Shown: one piece after another, positions 1 through 64,000 of the stretch
How the letters are laid out: each line of letters opens with the position of its first letter
Position numbering within the stretch: position 1 is the stretch's first letter
Assembly (NCBI GenBank): GCA_965644295.1
Contig: CBFFRP010000432.1
Coordinates: 248,001-312,000 of the forward strand
Direction of reading: 5' to 3'
Length of the DNA: 64,000 nucleotides
Source: Paraphysomonas bandaiensis
Lineage: Eukaryota > Protista > Chrysophyceae
Translations under genes and position numbers: made by a program
Notes under the pieces: model-generated
The model's input: the letters and a program-made list of their open reading frames with translations, nothing else
The model's database searches: none
Told to the model about the DNA's origin: nothing

Positions 1-1
1 G

Positions 2-155
2 TCAGGTCAACCAACACTGTTACCAACTTCTCCTAGTACGCCGCCAACAGAGACGCCGAGTAGTGTACCAAGTAGCAGCCCTACTTCCCCGAGTAGTTCT
101 CCAACGTGTCTACCATCAGGAGAACCGACCTGTGTGCCGAGCATCATTCTTACCG
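2..155 (+). CDS. Partial exon of a Pro/Ser/Thr-repeat (PxxxP) protein running in from the left edge
   Basis: Frame 2 reads SGQPTLLPTSPSTPPTETPSSVPSSSPTSPSSSPTCLPSGEPTCVPSIILT, then a GTAGGT donor-like site. The rest of the gene is unresolved. Confidence 0.55.
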
Positions 156-1383
156 TAGGTAGTAGGAGTTTCGATTTAATAGCCAAGTGATTCCATACCG
201 GTTTGAAGATATAGTGAAAGCAAAGTAACTGCTAGTAATTAACTACCGATTTGCAACACCATTACCAATATGTTGCAGTAATTGTAATGTTGAACGCTTG
301 AAAAGCTGTTGCTGCAACAGTATTGGCAAACTCAACTTCCTTCAATATACATCTATGTTAATTAAGTAACACTTAAGTACGTACAGTTAGATTTCGGCAC
401 ATTATATCTCATTGCGCACGCACAATGAAGGTTATGAATGCTACTTGGTATAGTTGCTCGGCGCAAAACATTGCGTCTCAGTTTAGTAAGCTCTAGCCTC
501 TAGCTAATAGATATACTGTTGTTCAATACGCTTGCAATAGAATACAAGTAGACATATGACAACAAGGGCACTCAGCATTACTTTTCTGTATGCTGACGAC
601 TTATAGAGTCATAGAGCACATTTCTCCACACGATGTGGCAACGCACGATAATACAAAACAACTCAGAGCTGCGTGTAGGCGCATGTTCGATCATTAAATT
701 AACAACAAATCATGCAATGATCTAGAAAATTAATCCTTTGACAACAATTATTCGCTATTTGCGCCACGTTTCATTAAAAGTTTTCCTTTAAACTCTTCGG
801 AGTATGTGGGCCAAAACATCCACTGCGCAAACAAAAACAGAGGAATGCCAAACAGAATCTTCCTCTTTCTCTTCAATAAAGATGGGACAGGTGATACGTT
901 GAAGCTAGGCATGTTTATTTAAATTCGTTGGTTATGATTTCTTCAAATTAAATCACTGACTGAGTGTGAAGTAATGGCAGTATGGTGATATATATATATA
1001 TATATATACATACAGACATTGCATCACACCAACTACACAATACACACACATGCACACACACCTCGCAAAGCAATAACAGTGTATGCGTTCACATACACAC
1101 TCCACACAAAAAATCCCAGGTTTTCTCGTTTTACCCACAGTGGATATCAATTTTATGAACAGTATTTGCGGAAAACTATAAAAAATAGCACTATTACTTG
1201 GAATTTACCCACAACAATACAATCATGAACACATATAAGAAAACTGAAATGTCGTTTTATGATTCGATTTTATGTGGTGGAGTTTTAATGGGAAAGTATT
1301 TTTGTGACAAGAAATTAGATTACAAGCTGAAGCGATATATACCAATCTCCACTTTGGTATTGTTTCATTGAGAGAGCGCTGCC

Positions 1384-2099
1384 ATGGTTGTTAAGTAAGG
1401 AAATTTTGATATGATCTTTTGTAAAATTAATACGGGTGTGATGCAGAACTGATCTTTGCGCATTTAGCGAATTTAGAATATACCCTGGCCATGGAATGAA
1501 ATTCATTCGCAGGGACGGTCAGGTCCGTTTGTTTTGTGCATTGAGACTTATGGCTCTAACAGCTGTATTGTCTATTCTCACAGCCCATCTTTCTTTCTTC
1601 TTCCAAGTGCAAGCACATGGTTAACCAGAGAAAGAAGCCTGCTAAGTTGATGTGGACCCAGTCCTGGAGACGCCTCAACAAGAAGGGCAAGGAAGAGGGT
1701 GCCACAAAGAAGAGGTGACGCAGTTTATTTTTTACAATATGTTTCTAATTTGTAAATATATAGAACACGCAAGGTTGTTAAGGCTCAGCGTGCCATCGTC
1801 GGTGCATCTCTTGAGGAGGTATATTTGTGTTGATAACTATAGACTTTGTCCTCACTAGTATTCAGCTCAAGAAGAAGAGACTCAGTTCCAAGCCCCAGGG
1901 CGTCGCCGCTGAGGCTGCCTTAAAGTGCGTTGTATGTTGTTTATTAATGTAATGTTGATATATTTTCTACAGGGAGGTCAAGGGCCGCCAAAAGGCTGCT
2001 GGTGGTGCCAAGAACTACGCCACTGGCCCCCGTTCCAAGGCCAACGTCCCTAAGGTCCAGCGCTCTGCTGCCAATGCCAGAGGTGGAGCTAAGCGTTAA
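1384..2099 (+). CDS. RPL24: 60S ribosomal protein L24 (eL24), multi-exon
   Basis: Spliced by eye: MVVK|TDLCAFSEFRIYPGHGMKFIRRDGQ|PIFLSSSKCKHMVNQRKKPAKLMWTQSWRRLNKKGK...AQRAIVGASLEE...GGAKR*. The IYPGHG and WTxxWRR motifs are diagnostic of eL24. GT-AG introns, first at 1395-1446. Confidence 0.96.
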
Positions 2100-3367
2100 G
2101 AATCTGTTGACATCTCCATGTAGCTTCCTTAGACTGTGTTGTTTGAGTGTTTCGCCATGAACATAGTATGCATGCGTTAATTAAGCACACAGTTTACTCT
2201 CTCTACTGGACGCATGCGTTTTACTTTTTCTATATCATACTATCTGTTATTATATGAGTTTCATATATGTTACTTCAGTGTCGCATCAGGAATACTGTTC
2301 TATTTGTAGTTGACGAAATTATTCCACACCCATAGCATCTAGCTCCAACTGGATGCTCAGAGCAGTAGGTAAAAATAACTTCGGTGTATCGTCAGACCAG
2401 AGTATGTTATGTACTTATGTTTACAAGGTATACCCAGGATACATCGGATCGTAGTTTCAGACCACAAATTTCTCCTATTATCTCACTTATGCTAGTGCAA
2501 TATGAAATGTATTACATATTTACTATATATACTGATAACAACCCACTTTTGTATACTTTCTTATCAGTAGCAACCATAACTTTCGAGTTTTTTATTTACA
2601 GAGATTGATTAATAATTGCAGCCATCGACAACTTATCACTTTTAAATCAAACATCGAAACAAGTTATTAGTTATTAGTTAGATGCAATGGCCTCAACACC
2701 TAACTTCCGGTGATGTATAGTACGAGAATTCCAGTCTGTATAACAGTTTCTCAATGATGGATGCACTGTGTTCCATTGACTGATTCTCTTGCAGTTTTGC
2801 AGTTGACAATTTGCTTTCTCAAAGAGCTCAAAATAGAGCTTGTCCAAGTTATGTCAAAGGTAAGGCCTCTTATATCCTTATATCCATGAATATCCGGTTC
2901 AAAGTCACAGATAGTTCATTAAAAACTAAGAGGAGTGGGTTGATCCCTTATTCCCCTGCTTATTTAGTTCATTTACATATTCCAGAGTTCTCAGCGCATG
3001 GTGTTCATATGGGGACATCTCAAACGGTATTCTCACTGCCCCGCTCAAGAAATCAAATGAAGCAGCATAAGCATTTCATTTATAATGATCTACTTTCCCG
3101 TCTCCAGTTATTCGAAAGGAGTATGTTAGGACAAGATGGAGTGATATATCTATGGTAAACGGTTGTGTCCATACCTGAACCTCACAGGATCTATGACAGT
3201 TAATGCATACATGACCAAATACGTGTATATAAAACGTATACTGCTGTATACATGTCCTGTATGTAGCCTGTAGCGCTGATTGCATCCATCTGCACACTCT
3301 GTACAATAGAAGAACCCCACATACAATACTCATATTTAAACCCATTGATATATCACAGATTTACACA

Positions 3368-3562
3368 ATGTTTGGTAACGTGTGGGGTATGGCAAAACGG
3401 CTTTGGTACAAGCCTAAATCGTTTGAGTTTTACTGGAATTGTGCGGGTGCTGTTGGGATATGTATATTAGCTGGTTATGTCGTTACTGATAAGCAATTTT
3501 ACTCGAATGTATTTCCAAAAAATACTAAGGAAGTAGCTGTTAAAGACAAAGATAGTTCATGA
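3368..3562 (+). CDS. Small 64-aa single-transmembrane protein, unknown function
   Basis: ATG in ACACAATG context. Basic/aromatic N-terminus, hydrophobic CAGAVGICILAGYVV segment, charged C-tail. Confidence 0.5.
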   Translation: MFGNVWGMAKRLWYKPKSFEFYWNCAGAVGICILAGYVVTDKQFYSNVFPKNTKEVAVKDKDSS

Positions 3563-4319
3563 ATCGAGCGTTCCCTATATGCTCATTACATATGTTCTGA
3601 GACTGTTCATAGTAATCATTGAATTCTGTAATAATAGATTAAATTATCATGAATGGGTATATCTGTCCTTAAATTGTATGATAGATTTATTTTCTGTAAA
3701 ACATTCCCGCCATTTTTCGATGCAACGGTCCGCTTATAATTGAGAATATGCTTATCAGGAGAATAATGCAGTCAGTCAGAATGAGTGCTTCTCTGGGTTC
3801 AATGATTACAGGTGCGCCGCATTGTATTATCCCTCATCAAGAGTAAATGTAGTGCATTCTTCGTCTAAAGTTAATAATATATATTATAGTAAGTGACAGC
3901 AAGAGTAAGTTGCTATTATTGGTAGATAGAAAACTTACTAGCTATATAGCGAAACTAGTTTAATGCAATAAACTTTTGCTTTGTACTTCTAATTGTTATC
4001 AACTACGAATAGCACCATATCCATAGTGTAGATTTTAGATATCACTTCAGGTGATATATGATATACTCCTAGGCTCAATTTTGTTCTTTCTAAAATGACA
4101 TAGATGATGGAAAGCCATGATGACTTTATATAGCTAGCTAGTGGGAATGTGGATTCCACATTCTAGAGGGTGAAATGTCATGCGATACGTACATCTAAGA
4201 CAGGAACAAATTAATATGTCATAGAATATGCAATAATGATTACTTATACGGTAATAACGTATCTATATGCACGGCTACGTAATACAACTACTTCAGTCCA
4301 ATAATATACATATCGATCG

Positions 4320-5736
4320 TTATCGGTACATAATGCTTTCATTACTATTCTCACATTTCTTTACAAATAATGGTTCTTTGTAGGCACTTGAATCTGTAGG
4401 TAGAGCTGTAATATCATACTTTCTCTCCCCCCTTTCATCATATGTAAACGTAATTTGCAGTCTATTCTCTAACTCCTCGGGCTTCTTGACTTTGGTACGT
4501 ACTGACGGAGCAACAATACGCAGCGCAGCCTCCGCGGAAGCGAGAGAATCATCGTCAATTTTGCTCTCTGATCGGTAGAGATGCTCTTTTTGCGACTCCA
4601 ATACACCACGAATATTTACGTCTGCAACACTTCTCTGGTGCCGTTCTAATCTTTCTGCGGCACATTTCCTCATCTCCACAACATCCTTCATTATCGATGA
4701 GTTTCAGACAGGTCATATTTTCTTAAGTACACATACCTTAACAAGATTCTGAACGTTCTCTTCTTGAGCAACATTCCATCGCAGTTCATAAGGCACTTCC
4801 TACATCCATATAAATATAAGTATACATACACACACTCGCCGTCAGCAGTATCATATGTAAGATCGGTACCTGGTTGCGCAATTCATACTTTCGCTTGGTC
4901 CATTTATCTTGTTCAATATTCTTCAGTCGTTTGTCAAACGTCTCTTTCAAGAGCGCTAGGAACACCACAAGATCGTTCATCTTATTCACTAATTTCTCGT
5001 CTTTTTTAATAGCCGTCTCCATTTCTGTCGGTATGATAGTAGCGGCAGCCATAGACTCCAGACGCAACAGAATGAGTCTTAGGTCCTCCGCAAGGACTTG
5101 ATATTGCTCTTTTACTACATGAACCATATCCTCTCCTTTAGTATTTTGAACCAATGGATCGACGCCTCTATGTATCATTACGGCTCCTACCTCGAAGGCA
5201 TGTTCTCGCAAGGCGAGCATTAACAGGGTGTCCCCAGGAGTGGCATGTTGAACCCGTTCAGTTCCATGTTTCGCGAATCGCCCCAGTTTACCGTCCACAT
5301 ATCCCCACTCCCTCTCAGATAGATAATACTTGCCATTTTTTTGTGCAAGTTGTCGCTCATTTTCCGACAACACAGATGCCTGGTTGTCAAATTGTGACTT
5401 GGCATAAAACCCATAGTTTCCTAATATAAATGGGCTTCCAAAGTCACCACCCTCGACGGTCATACTGATATCAGCAAGGCAGCTATCTAAAGCAGCGTCC
5501 GCTAGTTCACCGTCATCAGTTTCAAACGAATCTATTATATATCTAGCCCATAACGAATCAAGCTTTGAGCCAACGAACCCTTTCTTAGTTCTGATAGCGT
5601 TCGCGGGTATAAACCCTCGAAACACATCTTTGGACAAAGCAAGGGCAGTCTCTTCTTCAGATGTTGTTTTACGTGTTGCCAGCTTCTGGATAGATCCGAA
5701 CTTATTATTACGAGACATTACCAAGACTCCAGCCAA
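4320..5736 (-). CDS. Ankyrin-repeat / coiled-coil protein, multi-exon (true start unresolved, probably slightly upstream)
   Basis: ORF 4786-5736 has GDTLLMLALREHAFEVGAVMIHRGVDPLVQNTKGEDMVHV (ankyrin consensus), followed by a helical region. Continues into ORF 4320-4691. Confidence 0.7.
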
Positions 5737-7508
5737 CAGGTCAATACTTGGAATATAAGCACTGTACTACAAGGACAAGTCTATATACACGAGCCAATAA
5801 CTACCGGAGGTAACACTCATTTGGCTGGAAAGAAACTAACGCATCTCTCTCTGTGATCTCATGTCTAACTGCTCATATCAATTCTATAGCTACTATATAA
5901 GCATAACCCACAGAACTATGTACTGCCTGTACAATGTACTCATATATCTATCCTACAGTGTATACACAGCAGTGAAACGGGGAGAAAAACTGAACAATAA
6001 GGAATACCGTGTTGTATACTGGAATACAATCCTCAGTACAACCTTATATATGATCAACTGCAGTCCTGTATACACAGCACACGACCTCATGTTCACTTCT
6101 TCGCATACTATCTCAGCTAAAACTCCTTGACGGCAATTCGAGCCGGAGGGTGTATCCCCTTCTAGAAGAATGTTAATAGTTGCTTTAAGTGGATGACAAT
6201 ATGCTAATATTAGTATATGATTATATTCGCATACTATGAAACTGAAAATATATTTGATGTGATTCGACGAATAGTAAAGTGGAGTTGAAGTCATCTAAAG
6301 TATGTTCCAATAGAAACAAAAAAGAAATTATTCAATAAATTCTATGAAATTTCTAGAAGTATCGAAGAAGACTTCAACAGATGTGGAGATTCATAGTACT
6401 CGGTACTCCATACTGTAGCAGTCTATTGCATGTATATGGTTATCAATTACAGTTAACTGACACACAGACTTACTGACATCGTAAGAAATCATATGACGAA
6501 TCCTGATTATACTTTGAGGATAATGTTCATAACAGATATATCAGACAATGCTTGTGGGGGGATCATGATTTAAATCACTAGAACAGTAGATGGTATGGTA
6601 GTTTACATGAGGGGTCAGTGCATCAGATGTTACTGAGTGATCAATCGTCAGAAGAGTTGGGGCAGATGAAATGGCTACTCTACTGAAGTTACCATAACAA
6701 CAGCCATCTCACAGTATCATATGGGAGATTACTATCAGCTACAGTCACTTTCGACTTTTGAATATTTCTCAGTGCAGTTCGTAAGAGAAGTTTGAAGTAG
6801 TAGTACTGGATAAATACATCTATTACTGCATATACAATTGTCTGTTGTCATGTAAAATATATCAACAACATAATTAGATCATTCTTTCATGTCAATCACT
6901 TATCAACTTCCGAATCTTGAATCGCCATGGTACTTCAGCTTCACAGTTATAGCTATATAGTATTTTTGGCTACCTATTACAGGTTTTCACATTGAAGTTC
7001 ATATATTCTACAGTTATATCTTAGAGAAATATACGTAGTCCAACAGTCACAGGTAAGTTATAGCTAAGTTATATATTATACTATGATACCCGGTAACTGT
7101 CTGGTAAATTGTATGCATTCGATTAGTGCGTGTAACTATTTTTCTTCTTTTTATATGCATGCGCATGTAAGTTTCTTAGATATATGAAAATATATAGATT
7201 GATACCAATATATTATTTATCATGGTGGCAACAATATATTGAATACTGAAGAGAAATCTTATTATCTTTTACGACGAAACAATCCGAAAACTAGTAGGCT
7301 CAGTAATGGTACCCTAGCGAAATCGCAACCATAATTTGAATCAAAGATGGGACATGCTATATTACATCGACATTGACAGTTTGTACAGTCTACATACAAA
7401 TTAGACTAGAAGTACAAGAGCAACTACAGTACAAACACATAAAACACTCTAAAAAATACAAGCACTCTAGATATTTAAATTTAGTGTACGTGCGATCCTA
7501 GTCTAGCG

Positions 7509-10500
7509 CTAAATATCTGATAGGTCCGGCTCATCATCATCACCTCCAAGTAAAATAAGAGATGCAGTTGTGGGGTTATATAACGTAGTTGGAGCTTGAC
7601 TCGCATTGTTTCTCTCGCCGCAGCTTAAAGAGGACCCACTTCCTGTGGGAGTTGGTGCCAAAGACGATATCGCTGAATTTACAGATGGGCTAGCGCATAT
7701 ACTCTTCCGTATATCTCGTAGTGCAATAACCTGGCCATCACCATCTGGATCAGTATTAACAGTCAAATTGGGCTTTCTCATTGTTGGATTTCTCGAAGAT
7801 GCAGCAGATGATACTGAACTATCACTATCGGAGTCGTGGGCTCTGCTGTTTCGTGCGATACGACTCGCAATGCGGTGAATCTGTATGTACGACTCATTTA
7901 CACTGTCATCTCCTTGCAGTTCTTCCTGTGATTCAATTCGCGCCAGAACTGTGCTAGGGTCATCATCCCCAATACCAGCCATTCGATTCATCAGCTTCCT
8001 CGGGTGCGATCTGGACTTTGCGCTATCGGCTTTTTCTCTCTTTCCGTGCAGTGATTTTATTTCGACAACTTTTTTCACGGAATCTTCTATATCAGAATGT
8101 CGACGCTCAATTTTCTCACTTAACGTGTCAATCATTGATCGTGCTGCTTCTTCAGAGCTTGGCGTCAACTGAAAGCAATTGGTTAAATCACACCGATTGA
8201 GTAAATATGCAATTACCTCTTCTGATAAATTCTTCCTTAGCGCAGTTTCATCGTCTCCTTGTATTTCACTTTTCAAAAGCGAGGCCTGTCTTCGTAATTT
8301 CTTGTTTGCAGACATGGCAGCATCCGCAACCTGCAAAGTCACAGTGATGCAAAATATTACGTCAATTTTGGCAACCTACATCTGCAACAGACAATCGTCG
8401 AGGTTTCTCTGATCTTGCTCGAGAACCTAGTCGTAGGTTCTTCTCCGCTGCGACTCTCAAAACATGATGTTTCATAGATTTCACAGCTTTGGACGGCCGC
8501 GGATGAAGTTCAGCAAGAGCCGTCCTTTTAAGCTCATTAATGTCAACCTAATATACACTATTATATTTGTTGATATAGCAAAAAAATATGCGTACCAGTT
8601 GCGCAAGACCGTGATTTTTACACACATGTACAAACGACTTCTCATCAATAGTCTCGTCATCATTGCCATGCATAAGCGCTTCCCTGTAATCTCAATGAAT
8701 ATCACAAGGCCTACTTTAGCGTGCACCAAACCTGAACATCTTGAGAATTCGACGAGATGGAAAATGCTTTGCAGTTTTGCTGACAATTGTATGGAATTCA
8801 TTAAAAGATAGTACGCCATCGCCATTTTCATCTCCTTCGGAATAGAGCTTACTCTGAACAATAAATGTTAGAAAAATGAAATCCTGACACCACATAACAC
8901 TAACCAACTCGTTTTCAACCACTCGTATTCGCGAAAGTAGCATTTCTATCATGCTGCACACATGTTATTACAAGGAACGCATTAGTTACATATACATACG
9001 CTTGCAACAACTTTTCCATATTCACAACAACTGTCATTTTAGTTTGTGGTCCAACAGCAGCTGGTGATAAGGGGCTGTTTTCCTCTGTTTTCCCCTTCGT
9101 ATTTCCAGGCATGAACAGCTTTCTCATTACCGCACGCACGACAGTGTGCATACCATCTGTCTCGTCGATAGTTCCACGCGATGACAAAAACATAGCGCTG
9201 TGCTCCAAATGGCGCAACACGATCGCCATTTGTTTCTCAGATAAAAATCCTAATATTGCTTTGATGACTTGCACTGCACGATCTGCCGGTATCCAACAAT
9301 GAAACTTGTCTGTAACACACACATGGTCAGGTATTTTTATACGCCATTCGGGATCTTGATCATCGCCTTCCAAAAGAGCCTGATTTTTTCTCAAACTCTC
9401 AGAATTACTCTTTGCCGTAGCAATTGCGTCCTTGTAGTCACCATTATACGGGGCATGAAGCATACATTGCCTAAAAGACAGTATCAACTACATCATATTA
9501 TACTGGTCACATTCCAATCACCTAGCAAAGAGATACACCGATAACACACTCTTAGGGAGTGAACAATTCTTCGTGCGAATTAATCCCTTCTGGTTAACCA
9601 ATGCTCTGATACTACGACTTACGTGTCTCCCCGACTCAACATCATCGGCATCCACAGTATCTAATACTCCCAATGAACGAGCAAATGTGTGTAATAACGG
9701 GTGTTTCTTTAACAAAATATGATCTTTCATACTTGACATTAATAAGAATATCCCTCGCTCCGCCTCTTGACGCTGTGTAGTTCGAAGCAAAAATGTCTCA
9801 ATAATAAACTGTGGTAATTGTTGAATAATATAGCCATAAGAAGCATCTTCCGCATCAACTACGGACTTGAAATTATTCAGACTCCACACGTATCGAACAA
9901 CTTTCGATAGTGGCCACAGCTTCTCCGTTAATATTGACCTAGGTAGATTACTCATAAACTGGACAATTTCATCAGGGACGTGCCACTTTCCAGTAGATTT
10001 ATATTCTCTCAAGTCCGGATCATCATCAAGTTCACCCCTTTGGAGCTTTTGGAGTGAAACTGCCGCTTTGACTAAAAACTTGGCTATAATTAACATGTTA
10101 ACAGAAGGTCCAGAATGCGAAACTACCACTCACAAGTGCCTCTACAGCTTGGACAGAGCGCATATCTTGATGCCCGCCTCCACAGGTTTCGTGCCAACAC
10201 AGTGCCCTTGATAGGTAGTGTCCATCCATTCTGTCTATCAAAAGCCCCAAAATCATCCACTTCTGTTTGAGTCTCCGCATCAGATGTTTCACACTGCCGC
10301 CTTCTATCTGCTTGTTTGGGCAGTATCCGCCTTTCCTCTGCAGCCAGTATTTTTGCCTGATGGAGGGCATTCTCACGTTCAACCTGGAAGTAAGGGCATC
10401 AAGTTAATCTCCACAACACTTCACATTTATCATTAAATGGGAACACACCTGCATTTGGATTTCCAAACGCATTGCCTGCAATGTTTCTCTTTCCTTCGCC

Positions 10501-11683
10501 ACTATAGCTGCTTCATTTGCTTTGTGCGCAGTCGCAAGCTTCTCGTTTTCTTTCCTTTCAAGTTCTAATATATGCACGAAATCCGTGTGCTGTCGACGCA
10601 ACTGCTCAATTTCCTTATTCAAGTACCTAATTTCAACCTATATTTCCAGAACAATGCATAATTTCAAAGTATAGTACGATATACTATTCTACAACCGCTT
10701 AATATAAGAATATATATAAATAAAATAACTCAACATGCATTACACATGCCGTCCGTACTGCACTGACTTTTTTTGCGTGACACACAGCTTCCAGCTCTTC
10801 TATTCGTATTTCTGCCTGTTCAGCACGTCGGCGGTAGATGTCTGACTCCTCTGTACTTTTAGCAAAAGCAGATTCTAGTTCGCTTACTCGGTTCCTCAAT
10901 TCGACCAACTCCTTCGATTGTGACTGAATAATAATATAAAATTATTATATATATATATGATAATAAATGGAATGTATACGGACTTGAAATTTGTGCCGAT
11001 GCATCATCAGGATCTCTGACATCATCCTCTGAAATAACTTTAAAAACAGTTTATTTGATTCTTCGAGATTTCTCCCCATTCCAGGCCTATGTCCTCTCAA
11101 GCTCTGTGCAACAGATTCAATTGTGCTGTGCACTTCGACTACTTCTTGCAAAACTCCCTACACTAAATTGAGGCGACATATAAGTTATATGTGTTATCGC
11201 TTTCACCTTTATTGAATCTGAACCTAGCATTGTCTTTAACTGGAGTTCGCCCATATGTCCTGCCTTAGCCAATATATCAGCCGGTGTCTTTACCCTTCCC
11301 TGACCAGGTTCTAGCCCTGTATATTTTAAAGTTGATTATCATGACAATAGAACAACAATAAACGTACCAGGTTGAAGTGTCACACGGTGTAGCATGTCAG
11401 ACACACTGTGCATATCTTCAACATGAAGTGGTCCCAGGTGCACTGATCCACCGGTACCTAATCCAGGAGTTTTAGGGGTCTTCAAAGCAGATCTGCGAGG
11501 CATATCCACTGGCTGTCGACAAGTGTCTACTTTTCCTCCATGCTTCTTAAATTTATGTTCGTGCTTCTGTTTAAGCATCTGAAAATTTCCAGCTTCATAA
11601 TACTCATTCAGTATGTTGTTAGCGGTTCCAACTCGTGCAGGTTCTTCTATTGAGACACGTCTCACAATAGTTTTAGGGCCCAT
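7509..11683 (-). CDS. Large multi-exon coiled-coil protein with an EF-hand
   Basis: Chain of same-strand ORFs (11339-11683, 10945-11151, 10699-10908, 10404-10622, 9518-10129, 8915-9487, 7509-8342) separated by GT-AG gaps. EF-hand DENGDGVLSFNEF near 8800-8850. Confidence 0.8.
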
Positions 11684-12406
11684 TACAAGTGAAATGATAG
11701 GGTTAATTATATTTTATAGTATGATTGTTAGTGTATGAGAGAGCATGTTTAGTGGGTGTTGATATCATGGATATAAGATGAGGGGATGTAAGATGGAGGA
11801 GGGGAGGTGGTGACGGGTAGAGGGTGGAGCATTGATAGAATAACCCGAATAGTTGTTGATTATAAGTGTAATAGATAGATGGTTGGTAGAGGATAGATGA
11901 GATTGTTATATGTACATATCTCACTGGGCGCTGGACAGTTTAACAGCTAGTTCTATATGTTACGAGCTGATGTGTACTTGTACTGGAGGGATGTACAGAT
12001 ACAGCAGTACGCTTGTCTGTATATGTATATATACTACTCACGTTTCACACCTCGATATACATCGTATTTCACTGTATTATACACATCCAAGATGTTGTAT
12101 TATTATATAGTGTAGTGTCGAATACAGTGTGCTCTGTGTACAACATCATACCATACAATACACATACCGCATACTCGTACATGCATATATTATCCACCAC
12201 AGCTTCTCGACATACACACTCCTCCCATATACATATACATATACCTGTACTGTACCTCTGTATATATATCAGTGTACAGCATAGTTCATATGCTAACTAT
12301 CCACATACATATATCTCCACATCACATGCATTAACCATTATATATATATATATTATCTATTAAAGATATATAACTTCAATCATCTTTCTTTCATTCTATT
12401 GCAATC

Positions 12407-15400
12407 ATGAATGAGAATGAGACTGTTCGATTCCGTAAAATCAATCCAATCTATAACGCCATAGATGCCCATAATTATAAGGGCGCGATCAAGTTATGTC
12501 AGAAGAAAGATATAGCCAGTTGGGATATTTCAAAGTCTCTAATGGCGTATTGTTTGGCGAAGATAGGGAAGTCTGCAGATAGTCTTTCATTAGCCAGAGA
12601 GGTTAAGGTATGATAGTTTGAAGGGACTCATGGTTCTTGTGATAACAATCGTACAGGAGAATAAATCTGTAGATGAAGCAGTTCTCAGTGCACTTGCTCT
12701 TACATTTAAACTTCTGAAAGCAGATGATGATGTGACGGAGTGTTATGAAAATGCGTATAATCAATTACCTGAGCATGATGGATTCGCAGCCGAGGTTTCC
12801 TTTGCTAGCTGTAGCATAGACTGCTCTCCTCATATGTACTGTTTTAGGTGTTTAAATGTTATGCAAGGTCCGGAAATTTCAAGAAAATGCAGCAAGTATA
12901 AGCCAACCTTCTTGTTATTTATCATATTCTTATTGTTGTCAACGTAGCTCTCTCAGAAGTTTTATAAATCGAAAGGACAGTCTCGGTACATATTCTGGTC
13001 AGTCAGCAGCATGTTACATCAATCTGACCTCCCGGTAGCCATGCTAGACCTGTGCGAGAAGATGATACTCAAGGTAGAAGTCATAATTTAAATGAAGTAT
13101 ATGCATCTATAGATTGTGAATGACTAGCTTATTATTGTGCTACGTACGTTGTTCAAACTTGCCTGATTTTGTGCACCGTATTGAATAGTTGATTGATACA
13201 TTAGTTATACGATATGCATATAATGTGCACACAGATTTTTGATGAAAAGAGCGATGGTCTACAGCCGGGAGCGGAGGAGCTCAAGCTGCTGGTTGATACT
13301 CTTCGCCGCAAAGCTTCTCACCCATCTACCGATTTGCTCAATAAATGTAGTACATTAGAAAGATGCTTGGGCTACATTCAAAATTACGCCTCGAGGTGAG
13401 TTGTGAAACTATCTTACGTGCTAATAAAAGTTTGAGGTACATGTGGATTTACGTTATAACCCGATGTGCACTGACAATTACGAAATGTTGTGGGCAAAAA
13501 TGAAGTGTGCGATGTATATAGGCCGAAACCACCGCCCATATCAGATGACAAAGCGTTTACCAACGACACCTCTCTCGTCAAGTTCCACCCGACTCATGTC
13601 AAACTACTTTCCATCGATGTGCTCAAAGAGCTGCGTAAGTACCAACTGCAGCAACCCACTTCTGAATGTTCAAGTTTGCCAAGGAGTGAAACATCTGATA
13701 ATGTGAGTGTGCTAATGACATCTCTTTTGAAAGAAGTGCTCGTGGAGCTGCCAGACCAGTGGGATGCGTTGGAGTCTCTTGTGCGCCTACACATCGATTC
13801 GTGCATTGATTCTGAAGGGCGTTGTGACTTGCCTGTAATATGTCGATTCCACGAAGAACTAAAGAGCATGCAAAGCCAGCCTGTTAAAAACAGGGGACCA
13901 TTCTTGGCTGAGATGCTTCTGTTGTGCTCTTGGTGTGATGTGGTATCAAAGGCTCAGGGATCCCCTGCCGACTTACCGTCGTGCTGGACTTCTAGCGCAG
14001 CAGAGGATGATGTGACAGAGGCAATGCACAATATGACAATAGAATCCGCTGTTGGCGTCGAGAGTTCACTCTCTGCGTCTGCTCAGCGAGAGCTGATCAG
14101 ACTTGTTTCTTCATATATGAAGATGTTTGACTGCAAACAGTGCTGTTTCACAGACATAAAGCCGTACATGGCTAAGCTCTCGGGTCCTGCTGCTGAGTCC
14201 TTAAGGTTATGGGCGACACACCGCGCAGCCGAGTTCCATGATGAACTTTTGAGACTGGCAGAGGCGGATGCCCTGGAACACGCAAAGGACACGTCGTCTA
14301 CAAAAGATGGTGACCGTTCAAGTGATACTAACATGGTTGCGACTCTCCTATGTCGGCTCTGCAAGTTGCTTCAGGTAGATTATTTCCTGGCTATCACCAA
14401 TGGCAGACCTCCTAGTGCACTCACCTCGCCGCAATCACTGCTGGATATATACTGCCGTACCCATGCTGTAGGGGCAGGAAAATGTGTAGGTGGACTGCGA
14501 GAGGTGCAGCCAGGTGACGAATTGTTGCTGCTTGCCTCAACTATTATGAAGAAAGAGTTGATGTCGTGTAGATTGAAATCCGATGTTGATGAGGTATGTA
14601 TGAACTTAATGTGTTTGAAATCCATTTTGCAAACGTTACTTTTTGGTTTTACCATGTGCGATTGGAATACTACCTTAGTGATGCCGCTACTCACATTTCT
14701 AATTGTTGTAAGGCTGCTCGTGAAGACGAACTTACACAGCTGAGCCTTCGTTGGGCTTCGCTATTGCAAGTTGGACGGACTTCTTCCTCTCACAGCTACT
14801 GCTTTCCACTCGAACTGCTTGAGCCGCTGCGAATGCTTGGGTGCGCGGAGTATGCTCTAGAGTCCTTCAACTCTCTGTCAGTGAAGTTCATCCAGGTGCT
14901 CATTGCCATCACCATGGAATAACTTAGCTAATTCTTGATATTAGTTGGACTCAATGCCGTATATTATTCTTCCTGCCTTGTACGAAGGGGGATTGCTGAA
15001 TGAAGCAAATCAACTTTGCCGTAGTATTATCTCCTTTCACGACACGTCTCAAAGGGAGACGAAGACAATGATAGCGAACAGTTTCGAGTTCTCCAATTAC
15101 GCTAAGGTACTTCTACAACATTATAGATTTGAGCCGTCTTACTTTCACACCACCAAGGGTCTGGAATTAGGAGAGTTTTTGAGGAAATGTCAGCAGTCTA
15201 CTCAGCTTGCTTTAGCCCGGGCTGAATATCCGATATTGGAAGCAGAAACCAAGCTTCACTCTCCTCAGGATATTGCTACTTATTTACAGGTGTGCATATT
15301 TATGACTGTGATGCGCGATCCCTGACAGTGGTATGCGTTTGTAAGACCTACATAGCGGGCTTGGTATTGGAGTCTCAGAGCGAATTAAGTGGTGAACAGC

Positions 15401-16554
15401 TATCTCAGCTGGTGGATAACATGGACTACGATTTGCTCACTCGTCTGGAAGAAGTTCCCGGTAGCAGTGAAGAGGACCAGAGAAAGCGCATACGACGAGG
15501 ACAATATGAAGACCGTATTAAGCGATCTCAAGAATTGCTCCGTTTAGTTATGCACATCTTACAGGGTGATACAGAGTCTTCAACAAGTCGAATTGATTCT
15601 CTTGAAGCGTCTCTGTTCTTTAATTCTTCGGAAAAGACGGTGTCATCCCCGGTGACATGGTCCCAACGAATATGCACTGAAAGTGGTGATGGCTATGCCG
15701 TGGAGAAGTCTGTGTGGGAGATACTGCTGGGTGTGTCTCGGGCATGTGTATTATCGCAGCGCATTGCTGCTATCAAAAAGATCACAGCTGCAGACTCAGA
15801 AAAGAAAGTGGACAGTGCTTTGGTGGACGACCTGCAGTCGACATGTGAACTCATTCGTGCCTCTGTGTCGTCCCTGCACTCCGGCCTTGTACCCTCTGTG
15901 GAGTCCCGTGATAGCTTATATCTCCGTACCACTAGGGAAGGACAGAGTGATGTGTCATCTCCGATTCTCCGGCCATCGTGGATTCGTGAGGTGCCTGTAT
16001 TTAACGCGTTGAATGAATACGGATAATTATGTGTTGTATGTAAACAGGTCAGCTATGTCGTCAGCACTCTTGGTACCTGGTTACCGATATTACTCTCGCA
16101 CTCTATGACTTCACTATCTGCCGGTGAGAGCACAGATGGCAAAAAGAAGAAGAAGAAGAAGGCATCAAAGAACGACAGCAGTTCATCTGAGGAAAAATCC
16201 GTTATGCAGGGAGTGATTGAGGCATACAAGGAGCTTACTTGTGAGTGCTATATTGTTTCATTAAAGGGGCATACGTGTGATATATATTGCTGTATAGGTG
16301 CATTGGAGACCATACTGGAAGAGGAGTCACAGAGGCACGACTCATCTGTCGTAGAGAGCGCTGTCTCCGCTGTTAGAATTCTGTCTCAACGTGCTCGAGT
16401 AGAAGACTCACAGGACTATGTGGGTAGCGACCTCACAGAAAATTGCCTCAAGACGGCACATGTTGTAGTTGCGGAAAAGTTATTATCGTCGCAGGCGTTG
16501 ACCTGTAGTCGACTGTTTACTGTACTGCGAAGCAAAAAACATGTAGTAGTGTAG
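12407..16554 (+). CDS. NAA25: NatB N-acetyltransferase auxiliary subunit NAA25/MDM20, multi-exon
   Basis: N-terminal RKINPIYNAIDAHNYKGAIKLC and internal FDCKQCCFTDIKPY and QPGDELLLLA match conserved NAA25 blocks. C-terminal poly-Lys tract. Confidence 0.88.
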
Positions 16555-16936
16555 GGCGTAGAGTTAGCGTACCCACTATCAGGTTGCGTGGAGTGCAGCT
16601 GTGATTTCAGTGCATCGCCATCGATTTCCTTGTTTATGTAGCCAACTCTTAAAGCAGATTTAGTACACATTCATTAAAGATTCTTTAATTTGTGCTTTTT
16701 GTCGTAGTTGGATGAGCATTGTAATTCCACCCAAGTAAAATTACGAAACTACGACCTCAACTGCGTGATTACACAAACACACAAGAGAAGCACACAAAGG
16801 TGTAATATAAGATGTGGCTGTGCTACGCAGCAGAGTGCAGAGTATACTTCATATCCTTCAAATCACTACATTTATAATTTACATATTTATATATAAAAAA
16901 CTTAGGCAATATATCAATTCGTAACAGTGTCCAGTA

Positions 16937-18520
16937 CAGGGCCTGGTAACCATTAATGGTAGTCCAGTTCCCGGCAATTATAATGACATTAATGAAAAAA
17001 GTCCCGGCAATTATAATAGCCATTAATACCTACTAACTTAAAGTAGATAACACCACTCATGTAATAGATAGTGTTGTGCTCCCTTAATTACTAATTTTTA
17101 GTGAAATAGCAGACTACAAATTTTAACTACATCTTGTTCTCTACTGGCACATCAGGATCTTCTTGCAGAGCTTCATGGAGGTATAAACATCCCACAACAT
17201 GTAATTGGCTCGTAGGAAAAGCAACGATTCTAGACGATACGGATTCATGTTTCTACGCTCAGGTGTCATAATCAACTTTGCACGACTAAAGAGCCTCTCA
17301 ACAACATTAAATTGTGCTTCAATATGAAGCAAGCAGCGGTAGTTGGACTAATAGGTACCAAGTCGAACTCTCTTGGTAACCTCGGCGCTGTCTAGAACAC
17401 GCTGTGCAAAAGCAGTTCCTTCACTCTCGTCCTCGTTATTTCTGTCGGGTACACCAACCTCCATGGACGAATACAGTTGCAAATGTCGAACTGCTCTTCT
17501 CTCATTGCCTGTCAACTCTCTTTCATCGTTCCCTTGAATTTTAGCCACTGCCTTCTCAAAATTTGCACTGGCAACAATGCTTGCATTCGGGGAAAGGTAT
17601 GGATGCAGCTCTGGAAATTCTTGTAGCAACATATCAAATAACTGGCGGGCTTGGTACAAATTGGTTCCATCTCTTTGTAAGGCCAGCGTAACACTATGCA
17701 ACTTTTCAAGCTGCGTCAAATATTGTTTCAGATCTCGAAATTTAGCTGGAGTAAGAATCTTATCTTCCAGGGTGCTCGGGAAATTACATTCACCAAGAAA
17801 AGGATGCAGTTTTACGTATTTAACCAGCATGTTGTATGTTGAAGACCACCGAGTCACATTTCTTCTTTCCGGCTTTATGTTTGTCTTCTGCGGAAGCAAA
17901 CTTGCATTCTTCAGCGTCCTTAGATCTTTCATCAATAAATCGATTCTTTCAATAATGGTAGAGAGGCCTGTCTGGTCGTAGAAAATATTTGCAATTGCTA
18001 AATTCAGTCGATGTGAGTAGCAACCAACCATTGGCTTCTCCATTACTTCAGCCAGTTTGCGATTTACTGCACAGTTATCACACACAAGACAATCGACATT
18101 GGCAAGAGTTTTATTGAATAATTGCAGCTGATTAATGACATAATCTCCGATATCAGTCGCAGTAAATTCAATACCAGGTAAATCGTTTTCGTCCGGTTGC
18201 TCTTGAGGTCCGCAGCATAGTAACACTCGAGTAACCCCAGCTTCATTTTTCCTTGGACCACATTGCTTATATTGCAATATAATAATCTGACTTGCCATCG
18301 CATGTCCACCCATCAAAAACTAGACCAAATTTATCTGGTAACATAATACTCAACTTCCTTTCCACGAGTATATGTAAATATTTCATCACCGTCTTCACTG
18401 AGATGGGTGCTAAATTGGCGCTCTTCCGAACATACTTATTCTCCACGATAGAAAATGGTTCGTCGTTCATAACTATCCATTCCAGCCACCGAAATAAGTT
18501 CCTTGAAGCAGGACTCCAGT
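16937..18520 (-). mobile_element. Decayed hAT-superfamily DNA transposon (5'-truncated; transposase pseudogene)
   Basis: Motifs FGLVFDGWT, CDNCAVNRKLA, GCYSHRLNLA, NVTRWSSTYNML and dimerisation-domain VERLFSRAK...LFLRAN. One frameshift near 18300 and an in-frame TAG at 17348. Candidate terminus CAGGGCCTGG at 16937 with subterminal repeat TCCCGGCAATTATAAT x2. Partner TIR not found. Confidence 0.88.
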
Positions 18521-19205
18521 AAACCAACATAACTGTTATAGGGCTATAAGTTTCCTCGATGTCAACTACTATAAAGACGAACACAAAAGTTATAAAGACG
18601 GCTCTCAATACAACGAATATGACTGTCATATTATGCTTTATGTTCCAACAACCCAAATTCTGATAAACTGTAGGTGAGAGTCGTAACCGTAAAGTTGTAG
18701 CTAGCAGCTTACAGAAGATGTGAGACAAATCAATATACGAAACATCGCATGAGCTCGTAGCGGTAAAAAGTAGGATGTTAACATCATGTACCATGAACTA
18801 TTTACTATTAAGTATACGCACATAGTCCATAGTCGTATACTAGCTTGAAAGCCTTATGGAAATAATAAGGCATAAGGCATTCAATATATAGTATATACAA
18901 AGCATATATTGTTTATACTTTATACTAATAAACCGGTGTTAACATGAATTGTATTCAAGTACAAGGAAGTTTACTAATGCTATCGGAAATATGAAACCTG
19001 TTGTACTTCGTATGACGCAATTATGCATAGTAGAGAAGTATTGCTCCAGCGCATCTAGTTTTTCCCACTTCGTACTCACTTCCTCGATGTCAACTACTAT
19101 AAAGACGAGCACAATAATATGTAAACGCATAGATGTTAAAAAAATTAAATAGTGGACCACGAAACTTCTTCTCTATAGATATATATGTTACTCGTATCTT
19201 GTAAA

Positions 19206-20888
19206 CTATTGCACACGGCTCATATGAATTCTCTTTAACGCATCTGAAAGTAATCGAGAATGCTGCCAAGGATCCACCATGTGGTACATTTCTCTAGCGG
19301 CTTCCAACATTCCATTTGCTGTCCATCTGAAAACCTCTGGGCGTTCATAGGCAATTACGATTGCTTCTGCCAGAGCTTCCACGCTAACTGTATCTAACAG
19401 ATGGGATGCGAGTGGATGAATAGATTCTTGTGAGCCTGATCGATTAAAAGCTATCAATGGTGTACCACACACCATTGCCTCTGTGTGTGTGATACCAAAG
19501 GTCTCGCCCCTACACTTGGGATTTACTACGAGGTCTGCCTTGCACAAGAGCTCATGAAAGTCTGATCTGTATCCATAAAAGTGAATATGATCACTCATTT
19601 GCAAAGCGTGTGTTAACTCCTGTATATACGCAAGCATAGGTCCTGTACCAACGACAACAAACTCAAAATTATCATTCAAATAATTATGGGGAAAGGTTGA
19701 GTAGAGATGTGCTACTGTTCGTATAAATAATCCTGGATTAAGATCAAAGGATACCCGCCCAAAAAATCCGACCTGATATTTTCCACCACTACGCCTTGGC
19801 CACGGCAGCGGTGTGAATGTAGTCTGCTCTTCACAGGCAGGATAAACCAGCTCAACTCGCTTTCCAGAAGTGACCGAAGTGCTATGTCGTGCAACGTAAA
19901 GTGAAGGCGCGAGCAGGCCGTCCACAACACTTGTCCATGTGTCTGCATACGCTTCCGCGATGTCGTACAGATTGCATAGATCAAGCACTACACTGGGAGA
20001 AGCTTCTCCAAGGTTACGAAGATAAAGCACGTGATTGAACAATACATTGGTTTGAGGATCACCAAAGGTGTTGCCGGCCAGAAGCACGTCGACATCACGC
20101 AGGAATGCGACCACATCGGGATCCAACTGGTGCATAGTGTTTACAAACATAGAGTCCACGTGCAATCGCGGGATGAAGACAAGGGGGCAGTCACACTCAG
20201 CAAACTTCTCTAACAAAAGACCACCCTGCTGGGCAATTATAAAACTGACACGAATTGCAGAGGATTGGGAACGACAAGTATAGCAGCCATATCGCATCAT
20301 TCTCATGTTACAGCCCTGTACATCCAAATCTTTGAAAAAAACGGCCACGTGTAGAGGTTTATTGTTCCAAGCTCTACTCATATCAACAAGTTTATCATTT
20401 ATTCCATAAAACATGGGGTCTGCACTGTTAAGCACATCGAATATCACTATATCCTGTCCAAGCACACGTGTTATACCTCTTTGAGCAGCATCGATATCAA
20501 TAACAGCGCACACATATTGCAGAGTAGCAGATAACGAGTTGTTCACATGTACTGATAAGCTAGCATTAAGATCTCCATGTATGTCTGGCTCCAAACCATA
20601 GCAGTTGTAAGCAGGAGTTGGAAATCCTCTGTTGGGATCCTCCCATTGAGATGCATTGAATAACCCGTCTATAGTGTATACCGGATATATACACAGGCCC
20701 ACACTACTCCATACTATACTAGAGGAGGCTACAGCATGTGCATGTACGGATATAGTGAAGGAATTGAGGTCAATGACACTTGAATTGGAGGGTGAGGTGA
20801 TATGGACACTTACAGTGGATTGTTTTCCCCATACGAGAGTATTATACAGTATTATTACGAGTGATATGTATATATAAGAGAGAGCCAT
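19206..20888 (-). CDS. GT-B glycosyltransferase (GT4 / Glycos_transf_1) with N-terminal signal/anchor, intronless
   Basis: VGFFGRVS, VVVGTGP and ETFGITHTEAMVCGTPLIAF (E-x7-E motif). Likely ATG at 20888 gives MALSYIYISLVIILYNTLVWG. Confidence 0.88.
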   Translation of the reverse strand: MALSYIYISLVIILYNTLVWGKQSTVSVHITSPSNSSVIDLNSFTISVHAHAVASSSIVWSSVGLCIYPVYTIDGLFNASQWEDPNRGFPTPAYNCYGLEPDIHGDLNASLSVHVNNSLSATLQYVCAVIDIDAAQRGITRVLGQDIVIFDVLNSADPMFYGINDKLVDMSRAWNNKPLHVAVFFKDLDVQGCNMRMMRYGCYTCRSQSSAIRVSFIIAQQGGLLLEKFAECDCPLVFIPRLHVDSMFVNTMHQLDPDVVAFLRDVDVLLAGNTFGDPQTNVLFNHVLYLRNLGEASPSVVLDLCNLYDIAEAYADTWTSVVDGLLAPSLYVARHSTSVTSGKRVELVYPACEEQTTFTPLPWPRRSGGKYQVGFFGRVSFDLNPGLFIRTVAHLYSTFPHNYLNDNFEFVVVGTGPMLAYIQELTHALQMSDHIHFYGYRSDFHELLCKADLVVNPKCRGETFGITHTEAMVCGTPLIAFNRSGSQESIHPLASHLLDTVSVEALAEAIVIAYERPEVFRWTANGMLEAAREMYHMVDPWQHSRLLSDALKRIHMSRVQ

Positions 20889-21064
20889 TAGATATGAGCA
20901 CAGCTCAGTGCATGATAAGGTATATATATACGATATAGATGACACTATAAGCACAGGCTTTAATATAGGAGGGAAGTGAGGCATCTGCATACACATTGTC
21001 CACTTCAGAATTACTAGAATTAGTTTATATATTATAATTTCCAAGTGTTTGTTGTACACTAACA

Positions 21065-21142
21065 GACTGGATGGCCGAGTGGTCTAAGGCGCCAGTTTAA
21101 GGCACTGGTCTTCGGGCGTGGGTTCGAATCCCACTTCAGTCA
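21065..21142 (+). tRNA. trnL-AAG: tRNA-Leu(AAG)
   Basis: Acceptor GACTGGA/TTCAGTC, A-box TGGCCGAGTGG, anticodon arm CCAGT-TTAAGGC-ACTGG, B-box GGTTCGAATCC, T-run terminator downstream. Confidence 0.96.
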
Positions 21143-21203
21143 AATATATTTTTCTTTTTTTCACACTAAAATATTATACATGTGCTGGCATAATAAAAAG
21201 ATT

Positions 21204-21281
21204 TGACTGAAGTGGGATTCGAACCCACGCCCGAAGACCAGTGCCTTAAACTGGCGCCTTAGACCACTCGGCCATCCAGTC
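21204..21281 (-). tRNA. trnL-AAG: tRNA-Leu(AAG), identical convergent copy
   Basis: Exact reverse complement of 21065-21142. Its own T5 terminator reads AAAAA at 21195-21199 on +. Confidence 0.96.
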
Positions 21282-21632
21282 CTTATTGATAATATCAGTA
21301 GTTAATTTTATATAATATATATGCATAATTATAAGATAATGGAAGGAGGATTTGTACGTTATACTCCTCTATGTGTGTGTTAGATACACTTGAGATCGAC
21401 ACTCTCACTATATCCCTTACAACGACCTTGACAAGCACCATTCTTGTAACTTCTGCTCCGTTGGGATAGTTATCTTTTCCTTTGTGAGTGTTGTAACTTT
21501 GAATGAGCGTATATATGTATATAGTAACACAACTGCTCTGAGGTTCACTCTGAGAACTACAAGTGGGGCACATCATCAAACTATACATATTTACATATAC
21601 TATCCATGATACTTTAGTTTAGTTTTTGTATA

Positions 21633-23172
21633 ATGGGGTCTGCATTGGGATGCACTGCATCTTCGTCTATTATATACTCTTTAGTGCCTGAGATCGGAAA
21701 AATGCAGACAGATTTCTACTGTCTGAATCTGTCAGAGCATGATGTGGGTAAAATGTACAGTGTTTTCATTTCAATAGATATGAATTCCAACGGCTACATT
21801 GAAAGTGATGAGTTATCGAAAAAGTTAAAACTCCGAGCGACAACATTTTCTGATCGCATATTTAACCTCTTTGATATGAACCATTCCGGTAGGTACTACG
21901 AAAGTGTATCGTTCAAATATGTCCGTGACTGATATAACACGTTAATTTCTAGGCAGAATAGATTTTAGAAGTTTCGTGCTAACAACTTGGAACTTTTGCA
22001 CCGTCGAAAAGACATCTCTGGGTACGGTATACATATTTGCATATGATAACTCTGAAAGTCGCTATGATACAGAGCGACTGATTTTCGATATGTATGATGA
22101 AGACGATGGAGGTGCTATAGAGACGAAACACATTCATAAATTCTTGAAAGATATATATGGAGCAGAATTCAAGAAGAACCAAAATGTTCAGAAGTGAGTT
22201 TCGCTTTATTTTGCACGTAATAGTCAGGCCGAACTTGTTCCTATCTTTCATGAAGTTATAGCGTGCCATAGTACATAATAATCGACCTGTGATATCACCG
22301 GCTAATTGAATTGTGTGTTAGGGCTGTTGATGGTCTGGTAGAATTCCAACGTTCATCTAACCTAATGTCTGCTGATGCCTTCCATACCTTCTGCCGGCGC
22401 CACGCGTATATTCTTTACCCTGTAACTGTGCTCCAAAGCACACTACGAGATATGGTCCTGGGAAGGGATTTCTGGATTGGCCAGGCTGCCAATCGACTGG
22501 AGATATGTGATGGTCAGTACATCCCATTTAAAGTGCTATTCCGAGAGCTGCGTACTGGGAGGCGAGATCGGACCCGGTGTCTGGAAAGCAGTGAGGCCGT
22601 TCTTAGAAAGCAGATTAATTCCGGTTCAGTGTCTTCTTCGCGATCAAGCACTAGAAGCAGCAAGGACGAGGGAGGCAGGTCTGGCCATTGGATGGCGGGG
22701 AAAACTAGAAGCCTTTCCAATATACCACCTGAGAGCCAGACAGAGTGAGTTCAGTTCGCGTCAATAATATATTTTATTATCTACATTGTAGGGTCAGTAG
22801 TAGTGCAAATCACAGTCCCAGTGTAAGTCATCGAAAAAAAAGACCCAAATGTGCTTCCTCCCCGTAAGTTCATGTTTTTGTTATTTTTATTTCGAACCTG
22901 TTGTCGATATGAAATGGACGTCTCCTTGTAGTGCGATCACCTTATTGAATTCCTGGGCTATTTCTGTTTGTTGTAACAGTTTGTTGTGGTAGAGTGGATG
23001 CTTTTTTGACAAAACAACTCGATAAAAAGATGGCGCACGGGTAAGTAGACGAGTTGATTATTACCTCAACATATCCCTGTAATTACGTTGTAGGGACGGG
23101 CGTGGCAGTGCTGTCACTGTTTGTCGAGGTCACAATTCTAAAGCAATTAAGTCCAAGCCTAAGCGAATTTAA
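21633..23172 (+). CDS. Calcineurin-B-like EF-hand protein with predicted N-myristoylation, multi-exon (3' exons approximate)
   Basis: MGSALGCTASS N-terminus. EF loops DMNSNGYIESDE, DMNHSG|RIDFRSF and DEDDGGAIETKH. Ser-rich tail. Confidence 0.8.
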
Positions 23173-23572
23173 GTTGTGTTAAATAGCTGCAAGACTGTGT
23201 GTTGTATGTATGTATGTATGTTTGTATTGAATTACAGTTGTATTGTAGAGTAACGTTCACCATATATGTACGTTTTAGCAGGACGTACAGTGCTACGAGT
23301 CTACGTTATATATATGGGGATTGTCTACCGTTAAATATGTGCAGAGTTGTGATCTTATTCGTTAAAAACTGAGTAGCACATTTGTTCAACGCAGCAGTGT
23401 AGTAATATTGGTGTGAGTATACAATGAATCAAAGTACACAGACGATATACAACTACAGAAGCACTCAGTAATCATATGTAGCTTAAGAAGTAAACGTGAA
23501 CGGTAACTTAGATCTCTTAATGATACGTAATACGCGGTTCGCGAAAATCCGTAACAATGATTTCGCCAATGG

Positions 23573-24725
23573 TATTGACAATTGACCATTTTTAGATGAT
23601 TAAGATCGTTGTAAGAGAAGTTTAAGTTAGTCAAACATTTTGTATACAATTATAATAAAGTAATCTCTATCTAGTTTGACTAACTTAAATGTGTATACAA
23701 TTATAATAAAGTAATCTATCTAGTTTGACTAACTTAAACTTCTCTTACAACGATCTTAATCATCTAAAAATGGTCAATTGTCAATATGGTAGCGAATGCG
23801 GAGGAGAGAAGGAGGATAGAGCTGATGTTCCATGGTTCGACGAGAGCAACGTTGAACAATGGATCGAAGACTTTGAGACGTTCCTTATGAGAAAGGAGCA
23901 GAGTGAGGTGGCTCTAGAAAGGCCACCAGAGGAAGAGGATTTCGGAATTCAACCCCTGAATAGTCTTGAGACTAAGTCCTACAAAGAAGCGGTGGACAAG
24001 TATTGGAAGGCGAATGCAATTGCCTACTCATACTGCAGAAAGGCGGTGAAGCGATCTCCGAAGGCGCTGCAGAAGTTTCATCTGAAGCACAAGGAGTTCA
24101 AGGCAGCTGAAGGAAGGATTAATAAGTTCAGCGCCAGAGAGATGGTTAGCACTCTTAAATCGTGTTTTGAAGGAGGAACACAAAACAAGATTAGCGCTCT
24201 GCTTGCTCAGTTTGGATCATTCGAGATGAAGCCAGGGGAGACCGCGAAAGAGTATGTACTGCGTTTTGGGCTGCTTTTTCGTGAACTACATAACTGTGTT
24301 ACAGCGAAGTGTGATGTTCACAGTATCTTTATGAAGATTTTCACATCCGTTTTATCCTAAGATGACTAGATGATAGATATAGCTGCAGTATAATGACGAT
24401 TACTCGTTTCTACATTGAGGAGGAGTGTTGGAATACGTATGTTTCTCTAAGATAGTACTGTAGAATACGTTAAATACAATAGTCAATAGTCAAAGATGCT
24501 ATATAGCTATAACTGTGAAACAGAAGTATTATATCATGACGATTCAAGATACGGAAGTTGAGCAGTGGTTGACATGAACGAAATAATTTATCATGTTATT
24601 GACATGTGTTACATGACACACACACAATTGTGTATACAATTATAATAAAGTAATCTATCTAGTTTGACTAACTTAAACTTCTCTTACAACGATCTTAATC
24701 ATCTAAAAATGGTCAATTGTCAATA
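23573..24725 (+). mobile_element. Internally deleted Ty1/Copia derivative bounded by 64-bp inverted LTR ends, 5-bp TSD AATGG
   Basis: 3' LTR 24426-24725 (TGTTG...CAATA) after PPT ATTGAGGAGGAG. Partial 5' LTR 23690-23786 followed by PBS TGGTAGCGA. gag-like ORF VPWFDESNVEQWIEDFETFL. AATGG at 23568-23572 and 24726-24730. Confidence 0.9.
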
Positions 24726-24818
24726 AATGGTAGATAGTCTCCCTTTATTCTTGTTCATTATACGTACGCCCAAATTTATAATATCAATCAAGCAGTAAAT
24801 TATTTTATTCAATGAATA

Positions 24819-25724
24819 CTACAACTGTGATTTCAATTGTGATATTCTTCTAGTATATTGCTCAACAATAGCAGCGCTCAGCACCGGTTCATCTGGTTTT
24901 GAATCCTCACTGTCATCATCGCTACTAGGAGTTGGCATGTATATCGATTTCATATTAAGCTTAGCATCAGATTCAGGAGATCGTCGGAAATCTCTTGAAA
25001 TTGCTGCGGTTCTTCTGTCCATCAAACTTATCATAGCCTCTTGAAGCCGAGAGCAGTCTCCCACCGCCATTTCAGGGTGGTTCTGTATAGCCTCCATCAC
25101 GTTAGCTGCTTGCACCAACACCTGATGAGATTGTCCCACATCTACACCACTGCATTCTTGACACATTGCGACCGCACTATTTACAGCGCGGGATATATCT
25201 ATGTTGTCATAGTGGCGATCAATGGCAGCAACAACATCAGACACATCTATCGTTCGTCCACCCTTGTAACTTTCAATCGCGTTAATAATATCTATAACAT
25301 GAAGTTTCAGTACATCGTTTCCCTCTTCACAACGATATAAGCAGCTGACAAGAGAATGCACTGCTTGCTTATGTGCTACCGTATCAAAACAATCAGAATT
25401 AGCAGTATGCCGGGAGGGAGTGGTGAATTTGTGTGACCTAATAGTAACCAACATCTTTCGCAATGAGATTACGTCAGCAATGACGTGTTTACATTGGAAC
25501 TCACTTTGTGTAAACAGAATCTCTAGAGCATCACAGAGGGCAATACTCACATTGCATAAATCCCGGTCAGTTTTATATGCAGCGAGAGCACTGAAGGCGC
25601 TATATAGGGGAGCATATATTGGTGAGGAAGCCTGCTTGTTCTCTGATAGAATAGCGTATACACGCGCCACTGCACGGTCTATATCACTCCCATCATAGCT
25701 GCAATACGCATGCGACCCGTCCAT
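24819..25724 (-). CDS. Hypothetical helical protein, 301 aa, intronless
   Basis: Long ATG-initiated ORF with protein-like composition. No motif recognised. Confidence 0.6.
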   Translation of the reverse strand: MDGSHAYCSYDGSDIDRAVARVYAILSENKQASSPIYAPLYSAFSALAAYKTDRDLCNVSIALCDALEILFTQSEFQCKHVIADVISLRKMLVTIRSHKFTTPSRHTANSDCFDTVAHKQAVHSLVSCLYRCEEGNDVLKLHVIDIINAIESYKGGRTIDVSDVVAAIDRHYDNIDISRAVNSAVAMCQECSGVDVGQSHQVLVQAANVMEAIQNHPEMAVGDCSRLQEAMISLMDRRTAAISRDFRRSPESDAKLNMKSIYMPTPSSDDDSEDSKPDEPVLSAAIVEQYTRRISQLKSQL

Positions 25725-26304
25725 CAGATCTATATATCTTAAAACATCGTAACCAAACCCACTATCAAGCTAAGTAGCAACTGAATAATGTATGAAGGGT
25801 CTCAATGAACTCAATATAATTTTGTTGGGTTGTTTGAGTGTGTTTATTATATGTATAATCTGACAATGTGGTCGTTTGCTATCATACACAACATGCATCA
25901 ACTCAGAAGATTCGTATGCTGTAGCAGTACACTATACACTGCTGCACGGCACCGACACTTACTGTACTATATAGCGTGTAATAAACACCAATATGCATCT
26001 TTTTTTAATATACTGCTATAAATGTGTATGTTTTAGATTTCTATGTCTAGAAATTGGTGCTTTTAGTGTTTAAGTTGGACACATATGGAATATACAGCAG
26101 GCCAATATATTCCACAGTTCTTACTTATAAACTCCATAGTATCTCTAGCAGACTATCCACATAGATGATATGTACATATATATGAACACATGACATGCCA
26201 TATGCTCCCATCATACAAGTATATCAATACAAACCTTATGACAACCTCACTCCTATATCACTTACATTCCCCCATTCATCAAATCACTCTCAGGAGGGAT
26301 CAAC

Positions 26305-28702
26305 ATGGTCTCTATTTTAAATTATATGACTGGAAAGATCAGTAGCGATATATCGAGCTGTACACACGAACTAAAAGATGAATGCGATATATATTCATGT
26401 TATTCATCGGATGATTCATTATTTCATATACGGAAATGGTTACATACACCATATTTTCCTGCATTTCATCAGCCTGGATGGATGCTGTATATGGTGTTTG
26501 GACCATTCAACTCAGAGTGGTTTGAGACATTGTCTGCAGATATACAGGCAGGGTTAACTGTTCTTATGACGCTGATTCCACAGGTATGTGTAGTATTTGT
26601 ATGCTCCAGGCTTGGATTAATGTGCCATGTAGGGGCTTTCGCAAGCAGCTCTAGCGAACATGCCGCCGATTAACGGCTTATACACAGCCATTATACCCCC
26701 TGCGACCTACGCATTCTTTGGATCATCAATGCAGCTTATGGTTGGTCCGACTGCACTAATCTCTCTTATGACGGGGTCTATAATGACTCGATACGGAGTA
26801 GACTTTGAGACTGACCATGAACTCGCTGTTGACACTGCTGCCCAAGCTGCATTCTGTTGTGGAGTGATCATCACCATCCTCGGGTTACTAAGTTTAGGCA
26901 ATATTATTAACTTTGTGTCTCATCCTGTTATGTCTGGCTTCACTACTGGAGCGGCTCTAACCATAGGCATGACCCAGCTGAAAGCTGCATTCGGCTTTTC
27001 CCTCTCTCCTCCTCAAGTTGGCGGAGATGCGGAATATAACTACGAAGTGATTGAATGGTGGATAGAAAACTTTAATGGAGTGACAGACGATGGGCATTCT
27101 TATAGAAATCATTACGCTGAAAAGGTTTGTCATGTGATTTAAATAGAATGGCTTAGTTTAACATCTGCCACAGATATGCTTCGGACTGTATATCCCACTC
27201 ATATTGGTTCAAATGTCGAAGTGGTACTTCATACCTTCTGTAGTTACGAAAACGTCTTGGCAGTATAAGTTGTGGACGTTTTTCACAAGTATGCTTCCTC
27301 TCATCGGTATCATTTTGTCTGGACATGCAGCATACAATATAAAAAAGGCTGACCACTTTGCCGATCCCGATTTTGATCACGATTACTACTCGAAGGATCT
27401 CAGAATTGTTGGAGATGTTCCTGGGGGTCTGAATATAGGACGAATCCCAAGATTTAGGTGGCCCATGGTTGATTTTTTTTTGGAAGTTTTTCCACTAACA
27501 TTGATTGCGTTTGTGGAGAGTTACTCCATTGCACGCAATATCGCCGCACAGAAAAACGAGTTACATCTGCTCAATGCCAGTCAAGAGATGTGGGCAAATG
27601 GGGTCGCAAATCTAGGTGCTAGTGTAACATCAGGCTATCCTGTATCTGGTTCATTTTCCAGATCTGCACTGGTATGTTTGTTCTGTGTTTACCCATATTG
27701 ATTCACATTGCACTGCCATTCGAGAATATGTATGTTAGTATGTTGTCTCATGATATTGTCCAGAACGCTGCGTGCGGTGCTCGTACCCCTATGTCTGTCA
27801 TCACTACTACTTCTGTTCTCTGTATTATTCTCTCTACTTTAACTCATTTACTGAAATTCATTCCGGCCGCTGCACTGGCTGCCATCATATGGGCCGCGAT
27901 TGCGAACCTTATTAGCATTCATGATATCTGGGACTGCTGGAAACATAGCAAAAAGGATTTTTTTACTGTCATCGTCACTATAATTTTCACTTTCGCTTTT
28001 GATACAAAAATTGGTCTTTTGGTTGGAGTGTCAACTTCGATTCTCGTCTACTGTGTGTTTGATATTATTCTTTCAAGGTTTCACTCCCCCCGTCTCTTCA
28101 CACGCCAATCCGAAGACGAAGATGTAGATGTAGTGCGTATTGAGAGTGATATTAACTTCCTCACTGCAACCCGTGTTAAGGACTTTATCGTTGCACTTAC
28201 TCTGAAGCCGCCAGAGCTGCCGTCTACATCGAATAGACAGGAGTACATCAGGCATAGGATTTCAAATGGTTTTGATATGGTTTTGAAACCCAACCTTGTT
28301 GCTGGTGTCACCGTACTTCCTAAAGCTCTTGTAATCGACATGTGCATTGTAAAGACTATCGATATCAGTGGTCTTGATGCAATTGCCAGTGCTATGAAAG
28401 AAGTTAGGTCTAAAAACGTTCTGGTAGCTATTATCAATGCTAACCCTGAAATCGATGCTTGTTTGAAAAGTTTCGGCATAACTAGCGACAACTCTACTCT
28501 GGAGGTAAATTTTGAAGAATACGAGGACACATACAGAGTCGATTTATGGAATTTACAAGCGATACAACGCAGAGAGGGGCGGACTACACGAAGCTCTTCA
28601 AAGCAAGTGTTGTACGATGAATCATTCCATGAAGTGGAAATGGCAACGGTAAGCGAACGAACTCGGAATTACACTGCTTCAGATGTTGGGCATTATATTT
28701 AA
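26305..28702 (+). CDS. SulP/SLC26 sulfate/anion transporter with STAS domain, multi-exon
   Basis: DIQAGLTV...IPQ|G, GLYTAIIP...FFGSSMQLMVGPTAL, SHPVMSGFTTGAA, NASQEMWANG, GYPVSGSFSRSA, and STAS motif IDMCIVKTIDISGL. Confidence 0.95.
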
Positions 28703-29248
28703 TACTAAAATATAAAATAGTAGTCGTATTAAAGCGTCTATAACAGCAGGGGCGATTACTATCATATGTATTAGAAAAGTTTTGATAATCTTAGTTGACA
28801 GATTTTTTACCAATCTTTCCGCACAGGTATTTTATGAGATTATATTGAGTTTCGATTTCATATATGATACTGGTTTGGCATAGTGATGTTCATTTACATT
28901 GGGTGAGAAGTATATTGAATATTGAATTAGTGTTGTTCCCGTGCAATGTTCTTTATACATAAACCATTGAATTTATTTTATCGCACTGCATTTTTTAGAG
29001 TTGCGTAGCAGCATTGGTGTTACATTATTGTATCCCACTTAATTCTTATTCAATATTACGTTTCTTCAAACAACGCGGCACAACACTAATTTTACTTTCA
29101 CTTAATACCACGTACGTTTATCATAAAAATAATATATAATATACTTCTCTTTTGATATAACTCCACGATTACGGCATACGTCGAGACTGCTCTCACTAAA
29201 GTATTGATTACTAGAGAGCAGGGATAGGGTACAATATTTCGCATTGCA

Positions 29249-32200
29249 TGTTGAGTTCTGCAATATGATGTGATATATATTGTGCAATTGAAGTGAGTTA
29301 ACAGTGTGCAATAGGTAAAGTCAACTCATAGGTGTAACGGGTGATTATAGTTACAAAGGAATTAAATTCAGTTACTGATGTGTGACTATACAAGATATAG
29401 AACTGACTGATGAACATATGATAAACAGGTGTTGCTGGGAACAGATGTTTCAACATATGTTACACGAATATGTAGTGAAGTGTTCAGAATAATAATTATA
29501 ATTTCTTACTTGAAAGTGCATTGTGTTCAACAGCAAGGTTACGGTCTACGTGTAGAGCAAAGTTAACTTCAGTGAAATGTCCAATGTTAACATGGTAGCG
29601 AGTGGTAGCTCTGATGAGGCGATGGAGGACAGCAAGGTGCTGAAGTTTGACAAGTAAACGACACGTGTGTTGTAACGATTCGGGAGGCATGTGAACATGA
29701 CGCAGATGTGTTGGAGGGTGTCAGCCGATACATGGAGGCGACTACCAGACGATGATCCGAATAAGGAGGTTTTGTCCAATCATATGCTTCAAACGCTTGT
29801 GGATAGGTCTAGGAGTGAGTTGGGAGTAGTACTCCAAAAGACTACAGCGAAATACCAGCTTGTAAATATTGGTTAATGATATTGTCGAAATAGAGATTGA
29901 TAGGCTGAAATGTATTTTCTACTAAAACTGCCTTCTACACTGAGTAGAGCAGCAGAGCAGTGCAGCTGTTCATAGTTAACGAGCAGGAGTGCTGAACATA
30001 CACATGAACAGAGACAGAGACAGAGTTCATCGGCGGAATGGTGCTAATATGAAGATGATGATGTCTCATCTGGAGGGGAGTCCAATATGATAGATGGTGA
30101 AGTGCTTATGCCTGAAACAGTAGACCAACGAGTGTATCTAGGCAGTTGTGCCGGAAAGCAGCTATTCATGGTTAAAGATCATAGAGTGCTAGAGAAATAT
30201 TATGAAGCAGATCCAGGAGTCATATCTCTGACGTAGAAGGGGTCAGCAATAATGGAGACTCAAGGAGTAGGAAGCTTTCAACACTGGCAAAAGAGAAGGC
30301 ATCAAAGTATGTGAAGATGCGGTGAAGAATATTGTCTCAGGCGGAATGCTGCGGGCACTGGTGTGTGGATTGGAACTACTTAGAGTACCGAGAATTGTAG
30401 AGTTAAACACTGGTAGAGAGGTGCTGGCTGGAGACTATGATGAGCATGGAGGAATGCCATGGGAGGCACTATATAATATTATGACGTTTTGAATTTGCCT
30501 ATTATTACGTCATCATGCCATCATGTAATGGAGGAAAATGCCAAGGAGGACAGTAAAGTTAGTGGATGTTGCCTTATGAGTGTGTTCCTGGGAGGAAAGG
30601 TGCCCGAGTTATCCTGGTTGAGGAAATGGGGGTGCAAGGCGTATGTATTAGTCCCGAAGGCCGATAGACGGAAAGTCTGGGAGGAAAAGGCACAAACAGG
30701 ATATTTTGTGGGTTTCCCAGATGAGCAGATGGGGTATCAAGTGTTGATAGGAGATACAATAGTCACGTCTGTTCATGTCCTGTTTGCCCTAGAGATCGGC
30801 TGATTACTACCGAGAAATGGACTATAAGCCACGGTGGCAGTGGTTCCTCAGGGAGGAGTGTTATCGACAAAACCCATATGAAGATGGCGGCCAACTGTAC
30901 AACAAGACCACGCGAATATAGATTCGGAAAGAGGTCTAACTGTGGGATATAGATCCCTGATGTCAGGTGGTGAGGAGCAACTGGAAGTTAAGACTCCTAT
31001 TCACATCATCGCGGATGAGTGAAGACCTTGTGACAAGAGTATCTGCTAGTTCTGGATCTCGTGACGACGGGACCAGCGGACATTTATTACAGCAGTTGAC
31101 TGGGACGGTTCCATCCCCTTCTGACTTCGTAAGTGCTCCGGGAGAGGAAGCTCCATCAGATCGCTCAACTAGGGGCAGGCGCACAAGGGCTCCAAGGGTG
31201 GTGACGAATGTGTCAGTAGTAGGGGAGAAGCACGTATTACCTTCGTGTGACGAAGTGGAGTGCAGCCTACTAGAGGAGGCAGATTCCATCTGGTGCTCGT
31301 CAGCGGGACCTAAGGTGCCTCAGACATATTCCGAATCCTTGGAGTTGCCGGAACGGAAGCAATGGAGTTCAGCCAGGCTGAATGTGACGAACTGGAACGA
31401 AGGGAAGTAATGGAAGTTAAGCCCATACCTACCCCAGTGTCACTCCATTGACAGCAAGACAGGCTGAGCGTGACAGACTGGAACGAAGGGAAGTAATGGA
31501 AGTTAAGCCCATCATCCCTACCCCAGTGTCACTGCAATTTGAATCCTGAGTATGTCTTTGCTTTGAAACGCACCAAGGAGGGTGCGATTCCACGATAGAA
31601 AGCAAGACTTGTGGTACTTGGATGCGGAGGCCATGAGGTTGGTAGAGCCAACAATTATACTCCAGTGGTAAAAGCGGTAACAGTAAGATTGTTATTAGCT
31701 ATCGCGTTAGTTATGAATATGGTGGTGCATCAACTCGACGTATCTAATGCATTCTTGTATATGCAGATATAAAAGGAGATGTGTGTATAAGTATGCAACA
31801 CCAGATTTCAAATTGCCACCAGGATATTGCTTTAAACTGAAGAAAAGTTTATATGGTCTTCGAAGCTCACCACGGTCATGATGATAATATGCTGAGAGCA
31901 TGTCGAGATACGAATATTATTTTGGAAATTAAGCGACGAGTATGTGAAAGGTTCGATATTACAGATATGAATGAGATTGGCTAGTTTTTGAACGTGAGAG
32001 TGACGAGAACTCCGAATTGTCTCAAACTTGACATGACAGTGTTCATCAAAAAGATATTGGTGAAGTATGTGGATTTTCTAGGTGTCCAAGGGACAAGACG
32101 CGGCGATACCCACTACATAGTGATGTCATGGATAGGATCAAAGTGGGAGTGGAACATGTGCATTCGACTGAAGAGCAGGAATTAGTTGACAATTTTCCCT

Positions 32201-33411
32201 ATCGTCCACTAATAGGAGCGTTACTTTATTTATCTATGAATACAAGGCCGGATATCTCATATGCAGTGGGAGTATTGTCACGATTCTCAACGAAAGTTAA
32301 TATCACTGTATGTAAGCTCATGATGTATTTAATGCAGTATGTACGAGGTACTACAGATAAAGGCATTCATTATAGAGGGAGAGATTTTGATCTTCATATG
32401 TTCACTGATGCTGACTGGGCAGGCGATCCGTTGACGAGGAGGTCGACTTCAGGATATAGTATGTTGAGCTGGTGGACCACTATCGTGGGGTTCTAAACTT
32501 CAGTCTACTGTAGCTACATCGACTATGAAAGCAGAGTATCAATGCTTATATAACGGATTACAGGAAATGATATGGTCTCGGGGGGTGACTAGAGAAGTAG
32601 GGTTGAAAATTGACGAGCCCACACCATTATTCCTGGATAGTCAAAGTGCTCAGGATATATCGGAAAATCCAGTGCAACATCAACGATCGAAACATATTGA
32701 GATTAAGTATCATATGATTAGAGAGCACGTGGATCCCGAACAGTTTAATACAGCGAAATTACTTCATGTAAGCAGTCGACAACAGATGGCTGATATATAT
32801 ACCAAGGCTTTGTGTGGTCCAATATTCATTGAACAGAGGGAGCGAAATCTTGGGGAAAATTTTAAGACTACTGCACAAATTATCGCAGAGGTACCCAAGG
32901 TAAAGAGAGTTCGTCGTAACTAGTTAGAGGTGAATGAATGGTGGGAGCTAGCTATACCAGCGGAGTCATACGTCCACCAGTGTCCTATGAGGTTCGGTGG
33001 TTGCGTATCCGATAGCAATGTTCTTCACAAATTTTAGAATGATTAACTACATCCAATTGAGTGGGAGTGTTGAGTTCTGCAATATGATGTGATATATATT
33101 GTGCAATTGAAGTGAGTTAACAGTGTGCAATAGGTAAAGTCAACTCATAGGTGTAACGGGTGATTATAGTTACAAAGGAATTAAATTCAGTTACTGATGT
33201 GTGACTATACAAGATATAGAACTGACTGATGAACATATGATAAACAGGTGTTGCTGGGAACAGATGTTTCAACATATGTTACACGAATATGTAGTGAAGT
33301 GTTCAGAATAATAATTATAATTTCTTACTTGAAAGTGCATTGTGTTCAACAGCAAGGTTACGGTCTACGTGTAGAGCAAAGTTAACTTCAGTGAAATGTC
33401 CAATGTTAACA
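29249..33411 (+). mobile_element. Ty1/Copia LTR retrotransposon, non-autonomous (coding region decayed), 5-bp TSD TTGCA
   Basis: 344-bp LTRs at 29249-29592 and 33068-33411 (TG...CA). PBS TGGTAGCGAG at 29593, PPT ATTGAGTGGGAG. Remnants in PR-IN-RT-RH order: VYLGSCA, WGCKAYV...GYFVGF, QLDVSNAFLY, KKSLYGL, TRPDISYAV, DADWAGD, KHIEIKYH, ADIYTKAL. Confidence 0.97.
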
Positions 33412-33431
33412 TTGCAATATAAAGTAAAACA

Positions 33432-33788
33432 TGTTAAAATTGGATATTTCACTGAAGTTAAATTTGCTCTACACGTAAACCTTGGTCTTGCTTTCTTAAC
33501 CACAGTGAGGTTCAATATCAAGTAAAAAACCATACTTAATAATATAAACACTTCCCTGCATATTCATGTAACATCTGGTGAACATCTGTTCACAGCAACA
33601 TCTGGTTTCTGGTTCTCTTGTGTTCACCAGTCATTCCTATGTCTTATATCGTCACACATCAGTTGCTGAATTTAAATTCTTTGTAACTATAATCACCCGT
33701 TACACCTATGAGTTGACTTCACCTATTGCCCACTATTAACTCACTTCGATTGCACAACATATATCGCATCATACTGGAGAACTCAACG
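33432..33788 (-). mobile_element. Diverged solo LTR of the same Copia family, inverted, TSD AAACA
   Basis: Reverse complement aligns end to end with the 344-bp LTR, with the terminal TG changed to CG. AAACA at 33427-33431 and 33789-33793. Confidence 0.93.
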
Positions 33789-34531
33789 AAACATATTGAA
33801 TAGTGGACCGGCCAAAAATTCAATCGATATTGTTTCTGAAGATAACTCACAATATTTTCATAGTCTTATACAAACATTTTTTTATCTGTAGGGTGTAAAA
33901 TGTAAGTCCATGTACGTAAATATCAGAAAAAAGGAGAAAGCATAGTTTTCTTACATACTGTATACTTTGTTGATGACGGTAATACCTAAATGATAGCTGT
34001 CTCCTGGTCTGCTTAACAAGTAAATGATTTCAATTCGTAGCAGTTCTAATGATTGAAATCGGCAGAGTAAATAATAACCTCGAAAACGAGTGCCTGCATG
34101 TGAGTGAGAGACAGCCAGAGCTGAGAAATAATTAATGGTCAATTCATTGACGCATGTTGTAATCCATTATAATTGCAATTGTATTAATATAAATGACATC
34201 AAATTCAGTCTGTGCTACTCTGCTCCAAATGTACGGTTGCTTCTACTGTTACTTGCATATACCAAAAATGGGAAGGAGAAGGTCAAAATTTTTACAAAGT
34301 GAAAACGTTTTACAATTCTATATAATATAACATACTCAATTAGATACAAAATAAAATCATATTTCAAATATGATCAAAGAAAAAGCATCCACATGGATGA
34401 TCCATATCACTTATCCTCGACTATTCATACAATAATAAAGAAGTTGATAATAAATCTTTCTAATTGCACATATTTCGATCGAGTAAAGGGTCTATAAATG
34501 GGGTCAACACTGTGATTCTATCGGTCTCGGT

Positions 34532-35968
34532 CTAACGACGATGTAAACCTATAAACATGCAATTTTGCTTGAACATTTTACTCGTAGGAGAAGATGTGGG
34601 GGTGTCAACTTTCCTATGAAATACAAAAGTCTTAGGGATAAGACCCTGACCGCAGTTGTCTCCTTCACACACAGATGAGATTTCGTTCATGCTATTATCG
34701 CTATAGGCTCCCAACCACTCCGAGACAGTAGTTCCTACAAAGGAATAGTGCGAGTTTTCATCAAAGGTTTGTATGAAACTACGCTAAACATATCACTCAC
34801 CATTTCTGTTTGCTCCAACTCCTGCTTCATCTCCATACTCTGTGGCTGTGTAAAACCTATCTCTCGATACAAACAGGTGATTCAAACTTGTGATCAAGAA
34901 AACTAAAAAGTTCGGTAGCATGTTAAGATCTTCTATCGATGGCAACATAATTTCAAAGTATTCTGAAGGCCAAAGCGGCTTATCATCATTAAGATACGAT
35001 CCATACGTATTGTACCAATAAGTAGCCGGGTTATCTTTCTTCGCAATTACAAGAAGAAATAATACATCTGGGTAAGCTGATATTGCGCGACGCATCAAAT
35101 CTACATTCGACAGATTTCTAATCTCGCAGTCGACAGAATATTCCTCTGGTATAAGAATGGAACCACATATATTCCATGACCGCAATAGTGCTGGCTGATA
35201 CACCTCAGCAAGTGGGAGAAAGAAACTGTCAGACAAACAAATGCAGGAGCTTGATTGAATCGTTGAGGTTATACTACCAACCCACAGTGGAGCTGCAATA
35301 GACCCAGTAGAGCTACCGCTAACTAAGAGTTTGTCCAGAGGACCTAAACCATCACATTATACAATAAAATAGAAATATAGGGACCGATCAGCATTACATT
35401 AATAACATAACTTACTCGATAAATAATTACCCTTTAGCTGCTGCGAGGCGACATATTTCAGCACCGTCAAAGCATTTTGAGTGCCACGCTGAATCACACT
35501 TTCTCCATTGGAGCCAACAAATTCAGCTGTTGCATTATCCCCAAAGAACATGTCTCCAGAACAGTACAAAATAACAATAGTGGTATAGTTCGCATACGGA
35601 TTCATCATGTTATTGGTATCGAATATCCCTACACGTCGTGGAGGTTGGGCTTTCACCCGACAGTTACCGTCATCATATGATGCTTGATCCCAACATATGC
35701 CTCCTCCTTGAAAATGTATATGAACATTATTTGGATCGCCTTTAGTCACCACAAAAGAATAGGGGGATGATGAGTCGATACATCCTGTGCTTGGGTCGTT
35801 AGAGTCCACTCGAGTCGTATTGCCCAAAGCAAAATCAACTATATTACACGGCTCTGACTCTGACTGTACACATATGCTATGTGGGGACTTGTTATCTACT
35901 GCAGCCTCACACATAGAATGTAATATATACACACTAATGACTGTTACGATCATCATATATACATACAT
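34532..35968 (-). CDS. Secreted pectinacetylesterase/Notum-like alpha/beta hydrolase, multi-exon (3' end approximate)
   Basis: Signal peptide, HIHFQGGGICWD, YCSGDMFFG, and nucleophile elbow LLVSGSSTGSIAA read at 35290-35335. Confidence 0.85.
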
Positions 35969-36979
35969 ATATATCTACTGCTATGGGTCACTGTTACTGA
36001 TAGAAGCTATCCTATCATGTCAAACACGTTTCTATCTTGAGAGAGGTAAGGAATCACTGTACAGTAATCTCTAAGTGATGAATATATGCCTCTGCTTGTG
36101 TATGTAGAGGTCAGCAGGTGTATGTATGTATATATGGGCTATAGGGCGCAGTGTATGCCTAGAGAGAGAGAAGAGCATGATTACATAGAAGAATATGTGT
36201 ACCCCTCTATACACCAATCAAATAAATGATTTCTAATTTGATTTGTTATATTTCGCTTGCATCATGAAAAGTGGATTGTATTCTACTGTATTCCGGTATT
36301 CCTCCTGCAGTTCTATTGTATTGGTATACAGCTGTATACAGCTGGACTGTTGTCCAGATGGACAGATGGACAGTTACTGTGTACACACAGGAGGTCGGTA
36401 CATCAACTCAATCTACCTGCATTCAACCAGTCTATTAATCGAAATCACAAGATACAACAGGAACTATCATTCATCTAGGGGGAATACTCTCCTTCTATCA
36501 TCATCTATCAGTGTATTGTATAAAGCTGTGTATGTATATACATGCAGGCTGTACAGTTGAATCTTAGCAGAGATGAATGAATTGAAGGAAGATATTGATG
36601 ATATTTTTAGATTGGCATGAGAACATATGTAAGTAAATATGGATAGAGGATAGTACATATGTTTATCACTTAGTTCATATAGTTATACGTGATATAAAGT
36701 GTCTGCTCTACTAAATAGAAAGTTATTTCTTAAAGACCGACTTTCAACTAATTAAATGTAATGCAACCCTAGCATATACACCTAGCAATACTTTTGTTTA
36801 TATTGACCCGTATATGTCTTTCATATATTACAACTAGTATCACCGCGATGTCATCCGTTTCGTCAGTTCACAACTGTATTTCCTGTGAAATGCACGCTGA
36901 TCTACTTTTTATCTTACTAGTACATAATTCAACATGAATTCGAATTCTTTATTATTCAATCAAGCAAAGTGTTCTATAC

Positions 36980-39224
36980 TCAAAACCAGTCGTTCTGATG
37001 CATATTACATATTTGAGGATTCGATATAAGAAGCTCCGCTTGTGATAAAGTCTTTACAAGTTCTACATTGCTGAAATAGTCTAATGCTGAAATTTTTCCT
37101 AAATAGAAATTCTTATCGGAGTCTGTCAAGTCGTTGTTGCTATCTAACGCAGCCTGTGCGATAGTGCCTTGACGGAGCCACATCCATCCTACCAAGACAT
37201 GTCCAGTAAACGCCATGTATTCATCACTATGGGCTAACAACACTGCCGATGGTTGATCCTTGGATTGTTCCATAAGTGTGTGCGTTGTGCGAGTATGTAG
37301 TTCTAGTGCCTTTTCAACAGAGTCCGCATAACCACCTAAGACATCTGCCGCCTGCAGTCGGGCCTTTTCAATATCTTCACGGACGCATGCCTGAATACTC
37401 TGGTAAGCTGATCCACTCCGAGAAGATATCTTATTGGTTAGGAGATCGAAACCATGGAGATCATTTGACAATCCGCTTGCAGCGTGAATTCGACACTCTC
37501 TGATACATTCAAGACAACATATAAAGACAGTACGTTCACATATAACAACAGTAATACCTGTAAAACTTTTCGACCATATTATTACTAACCACTCCCATCC
37601 CTTCGAATATATTCATGGACAAGCGACAACTCTTCATGCTCCACTCAGTGCACCATGATTTAACTATGGGAGAGAGTACGTTAACCATCGCCATTAACTC
37701 ATCGCGGTTAAATTTGTTTTGGCTGTCATTCGATGCAATATCTAGCAGGTACGCACAATACACACAGAGCGCCAGACCACCCTCTGAATATGCCTTTTGC
37801 GCCAATAACATACGTTTCACATTAGGACGTCCTATCGAAGGTTTCCTATGTAATCTGGGATCCTCAGGTGACTGTGGCAGCCAAACTTCTTCTCTTTCGA
37901 TCTCGTACGTGTCATACACATCCTCATACCAACCCCCACGTTTATCATACTCTAAAGTCTCTACTAAATTATATTCAGTTGGATTACGAGCATACTCAAG
38001 AGAGTGATTGTATGCTGCAATCGCGCAAGAAACTGCAGAAAACCCAAGTTGAATGTTATTGGAGGTGAGGAAGTACTGAATTCCGGTAATGCCTTCATTC
38101 TCTCGTCCAAGGAGGTAAGCAATAGACCCTCGAGTTCCTGAACCACCAAACTCAATATCCGCATACGTACAACCCGAAGAGCCCACATTGTGCAGATTGC
38201 GGACAACCACATCGTTCGGTTCAGGTTCATTAGTGATGTATTTTCCTTTCTCAAACGCTTGCTCCAGCGTCAGTTGTAGCCTGACCTTCTTCGGGACCAC
38301 GAATAATGAAATACCATTGACGCCGTCAGGAGAGTTAGGTAAACGTGCCGAGACAATATAAAACTATATAGCAGCAAGTGACACAGGAGTACGAACATAG
38401 AAATGCGCTTACAATATTGTCACCAAGGTCGTGTGCACCCCCGTGAACGCATGTTTTGATACCTTTCAGACGATACACTTTGTCCTCAGGAATAAACTCG
38501 GCCCGACATCTGAACCAAACTATAAAAAGAAATATAACAATGCAATGTCTCAACGTACTGTATATCCGTTACAGAGGAATTAGAATGGTTTTCTGACAGG
38601 CAAACAGCACCATGAGAACTTCCGATAGCAATGTCGTTGATCAATTTACTCTTGTACGAAATGTTGGGGTAGAAGTCGAGAAGCCTAACAACGGCATGAG
38701 TCATACTGCTATATGCCCCTGCTAAGCTGTTCTCCGCAGTCGCAAAAGAGGTTCTAGCAAGTGCAGCAATATGGGAAGGAACTTGAGCTCCACCGCTGCC
38801 AAATTCTATATCAAGACCTGCGGTACCGAGATCCCAAAAACGATTCAAAGCTTCTTTTTGCTCTTCCATGTGAACAAACTTCGACTTATCATCTAAGTGA
38901 GGTGGAGTAGGATTGAAATTCTGCATACCATATTCAATATGCAGTTACACAGGCTAAGATAGTCCCTACCTTTTGCAGTGGGATGAAGAAGTCTTGAGTA
39001 ACTGACCAGGATGACTGAAGAATTTTCACAAAGAAATGTGGCTCCTGTCCCTCATACCTCTCAATATTCTCCAGAAGAAAGTTTGTATCGACGAGTTCCA
39101 TTCCCATGAATGTGAGCTCTTTCTGTTTGATGACTACACCGCTCGTTGCATTGTTGAACCACCTACATATATGCGTCTGCAGGTATCCTGCACTATGCCT
39201 TCTTATTCTCAATGCAGATAGCAT
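36980..39224 (-). CDS. Acyl-CoA dehydrogenase-fold protein (FadE5/DmdC-like architecture), predicted mitochondrial, catalytic motif degenerate
   Basis: Presequence-like MLSALRIRRHSAGY. Blocks AVCLSE, LKGIKTCVHGGAHDLGDNI, VKRMLLAQKAYSEGGLAL, PIVKSWCTE and C-terminal GHVLVGWMWLRQ...FYLGK. Confidence 0.88.
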
Positions 39225-39857
39225 GTTAAAGTCCAAAAGTCATATATGGGTTTATCAAGTTTAAGATAGAACTCACTGCACCGTGCAGTGCAATTCATAC
39301 CATGAATATATGCGCTGATGTGTACTGCACCAGACTACAGTGTACCGTATACTATTCCTACTATGTATCGTATGCCGTTGTATACTATACTGTAATACCG
39401 TGGAATACCAGCTGAAATACTGTCATATATGTACGTGGTTCTACATAGCAGAAGTCTAAACGTACGCACAGCAGGGCCCATCAATAAATCTATCCCTGGA
39501 ATCCCAGCAAGCTGTAGAGGTATGTACAGCACGGAGTACGGTTTATGTTCTGATACTCGTAGTACAGACGAGAAAAAAGGTACATGAAACCCCAACTCAA
39601 CACACGATGCTCCCCACTGCTGTACATACACATACATAAACCCCCAGCCCATATATGAGAAGGTCCCACTCATGTAGATATGATACAATCAGAATGACAA
39701 ACCCATTGAAAGAAATGAATTGAATATTCCTTATCACAGTATCATGAGAGGTAATCTATTCTATCTTATCATATGAAGGGATAGATAAGAGCGATTGTAT
39801 TGTATTGTATATAGATATCATCCATTAACTAGTAGATTGTTAGATTGCTGTACGATA

Positions 39858-42800
39858 ATGATACAGCTGTGTCAAAATAACGGAACAAAAATACGATCTG
39901 ATCTCTTTATCAGCTTCCTTCTTGTACTGGGCTGTGTTTTGGCTCTAGTTCTTCAACTCAGTCCTCTCAGCAGCTTCACTACGAGTTTGTTCGAGGCCTA
40001 TAATCTCGACACCATTAAATATGTAGTGGCATGTCCTCTCATTACTTCTATCCCGTTGATATATAATGTGCTAGTATGTGCTGTAAATGGGAAGTCAAAT
40101 GATCACCATATTTATATATATATGATTTTGGTGGCAGTGTTGTGTGATGTGGTACTTCTCACATTCGCTGTATCCAAAATGGTTGTTTTCTGTTACGTAT
40201 TCCGTGAGATCAGTATTATACTCGGTCTTCTAGGGTTACTCTGCGCACTTCGGGACAATTCTGTTGTTAACTTATCCATTTTTCTTTGCGGCATCTTGTG
40301 GCTAGCCGTCACTGTAGTAGGCACTTCTTTGGTGACCAGGTATAGAGACAATCAGGCTCTTTATTCCATTCCATATTGCATGTTATCGATATCATTCGCA
40401 ATGGCAATATGGGATAATATACGATGCATTCAGCAGCTATCGAAATCAAAAAGCATTCCACAGCACACACTCTCCTCCAAGAAAGAGCTCTCCTGGGTAC
40501 TATTGCTCCTTATACTACTGCAGATGTTGTCGTTTGCCTATGGCTTTCACGCTATGGAATTGAGTTTTAGTACACACGTTATAGAGCACCACTACATGTT
40601 TTTGTTTACGCTTGTTGTTGTGAACATATATTCGGTGCTTACATCACGTTATGATGTTGAGGTGAGTTCGAGATATACTTAGTGGTGTTTTAGATTATTT
40701 TGTGTGGTACAGGTTGCGCTCGTCGAACAGAAAATATTTATGAGGAATCTTTCTCATGAGATTCGGACTCCTCTAAATGCTGCGTTTGTAGGCCTGCAGC
40801 TGATGAAAGAATCAATTGTGAGTAAAAACCAGAATCAAACTGTCATTCGTAGCACTCCTTCGATGGATGGCGATTGGCAGGAGAACTTTCAGCCTCAACG
40901 CCCTCCCCGAAGTGCTTCGAGTCATCTGGAAGAAAGTTACACACGTCTAATGGTTGATAGCATGTGTGTCCCAACTGCCAATAGTAGACGAAACTCCCGA
41001 ACTTCGGAAGGGCAAGGGGGAGAGTTCACTTCGCGCAGCAGAGAAAACAGCGTTCGGGAGAGAGTGGAGCAGGTCTCGGGACGTCGCGTCTCTAGTATAC
41101 TTTCCTTCGACAACGACGCTGCTTCGAGAGTTAGCTCCACGCGACTGTCTGCTGGTTCAGATGAATGTTCAGCGCACCTGCGCCAGTTTCACGTTAACAC
41201 GTCTGTTGACTCGTCGAGATTAAAAGGCACTGACTCCCGATATTCCGACTATATCGATGATATCATGGCATCGTGTGATATTGCCCTAGAAGTACTCAAT
41301 GAAATGCTTATGTTCGACAAGCTGAATGCCGGCACAATGACAATGGAATTTGTAGTAGCTGATGCAGTTAGTGTTGTGCACACTGCACTGAGCCCGCTAA
41401 AAATATCGGTATGTTGTTGGCACGACATCCACGTATTAAACATCTCTACACCAAGCTGTTTTCTTCATACTTCTATTTGCAATGAGTCGCATTACATCGT
41501 TTTAGAGTTCTTAACATGTCATAAGTGTTCTTTAATCGTGTACTATTTACAGGCAACACATAAGCATATTCGATTAGTGTTACCGGATGTGTCTGAGATG
41601 TCGCCAACTGTCCGAGACCACCTTTCTCTCTGTCGAGTAATAGTGGACACACACAAAATCTCTAAAGTTCTGAGAAATTTTGTTTCGAATGCCATCAAGT
41701 TTACACCACCGCAAGGGCATGTATTGGTGGACATCGGGTTTGAAAAGGATACGGATGCAGCTCGGGAAAATGAGAGAATGAGGAATCACATCTGCACTCC
41801 GAGGAGAGAAATAATGAAGGTGGCGGCTGATAACAACTTAGTGCGGGATGGTTATTTGAGAATTTCTGTGACAGATTCAGGAGTAGGCATATCTCAGGTG
41901 GGTATTCCACTCATGCCCCTCTGTTATGCAATTTATTAGTTTGTCGCTGATTGTGTTTTACAATTGAAGGATGACTTGAATTTGCTGTTCAACCAAGTTA
42001 TACAAATTAAACCTGGTCAGTATCAAGGGGGGGAGGGGTCTGGCCTGGGTCTGCTGAGTAAGTGATTTTCCTATGTCAGCTGTCGCATTTCTTATATTCT
42101 TCTTTTTTCCTTTGTGCCATAGTATCTGGTGAGTTGGTCTTAATGCACAGTGGCATATATGCTGTCAAGTCTGACGGTGAAGGCACTGGGTCTACTTTTA
42201 CGGTATATCTCCCTCTTTTCATACCACCACGCCGAATCTCTTCTTCGAGCGAAAAATCTGAATCATCATTTTGCGTCAGCGGGGGACTGGCGACTAGGAT
42301 GAAGCCAGCCGCTGCTATTGCACCGGTGAAGACCAGCAGTGTAAGCGTGTGGTCAAATGTGAATGAGAGCTTCAGAAGGCCACCGTTGGATACAATTCCC
42401 TCAGACCGGAACCTTCACACTGCCTCTGATATGCGAGCAGCTAGTGGCGGATATGACTCGGATGATGTGGAGGCACATTCTCATGATGGAAAGCGGAATA
42501 TGGAGCTCCGACGCGTTTTAGTTGTAGACGACACAGCGTCGAATAGAAAAATACTACGACGTTTGTTGGGTTCAAGGAGCGCGTGCAGTATAGTGGAAGC
42601 AGTATCTGGCACCGAAGCTATTAGTATTGTCAGAAACGTGCTAAGGATACGCAGAGAATCTCTGACATCCCAAGAAACAACTTATTCTTTTACACGACCA
42701 CGGGATAATACATATGTTTCTTCATCGGGAAGTGACGAATACGAGCTTTTCGATATGGTAATTTTGGATTACGAAATGCAGGATTTAAATGGTCCTAGTA

Positions 42801-43041
42801 CGGCACAAAAAATGAGGAATGAGGGGTACACAAATATAATAATAGGTGTAACAGGATATACGGATGAAGAGAAGCACAAGAGGTTTCTAGACATGGGTGC
42901 GGATGCAGTTCTCGTGAAACCACTCAATTTGAAGGATTTTGACAGTATTGTCACGAGTATGTATTGTGTGATCATTTTACACTCATTACGTAACTTTTTT
43001 TCTTTCCAGAATTGTTGAGCGTGAAAACTATAAATCGCTAG
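39858..43041 (+). CDS. Multi-TM hybrid sensor histidine kinase (HisKA-HATPase-REC), multi-exon
   Basis: Hydrophobic N-terminal exon. H-box LSHEIRTPLN, N-box RNFVSNAIKFT, G1 VTDSGVGI, G2 GEGSGLGL, receiver VLVVDD...ILDYEMQDLNG...KP. Confidence 0.93.
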
Positions 43042-43359
43042 GATTATACTGCGGCTCTTTCAATACGCGAGTTTATGAATTATGTTTGATTTGCTAGCAA
43101 ACATTGTTTTGTTTTATGTTAATGTTACCTCGTTTTCTAAATATGTAATTTGTACTTGACAATATTGACTTTTGAACTTTTTGTTGGTTTAGATCGTTAA
43201 AAAAAGTTATGTCGTTAAACTAGGTAGATTATAATCATTTCGTAGGTAATTGTGCGTAAAACATATCAACAACATAATTTTATATTACTTTCATATCTAC
43301 CACCTGATCAGCTTCAGTATCTTGAATCGTCATGATAGTTCAGTTTCACAGTCATAGCA

Positions 43360-44740
43360 GTGAATATCTTATTAGCAATAGGCTTTTAAGAGTCCATGCT
43401 TAACTCTGGTATCCTAACCGCAAGCACCATGGTGCAACCACTTTCGCTCTATCACTCAAATCAAACGCAGTGAGCAAGCAGAATGTTGATATACCTGACA
43501 TCTATCATTCCAGAGTGCGCTTGACTCTATTCGTTTTTGATTATGCTGTCATTGGTTCTTATACGAAATTTATATTGTTATATATTATGACTTCAGGATG
43601 TTTGAGTCCTTAAGGTAATAAGCAGCCAGGCCGCATGACTTCAGCAGACAGCCCAATCCCCCGGATGCCGTTGAGGTGGGATCATTCCCGGATGTCTGAT
43701 TATTCGTCAAGGACCAAAGATGTCTACACAAGCAATGAGTGGGCGGAACGATATCTGCTGACTATATATGCGGCTCACGTTCGTTTCCTAGAGAATTATA
43801 TCGTATAGTTATATAATATATGACTGTGTATGTGTATGAGCACCGCAGCAGATGAAACGCATTGGTAAGAGTTTGATGCCTGATCCAACTGATGTCTGAT
43901 GTTATAGATTGGTATAGTATAAGTACTGTTGCTGATATGCTTGCTGTCGTGGTGATTAGTTTACGCGGAGATAAACAAGCATACCAGCATTTGTGATTCG
44001 TAATATCGTATTCTCATATAGCTGCATTTGCCTCTCTTGAGATTGCAAACGCTCCAACCGAATAGCCTGATTTTGGATACATATTGAATACGCATATAAC
44101 TATCTTCACCACTACTACTTACATATAGTATTAGTACCTATGCTCGGAGACGACGCGGCAACAGCCGTTGGGGACACATTAATTGAAGGTGGAGGATCAC
44201 AAACAGGCTCTGGTATTACCTCGACTTGTAGGGAATTACACTATTATACAGGAGCGCATATATACTCTGATATCCCTCAACAAAGTCGGACTCGCACCTT
44301 TTCGTGGTGTTCTGGGGGATAAGTACCGGAGAGATTCTCTCTGGGAAACTAACGTGAGCAGCATATATATAGTCAGCAGATATTCTTTTGCCCACTCATA
44401 GCCGAATGCTTGTGTGGTAAAAGGGACACCAATAAGTGTCACTTGTGTAGACGTCTTTGGGCCCTGACGAATAAACAGACATCCGGGAATGGGCCCACCT
44501 GAAGGGTAACCGGGGTATTGGGATGTTCACCTTAAGAACTCAGAGCGTAAGTGGTCGCACATTGGTGCTTGCGGCGACGCACAAGCAGCTTCCGTAGCGT
44601 TAAATAGTAGGATAAAAAAGTGTGCACTGATTAGTTACAGGTAGAGGTCTAACTAGCTTGTCTAGCATTCATCATTCATCTAGCTACTAAGTTGGTGCAG
44701 GTTTTTAACGCCTATTGCTGATAATAAGACTTTCAATACA
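43360..44740. repeat. Two diverged copies of a dispersed repeat family in inverted orientation (arms ~43360-43800 and ~44335-44740)
   Basis: For example CCGCAAGCACCATGGTGCAACCACTTTCGCTCT (~43418) vs the reverse complement of 44542-44575, and CATTCCCGGATGTCTGATTATTCGTCA...GTCTACACAAG vs the reverse complement of 44442-44492. Confidence 0.85.
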
Positions 44741-44994
44741 TTCTCTGATAGCTGCAGCTATAATAATTATAATACCATATTGTTTACCTGTAATTGGTTA
44801 AACATAACAACGTTACGTTTAGTATCTACTATCCACCAACAAAACCTGGTAAAATCACTTTACCAGGTTTGGGCATCACATCGACTAAAGTAATTATTCA
44901 TGTCTGGATAATATCATGATCTAACGATCTAATTACAGTATATTATATATAGCAATAGACTCTGTTGATTGTGTGTTGAATAAATCACGCGCAG

Positions 44995-45150
44995 ATTCTG
45001 TTGCCACCTCACACGTATTTGTCTTCGCCGATTCTACCAAAGCCATGTTCACCTTCCCATCACCTAACAAAGATTACGCGGAGCTTGTTGTGACCATGCA
45101 TGACTCAGTATAGATCTAGCCCCATTCTCTCCCAGAATGTGCGGGGCTTC
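44995..45150 (+). repeat. Dispersed repeat fragment shared with ~61970-62225
   Basis: Shared CCATCACC(T/A)AACAAAGATTACGCGGAGCTT...CATGCATGAC(T/A)CAGTATAG and flanking blocks. Confidence 0.8.
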
Positions 45151-45235
45151 TCGTTAGTTACGTTCACTGCAATGTCTAACTCTAGCACAGACAAAATTTT
45201 GGCGGAAAAAACTGCATTTTATGCAATACTCAATA

Positions 45236-47503
45236 TTAATCACTTATCTCTTCTGCAATTATATTTTGAAACTTCTTTCCATAGTAAGCTACGGTCATTT
45301 TCGGCTTATCGTATAAATGCATCTTCTCAATTCTACATGGAAGACCTATACTAGCTGCGATATCATGTAGTTTTTTGATGGGGGTATGTTTCGGAACAAT
45401 AAATACGATATGATCACAAACTTCGGCCGCTAAAGCCACAAGCTCACTCCCGCAGCCACTTGTTATCATTGTGTCTATATCAAAGTGCTTGGAGGAGGTG
45501 TAGTCTATTCCACCCCACGGAGGGGCCAACAGAATCACATTCACAAGTGTGCCCTAAGTATATGGGAGGGCTCAAATTAACTTCCCCACATCGACCCATT
45601 GTACTCACCTGTCGTGCGAGGCCAGCAAGAACCTGATATGCGTCAGCGTGAAGCGCTTCGATTTTACTTGAGGCACCATACACACGGGCATTGTTTATCA
45701 TCATATCGATCTTTTGCTTGTCAATATCGACCGCCCATACGAGGTCTACCACCTGGGCAATCGCCACTGTATTTCCTCCCACCCCACTGCAACACGACAG
45801 CTGACATGAGTGCTAACATATGTGATATACAATGGTTGATATAAACAGTAATATGAAAAGCAGTGTACACCCGATTATAATTAGCAATCACATATTATTT
45901 CAATCTACTGCAGAAACAATGTCGCACCAGAAGCAGTCCAGTACTGTTATTGATCTGGTCTCATCATCCGAGAGACAGAGCTTAATCTTTTTCGCTATAT
46001 CGACAGCAATAGCCTCTGGAGTTACCTAGCGTATATACATGATGACTGATACAAGTATATTGCAAATAGATATTACTACAAATCACAGATTTCTTTTATG
46101 TAGATTTGACCGAAAATATCTTAAATAATGCCTGAATAGCTTACCGAAAACCAACTTTCTTCATCTAGTTGAATTCCTTCGTCATACTTGGAAAAGAGCC
46201 TGAACCGTTGATCATAGTACTTACTATGTGGTCCGTATCCGGATGTGCGGGACAGTGTATCGTAAACAACCAGCTGCTGAACCTAGTGACAACACTCCAG
46301 TCAGCATTCGCACAAACAGATACATATACGAAGTATGGTTTGCCAGTGGCAATAAGTAGCCTCCGACTAGATATACAAATACGATACGCCACAACTTTCA
46401 CACAACATGTATACGCAGTGACACTACAGTGAGAAATAGTGCATACGACACATCCGTACTCACAAATAATTAAAGACACAATACACACACCACCCTTCAC
46501 ACAATACTATAATACACTGTAAACTTCGCATGTCATCTTTGATAGAAGAGAATGTATTATTATGCACCATGAAACCACGGGTTCTATACCTCCTCGTGTC
46601 GATCCTGAGGAACGTCAAGCAGCTCAGTTGACCTTTTGACCTGAGATAGAAGCATTCAACACATAATTTTATACAATTTCATGATGTAGTGTGCTGTACA
46701 ACACAATATGTGACCAAAAAGTGGGTAACAAAAACGTAAAACTAGCTTGCAATCTTTAACACCTGTGCATATGTCCCATATCCCAAAAAATTCACCACTG
46801 CATACTGCTCTGTGGGAGTGGATGCCGAACCTACCCCCACAACTCTACAGGGATAATACATACCGTCACCCTAAACGTGTGAATTCATGAGTACTACCAT
46901 TGGCAATCAAATCCACCACTGTAAACCTGATTGAAAGCCATGAACATATTGTGTTCGCTGCGGGTTTCAGAGAAACGTGTAACTCTTTCGACTGAATCAA
47001 ACGTACGTTTCTTTTTATTAGTTTTCTTTGTTTTTGTTTTATCGCCAGTATACTTGTGCATTCCACTACTACCAAAGCTAAGAGGTAAGCCTGAGGACTC
47101 GTCTATTGTCAACCTGATGCAACATCCCCACATGAGTAACAGGAGAGTGATATATATAGAATACATAACTTACTCTTCAGACTCCCAATAGAGCTCATTA
47201 TCAGCTAGAGAGGACCCGTACACACCATCTAAGGGATGGATAAGATGAAGAATAGACAGTTGAAGGATCTACCTGAGGCTGTGACGGATATTCGCTCCAC
47301 AGTGTTCCATAGGGTCTCTCTAACAGTCATATGAACCTGTAATAATAACATATAGTAGCTTATAATGCATATATACACAGTAATTCATAGTGATAGATAA
47401 GCCTTCTGTAACACTCATATTCACGTACCACAATAGAAGACGGGTACGGATCATACAGGTACACATCAATCAACTTCGACTTCGACTTCGTATTCGAGTT
47501 CAT
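45236..47503 (-). CDS. TGS1: Trimethylguanosine synthase (RNA cap guanine-N2 methyltransferase) with N-terminal Tudor-like domain, multi-exon
   Basis: KYYDQRFRLFSKYDEGIQLDEESWFS|VTPEAIA, CSGVGGNTVAIA and LLAPPWGGIDY are TGS1 hallmarks. Upstream exons splice in frame back to ATG 47503 (MNSNTKSKSKL...). Confidence 0.92.
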
Positions 47504-48149
47504 TATATATGTAGACTACCCCGTATATACCAGTGAAGTCACAGGTACAGATAGCAACAGCCCCAACAGATAGAGTGGTGGAAATGAGGGGTATGCGGTA
47601 TGTGGATGTGATATTTGGTGCATTACAGGACCGCTCGTATCATTACATACACTACCTTACCTGGTCCGTAGTTTGTACATCAGTACAGGAACTGTTGTGT
47701 GTGCACCTATACACAGGTGGACTACTTTGTACATGATTTCTAGTATGGAATCGGTATTATTGGGAATACTCCAGTTTTTTTTTGGTTTTCAGTTCAAGTT
47801 TCTGCTGTTTTCAGTAGGAATTCCTACATATCTATAGCACTGCAGACTGGAAATGCACAGAAACACTCGGCCATATCCACATGTCCATATAGATATCTAG
47901 ATGCATATGATCTCATAACTTTATTGCATATACAGTTTATAAACCGTAGCTACTTTAAACCTTTAGTGTTGCACAGTTTTAGCTCTCAAAACCTACAGTT
48001 GATAATATCATGAATCTTTCTGCGAAACATCATAACTTGACACATCTTACGTTAATCGACATACCGTAGCGAGAACACCATGATCATCTGACGCCCACAG
48101 CAAGAGATCGGACGAACGACACACCAGAAACCACAAAGCCCTACCCCTG

Positions 48150-48440
48150 GGGCTGAGCCCTTCAGACTGCTATACATTTCCTCTTGGAACACCAGAGTTT
48201 TGAACGCTGGGGTAGGTATGCGGCGGAGTAGATAGCAGATCACACTTACTCTTATTACCTGTATTGTACACTCTAGCATGTAGCGATAGTTGCCATGAAT
48301 ATATCTGCTGGAGTCTAGACGTAATGATCACACCAATATCTCCATTCAAAATCACATGCCATCCACCGTCGTGGACAATTATCTACCCTATGGATTCTCA
48401 CCTACTACCCCTAAACAGCTTGATAAATATCTTATTTGGC
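48150..48440 (+). mobile_element. Possible decayed LINE APE-endonuclease fragment
   Basis: Reads LLYISSWNTRVLN (cf. APE motif I, SWNVRGLN) and later TVVDNYLPYG (cf. vnvYlP). Stops and frame changes in between. Confidence 0.45.
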
Positions 48441-48611
48441 TACACTTTAATTCAACACAGTTTTTTCTAAACGTAAACGTTACTTTTATAGAATGCGACA
48501 ACAAAATTATTTTAATATCTAATAATAGGGTACTTATACTCTCTTAGAAACGCAATCTTCAATTTAACATTATATGTTCTGCACACCCTATCACAATCAT
48601 ACTACACTTAT

Positions 48612-50254
48612 TTACGATGGATACATTACTGGCTTCAAGCAGCCATCCAACTTCTTATCAAATATTTCGTACAAATTGCACGCATCTGACAATTTCATTT
48701 TATGAGTAATTATATCTGTCAAGCGCACTCCCTGATTAGATGTACTTACAGTGGCCTCCGTATCTCTGAGCCACCGTAGTATAAACTCAGATGCGGGCAT
48801 GAGAGACCTGGCAGGGCATCGACCACTTCGATATGTAATATTTTTATCATACGCATCAGATGGAGTGAAAGGAAACTGCCCGGAGTGAACACCAATCGAT
48901 GATACACTCCCTCCCGGACATGTAATGTTGAAAGCCAATTCCAATGCACTTGATGTGCCCACACATTCCATTACAGCATCAACCCCCTGTCCGGACCGCT
49001 GCCTCTCCCTTGATGCGGCGCATAAAGTGTCTTCAATTTCTTGAACTGTCAAACCGTTGCTATCCTCATCGTGGGGGGACTTCAGCTTTAGTGGAGTGGC
49101 TCCCCATCTTTCTGCAGCCTCAAGGCGCGCAGGTACAGTATCCACAGCATATATCAATATATCATCTGTCGGTACACCTCGTAGCATCAAAAGTGCTCGA
49201 GAAACTGCGATGGTCAGCAGGCCGACTGGACCACAGCCAACAACAGCATAAATCTAAAACAGGGTACAATTTACATGCGAACGTATATCATTGCGCTATT
49301 TGTCAAAACTACACAGCATGCTATCATATACATGTAACAATTCTACGTTCTATGCGAACCTCGTTAGATGTACAAGGAGTGCATGGAACACTATGGTCAC
49401 CAGATGCTAATTTCAGTACGCTGCTTACGGCATCTCCTGAAAGATCCCATCCAGCTAGACCGGCCTGTTGAATAAATAAGTCAAAGTAGATGTATGTCGA
49501 ATAGAACAATCTGGACACAGATAGTGTGTGACATGTACTACGCACCTGGCACGCTGCATATAGAGCAGTAGATAGTATATCTCCTAATAGCAATGATTCC
49601 TCGGCTGTAAAGTCCGCAGGACATTTATACATTGTACCAGTTGCACATGGAATGCGTACGTATTCACTCTGTGGGAGTAGTCAGATAAATCTCACGAGCA
49701 CAAAGTACAATGTATTTCAACACAGAAGCTCTACTGAAATCAAGTAACATTAATATCACGAGGAAAGTACCTGAGCACCATGCAAGCCCTCGCCCTTATC
49801 ATTTCTCCACCCTTGTAAAGGTTACGTTAAAATGAAACGAAAGCACAGACAATACCAAAGCAAACATTGTAAAGCAATATCATAAAATAATATATTGCAA
49901 AATCATACCAAGTAGCTGGGCATTAGAACATCTTGCAGATAACTGCCTTTTACAATAAAAGCAATTCCCACACGCAACAGTGAACGGCACAACCACTCGA
50001 TCACCGATACAGAAGCCCTCCACATCAGTTCCCAACGCCACAATTTCGCCCACACATTCATGTCCAAAGACTGTTCCTGGCGCACACGGTTCTCGCCCAT
50101 GAAAAGGATGTAAATCACTCCCACATACACCACAGACGACCATTCTGAGCACTGCATCAGAGGGATCCTGAATAGTTGGCATTGGAACATCTCCATATCG
50201 TATAGAGTGCACCGCATCAAATATCACAGCCTTACAAGTTCGTGACGACTCCAT
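48612..50254 (-). CDS. Zinc-dependent medium-chain alcohol dehydrogenase (formaldehyde-DH/YbdR-like), multi-exon
   Basis: CGVCGSDLH, GHECVGE, structural Zn CGNCFYC...C, LLLGDILSTA, and Rossmann VVGCGPVGLL. Confidence 0.93.
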
Positions 50255-50777
50255 TCGATAATAAATACAATGCTTGTTCTACTGTCTTCTGTTTCAATGC
50301 AGTGGTGTGAAGATGGATTGATTATTGCATCCGTCTCCTGCAATGATCCACCACAAGAAAGATTATCACTCCTAATCTGCTCCCAATGCAATAGATTTTA
50401 GTTACAGAACCTTTCTGAAATGTAAAAACCTGTAGATTTTGCTTTTTATCATAGAAAAATATTCCAAATGCTGTATAAAACCTAGAATATTTGACTTGAA
50501 ATAGAAAACTGGGTGGAATAGGTGAGGAATTGTACAGAATACCGGCGGTATACGGTGTGTATAAGTGGTTTATGGTTGTGGTGGCTCTCCTTCATATGTA
50601 CAGTATATATGTATGTATATGAGTGTAGGGGGTGTGTGTGTATGTATGTATGTATGGGTAGGAGCGTATGTGTATGTAAGTTAAGTGCAGAGTAAGAACA
50701 CTTCTCAGTTAATATATAAAGAGGTACATCCACAGACACAGCATCGTATAGATATCAGCTGTGGTCGCATCATACAT

Positions 50778-53700
50778 ATGCTGCGTGCGTGGAGGTTCAG
50801 TCAAACAAGCTGGAAGCTTCAGCGGGCTGTCCAGGTACATCACAGCCCTACACATACGATATCGACACAACACACCCTATATAAGCCGTATATATGCAAT
50901 AGAAGTACCTATTAATTGTCGTATGGATGAACTGTGTATACTGTACATATGTTGCTGTGTTTGTGACATTGTGATGATCAGGCTAGAAGTATACACTGCT
51001 CAGTTGCACTTGAATTTGGTCGTAAAGATGGAGCCAGTGGATTCATTCAGTCACCCAGAGACTTTTCAAAGAAACAGAAGAAAAGATGGCGTCAGAAGAT
51101 GGCACTGAGAGAGGAGCGAAGCAAACATGATCCGATGCGAAAGATGAAAGAGGGTGCTATCGAAAAGCAAATGCAATCGCCAGAAACTAAGGAGTTTATT
51201 GACCAAGCGAGTGATGGGTACGTGCACAGTATATAAAAGAATGAGCATGTCTCCAGTTTTATCGAATTTGAAATTACTCATCATATTTTCAATGTGCAGC
51301 ATGTTGGCAGGCATACGCGAACTCATGCTTCCCGATGGACTACAGAATATTTTGCAGGACATAGAGGACTATGAGCGAAATACTGATGAACTTTTTTCGA
51401 CCCCCATTGAGTTGGAAGATGTGGCAAGTCGACTTGTTGAACAGTTTCAACTTTTAGAGAAGAATCCAGGTCTACACCCATCTGATGCTATCACATTGAC
51501 GTCAGTGAATGCTGAGGAAGCGAACAAGGCGCTGGTGATGGCAGCTGATCGGGGGAGTCGCCGGTATGTGGAAGCTGTGATGCCACTAGTTCATGCGGTT
51601 GGACTACAGATTGAAGCATCGACTTTGACTTCCATGGTAACCAGCTTTACTAATTTGGGCATGTACGATGCAGCTGAAAAGGTATTTGAGCGGTCCATCG
51701 ACTGTGATGCTGATCCCACGGAAGATTCCTGGGCGGCTCTAATTGAAGCGAAGTGTCGACGAGGTGACATTGAAGACGCCCAAGAGACAATGAAACGACT
51801 GCGAAAATTAGGTGTTGAGCCTACCTCTCGCATGTATATTGCTATCCTTCGCGCCATGGTATCTGCGAATCAGAATGACGAGGCGTTCGAGTATTGGATG
51901 ACAATGAAGGAATATGGTGTCGATCTAAATGTGGAAGCGTACAATACTATGATACAGCAGTGTATACAGACCTACCAAACCGAGCGAGCCTTCCTCTATG
52001 TCGATGAAATGCGTGGGCCGGGGAGAGAGTTGACTCCAACTGCTGAAACCTTTGCCAAGCTTTTCGAGGCCTGTGCATACGCGCCAATGTGGGTTAATGG
52101 ATATCAAGATATCGTGTTTGAAGCTATGGCTAAGATGGAGGGCACTGAATTGGTGCCTACTACTGAGGTTTATAATAGTATAATATTTGCCTTCGGCTAC
52201 GCTGGGGACGCGCAAGCTGCGGAATATTATTTCTGGGAAATGAGAGACAAGGGAATTCCACAGACTCTCTCCACCTATAACAACATGTTTCAAGCCCTGG
52301 GAAAGTAAGTGTCAGTTTGACAATGTTCCTAAGTATTCTGTTATGCGAGAAATTTATTTGAGTTCTGATTGCCATAATCTAATATATCTCGATTCAGTGC
52401 ACAGCGTGTGGGCAAAGGGGCATATATGATAAAACCTCGTTGGGTTCGTCCACCTGAAAAAGAGCCGACTGAGATGCACCGATTGATGCTTGATGCCGGT
52501 GCAGTGAAGACTGCCGAATTGAGTGAGTAACATGATGTTGATAAACTGCTTTGCTTGTGCAAAATACGTGTTGTGTGTGAAATAATAGTTGATGTGCATT
52601 TAGTATCCGAAATGTATGATTATGAAGATCCTCCTGACCGAGGTAAACGACCCAAGGGACGACTTCTCTCTCCTGAGGCAGAGGAAAATGAGCAGGAGAT
52701 CCAGGAGGAACTGATAGAAGCTCTCCGCTTGGAAACCACAGGCAAAAAAAGCCGATACCAGATGCTTCAAGAGCGAGACAAAGTTCGCAAAGAAGTATAT
52801 CTCAATGAGACTGGCCGAAAAATTTCTCTCTCCCTGTTGGCTGAAGGTGTCGATCCTGGTCCTGGAAAGGTGGTGCATATCACGCCGGATTTGATCGAGG
52901 ATGAGGACAACTATGAAGATTCGATGAACGATTACCTTGGCACGGGTGGTGACGACACATCTGGTGGCGGAATGAGTAAGGCTATGCAAGAGGCAATGGG
53001 TATGAATGGAGAAGAGAGCGTGAATGAAGGTGAGGATGGATTATTCGATATAGATGACGATGATCCGGAGTTGGCCAAATTTATGGACGCCATCAAGGGA
53101 CGGGGACACACGACAAGCTTTGATGATTTGTTGAAGAGTATGTCTTCTGAGCTAGATGGCGATGAAGATGAAGTTGAGGAGGGCGACTCAACACGGAAGC
53201 TCCACGATATATTAGGTGCTGTGCGTGATTCTGTGATAATTATGTCGTACATATTGTAACGCTTATGTATACTAGGCCAAGGACAGAATGAGAATGATCC
53301 TGCCAAAAAACTTGATGAAAAAATATCTCTTAGCCCCAAAAAGCAGAAACAGTTCGATCAACTATTCAACGATGTATTGAACGACCGTCTGGATTTGGAT
53401 AGCATCAATCCCGCTGAGGTCGAAAAATTTGAACAGGAGAGTAGCGCAGCTGAGGAAGGACATGAGGATATATACGATCGCGTGAAGCGCGAAAGAGAGT
53501 TAGAAGAGCTCGAGGCTGAAGCGTCAACTAAAAAGGCGAATGTCCATGGGAACCCAGTCTTGTCACTTGTTGACAATGAGGAAGTCGACTGGTCGAAGCT
53601 GTCGCCCGATGAGGAGAAAGAAAGTGTAAAACAGGAGATTGTGCCCGTAACTGATAACGACGAGGGTGCTATTCCGATGAGTGAAGTTAATCGACAGTGG

Positions 53701-54321
53701 AATTTGGTGTTATTTGGTCGATGCCCTGAGCCCGATTACTCTGAGAAGATGCATATAAGAAGAAAAAATAACTTGACTCGTGCACATGCGCTGTATGCGC
53801 GCATGTTGAAAGATTCCGTCGAACCAGATGTTGATACTCTCAGCGCCTACATGTCTGTGGCGTCCGAATATGGGAATATGACTGCTGCACTGGATATTAT
53901 CGACAAGTTTGCTGTGAAGCATGACCTCGCACCTGATGCATCGACTTATCTGCGACTTATTCGTATGCATGTGTTCATGAAAGATATCAATGGAGCCATG
54001 GAAAGGCTAAAGGAAATGAAGGACCGCAACTTAGAACCGGACAAACACGCGTACGGTTTTTTGATTCAGTCTTTAAGTCACAGAAACATGTTAGTTGAAG
54101 CCATAAAGTTATTGGAGGAGGCCCATGATAAAGGAATCGTGGTGTCGAATCGTCATATTAAGAAGTTGAGGGCTCATTGCGAGAAGCTGGGTGTCGAGCA
54201 CCCCGCAATATATCCGGACCCGGATGCATGGGTGAAGGACGTTAAGGAAATCAGACGAAAATATAGAAATGTTCCCATAGGAAATAAGGTTCATTTTGCT
54301 AGAAGTTTATCGTTTACTTAA
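50778..54321 (+). CDS. Pentatricopeptide-repeat protein, predicted organellar, multi-exon
   Basis: Presequence-like MLRAWRFSQTSWKLQRAVQ. 35-aa repeats such as SWAALIEAKCRRGDIEDAQETMKRLRKLGVEPT and YNSIIFAFGYAGDAQAAEYYFWEMRDKGIPQ. Acidic linker, then further PPRs. Confidence 0.92.
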
Positions 54322-54824
54322 GCATTGAATTTATGACGAAATAATAAAGATTTACGTGTAAATTGAAGTGTACATAGCAGTTGTGTAACGATATACGTCA
54401 CCTGCGGTATTAGGAGTATTTGCGCACCGAAATTTGGCTAATGGTATGTGAGGGATAGGAACTTTTTCTGAAACTGAAGGATAAAAATATTTGACATATG
54501 TTTTAGCCTCGATATAGTGATATATACATCTCTAAGGCAATACATGTATAGAGCAATGTTGAGCGAGCGATACATTAAAACCAGAAAAAAACATCGAAGA
54601 ACACGCTTTCTCTACCTTTTCTGGTATTTATGTACATGGGCTTATATTTTTCATCGTACAATTAGGTGCTTTCGGTATATATTATTATATATATATACTA
54701 CTAGTGTATTGATTTACAATACATGTCAATTCAATATATTATTCCCTGCTACAACGGCTTACTACCTTGATATTTGCATTAGCGGTATGCAGTAAGTGAC
54801 TACCGAATATTAATATATGAAATT

Positions 54825-55345
54825 ATACAGTCAGCAGATAATTTTCTCTCCACTTTTGCCAAATCCTTGTGTAGCACAATATGGACACTAATATATAAGT
54901 GCCACTTGTGTAGACGTCTTTGGGCCTTGAGGAATAAACAGGTATCCGGGAATAGGAAGTCGAGGTAATACCAAAACCTGGTAAAGCAATTTCACCAGGT
55001 TTCATATATAAGTATTGAGTTATTATTTTACTGTAATTTGTATCTGAGAGGTTAAAGATAAAGAAAAAGTCGCAAGTATAGTTGTTATTAGCAGTATTTA
55101 TTGCGTTAAAAGTTGGCCCTGCTATTATTACTTGTGTTTTGTAATATCATATTCTCATATAGCTACACCTGCTTCGCTTGAGACTGCAAACGCTCCAACC
55201 GAATAGCCTGATTTCGGATACATTGCATACGCATATAGCCATCTTTACCACTACTACTTACAGTAGTATTAGTACCTATGCTCGGAAACGACGCGGCAAC
55301 AGCCGCTGGGGGCACATTGCTAGTAGGTGGAGGATCATAAGCAGG
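54825..55345. repeat. Dispersed repeat family copy (pieces homologous to 44370-44490 and 44010-44205)
   Basis: Shared AGTCAGCAGATA...CACTTGTGTAGACGTCTTTGGGCC and CTTGAGA(C/T)TGCAAACGCTCCAACCGAATAGCCTGATTT...TAGTACCTATGCTCGGA. Confidence 0.85.
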
Positions 55346-55360
55346 TGAAGGATCATAAGC

Positions 55361-55977
55361 AGTTAGTACAGTGTATAGTAACAACGCACAACAATAATCA
55401 GAACAATACCGCATATATACGACATACGACCCCGTCACCATCTTTATGAACAGTATTACTTACCCTGCTCGTGCGCTTTCGTGGTATCTCTTCCTCCGCC
55501 TCCGGGTCGTCGTTGGATATGTCGCCACGAATGTTGACAACATTCTTCTTCCCGTTGCACTTCTCCTACACCATAATATGTACACAGTTAGTGCAGTGTA
55601 TAGTAACAACGCACAACAATAATCAGAACAATACCGCATATATACGACATACGACCCCGTCACCATCTTTATGAACAGTATTACTTACCCTGCTCGTGCA
55701 CTTTCGTGGTATCTCTTCCTCCGCCTCCGGGTCGTCGTTGGATATGTCGCCACGAATGTTGACAACATTCTTCTTCCCGTTGCACTTCTCCTACACCATA
55801 ATATGTACACAGTTAGTGCAGTGTATAGTAACAACGCACAACAATAATCAGAACAATACCGCATATATACGACATACGACCCCGTCACCATCTTTATGAG
55901 CAGTATTGCTTACCCTGCTCGTGCACTTTCGTGGTATCTCTTCCTCCGCCTCCGGGTCGTCGTTGGATATGTCGCCA
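55361..55977. repeat. 225-bp tandem repeat, ~2.7 copies
   Basis: Near-identical units. ORF pairs 55460/55685 and 55471/55696 are offset by 225. Confidence 0.95.
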
Positions 55978-55980
55978 TGT

Positions 55981-56837
55981 CTGAGAGTGGTATCAGCTCT
56001 GCAGCAATCTGATGTATGTGTACGTGTCTGTCTGTCTGTCTGTGTGCTCAGGAGGTGTGATCCACACAACAATGAACACCTCATCCGATAAACCACACCT
56101 CCTGAGCACTCCTCACTGTCATCAACAATGTCACCATATTAACATCAGAAGATACTAACTCAGAAGATACATGCATCACTCTATATGTATGCATGTGTAT
56201 GGTGTGTTAAGTTATGCATATATATATATTATTGTCATGATGTGCGTGTTGTAAGCACTGCTCGTGCAGTGTGGTTGCGGTGTAGTATGATGGGTTCAAT
56301 GTTCAGGTGGGCTCAAAGCAGGGGGAATAGGAAGTGTTCTAACGTGCACAATCAAACGATGTTATAATGTTTCGTCTGCTTGTACTTGTTGGACCTCTCT
56401 ACACGAGTCCACACTCCTCAATCCACTGTATGAGGCTCTGTGCTACAGCCTCGTGACCAAACACTGTCATGAAGACCTTCCTGGAAGGCAGTTATAAGCC
56501 TGCAACTCTGAACCACATAGTAAGAAGTGTCATCTGAGAGTGGTGTGACCTCTGCAGCATTCGGAGGTGTGTGTATGTATGTGTGTGTCTGTCTGTGTGC
56601 TCAGGAGGTGTGATCCACACAACAATGAACACCTCATCCGATAAACCACACCTCCTGAGCACTCCTCACTGTCATCAACAATGTCACCATCTAAGCACCA
56701 GAAGATACTGACTCAGAAGATCCATCCCTCTATATGTATGTATGTGTGTGTGTGTGTGTTAAGTTATGCATATGTATTATGGTCAAGATGTGCGTGTTGT
56801 AGTCACTGCTCGTGCAGTGTGGTTGCGGTGTAGTGTG
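55981..56837. repeat. ~305-bp direct duplication (55981-56290 and 56534-56837), each with a 16-bp perfect hairpin
   Basis: Both copies start CTGAGAGTGG, contain GTGCTCAGGAGGTGTG-N34-CACACCTCCTGAGCAC and end CACTGCTCGTGCAGTGTGGTTGCGGTGTAGT. Confidence 0.9.
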
Positions 56838-57181
56838 ATGCACACCGCGTCCTCACCACACACTCATGACGCGTGTTCGACGCTCTTGTGGGGCGTTTTT
56901 GGTCAAATTCAAATTTTTTTTGTACGTGTTTTTCTATATGTTATGCTGCGCCGTGCTCGATCTGGGCGCACATGCATGTCTAGATGTGTCCGGTGCGAGG
57001 AACATATTTTGAAATGCATGCACTTCATCTCCATGTGCAGTTAGTTTCTATCACATCAACACCATATCAATAGTAGCATGTGATGTGATGTGATGTGATG
57101 TCATCTGGGACACACAAAAAGGTACGACGACACGAACCTGTCTGCCATGAATGTCTGTTATGCTTGATTACATGTACGTAC

Positions 57182-57986
57182 GTATATATAATGGTTGCGG
57201 AAGGAAACCTGTGACTTCAACTCGCCTCAATAGCGGTGGCGACTGCTATTGGGACAGTGTCGTCATGAAAAGATGTGACCTTCCCAACCTTCATATGTTA
57301 TACTTGTTTGTTCGGTCACCTGTGATATCCACTCGTGTCAGTAGCGGTGGCGACTGCTATTGGCGCAGGGTTGTCATGAAAAGATGTCGACAGAACTTAC
57401 TTGTATGTTATACTGTATATATAATGGTTGCGGAAGGAAACCTGTGACTTCAACTCGCCTCAATAGCGGTGGCGACTGCTATTGGGACAGTGTCGTCATG
57501 AAAAGATGTGACCTTCCCAACCTTCATATGTTATACTTGTTTGTTCGGTCACCTGTGATATCCACTCGTGTCAGTAGCGGTGGCGACTGCTATTGGCGCA
57601 GGGTTGTCATGAAAAGATGTCGACAGAACTTACTTGTATGTTATACTGTATATATAATGGTTGCGGAAGGAAACCTGTGACTTCAACTCGCCTCAATAGC
57701 GGTGGCGACTGCTATTGGGACAGTGTCGTCATGAAAAGATGTGACCTTCCCAACCTTCATATGTTATACTTGTTTGTTCGGTCACCTGTGATATCCACTC
57801 GTGTCAGTAGCGGTGGCGACTGCTATTGGCGCAGGGTTGTCATGAAAAGATGTCGACAGAACTTACTTGTATGTTATACTGTATATATAATGGTTGCGGA
57901 AGGAAACCTGTGACTTCAACTCGCCTCAATAGCGGTGGCGACTGCTATTGGGACAGTGTCGTCATGAAAAGATGTGACCTTCCCAA
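57182..57986 (+). repeat. 233-bp tandem array (111+122 bp A/B dimer), ~3.5 copies, seven hairpin monomers
   Basis: Identical 233-bp units. Monomers share CCTGTGA...TAGCGGTGGCGACTGCTATTGG...GTCATGAAAAGATGT. Confidence 0.95.
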
Positions 57987-58169
57987 TCTGCACGTGTTGC
58001 ATCCGTGTATTCTGTGCCCATGGTCTTTTGCTTGCAGTAAAATACATATCTATTATAAATATACATTAACTATTGAAATATATTGTACAGATATATTTAC
58101 TATTAGCATGAAAGAACCAGTGCCATGTTGAAGACCTTTATGTCCGCCTGCTGCATGCATTATGTGGTA

Positions 58170-61100
58170 AGAGTGAGATGGTATAGTGTATATAGTTAGA
58201 TGGTATAGGGATGTATAGTGAGATAGTATAGTGGCATATATTGAGATGGTATAGTGGTATATATTGATATGGTATAGTGGTATATAGTGATATGGTATAG
58301 TGGTATATTGTGAGATGGTATAGTGGTATATTGTGATATGGTATAGTGGTATATTGTGAGATGGTATAGTGGTATATTGTGAGATGGTATAGTGGTATAT
58401 AGTGATATGGTATAGTGTTATATAGTGAGATGGTATAGTGGTATATAGTGGGATGGTATCTGCGTGTATTGTGAGATGGTACAATGGTTGTATAGTGAGA
58501 TGGTATAGTGTATATAGTTAGATGGTATATGGGTGAATCGTAATATGGTATAGTGGCATATGGTGAGATGGTATAGTGATATGGTATAGTAGTGGTATAT
58601 AGTGAGATGGTATAGTGGTATATAGTGAGATGGTATAGTGGTGAATAGTAATATGGTGTAGGGATGTATAGTGAGATGGTATATTAGCATAGTTAGATGG
58701 CATAGTGATATATAGTTAGATGGTATAGTGCTATAATATAGTGAGATGGTATAGTGATGTATAGTGAGATAGTATAGTGACATATGGTGAGATGGTATAG
58801 TGGTATATAGTGAGATGGTATAGTGGTATATAGTTGGATGGTATCTGGGTATATAGTGAGATGGTACAGTGGTTGTATAGTGAGATGGTATAGTGGTATA
58901 TTGTGAGATGGTATAGTGGTATATTGTGAGATGGTATAGTGGTATATAGTGATATGGTATAGTGTTATATAGTGAGATGGTATAGTGGTATATAGTGAGA
59001 TGGTACAGTGGTTGTATAGTGCGATGGTACAGTGGTTGTATAGTGAGATGGTATAGTGTATATAGTTAGATGGTATATGGGTGAATCGTAATATGGTATA
59101 GTGGCATATGGTGAGATGGTATAGTGATATGGTATAGTAGTGGTATATAGTGAGATGGTATAGTGGTATATAGTGGGATGGTATAGTGGTGAATAGTAAT
59201 ATGGTGTAGGGATGTATAGTGAGATGGTATATTAGCATAGTTAGATGGCATAGTGATATAATATAGTGAGATGGTATAGTGATGTATAGTGAGATAGTAT
59301 AGTGACATATGGTGAGATGGTATAGTGGTATATAGTGAGATGGTATAGTGGTATATAGTGGGATGGTATCTGGGTGTATAGTGAGATGGTACAGTGGTTG
59401 TATAGTGAGATGGTATCTGGATGTATAGTGAGATGGTATAGTGACATATGGTGAGATGGTATCGTGGTATATAGTGAGATGGTATAGTGGGATGGTATCT
59501 GGGTGTGTAGTGATATGGTACAGTGGTTGTATAGTGAGATGGTGTAGTGGTATATAGTGAGATGGTATATTAGCATAGTTAGATGGCATAGTGATATATA
59601 GTTAGATGGTATAGTGGTATAATATAGTGAGATAGTATAGTGGCATATGGTGAGATGGTATAGTGATATATAGTGATATGGTATAGTAGTGGTATATAGT
59701 GAGATGGTATAGTGGTATATAGTGAGATGGTATAGTGGTATATAGTGGGATGGTATAGTGGTGAATAGTAATATGGTATCTGGATGTATAGTGAGATGGT
59801 ATATTAGCATAGTTAGATGGCATAGTGATATATAGTTAGATGGTGCAGTGGTTGTATAGTGAGATGGTATAGTGGTATATAGTGAGATAGTATAGTGGTA
59901 TATAGTGAGATGGTATAGTGATGTATAGTGAGATGGTATAGTGGTATAATATAGTGATGTATAGTGAGGTAGTATATGGGTGTATAGTGAAATATAAAAG
60001 AATATCTGATTATTACATGAGAACGGTTGCGTACAGAAACTAGTTTTACATCTATAGAATAACTAATAACTCGACTTACTATATACTACTATTAGCGGGC
60101 TACCGTCTCGGGACTGCTTGTGCATCGCTGCGAGCACCATGGTTCAACCGTCCCTTGCAGTGAGGTTAATCGGGGGGTCTGCCTTTGGGCAGTGTGTCTG
60201 CCGGGCCTGTATCGTGAGTTTTACGGGGGATGGTTGGGGCTAGATGTATATGAGAGTGTAAGTCGGTGGTGTAGATGGTGCTCGTTGTCGAGGTGGGATT
60301 TCGACCACAAGTAAGGAGGAGTTGTTTCCGGAGTGGTGGTGCTTGTCTCTGTCGGGTTCGGACTCTTGCAGCGGATAGAATTCTTGGGGTGGATGTCGCT
60401 AGGAGTAGTTGGAGTATTTTTGGTGTCGGGTGAGTATCCTGCGACGGGCGTTGCTGTGAGTGTGGTGGGGTCGTAATCGGTGTTACTGATGCCGTGTCTG
60501 TGTTGTGATGTCTGAGACCTCTGTTTCGAAGCATGCGGAGCCCTCCACCATATAGGGGAAGGAGGATAGAGGTTACGGATTTTTCGAGAACGTGGAACTG
60601 ATGTTCGAGCAGTGAGCTGGATATGTGGCGTCCGAATGCGTCGGTCAATTGTGTGGCAGTAATGTGGCCGGTCCAGTAGCGCTCAGCCTGGGGTGTGTGT
60701 GGATTCCATGCGGCTTTTGCTAGTTTGATTATGGCGGTGTGGAACCAGGGATGGGGGAGCGTGCGTGTGCGAAGTTTGTCGAACTTGTGGTGTGCTTGGT
60801 GAACATCTTCACGTATGTGAGTGAGGTCGGGGTGTGTGCAGGTGAGAAGCATGTGTGCCATGTTGTCGATTGGGAGTGCACAGTCTGCGCATGCTGAGGC
60901 CGTTGTTATGTGATCAGGCCCGGTTTTCCCTTTGGCTTGATTTCTGCCCATCGCGTATGATTTGTCCCATACGTAGGTGTATAGTGAAATGGTATATGGG
61001 TGTATAGTGAGATAGTGTAGTGATGTATAGTTAGGTGGTATAGTGGTATACAGTAGATGGTATAGTGGTATAATATAGTGGGATGGTATAGTGATGCATA

Positions 61101-61362
61101 GTAATATGGTATGGGTGTATAGTGAGATGGTATATGGGTGTATAGTGAGATGGTATATGGGTGTATAGTGAGATAGTGTAGTGATGTATAGTTAGGTGGT
61201 ATAGTGGCATACAGTAGATGGTATAGTGGTATAATATAGTGGGATGGTATAGTGATGCATAGTAATATGGTATGGGTGTATAGTGAGATGGTATATGGGT
61301 GTATAGTGAGATGGTATGTGGGTGTATTCTGAGATGGTGTAGTGGTGTTTAGTGAGATGGTT
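58170..61362. repeat. Degenerate satellite built from ATAGTGAGATGGT / ATAGTGGTAT monomers with higher-order repeats
   Basis: ~22-23-bp basic period, C almost absent on +. Diagnostic variants recur at 548 bp (GGGTGAATCGTAAT near 58531 and 59079) and 161 bp (61000/61161). Confidence 0.95.
59994..60975 (-). mobile_element. 5'-truncated non-LTR retrotransposon (LINE) 3' end, 15-bp TSD GGTGTATAGTGAAAT
   Basis: Open ORF 60166-60975 with CCHC finger CADC...HMLLTC, ending GRPPD*. TSD at 59979-59993 and 60976-60990. Confidence 0.9.
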
Positions 61363-61544
61363 ATAGTTCATACTTGTGAACTGTATGTAATATATATGTG
61401 TAGTCGGTGACTTTTATTGCTGTAAAACTGAAGTAATATGGAAGAAATTAGTAAAAAATATTATAAATAATACTCTTCACACTGTTATTAACTTCATAGT
61501 TACTTATTGTGCATAGTTATACCCTTTTCCGACCATCACCAAAA

Positions 61545-62225
61545 ATTTCACCAGGTTTTACATCAAAACCCAGGTTTTGGTATTACCTCGACTTAGGCCC
61601 ACCACAAGGGCATCCGTGGATCCGGGGTATTAGACTACCTGCTGAAGTCAAACATCCGGGCATTACACTTTTAGGAATCAAACTCCTGAAGTCGGCAGGT
61701 GTCGGGTATATATCAAAATTCTGCTTGCTCACTGCGTTTGATTTGAGTGATAGACGCAAGTGGGTGCACCTTAGTGCTTGCGGTGACACATGAGTAGATT
61801 TATTAGCGTTCAATAGTGCCTATTGCTAATAATAAGCCATTCACAACGATAGACTGAAACTATTACAACACAAAGTGCCCCATTCCGACAGTGTGTTCAT
61901 GGTATGGGCTCGCTAGTACACCCATCTACCCTTATACCAACGTAGCTGACAGCACAGCTCTCGTGCAAATTCTGTTGCCGCTCCACACGTGTTCACCTTC
62001 GCTATGCATGACTTATACATGTAATTGGCGCGGATTCTAACAAAGCCATGATGTTCAACTTACCAGTAGTGAATGTCTTGTTTTCTAATAGGCGTCTAAG
62101 AGTCGTTCATCTTTCCATCACCAAACAAAGATTACGCGGAGCTTCTTGTAATCATGCATGACACAGTATAGGCCTATAGCACAGCTTTGGCTGAGATTCT
62201 CCTCCCCCAGAATGCACCGGGATTT
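61545..62225. repeat. Dispersed repeat family copy (inverted relative to 43325-43680; direct to 44995-45150)
   Basis: CTGCTTGCTCACTGCGTTTGATTTGAGTGATAGA at ~61721 is the exact reverse complement of ~43448-43481. Shares GGTATTACCTCGACTT with 44213 and 54957 (reverse complement). Confidence 0.85.
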
Positions 62226-62528
62226 TATTAACAGTCTATACATTGCTTAGTTTAATTAACTCCAGCAATTTACTAGGGCACGCCCTCGGAAAGGGGCACT
62301 AATCGTTGGAAGGAGTACTCAAATCTTTGATTATTAAGTATCAACAAAACAGAAGTCATTCAGCCTTAAGCCTACTCAGAACTGATAAAATAACCTTCAT
62401 TTATACACAGCAATCCTCACACAATAACCCTGGTAGAATATGATCGAAATCTGGCGAAATTTCGGAAAGGTTATATTTAAGCTTATACTCAATTATTATG
62501 GTGATATTCACACAAATTTTATTATATC

Positions 62529-63812
62529 TTACGTGCTCAACTCCTTTTCTACAACATTCGCAATACTATCCCATAACGGTAACCACAGCAAAGGCCCATG
62601 ACAATAGTGCGTACAATCTAAAGGTATCGTATGCAAATCATGCCTACCTGCAGTTATTCTGTAGAATTCCACAGTTTTAACAAGGGCATCCGTATCTATC
62701 TCCTTTAATATTTCTTGTACAATTCTGTTTCTCCAATTTTGGGTCTCATATGCTTCCCAGTCAGCAAGTGGAGCGCAACCAACTCGAATAGACTCTGCCA
62801 CTATCTTACTCTTGACTGTACTTCTCTTTCCACGACCCAATACCTTGGGCCCCATATGCGACACTAGGTTATTTAGATCTAACTTCAATTCGTTATTCAC
62901 GTGGCCTCGAGTTTCGTACAAGCCGTTGGGTGAGTAGAAATGCTGTGCAGATGTTTCACGGTAAATTAGCACGTCTCGGTGATGCTTAGCTATTTCAATG
63001 AGTGGAATAAAGAAGTTAGGGGCCACAACACGTAAGCTTTCCGGATTGCCCGAATGAAGTCCAGTATTGACGACAAATACAGTTCGCCCACCTCGAGATG
63101 TTGAGGTAAAACTGTGATTATAAAACTCTTCTTTCAATATATGATGCCAGTCATCTTTCTTTATATTATCATACATCAGCAAATGTATTGCAAAATAAGG
63201 CATCGCAGATGGTGTTTGATCAAATGGATCCCTGATATGAGCAGCAATATGATATGGCTTGGAACGGAATTGGTGAAAGCTATACGTTAAGCCAAACCGC
63301 TGAATACTACACGTGGCATCAAAGAAGTGTTGTTGGGTCATAGAATCTCCAATCAACACAAGAGTATTCGACTTGTGCGATCTCATCAGCTGAATAAGAT
63401 CCAATATGTTACGGGTTTCTGGCCAAGGCTTTGTCGTATGATATCTATACAATGCTCCCATTGTATTCGGACAAGCTTGGGTTAATCCCGTATCAAACAC
63501 TCTGCATGATCCCATGTTATCATCTACAGTATCCTTATACTCCTCACATGCACCTTTATCACGTATTTTACATATTTCATATGGTGTAAAGTAGTTTAAT
63601 GCATCACTAACAGATAATGGATACCAATCTCCAGCAAGGAAACCAGAGTTATTAGTAGATACAACGTATGGAAAGCCTTGAGTGGATCCCACGTGACCGA
63701 CACTGATATCATCACTATACGCCGCACACACCACAGCACACAGTAACACGAATATCACACAGAGACATGTGATCTTCTTTCCTGTATATAAGGATGTTAT
63801 TCTATTGTTCAT
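62529..63812 (-). CDS. SGNH/TBL-like (PC-esterase) polysaccharide O-acetyltransferase/esterase, intronless
   Basis: N-terminal hydrophobic anchor, LIGDSMTQQHF (GDS), VVNTGLH and DCTHYC (DxxH). Confidence 0.85.
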   Translation of the reverse strand: MNNRITSLYTGKKITCLCVIFVLLCAVVCAAYSDDISVGHVGSTQGFPYVVSTNNSGFLAGDWYPLSVSDALNYFTPYEICKIRDKGACEEYKDTVDDNMGSCRVFDTGLTQACPNTMGALYRYHTTKPWPETRNILDLIQLMRSHKSNTLVLIGDSMTQQHFFDATCSIQRFGLTYSFHQFRSKPYHIAAHIRDPFDQTPSAMPYFAIHLLMYDNIKKDDWHHILKEEFYNHSFTSTSRGGRTVFVVNTGLHSGNPESLRVVAPNFFIPLIEIAKHHRDVLIYRETSAQHFYSPNGLYETRGHVNNELKLDLNNLVSHMGPKVLGRGKRSTVKSKIVAESIRVGCAPLADWEAYETQNWRNRIVQEILKEIDTDALVKTVEFYRITAGRHDLHTIPLDCTHYCHGPLLWLPLWDSIANVVEKELST

Positions 63813-64000
63813 TGTACATTACTATTGAGATGTATGTATGTATGTATGTATGGTGGACTGTACCACTCTATGTATGTATGTACTTGACGATACTCTGCTG
63901 AGCATAGATAAACCACCTACATACTTATTAACCAATAGAATATAGATATATTGAATCCTGGCTATATGATAGGATAGTAGGGCTACTATGATTTGGTTGT

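Follow-up and report, generated by a model that had tools for sequence, protein, structure and literature searches.

The question raised by this locus is what a short, perfectly repeated stretch of hairpin-forming sequence in the chrysophyte Paraphysomonas bandaiensis represents: a structured RNA, a signal in single-stranded DNA, the remnant of a protein-coding gene or a minisatellite. A sequence-only reading of the window, by which we mean the whole stretch of 64,000 nucleotides analyzed here, had described seven strand-specific, covarying hairpins and had proposed a polycistronic structured RNA or a single-stranded DNA signal. We have followed this proposal through the organization of the repeat, its genomic context, its folding on both strands, the divergence of its parts and its presence in sequencing runs.

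Organization of the tandem array

The array occupies positions 57182-57986 on the + strand and was delineated by Tandem Repeats Finder with a period of 233 bp, 3.5 copies, 100% matches and a score of 1610, a result with which a second repeat search agrees. The 233-bp unit had been described as a dimer, and this is borne out: it consists of monomer A (117 nt, 57182-57298) followed by monomer B (116 nt, 57299-57414), which are 83% alike and share a gapless conserved core of 79 nt, differing at 18 of these 79 positions, between indel-rich flanks. Each monomer harbors a 56-nt hairpin with a GGCG loop, at the very coordinates originally proposed. The features of the array are the following.

57182..57986, + strand: tandem array of 3.45 identical A+B units (Tandem Repeats Finder and repeat search)
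57211..57266, + strand: hairpin A, copy 1; other identical copies at 57444-57499, 57677-57732 and 57910-57965
57322..57377, + strand: hairpin B, copy 1; other identical copies at 57555-57610 and 57788-57843
57267..57321, + strand: spacer S1, between hairpins A and B, beginning with the invariant GAAAAGATGT
57378..57443, + strand: spacer S2, from hairpin B to the next hairpin A, beginning with GAAAAGATGT

The hairpins lie about 115 nt apart on one strand, with an A-to-B spacing of 111 nt, and spacer S1 contains both the 3' half of the outer stem of A and the 5' half of that of B. A 22-mer core, which forms the hairpin top and is common to A and B, occurs exactly seven times in the window, always on the + strand, with 0 occurrences expected by chance. 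The presence of GAAAAGATGT directly 3' of every 56-nt hairpin, also reported earlier, was found again. Since all of the 233-bp units are identical, the seven hairpins amount to two independent sequences; the earlier description holds for the hairpins themselves and not for their independence.

Further copies were sought within the window and beyond it. No additional copy was found in the window with the 22-mer (3 mismatches allowed), with blastn at word size 7, with nhmmer or with a covariance model run with its filters off. Two patterns of the unit gave no match in JGI metagenome contigs, one pattern gave none in IMG/VR, and the contigs of four sequencing runs contain no variant of the unit. 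As no diverged copies were found, covariation is testable with the present data only as the comparison of A with B.

The array lies within a mobile-element insertion

The sequence-only reading had missed the context of the array, which is one of several tandem repeats in a mobile insertion bounded by terminal inverted repeats (TIRs) and flanked by a target-site duplication. This insertion spans 54957-61594 (6,638 bp) and includes the following features.

54957..54981, + strand: left terminal inverted repeat (25 bp), matching 61570-61594 perfectly in inverted orientation
61570..61594, - strand: right terminal inverted repeat (25 bp), the perfect inverted counterpart of 54957-54981
54954..54956 and 61595-61597: AGG, the probable 3-bp target-site duplication, immediately outside the insertion
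55360-56034: 225-bp array, inside the insertion
56044-56109 and 56597-56662: 553-bp duplication with perfect 16-bp stems, inside the insertion
58164-59990 and 60976-61367: G+T-rich 23-bp satellite, inside the insertion
60166-60951, - strand: 261-codon ORF, inside the insertion, with no Pfam match

When the flanks are joined minus one AGG, an uninterrupted and abundant host repeat is restored, in the form seen at 44420-44530, and read contigs running on beyond 54953 show the same uninterrupted repeat in the consensus of their loose ends. A third terminus of the same family, with 3 mismatches, is found at 44203-44227 and adjoins a stretch homologous to 55132-55345, which indicates that short derivatives of the element exist without everything from 55345 to 61570. 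Retroelement debris and other tandem repeats also surround the array. The array is situated between the two TIRs of a duplication-flanked insertion, as is characteristic of transposon-internal tandem repeats; the left end is 2,225 bp away and the right end 3,608 bp. We rejected a transposon subterminal repeat, which would lie within a few hundred bp of the ends, on account of these distances of 2.2 kb and 3.6 kb. The flanks of the array contain no ORF of at least 100 codons, and no Pfam match was obtained among the nearby ORFs scanned. A location in a transposase intron was likewise discarded, as no flanking exons were found and the RNA contigs have no joint across the array. The 225-bp neighbor repeat gives no fold signal; hairpin formation is thus not general to the repeats of this region.

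Elsewhere in the window, neighboring PPR genes have GT..AG introns of 60-93 bp, confirmed by RNA contigs, and the host is a marine eukaryote.

Folding of the hairpins on the two strands

Folded as RNA and compared to shuffled sequences, hairpin A reaches -23.8 kcal/mol (z -4.1) on the + strand and -19.1 kcal/mol (z -3.7) on the - strand, whereas hairpin B reaches -30.6 kcal/mol (z -5.75) on the + strand and only -10.4 kcal/mol (z -0.34) on the - strand. The whole 233-nt unit follows the same direction (-87.8 kcal/mol, z -6.1 on +; -61.1 kcal/mol, z -2.4 on -), and the whole A module has a z of -5.0 on both strands. The strand specificity that had been claimed for all of the hairpins holds for B alone, whereas A folds on either strand, with about equal z values near -4. 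In the minimum-energy folds the stem of hairpin B comprises 24 pairs, including 6 G.U, and that of hairpin A 21 pairs, with the GGCG loop in both; B has three bulges and a wobble within the stretch that has changed together with its partner. On the + strand, both A and B therefore have a stem of at least 21 bp, the length that defines an imperfect hairpin of the miRNA-like or hpRNA precursor type.

With DNA parameters the picture is different. Hairpin A on the + strand reaches -10.1 kcal/mol (z -2.6), and hairpin B -7.9 kcal/mol (z -1.2), no better than shuffles. Because B is not a significant hairpin with these parameters, the proposal of a single-stranded DNA recognition array is disfavored, and, if the hairpin matters at all, the predicted energies favor RNA over single-stranded DNA.

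The two spacers resemble each other in direct orientation (z 5.7) and, over their length, are also complementary to one another in inverted orientation (z 4.4). For the S2 x S1 duplex, energies of -34.8 kcal/mol (z -4.3) on the + strand and -30.8 kcal/mol (z about -4) on the - strand are predicted. The outer stems enclosing the hairpins, as first suggested, are real, and work on either strand; their sequences had been considered completely different between the monomers, which is not the case, S1 and S2 being homologous. As they pair on both strands, the outer stems are compatible with a DNA palindrome no less than with a structured RNA.

Co-variation between the two modules

Hairpins A and B differ at 10 of 56 positions, and all ten of these are paired in the minimum-energy fold of B. 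Four pairs have changed on both sides: from A to B, pair 9/48 goes from A-U to C-G, 16/43 from C-G to G-C, 6/51 from U.C to A-U and 15/44 from C.A to U.G. The remaining two differences (5/52 and 20/39) are one-sided and keep the pair. True compensatory swaps between A and B are two in number. The changes at 16/43 and 6/51 had already been noticed, and both are present; those at 9/48 and 15/44 come in addition. Under random placement of ten differences, four or more double-hit pairs in the fold of B have a probability of P = 0.0003. In A's own fold there are only 2 double-hit pairs (P = 0.10), because the register of B is slightly shifted. RNAalifold, applied to A and B together, gives 22 consensus pairs, of which two are compensatory, two are one-sided and compatible, and none is broken.

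A register-free simulation, in which 10 random substitutions (5 transitions and 5 transversions) were placed on A, gave on the + strand a mean of -14.9 +/- 3.8 kcal/mol, against -30.6 kcal/mol for the observed B (P = 0.0008). The reverse simulation, from B to A, gave P = 0.054. The same A-to-B simulation gave P = 0.75 on the - strand. Pairing has been kept or improved on the + strand while A and B diverged, in a comparison of N = 2 sequences. The claim of covariation consequently stands in that the arms change together, and is limited by these two sequences.

The kinds of non-canonical pairs were also considered. In the register of B, hairpin B has 6 G.U pairs and no mismatch, and hairpin A has 3 G.U, 1 C.A and 1 U.C. 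The 3 G.U and 1 C.A attributed to A were accordingly recovered, with the U.C besides; for B, the reported absence of A.C is correct, but the reported seven G.U pairs are six in the minimum-energy fold, the seventh needing another register. Three G.U pairs are common to A and B, which leaves about 6 G.U, 1 A.C and 1 transversion mismatch as independent events. By a hand calculation from these pair counts, in which G.T is assumed to make up, on a given strand, between one third and 40% of the mismatches of a neutrally evolving stem (the upper value allows for a + strand that is 56% G+T), the excess of G.U has a P of about 0.02-0.07. The skew between G.U and A.C from which selection had been deduced is present, but becomes borderline when corrected for the pairs common to A and B and for the richness of the + strand in G+T, and as a sign of single-strand selection it is suggestive, not decisive. 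The co-changed arms and the tolerated G.U pairs, taken together, indicate that pairing has most likely been kept at the level of the + strand RNA.

Protein-coding potential and known RNA families

One frame of the + strand is open for 106-111 codons and encodes, in both A and B, a stretch with the heptapeptide SGGDCYW. This peptide and the three synonymous codon differences behind it, which had suggested an OTU protease motif, were confirmed in both modules. From A to B, at a distance of 111 nt, the frame is preserved; the 233-bp period shifts it at every unit. Read in the ORF frame, the codons of A and B show 3 synonymous and 8 non-synonymous differences, compared to 2/10 and 2/8 in the other frames. 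The 106-codon ORF gave no Pfam family at E <= 1 beyond noise and no homologue in a word-indexed search of 5.8 billion proteins, and a look-up of its exact product was blank. A phmmer search against 1.84 billion representatives returned three matches, of which the two examined are repeat-built proteins; the best (P0001) comes from the assembly of an unrelated eukaryote, where it overlaps a tRNA-like tandem repeat of 377 bp that has no DNA similarity to the unit. The OTU or cysteine-protease coding reading was rejected, with neither a profile nor a sequence match and with codon differences that reveal no constraint.

With regard to known RNAs, a scan of the window with Rfam 15 at the gathering thresholds found nothing at the array, and only two tRNA-Leu genes at 21 kb. 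At E <= 10, the region 57100-58060 gave only MIR7526, a plant miRNA model, with 22 bits vs a 110-bit threshold, a chance match. The array had been said to match no known RNA family, and this holds at both levels. A box C/D snoRNA would have a C box (RUGAUGA) near the 5' end, a D box (CUGA) near the 3' end and a terminal stem; the + strand of the unit contains no RTGATGA, TGATG or CTGA, and the - strand has one CTGA and no C box. The hammerhead core CTGANGA is absent from either strand, and no ribozyme family was found in Rfam at E <= 10. Both a box C/D snoRNA and a self-cleaving ribozyme satellite were discarded for want of the required boxes or of the catalytic core (CUGANGA ... GAAA). The motif AAAAGA, which fits ANANNA and contains AGA, occurs 1 nt after each hairpin, and the sole ACA lies 12 nt after hairpin B, inside the outer stem. 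An H/ACA pseudouridylation pocket was rejected in turn, as the middle region is paired in B and both of its sides co-vary to keep that pairing.

Copy number and presence in RNA

Four sequencing runs were considered in the form of assembled contigs, which give no strand, ends or level for the molecules. The depths found are the following.

X8 (DNA): unit 126 (a 263-nt cycle contig, no differences); single-copy genes about 3.1; approximately 41 units
X10 (DNA): unit 82, no differences; single-copy genes about 3.5; approximately 24 units
X9 (culture RNA): unit 239; PPR mRNA 238; 54389-54786, 56976-57174 and 57772-58150 at 0-1.5
X14 (polyA metatranscriptome): unit 0; neighboring spliced mRNA depth 16

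In X8, the right junction contig (57961 onwards) has a depth of 33. The genome holds many more units (24-41 per genome) than the 3.45 present at this locus. In X9 the unit is represented by one 263-nt (233+30) cycle contig, and the RNA nature of this run was itself guessed from three spliced GT..AG joints in the PPR mRNA. With 24-41 units per genome, DNA carry-over in X9 would leave a depth of 6-10x on single-copy stretches and flanks; as the flanks and intergenic stretches are at 0-1.5, the signal of the unit is best read as RNA. Transcription, as the first reading supposed, is supported by the presence of the unit in one RNA library from which the flanks are absent, and not by the polyA metatranscriptome X14. 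The absence from X14 means either that the RNA is not polyadenylated, or that it is not made there, or that the strain differs.

Discussion

Based on the structural, comparative and sequencing-run evidence presented here, we favor, with our confidence divided about equally for and against, the interpretation of this array as a transposon-borne, transcribed and non-coding hairpin-RNA repeat whose pairing is kept on the + strand RNA and which is plausibly a source of small RNAs. The repeat is a young and homogenized tandem array carried in the composite mobile-element insertion 54957-61594, and its 233-bp unit comprises two old copies, A and B, of one non-coding module of about 116 nt. Once transcribed, this module would give a + strand RNA with a 56-nt hairpin, a stem of 22-24 bp and a GGCG loop, extended by an outer stem formed by the spacers. 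The working form may be a non-polyadenylated, multi-hairpin transcript of the element, whose hairpins could serve as double-stranded RNA substrates for a Dicer-type enzyme and thereby yield repeat- or transposon-directed small RNAs; alternatively, the hairpins may work in cis, within the transcript of the element itself. The data demonstrate the anatomy of the array, its non-coding nature, the retention of structure between A and B, the mobile-element setting and the occurrence of the unit in one RNA library; which strand is transcribed, the role of selection rather than of a mutational mechanism, and the processing into small RNAs are what we infer from them.

The main rival, which we consider somewhat improbable, is that the array is a neutral palindromic minisatellite, in which a foldback or MITE-like segment within the transposon was duplicated to A+B and then amplified by slippage or unequal exchange, the arms being kept complementary by template switching or hairpin-templated repair and the RNA being incidental transcription of the transposon or read-through. 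The 100% identical units indeed indicate recent amplification, the TIR-bounded insertion is packed with other tandem repeats (225-bp, 553-bp and 23-bp), and neither the outer stems nor monomer A fold better on one strand than on the other, as expected of a DNA palindrome. By a rough estimate, the 5-6 non-Watson-Crick pairs out of 24 in both stems are about what neutral decay would produce at the divergence of A and B, and the patterns searched in JGI metagenomes and IMG/VR revealed no conservation outside the species. Furthermore, hairpin stems can arise and be mended without selection through template switching at replication, a process documented to skew the frequencies of pairs as well (PMC8794818). 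However, the non-Watson-Crick pairs are almost all G.T on one strand, and the stem of B, with three bulges and a wobble in the co-changed stretch, does not resemble a fresh templated copy. The retention of structure reaches significance solely for the + strand folded with RNA energies, the neighboring 225-bp repeat has no fold signal, and the unit is found at an mRNA-like depth in an RNA run whose contigs leave the flanks empty.

Three other explanations are much less probable. A novel guide-type snoRNA array, for instance single-hairpin H/ACA-like RNAs with an AGA or ANANNA box after the stem, is very unlikely. AAAAGA does follow each hairpin by 1 nt, the A/B differences cluster in the middle region of the hairpin, and, were positions 6-17 and 42-51 unpaired, about 15-16 nt would separate the top of the internal loop so formed from the box, by our own count. 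The canonical H/ACA spacing from pocket to box is 14-16 nt. Nevertheless, the would-be pocket is paired and its sides co-vary, contrary to what is expected of a guide pocket; successive hairpins are separated by a hinge of 55-66 nt, the sole ACA lies within the outer stem, 12 nt after hairpin B, the + strand contains neither a C nor a D box, and Rfam yields no snoRNA family at E <= 10. Recognition or origin structures of a rolling-circle (HUH) transposase or replicon, acting as single-stranded DNA, are a highly improbable explanation, even though imperfect one-strand palindromes in a mobile element and the strand asymmetry of B would suit it. With DNA parameters B behaves like shuffles (z -1.2) and A only weakly better (z -2.6), and the asymmetry rests on G.T pairs, which are poor in DNA. 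No Rep, helicase or HUH Pfam match was obtained among the nearby ORFs scanned, which were the longer ones, and the array, at 2.2 kb and 3.6 kb from the ends, is not at a terminus as a Helitron end would be. Terminal inverted repeats together with a 3-bp duplication, as this element has, are also marks of cut-and-paste and not of rolling-circle elements. That the array is a coding remnant, in which SGGDCYW would be the in-frame repeated motif of an OTU-like or other cysteine protease, has next to no likelihood. The open + frame of 106-111 codons with the same heptapeptide in A and B at an in-frame spacing of 111 nt is all in its favor, but there is neither a Pfam match nor a homologue among 5.8 billion proteins, the ratio of 3 synonymous to 8 non-synonymous differences is no better than in other frames, and the 233-bp period shifts the frame at each unit.

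The hairpin-RNA repeat that we favor has features in common with two known kinds of loci. Satellites are reportedly born within DNA transposons, and arrays derived from MITE or foldback elements, such as Tetris in Drosophila virilis, are said to be examples. As in such transposon-internal satellites, a head-to-tail array with a period of a few hundred bp lies in a TIR-bounded element flanked by a target-site duplication, with more units genome-wide than at the locus and highly homogenized copies. The present array is unlike them in that its unit is a dimer of old modules whose arms co-vary with one-strand tolerance of G.U, and in that this unit also occurs in an RNA library. Transposon-internal satellites are not defined by signatures of this RNA type. 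The row of 22-24 bp imperfect hairpins, with wobbles, small bulges, a basal stem, a one-strand spacing of about 115 nt and a transposon context, is reminiscent of hpRNA loci and of transposon-derived miRNA-like loci, including the polycistronic clusters of animals and plants. However, such precursors are defined by small RNAs of set size that come off the arms as Dicer-dependent duplexes with 2-nt 3' overhangs, and the present array is known from assembled contigs. Tandem box C/D or H/ACA snoRNA arrays also differ from it, the unit having no C/D boxes, a paired H/ACA-type pocket and no Rfam match.

A more specific possibility, which we regard as unlikely, is that the array is a genuine polycistronic precursor of Dicer-made small RNAs, that is a miRNA-like cluster, and part of a wider class of two-hairpin DNA-transposon arrays in this genome. 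In a related lineage, the diatom Phaeodactylum, canonical miRNAs are undetectable and about half of the small RNAs stem from repeats (PMC4247016). A role in repeat-directed small RNAs would fit the Phaeodactylum picture, whereas a true miRNA cluster would be new.

If the array makes no small RNAs, it would be an ordinary transposon-internal minisatellite, and would illustrate how palindromic repeats can mimic RNA covariation when independent copies are few. If small RNAs are made, the locus would offer a concrete example, easy to test, of a DNA transposon equipped with a hairpin-RNA array of its own, in a protist lineage that has been little studied. A small-RNA cluster would then be placed in a marine protist lineage of stramenopile type in which canonical miRNAs are not established, and the array would bear on the origin of the triggers of transposon silencing and, later, of miRNA-like genes.

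Sequence components of the 6,638-bp insertion

The insertion that carries the array of 233-bp hairpin units splits a very abundant repeat; contig depth at 54787-54985 puts that repeat at some 600 times single copy. This copy of the element yielded no transposase. A short relative of the element, with a terminus at 44203-44227, is located within or adjoining a second copy of the host repeat.

Insertion, host repeat and internal features
54957-61594: insertion, 6,638 bp, bounded by perfect terminal inverted repeats of 25 bp and flanked by a duplicated AGG (3 bp)
43648-44526: second copy of the host repeat, bounded by inverted ends of ~85 bp (43648-43732 and 44442-44526)
55360-56034: 225-bp tandem repeat, 2.7-3 copies
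56044-56109 and 56597-56662: 16-bp perfect inverted repeat with a 34-nt loop, one per copy of a 553-bp duplication
58164-59990 and 60976-61367: 23-bp satellite, strongly G+T-rich, GC skew 0.82
60166-60951, minus strand: ORF of 261 codons, with the 23-bp satellite on either side

The inverted repeats of the 553-bp duplication fold equally on both strands (z ~ -5.4), and no fold signal was found in the 225-bp tandem repeat, the left part of which (55168-55492) is covered by contigs from both RNA runs (X9 and the polyA metatranscriptome X14). The 261-codon ORF has no Pfam match; it contains a C-x2-C-x8-H-x4-C motif, which may be akin to the zinc knuckle at the C terminus of ORF2 in non-LTR retrotransposons.

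Neighbouring genes and repeats

Spliced contigs from two RNA runs confirm the introns of the neighbouring PPR-repeat gene(s).

Other features of the window
52305-52397, 52523-52603 and 53213-53272: three short introns with GT..AG borders in the PPR-repeat gene(s) at 51.2-54.3 kb
21065-21142, plus strand: tRNA-Leu(AAG) gene
21204-21281, minus strand: tRNA-Leu(AAG) gene
29249-29548 and 33068-33367: direct repeats of 300 bp, identical in sequence and separated by 3.8 kb

Inverted copies related to the 300-bp repeats occur at 33609-33787. The two tRNA genes are arranged head to head inside an 87-nt inverted repeat (98%). The 300-bp direct repeats themselves resemble a pair of LTRs belonging to a young retroelement.
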